Assembly (NCBI GenBank): GCA_033442325.1
Contig: JAWQFM010000033.1
Span: forward strand, 639,097 to 644,710
From: Salpingoeca rosetta
Lineage: Eukaryota; Protista; Choanoflagellata
Direction of reading: 5' to 3'
Length of the DNA: 5,614 nucleotides
Part shown: piece after piece, positions 1 to 5,614 of the stretch
Position numbering within the stretch: position 1 is the first letter of the stretch
How the letters are laid out: each line of letters starts with the position of its first letter
Program-made: the position numbers and the translations under genes
Notes under the pieces: generated by a model
Database searches by the model: none
What the model saw: only the letters and a program-made list of their open reading frames with translations
Told to the model about the DNA's origin: nothing

Positions 1-24
1 TTGTTCACATCACTTCTCATCACC

Positions 25-50
25 GACAACGACAACGACAATGCGACAAC
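25..50. repeat. Short (GACAAC)n hexamer repeat
   Basis: gacaac gacaac gacaat gc gacaac. Confidence 0.7.
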
Positions 51-90
51 GCAGAACGGCAGACTGACAGTCAATAGAACAGTCCTTCAA

Positions 91-150
91 ACACATACAC
101 GCACACACACACACACACACACACATCCCTCACATCCGCACACACACACA
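91..150. repeat. Imperfect (CA)n microsatellite downstream of the gene
   Basis: acacatacacgcacacacacacacacacacacacat...gcacacacacaca. Confidence 0.9.
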
Positions 151-248
151 TTCCATTTCTGTGCTCTGTTCACCGCAAAGCGCTATTCGTGATCACATAC
201 ATCACTGTAGCTTATGCAGTGTATTGCAGACACATATGGACGTGTAAG

Positions 249-276
249 AAAGCAAAGCAAAGCAAAGCAAAGCAAA
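249..276. repeat. (AAAGC)5 pentanucleotide microsatellite
   Basis: aaagc x5 followed by aaa. Confidence 0.95.
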
Positions 277-483
277 CAACAGCATCGTGTGCACATGCAC
301 ATGCACGCAAACACACTGTCCTCCACACGTCTTTCCCCCCCCCCCCTCTCTCTCCCTCCCTTACACGTGTAGACATGCACTCCCCGCGCAATTACAATCA
401 ATCACGCACATGCACACACATGCACACACACACACACACGAGCACATGGCTCCCTGTCTCCCAAGCGCGCGGAGACGTCGAGC

Positions 484-1301
484 TCAGTCGTACAGGGGGA
501 TGTCCTCGATGATGTTCTTGATGCGGCCCAGCAAATCACACGACTGCGGCAGCTTCGGGTTCATCCCGACCAGCACCACATGACCCTGCTGCTTCTCCTT
601 CTCCCCTTGCTTCCCCTCCCCTTGCTGCTGCTTGTGGTGGTGCTCGAGCTGTTTCAACGCGGCCAGCATGGCCTTCTTGGTTGCCCTGTGTGCCATCTGC
701 GGTGCCCTCTTGTAGAGTGCAGACCGGAGAACACACACGTAGAACATGGCGATCCAGTCATCCTCGATGTGACGTTCCACTCGCTCGTCACCAGCTGCAC
801 GGATGTGTGCTGACCGCTCAGGCAGGTCCGTACGAAGAGCAACCTCAGCCGGCTTGAGTTTGGCTGCCTTCATGACATCGGCGTCGCAGCCAGCCAGTTC
901 GAAGTCGATCAGAGAGGCTTTGTCGCCGCTCACGACCACATTGGCGCAGCGAATGTCATGGTGAACGAGACCAGCCGCTGACAGGAGAAACAAGCTGTTG
1001 CAGAGCTGCGCGACGTGCTGTTCGTGAATGTGAGCGCGGGTCGACCCGAGGTGGGGCACCGCAATCATCTGCGTGCCGTTGCCACTGCTGCTGAGGATGC
1101 TGCTGGTGGCGGTGTTGGTGGTGCTGCTCTTGCTGTTGGTGGCGGGGATGCGACTGCAAGCGCGTTGCCCGTTGACGTACTTCCACATGTTTTCAATCTC
1201 TTCAGCACGCAAGTCGCCAGCACGGTGCCCAGTCTTGATGAACTTGCACACGTATCCGCTGCCTTTGTTGGCGACGGAACTGAGCACTTTCGGTGCCTCT
1301 G
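484..1301 (-). CDS. Terminal exon: atypical Ser/Thr protein kinase-like domain (CR-kinase/FunK1-like)
   Basis: YVCKF beta3 Lys (1243-1245), EEIE putative alphaC Glu, catalytic loop HHDIRCAN (940-963), LIDFE (DFE at 898-906), HIEDDWIAMFYV alphaF-like motif (736-771), stop TGA 486-484. Tandem acceptor tgtCAGCAG gives an exon start at 1301 or 1298. Confidence 0.88.
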
Positions 1302-4300
1302 CTGACAGCACAGCGATAAGCACAACCAGCATCATGTGAATCACGCCACACACCAGCACAGGCACGGGCGCAATGGTGCATACAGCGCTGCACAGCGACC
1401 GCCTTTCAACCACACACACACACGCACACAGACAGAAGCAGAGAGAAATGGCAGAGAGACAGGCGCATGCATGCACACACACACACACATGCACACACAC
1501 ATACACACGCAGGCACACACACACACATACAGACGCAGACAAGCAAACAGCAAACAACACACCTTTGCCGCTGTTGGGGTTGAAGTGCAGCACATGGGGC
1601 TTCATGACATTCAGCGCAAAGTCGCTGCCATGCTTGGTGTTCTGCTTGATGGCGTGGGCGTACTTTGCGTGGAGGAAGCCCGCAAAGCAGGAAATGGCCA
1701 GAGCAGCATGCCCAATGTTCGTCGTTGGCATGGAAAGGATGTTGTGGGCAACCACCTTCACCACTCCACCGGCGTTGGCCACCATAAACTCCACCACGGT
1801 GGTCTGCACCGGGCTGACACGCAGCCCAAACATCGCCAGCCCAGCGAGCAGCGGCAGCTTCTCCAGAGGCACGTGCTCGCCTGCAATGCGGTGCACGTTC
1901 GCCACAATCGCGTGGTGCGCGTACGCTGCCAACTGGCCAAGCGAGTCAGCATCCTCGCCTAGCTTGAGCTCAAACACGGCCCCTATTGTGTTTGTGTGCA
2001 GGTCCACCATCACAATGTCTATTTTGGGGCGGGTGCCTGGCTTGAACCTGGCCAACGCAAGGCGGCAAGCGCGACAAGAGCACGGGCAGGTTCCCTGTAA
2101 GAAGCCGGCATTCGCAGCACCACAAGCATCACAGGGCACGCGAGGAGAGCGGGAAAAAAGGAGGACACAGCAAACACCCCTCCAACGACTGAGCACAACA
2201 TGCACCGCACAACGTACGTCATGATTGGGACCTCACTCGGGAACATGACCCAGGCTCCGAGGCGCAAAGCCATGGCGTTGAGGTGCTGAGCGATATCGGT
2301 ACGCATCTCCGCTTCGTTGGCCCATCCTGTTGTCAGCAGTTCTTGTGAAGACACAGCTGCAAGCACGCTTACTGTGATTTGATGTTATGTGCATGTGTGT
2401 TGGCAGGGGTGAGATGCAAACGTGCACACATTGCACGATGGTGTCATCACAATCACATCTCACATCACAACCCCTCATGTGCGCTTGCGCACACATCGGC
2501 AATACACGACCAAACACCACATGATGATGACAACGTTGACAAACGCTCCAAGGCCCAGTACACGTGTCTGCACGTGCACTTGAAACTGAAAGCAGTGCAA
2601 ACACAGGCAACAACAGTCTTCGCCACGTCCTTACCTTGTGGCAGGTCAAGCGTCACTCGGTCCTCGCGGGGGCGGTGTGGGTCGGCGCTGGAGACCAGCA
2701 GCTGTTCGATTTCGTGAATCTTTGCAATCACTGCTTGTGGCGTGATGTCATCAGCCTTCAGCTCAAACTGGAAACGCGATAACAAGCACGCATGCACACA
2801 CGCACACATGCACATACACACGAGTGTGTTGACACAAAGGCGTGCGGGACGGGCGGTTGGTGAGAGGCATAGGGAGGAGTGCACATATGGCGGCACGTCG
2901 TGTAGTGGTGAGTGGTGATGATAATGACACCAAGCACATGACACACACACACACACACACAAGCACACAGTCGCACACAAAAAAGCACATGCACGCACCT
3001 ACATACACGTACACAAATACACACGCACACGCACAGAAATGAGCACAGCACTACTGTTCCACCAGCACCGCCCGCACACACAGCGCAGCGGCGACGGATG
3101 TCATTGCATTGCAGCACCTGTTTCGCGAGTGGCTCTCGCCATATGTCGGTGAAGAACTGGGCATTGTCCGGCCAGTAGACGAGATACGGGTTCTTCTCGG
3201 GCTTGGTGATGCTGCTTGGTGGCGTCATGAAGAAGAATTCTGCACACACACACACACATAGCAGTGCAATCAGCGCGCATGAGGGGCGGAGAAGTGTCAA
3301 AACAAGCGTGAATGTGTCGCATGCGTGACTATGGTGGTGGAGGCTACCAATACAAATGCCAACGACAGTAACTGTGACACAGTGACAAAGGCAGCTATAA
3401 TTGCAGTGACAGTGATAGTGGCAGTGACAACGACGATACAAGCAAACGTGTTGTGCGCTGTGTGACATCAACGCAAAACGTCATGCACATACAAACACAC
3501 GCGCAAACAGGTGCACACATGCCCGTGTGTCATCAAGACAACCAAAACAAGCAGGGCCGTCTTCATCACCACATCCGCACGACAACACACAAAGAGGTGG
3601 ATGACAGCATACCGTCTCTGATCTCGGCGGGTGAGCTGATCTTCTTCTCCGCAACGCGCTTCTCGATATCTTGGAGAGCAGATAAAGTGATAGTGGCCAG
3701 TCGGGGCGGGCCAGCGGCGGCGGGCACAAGGCCGGCCTCCCACGCTGTCGCCAGGGCGTCGTCCACCACCTGTGACACCACAGTCCACCGGTGCTCGGCA
3801 CTTGTGGTGTGTGGCAGCGGCTCACCTGCCGCCTGCAGCAATGTCGTCAACGCGCGCACCCACACTTTGTGTTGCTGTTGCTGCCACTTCTTCCTCTCTT
3901 CCTCTCCCTTCTTCCTCTCCTCCTCCATCTGCTTGCGCCATATCTTCTTTTTTTCCTCAAGCAGGGCCAATTCCCGCTCTTTCTCTTTCACCTTCATCTC
4001 CGCCGCTGCAACCGCTTCTTCGTTGCCGGGTCCTGTCAGTTCTGCCCTCAATCTTTCATGCCGTGCATTGCCGATCTCGCCTTTCTTGTCATTGATGCGT
4101 TTCTTGAATAGGTCTTCGTCCTCCTTCACTTGCTCGGCATCGCGCTTCACCCTCTCCATCTCCGCCTTCATCCTCTCCACCTGTGCCTGCGCATGCATCG
4201 CCCTGATCTCGTCATGTCCCGCCTTTAAAGCGGCAAGCTGTTGTTGTGCGGCCTGCAAGTCATCTTCCAGTTCTCGCAGCACGCACTGCATTTTGACGTA

Positions 4301-5614
4301 CTCTGAACTGTCTTCATCCAGGGCCCATCTCTCCAGCAGATGGAGCATGTCATCTCCCCTGTTGCTGCCGCTGCTGCTGCTGCTGCTGCTGCCTTGCTGC
4401 TGCGCGCATACTTGCAACTGCGTAATGGTCGCAAACTGCGTGACTGCCTCCGTTATGATGGACGCCTGTGTATGACGGTGGTGTTGTGACGGTGGGGTAA
4501 GAGGTGATACCAGTCTGTGGCGGGGGGTGTGAGGGGGTGGGGGATTCGGTTGCTGCATCGCAAGGCAGTGCTGTGTCAATGTGCTTTTGTGCATGCGCAA
4601 TTGCAGAACCTTGGAGGCCACGCGGGTTTCAGTTCGCTTCAAGTCTCTCTGAAAAGAAAAGACGGGGGTGGATATTATGCACGAGAACATGAGGTGGGTG
4701 CGGGTATGAGCAACATCGTGGCGGAAGCCGAAATCACAGCACGTGTTGTGGTGATTGCACCGTGGTGGTGGTGGTGGTGGTGGTTGCGACGATGGTGATG
4801 GTTGGTGGCTGCGGTGGTTGTTGCTGTCTGTGGTGACTGTGGTCGGTGGTTGACGTACCTGTTTCTGGCTGTTGCGTGAAGCCAGCTGGTGTCGACAGAA
4901 CGGCGTTGTGGTGGTTGAAACGGGTTGGGCAGAGAGTGTGGGTGAGTACAGGAGCACAGAGGGTGAATGCAAACACTACACACACAAGCGCACACAAGCA
5001 GCTGTGTTGCAGAGGAGAAATGATAACGGCACTGTGGTGGTGGTGGCTGCATTTGTTGCGGTGGTTGTTGCTGTCTGTGGTGACTGTGGTCGGTGGTTGC
5101 CGTACCGCGCTGTTGCGTGAAGCCTGCTGGTGTCGACAGAACGGCGTTGTGGTGGTTGAAAGAGGTTAGGCAGAGAGTGTGGGTGAGCACAGAGGGTGAA
5201 TGCAAACATCACACACACACACACACACACACACAAGCAGCTGTGTAGCAGCGGAGCAATGATAACGGCACTGTGGTGGTGGCTGCACTGTGGCGGCGTC
5301 GATAGTGATGCTGGTCTGCTTCTGCTGGCAGGACGAACACGTGTATCATGCAATCCAGCTTGTACTCGACAGACCATTAACACCTGCTGTTTCCGCTTAC
5401 CCTTGAGCAGGCCTGCTTATGTGCAACAGCACACAATTCAAGGAACGACACGCACAGAGCAGACAGAAAGCAAGGAACATGTTGTGTTGTGTTTGAATGA
5501 GATGCAATGGGCAGGGGAGTGTGTGTGTGTGTGTGCTGTGGCCAAGTGAACGTGCAACACAGCAGCATGGTCGCATTCCTTTGTACGTACTGCGTTGAAT
5601 GTCGCAGACCTCAT
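484..5614 (-). CDS. Multi-exon gene: coiled coil + PD-(D/E)xK (REase-like) nuclease + atypical protein kinase; Crinkler/CR-effector-like architecture. Proposed join (minus strand): 5614-5591, 5412-5401, 5126-5106, 4885-4859, 4648-4610, 4465-3613, 3239-3118, 2767-2635, 2356-2218, 2047-1563, 1301-484 (about 890 aa)
   Basis: Manual splicing of five separate ORF-track fragments via GT..AG introns with matching phases. Core six exons total 2550 nt (divisible by 3) and end in TGA at 486-484. Nuclease and kinase motifs are in frame. The five 5' micro-exons are tentative; an alternative start is the in-frame ATG at 4348 (MLHLLERW). Confidence 0.8.
1302..1562 (-). other. Spliceosomal intron (261 nt, phase 1, TG-repeat rich) at the nuclease/kinase boundary
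   Basis: GTGTGT...CAG; translates as low-complexity CVCVC in the ORF track; length is a multiple of 3 with no in-frame stop. Confidence 0.8.
1471..1530. repeat. Imperfect (CA)n microsatellite in intron
   Basis: atgcacacacacacacacatgcacacacacatacacacgcaggcacacacacacacatac. Confidence 0.9.
1563..2047 (-). CDS. Exon carrying the catalytic core of a PD-(D/E)xK endonuclease-like domain
   Basis: KIDIVMVD (Asp at 2017-2019), AVFELK (1963-1971) and GQLAAY (QxxxY, 1921-1935), followed by alternating hydrophobic strands. Acceptor ttggccAG at 2048-2050 (phase 2); donor AAAG|GTGTGT at 1562 (phase 1). Confidence 0.85.
2048..2217 (-). other. Spliceosomal intron (170 nt, phase 2)
   Basis: GTACGT...CCAG; removal joins the two halves of the nuclease domain in frame. 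Confidence 0.8.
2218..2356 (-). CDS. Exon encoding the N-terminal helix and first strand of the REase-like domain (VSSQELLTTGWANEAEMRTDIAQHLNAMALRLGAWVMFPSEVPIMT)
   Basis: Acceptor cttgcAG (2357-2359, phase 1); donor AC|GTACGT at 2217 (phase 2) matches the next acceptor, giving SEVPIMT-FKPGTRPKIDIV. Confidence 0.8.
2357..2634 (-). other. Spliceosomal intron (278 nt, phase 1)
   Basis: GTAAGG...TGCAG with matching phases. Confidence 0.8.
2635..2767 (-). CDS. Internal exon (FELKADDITPQAVIAKIHEIEQLLVSSADPHRPREDRVTLDLPQ)
   Basis: Acceptor tttccAG (2768-2770, phase 0); strong donor AAG|GTAAGG at 2634 (phase 1). Protein-like composition between TG-repeat introns. Confidence 0.8.
2768..3117 (-). 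other. Spliceosomal intron (350 nt, phase 0)
   Basis: GTGCTG...TTCCAG; contains TG microsatellites (e.g. 2941-2961). Confidence 0.75.
3118..3239 (-). CDS. Internal exon (EFFFMTPPSSITKPEKNPYLVYWPDNAQFFTDIWREPLAKQ)
   Basis: Acceptor (tg)n-tgcAG (3240-3242, phase 1); donor CAG|GTGCTG at 3117 (phase 0). Confidence 0.78.
3240..3612 (-). other. Spliceosomal intron (373 nt, phase 1)
   Basis: GTATGC...(TG)n CAG with matching phases. Confidence 0.78.
3613..4465 (-). CDS. Large exon encoding a Ser-rich patch, an E/K/R/Q-rich coiled coil (about 3872-4291) and a helical linker
   Basis: Part of ORF 3566..4972; highly charged helical sequence (LRELEDDLQAAQQQLAAL...KEKERELALLEEKKK...EEERKKGEEERKKW). Donor ACG|GTATGC at 3612 (phase 1). 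The 5' boundary (acceptor cacAG at 4466-4468) is less certain. Confidence 0.8.
4610..4648 (-). CDS. Putative 39-nt exon (RDLKRTETRVASK)
   Basis: Strong polypyrimidine acceptor cttttcttttcAG at 4649-4651; weaker donor AAG|GTTCTG at 4609; phase 0/0. Confidence 0.45.
4762..4784. repeat. (GGT)n/(CAC)n trinucleotide run
   Basis: gtggtggtggtggtggtggtggt. Confidence 0.85.
4859..4885 (-). CDS. Putative 27-nt micro-exon (LASRNSQKQ)
   Basis: Acceptor caccAG at 4886-4888; strong donor CAG|GTACGT at 4858; phase 0/0. Confidence 0.45.
5106..5126 (-). CDS. Putative 21-nt micro-exon (QASRNSA), paralogous to 4859-4885
   Basis: Acceptor caccAG(CAG) at 5127-5129; donor GCG|GTACGG at 5105; lies in the second copy of the tandem duplication. 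Confidence 0.35.
5210..5235. repeat. (CA)13 microsatellite
   Basis: Perfect CA run, longer than the interrupted counterpart near 4978-4995 in the other duplicate copy. Confidence 0.9.
5401..5412 (-). CDS. Putative 12-nt micro-exon (ACSR)
   Basis: Acceptor aagcAG at 5413-5415; strong donor AGG|GTAAGC at 5400; phase 0/0. The exon's 5' boundary is uncertain. Confidence 0.3.
5591..5614 (-). CDS. Putative first coding exon (MRSATFNA)
   Basis: ATG at 5614-5612, 24 nt open, then donor GCA|GTACGT at 5590 (phase 0). Upstream context lies outside the window. Confidence 0.45.

Follow-up and report, generated by a model that had tools for sequence, protein, structure and literature searches.

Nuclease domains of the PD-(D/E)xK type are known to evade sequence-profile detection, and inactive restriction-endonuclease (REase) domains serving in binding are common across the superfamily. 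The REase domains of Crinkler (CRN) proteins are likewise said to evade detection by sequence profiles (PMC11064341). Crinklers are defined by their N-terminus, with LxLFLAK and HVLVxxP or a Ubl domain (PMC11064341). An REase domain followed by a kinase is a documented effector architecture (PMC5289972), and PiCRN8 has been reported with a REase4 domain (PMC11064341). CRN homologues have also been reported in free-living eukaryotes (PMC12957317).

Here we present the analysis of a gene on the minus strand of a 5,614-nt stretch of Salpingoeca rosetta DNA (the window, to which all positions refer), together with a description of the family to which it belongs. Choanoflagellates are the closest unicellular relatives of animals. 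The initial annotation, made from the sequence letters, had seen in a choanoflagellate-type genome a PD-(D/E)xK nuclease fused to an atypical kinase, in the manner of Crinkler/CR effectors, and had expected automated annotation to miss the nuclease. The organism is indeed a choanoflagellate, and the gene is publicly annotated only as a kinase: it corresponds to protein XP_004988878.1 / EGD79650.1 (P0001) of 796 aa, labelled 'serine/threonine protein kinase', with which the translated exons of the window agree at 100% identity. The exon lengths of 679+122+133+154+485+818 nt amount to 2391 nt, equal to 796 codons and a stop. The features are as follows.

4411..5614, minus strand: probable further 5' exons of this gene that the annotation lacks, short and homologous to N-terminal parts of the paralogues P0005-P0007
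484..4291, minus strand: annotated coding region of six exons, based on the match to P0001
3613..4291, minus strand: exon 1 of the public model, a long helical/coiled-coil region (aa 1 to ~154) and a conserved helical segment
3118..3239, minus strand: exon 2, 40 codons, invariant in 7/7 paralogues
2635..2767, minus strand: exon 3, 44 codons, with two sequence types across the paralogues
2218..2371, minus strand: exon 4, a helix bearing conserved Glu residues (NEAEM, 2318-2304), followed by what is putatively strand 1 of the nuclease-like domain
2048..2217, minus strand: intron of 170 nt, GT..AG, splitting the nuclease-like domain
1563..2047, minus strand: exon 5, the putative PD-(D/E)xK core and about 120 further domain residues
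1302..1562, minus strand: intron of 261 nt, GT..AG, (TG)n-rich, in the glycine-loop region of the kinase
484..1301, minus strand: exon 6, a divergent eukaryotic-type protein kinase with a Q/K/E-rich tail and the stop TGA at 486-484

Removal of the GT..AG introns at 2217-2048 and 1562-1302 gives the reading on which the fusion had been proposed, and XP_004988878.1 is spliced in the same way. The sole difference between the two models is the acceptor of exon 4, placed at 2356 in the initial annotation and 15 nt further upstream, at 2371, in the public model. Exon 4 ends in ...IM followed by 'ac', and exon 5 reads FKPGTRPKIDIVMVD...AVFELK...GQLAAY. The intron at 1562-1302 is by accident open and in frame, and is spliced out in the public model. 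When the N-termini of the paralogues were compared with the window by tblastn, matches were obtained at 5324-5235, at 5433-5386 and from 4648 downward. A direct duplication of about 240 bp was also observed within the 4411..5614 region of probable 5' exons. In the AlphaFold model a pLDDT of 60-83 is reached only by the helices of aa 2-154, and the exon 1 region gave low-score SMC/Fez1-type matches, typical of coiled coils. Exon 2 has no Pfam match and no known domain, and an Rfam search of the window gave no match. The queries of the searches were single exons, the open 573-aa ORF of the window (as a carrier for the region search) or P0001.

The paralogue expansion that the initial annotation had proposed to look for does exist. 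S. rosetta contains seven copies of the gene, five of which lie in a segmentally duplicated cluster of 66 kb; compared exon by exon, the copies are mosaics. The surroundings of five copies contain Mito_carr, sulfatase and EB1 genes, all duplicated, as well as long assembly gaps. A link to transposons was rejected, as no transposase occurs at these flanks and ordinary duplicated genes are found there instead. When 1.84 billion representatives were searched exhaustively with phmmer, the only genuine matches were the family itself. The sole distant relative found is a gene on a metagenome contig (ERZ27265955:k141_123599), L001 (proteins P0008/P0010), which has the same nuclease-like-then-kinase order at 39% and 35% identity. 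The position of the intron that splits the nuclease-like domain is common to the S. rosetta gene and L001, in which an AG acceptor stands directly ahead of the homologous Y-K...DIVM exon in the same phase. P0009, a repetitive bacterial protein of 1287 aa (E=1e-4), was set aside as a spurious, repeat-driven match. As judged from these comparisons, the genes form a small family restricted to choanoflagellates.

The linear PD-(D/E)xK set is complete and in the right order and spacing on the minus strand: NEAEM (2318-2304) as the helix Glu, KIDIV as the hydrophobic-Asp motif (Asp at 2019-2017), FELK as ExK (ELK at 1971-1963) and QLAAY (1935-1921) as QxxxY. The coordinates first reported for the Asp (2017-2019) and ELK (1963-1971) are exact. 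Residues D10, E26, K28, Q38 and Y42 of exon 5 are identical in L001 (5/5) at an overall identity of 68/161 residues (42%). The three motif blocks lie within the top six of the conserved 8-residue windows, and an automated locus scan independently chose them as the most conserved stretches; the best-conserved blocks of exon 5, residues 67-74 and 114-121, are located outside the motifs. The Glu residues of exon 4 are kept in both exon-4 types across the paralogues, and the Asp, Glu, Gln and Tyr of the motif set are retained in all copies. The ExK Lys is present in P0001, P0002 and L001 and is replaced by Thr (ELT) in P0003-P0007, five of the seven S. rosetta paralogues, which leaves P0001 and P0002 as the only S. 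rosetta copies with D, E and K all in place. From its presence in L001, P0001 and P0002, Lys is evidently the ancestral state, with AAG changed to ACG in the ELT copies. Among four genomic copies the dN/dS of exon 5 is 0.30-0.53, and values of 0.3-0.5 show constraint on this exon. The strict D / ExK / QxxxY pattern with its hydrophobic context was met in 40 of 200,000 composition-preserving shuffles (2e-4) and a loose form in 1.6%, frequencies that are a rough guide only because the pattern was defined after being seen. At the level of sequence the restriction-endonuclease-type motif set is real, and the motifs are what the nuclease reading rests on.

The predicted elements of exon 5 are a strand (8-15), a strand (20-28), a helix (35-55) and a strand (71-77). 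The Asp falls where one predicted strand begins and ExK where the next one ends, and QxxxY lies on the helix after it. The Glu-bearing helix (331-346 in the AlphaFold model) precedes them, and the predicted secondary structure is compatible with a beta-beta-alpha-beta core. The pLDDT values of the two AlphaFold models are low (40.3 and 49.9), the models disagree on aa 424-470, and the whole-protein model is too poor for structure search; Foldseek against the PDB, at this low level of model confidence, found no nuclease (best E=0.07, TM at most 0.27). Searches with exon 5, with P0008 and with the whole protein matched no nuclease family of Pfam, NCBIfam, PHROGs or PADLOC, although E values of up to 10 were allowed, and single-sequence and profile searches of PDB sequences likewise matched no nuclease. 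When JGI metagenome contigs and IMG/VR were scanned with the nuclease alignment, no match was obtained; the family alignment comprised only two effective sequences. Of the PD-(D/E)xK nuclease that had been proposed, the linear motifs and their five residues kept in a 42%-identical relative have stood, but neither profiles nor the PDB nor Foldseek, with its poor models, returned a nuclease.

An assignment of exon 5 to nucleoside-diphosphate kinase (NDK), prompted by the string 'NTKHGSD' and by weak matches in Pfam (E=0.011, 16 bits against a cut-off of 27), NCBIfam and the PDB, was rejected as chance; the string is absent from L001. A reading of exon 5 as a kinase N-lobe, with FELK supplying the beta3 Lys, was discarded, since a VCK Lys of its own stands in exon 6, some 90 residues ahead of HHD and preceded by NPNSGK and GSG loops.

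The kinase domain of the initial annotation is well borne out. In exon 6 (minus strand) VCK (1251-1243), EEIEN, HHDIRCAN (963-940), DFE (906-898), LPER (825-814) and DDW (762-754) follow in canonical order and spacing as beta3 Lys, helix-C Glu, HxD...N, DFG-type Asp, APE-type motif and helix-F Asp-x-Trp, and all catalytic residues are kept in 7/7 copies and L001. A two-sequence kinase profile (A3) matched PDB kinases at the level of E=1e-4, namely PknE (E=1.2e-4) and MAPK11 (E=1.6e-4), with alignments spanning helix E through HxD..N, DF[GE] and the PE motif. Pfam Pkinase (PF00069) scored 14.4 bits in the window and 18.8 bits in L001, below the gathering cut-off of 31.7, and PK_Tyr_Ser-Thr (PF07714) 13.1 bits, below its cut-off of 23.1. 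Sub-threshold APH, Pkinase, RIO and Bud32 matches fell on the catalytic loop; the PD-T4-6 kinase models of PADLOC gave E values of 1e-5 to 1e-7 and Bud32 5e-5. A profile search with the kinase alignment returned only the kinase of L001 itself. The metagenome loci L007 and L008 were rejected as relatives, since they are high-GC bacterial Ser/Thr kinases that match the catalytic loop only. On these matches exon 6 is a real but divergent protein kinase of the protein kinase-like superfamily.

The explanation preferred here, still tentatively, is a choanoflagellate-restricted family of proteins with a coiled coil, a PD-(D/E)xK-type domain and a kinase, in which the nuclease would be gated or reported by the kinase. 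These would be large intracellular proteins that begin with a coiled coil, likely an oligomerisation module, and continue with two short conserved exons and a ~190-aa domain (aa ~325-505), most likely of RecB/Cas4-like PD-(D/E)xK fold. Directly after the nuclease-like domain would follow the divergent eukaryotic-type kinase, non-RD and apparently catalytically complete. Assembly would proceed through the coiled coil; the nuclease-like domain would bind nucleic acid, which the copies that keep ExK may cut, and the adjoining kinase would gate or report this activity, a logic proposed for CR REase-kinase modules. The five ELT copies could be nuclease-dead partners or regulators.

The same data can be read as an orphan, lineage-specific regulatory or scaffold domain unrelated to nucleases, the motif pattern being a chance likeness in an alpha/beta domain and the protein simply a divergent coiled-coil kinase; this is on the unlikely side of possible. 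That no search by profile, sequence or fold returned a nuclease points to it, but PD-(D/E)xK domains are known to escape profiles (PMC11064341 for CRN REases). The loose motif in 1.6% of shuffles also speaks for chance, the more so as many windows had been scanned for the initial annotation, whereas the strict pattern is rare (2e-4) and the motif residues match expectation in their order, their spacing and the predicted secondary-structure elements on which they fall. Change of Lys to Thr in 5/7 paralogues under similar constraint, and the position of the top-conserved exon 5 blocks (67-74, 114-121) outside the motifs, would suit an orphan domain; the invariance of 5/5 testable motif residues at 42% overall identity speaks against it. 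A genuine REase fold without catalysis, serving as a sensor that would bind nucleic acid or a ligand and govern the kinase as output, with an ExK Lys that is dispensable and lost without consequence, is improbable. The Asp, Glu, Gln and Tyr in all copies, with the Lys in L001 and two S. rosetta copies, suggest ongoing selection for chemistry in some members of the family at least, although five copies have changed K to T while constraint persists over the remainder of the domain, the kinase catalytic residues are complete in 7/7 copies and L001, and binding-only inactive REase domains are common in the superfamily.

Least probable is that the protein is a true Crinkler/CR effector, a toxin, secreted or delivered, that S. 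rosetta would use against other cells and that would be homologous to oomycete CRN8-type REase-kinase modules; we consider it very doubtful. The initial annotation had described a Crinkler/CR-effector-like module, and the agreement in domain order with CR REase-kinase C-termini (PMC5289972), the REase4 domain reported in PiCRN8 (PMC11064341), the multi-copy, clustered and mosaic family and the CRN homologues known from free-living eukaryotes (PMC12957317) would all be in keeping with it. However, a Pfam-type profile search for the Crinkler N-terminal (Ubl) domain gave no match in any of the seven paralogues, and Pkinase_fungal (FunK1, PF17667), a match that had been looked for in support, was found neither with P0001 and P0005 at E up to 10 nor with all seven paralogues at E up to 0.1. 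LxLFLAK is absent from the protein even with one mismatch allowed, and the only HVLVxxP-like string (aa 514, one mismatch) lies between the two C-terminal domains, not N-terminally, and is lost in L001. By eye, the longer paralogues have no hydrophobic N-terminus; no named CRN is among the matches of any search, such searches being blind to very distant relatives; and what flanks the copies is a set of ordinary duplicated genes (Mito_carr, sulfatase and EB1) and no transposons. By sequence, Crinkler/CR membership of the S. rosetta protein is not supported. A kinase-coupled restriction-endonuclease family of the choanoflagellates' own, unrelated in descent to Crinkler effectors and with an intracellular role in conflict (antiviral, anti-parasite or cell-death), with exon-level recombination among the clustered copies and nuclease-dead copies regulating the two active ones, has a small chance of being right. 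A role in biological conflict is speculation, its only supports being the REase-then-kinase order and the clustered mosaic family.

If the domain is a real REase, as in the preferred reading of a coiled-coil nuclease-kinase family, a nuclease-kinase fusion family would exist in the sister group of animals under the public label of just 'kinase'. The choanoflagellate case would then enlarge the set, as yet small, of eukaryotic REase-kinase proteins believed to be active in biological conflicts, and the clustered mosaic paralogues with their split into ELK and ELT would provide a natural series for studying the regulation of the module. If it is not a nuclease, the protein would be an ordinary lineage-specific divergent kinase of local interest only.

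Among known systems, the C-termini of CR effectors (D2 region of Phytophthora infestans CRN8; Zhang et al. 2016, as summarised in PMC5289972 and PMC11064341) are like the S. rosetta protein in having an REase-type motif domain directly N-terminal to a kinase. A multi-copy, quickly reshuffled gene family and a nuclease part that sequence hardly reveals are shared as well. Unlike them, the S. rosetta protein is without a Crinkler/Ubl header, LxLFLAK, N-terminal HVLVxxP or an evident signal peptide and has a long coiled coil as its N-terminus; it had no detectable similarity to a named CRN in the searches run, its host is a free-living bacterivore, and 5/7 copies are without the ExK Lys. For the catalytic-loop region of the kinase, PD-T4-6 (PADLOC) and the small archaeal/eukaryotic kinases of Bud32/RIO/APH type are the top-scoring profiles, with matches covering only ~40-50 residues around HxD..N/DFx and far under the curated cut-offs; they reflect general protein-kinase-like similarity and not family membership. 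Ire1 and RNase L, fusions of a kinase or pseudokinase to a nuclease that oligomerisation activates, share the concept, in that one chain combines a kinase-type domain, a nuclease and an oligomerisation module; they differ in the reversed order (kinase, then KEN) and in KEN being an all-helical RNase, not an REase fold, and there is no sequence relationship. Unlike the RecB/Cas4-like PD-(D/E)xK nucleases (Pfam PDDEXK_1 and relatives), the S. rosetta domain gave no profile match at any threshold tried and has no Cas4-type Cys clusters. The likeness to these nucleases is one of motifs alone, and it covers their linear signature of a helix Glu, a hydrophobic-Asp strand, an ExK strand and a QxxxY helix 10 residues later.

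The window (5614 bp) corresponds to about 634.5-640.1 kb of the S. rosetta scaffold GL832987.1 in reversed orientation and carries a single intron-rich gene on its minus strand. Reading of the sequence gave six exons, all with GT..AG borders and compatible phases:

Exon 1, 4291-3613, minus strand
Exon 2, 3239-3118, minus strand
Exon 3, 2767-2635, minus strand
Exon 4 (helix exon), 2371/2356-2218, minus strand
Exon 5, 2047-1563, minus strand
Exon 6, 1301-484, minus strand

The summed exon length of 2391 nt equals 796 codons plus stop, and in a protein search the translations were 100% identical to XP_004988878.1 / EGD79650.1 (P0001), publicly named 'serine/threonine protein kinase'. The two introns removed in the initial annotation, 2217-2048 and 1562-1302, thus occur in the public model as well, which bears out that splicing; the sole difference is a 15-nt alternative acceptor at the helix exon (2356 vs 2371). 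For S. rosetta, RNA-seq from eight conditions was used to refine the annotated genes, 98% of which have transcript support across the set (PMC4054682). Intron 1302-1562 (261 nt) is (TG)n-rich, stop-free and divisible by three in length, so that a 573-aa ORF (484-2205) reads through it; if retained, it would leave the frame intact and insert 87 residues, rich in Cys and Val, where the glycine loop of the kinase lies. Single exons, the open ORF as in the window, or the database record P0001 served as search queries.

The public model starts at the ATG 4291-4289. Because exon-like matches to paralogue N-termini lie 5' of it (5433-5386, 5324-5235 and from 4648 downward), the model probably lacks 5' sequence of the gene, which may extend beyond the window edge. 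In the same 5' part, a stretch of about 240 bp is directly duplicated (4810-5043 and 5057-5282, 87-98% identity), and in each copy a short exon-like sequence (…QPPPQ.RYH.S.ATQLL) shows homology to aa 39-68 of the paralogue P0006.

In an exhaustive phmmer search against 1.84 billion representatives, exon 5 matched only the S. rosetta cluster and P0008 (42% identity, E=1.4e-18), a protein encoded on the 1761 bp ENA metagenome contig L001. There P0008 is followed by a kinase ORF that shares 35% identity with exon 6, and an AG acceptor agrees in position and phase with window intron 2217-2048; as read from this contig, the two-domain architecture and one intron are thus conserved in a clearly diverged relative. 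Simple repeats of (CT)n / (CA)n type in the non-coding ends of L001 (1-60 and 1600-1761), like those of S. rosetta introns, suggest a related choanoflagellate as source. No relative was found among IMG/VR and JGI metagenome contigs, and a kinase profile search gave none beyond those already found.

Exon 6 shows the canonical kinase order of beta3 Lys, helix-C Glu, HxD..N, DFE, PE motif and D-x-W, including:

VCK, 1251-1243, minus strand
HHDIRCAN, 963-940, minus strand
DFE, 906-898, minus strand

Single-sequence profile matches to APH (5.5e-4), Pkinase (0.025), RIO and Bud32 (5e-5), and to PD-T4-6 kinase models (1e-5 to 5e-7), all lay under curated cut-offs. A two-sequence profile of the window and its relative matched the solved kinases PknE (E=1.2e-4) and MAPK11 (1.6e-4) from helix E to the PE motif. 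The kinase proposed initially is upheld: the domain in exon 6 is confirmed to belong to the kinase fold, in a divergent form for which the label 'atypical' is fair, and is taken to be a non-RD, probably active eukaryotic-type kinase.

The nuclease-like residues quoted in the initial annotation are likewise present, with Asp and ELK exactly where it placed them:

NEAEM (helix Glu), 2318-2304, minus strand
Asp, 2019-2017, minus strand
ELK, 1971-1963, minus strand
QLAAY, 1935-1921, minus strand

The D / ExK / QxxxY pattern, defined post hoc, occurred in 2e-4 (strict form) and 1.6% (loose form) of P0001 shuffles. Between window exon 5 and P0008, 68/161 residues are identical, among them Asp, Glu, Lys, Gln and Tyr of the motifs, for which the chance of joint identity is about 1 in 80, assuming independent positions. 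All three motif blocks fall within the top six conserved 8-residue windows, and a locus scan of the nuclease alignment selected them automatically as most conserved stretches. Also in favor, four genomic copies gave dN/dS values of 0.30-0.53. Counting against a nuclease, the two blocks with the highest conservation in the domain fall outside the motifs, and ELT replaces ELK (AAG -> ACG) in five of the seven paralogues of S. rosetta; Lys, being present in the distant relative, is read as the older state. A stretch in exon 5 resembling the active site of nucleoside-diphosphate kinase (NDK) (NTKHGSD, about 1640-1620), with weak NDK matches in three libraries, is not conserved in L001 and was therefore taken as chance.

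No nuclease family in Pfam, NCBIfam, PHROGs or PADLOC was matched by exon 5, P0008, the whole protein or any paralogue, and searches of PDB sequences, with single sequences and with a profile, gave no nuclease either. Both AlphaFold runs gave low-confidence models (whole protein pLDDT 40.3; domain alone pLDDT 49.9, pTM 0.48). In both, NEAEM...HLNAM is helical, KIDIVMVD and IGAVFELK form strands, and QLAAY falls in a long helix; LLAGLAM appears as the next strand when the domain is modelled alone. The predicted order is that expected for an REase core. Foldseek against PDB returned no nuclease (best E=0.07, TM <=0.27). As the query model is too weak to count either way, this does not amount to the refutation named in the initial annotation, the absence of a predicted REase fold. 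Given the motifs, the fact that one relative conserves them, and the secondary-structure order, an REase fold is plausible and somewhat favored; this comprises an active nuclease, which has slightly less than an even chance, and a non-catalytic domain, which is improbable.

The seven S. rosetta copies (P0001-P0007) share 73-93% identity across both C-terminal domains, and five lie inside 66 kb of GL832987.1:

572.5-576.6 kb, plus strand, family copy
584.3-589.5 kb, plus strand, family copy
603.4-609.1 kb, plus strand, family copy
619.8-624.4 kb, minus strand, family copy
635.0-638.8 kb, minus strand, family copy

Repeated Mito_carr, sulfatase and EB1-type genes are interleaved with these copies, a pattern indicating that they arose by segmental duplication and not by transposition. 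At the level of exons the paralogues are mosaics, grouped differently by different parts (numbers are those of P000n):

Coiled-coil type: {1,2,6,7} vs {3,4,5}
Exon-3 type: {1,3,6} vs {2,4,5,7}
Exon-4 helix type: {1,3,5,6} vs {2,4,7}
ELK vs ELT: {1,2} vs {3-7}

Such discordance suggests recombination or gene conversion among the cluster copies. The region is rich in assembly gaps (1-10 kb of N per locus in L002-L006, the paralogue loci at 562-649 kb). The P0007 gene contains two N runs, so the shortness of its nuclease-like region may stem from the assembly and not from a true deletion, and stretches resembling translated intron suggest mis-annotation of P0002 and P0006.

The summary of Zhang et al. 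2016 in PMC5289972 gives REase plus protein kinase as about one sixth of CR-effector C-termini, with toxicity attributed to the nuclease and its regulation to the kinase. PiCRN8 is said to bear 'REase4' (PMC11064341). The initial annotation had placed the gene near Crinkler/CR effectors; membership is not supported, as neither P0001 nor its paralogues have a Crinkler N-domain, LxLFLAK and N-terminal HVLVxxP are absent from P0001, and searches gave no match to Pkinase_fungal or a named CRN. HVLHFNP (window 1590-1570, P0001 aa 514-520), located between the nuclease-like domain and the kinase, differs by one mismatch from HVLVxxP, the junction motif of oomycete CRNs, and was taken as chance; its L001 equivalent is HVLRILTP. 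Free-living eukaryotes have CRN homologues (PMC12957317). A biological-conflict role for the present gene is speculative. The case is weaker than initially rated, and we regard the gene, which on paper resembles a CR REase-kinase module, as a lineage-restricted variant of a known architecture.
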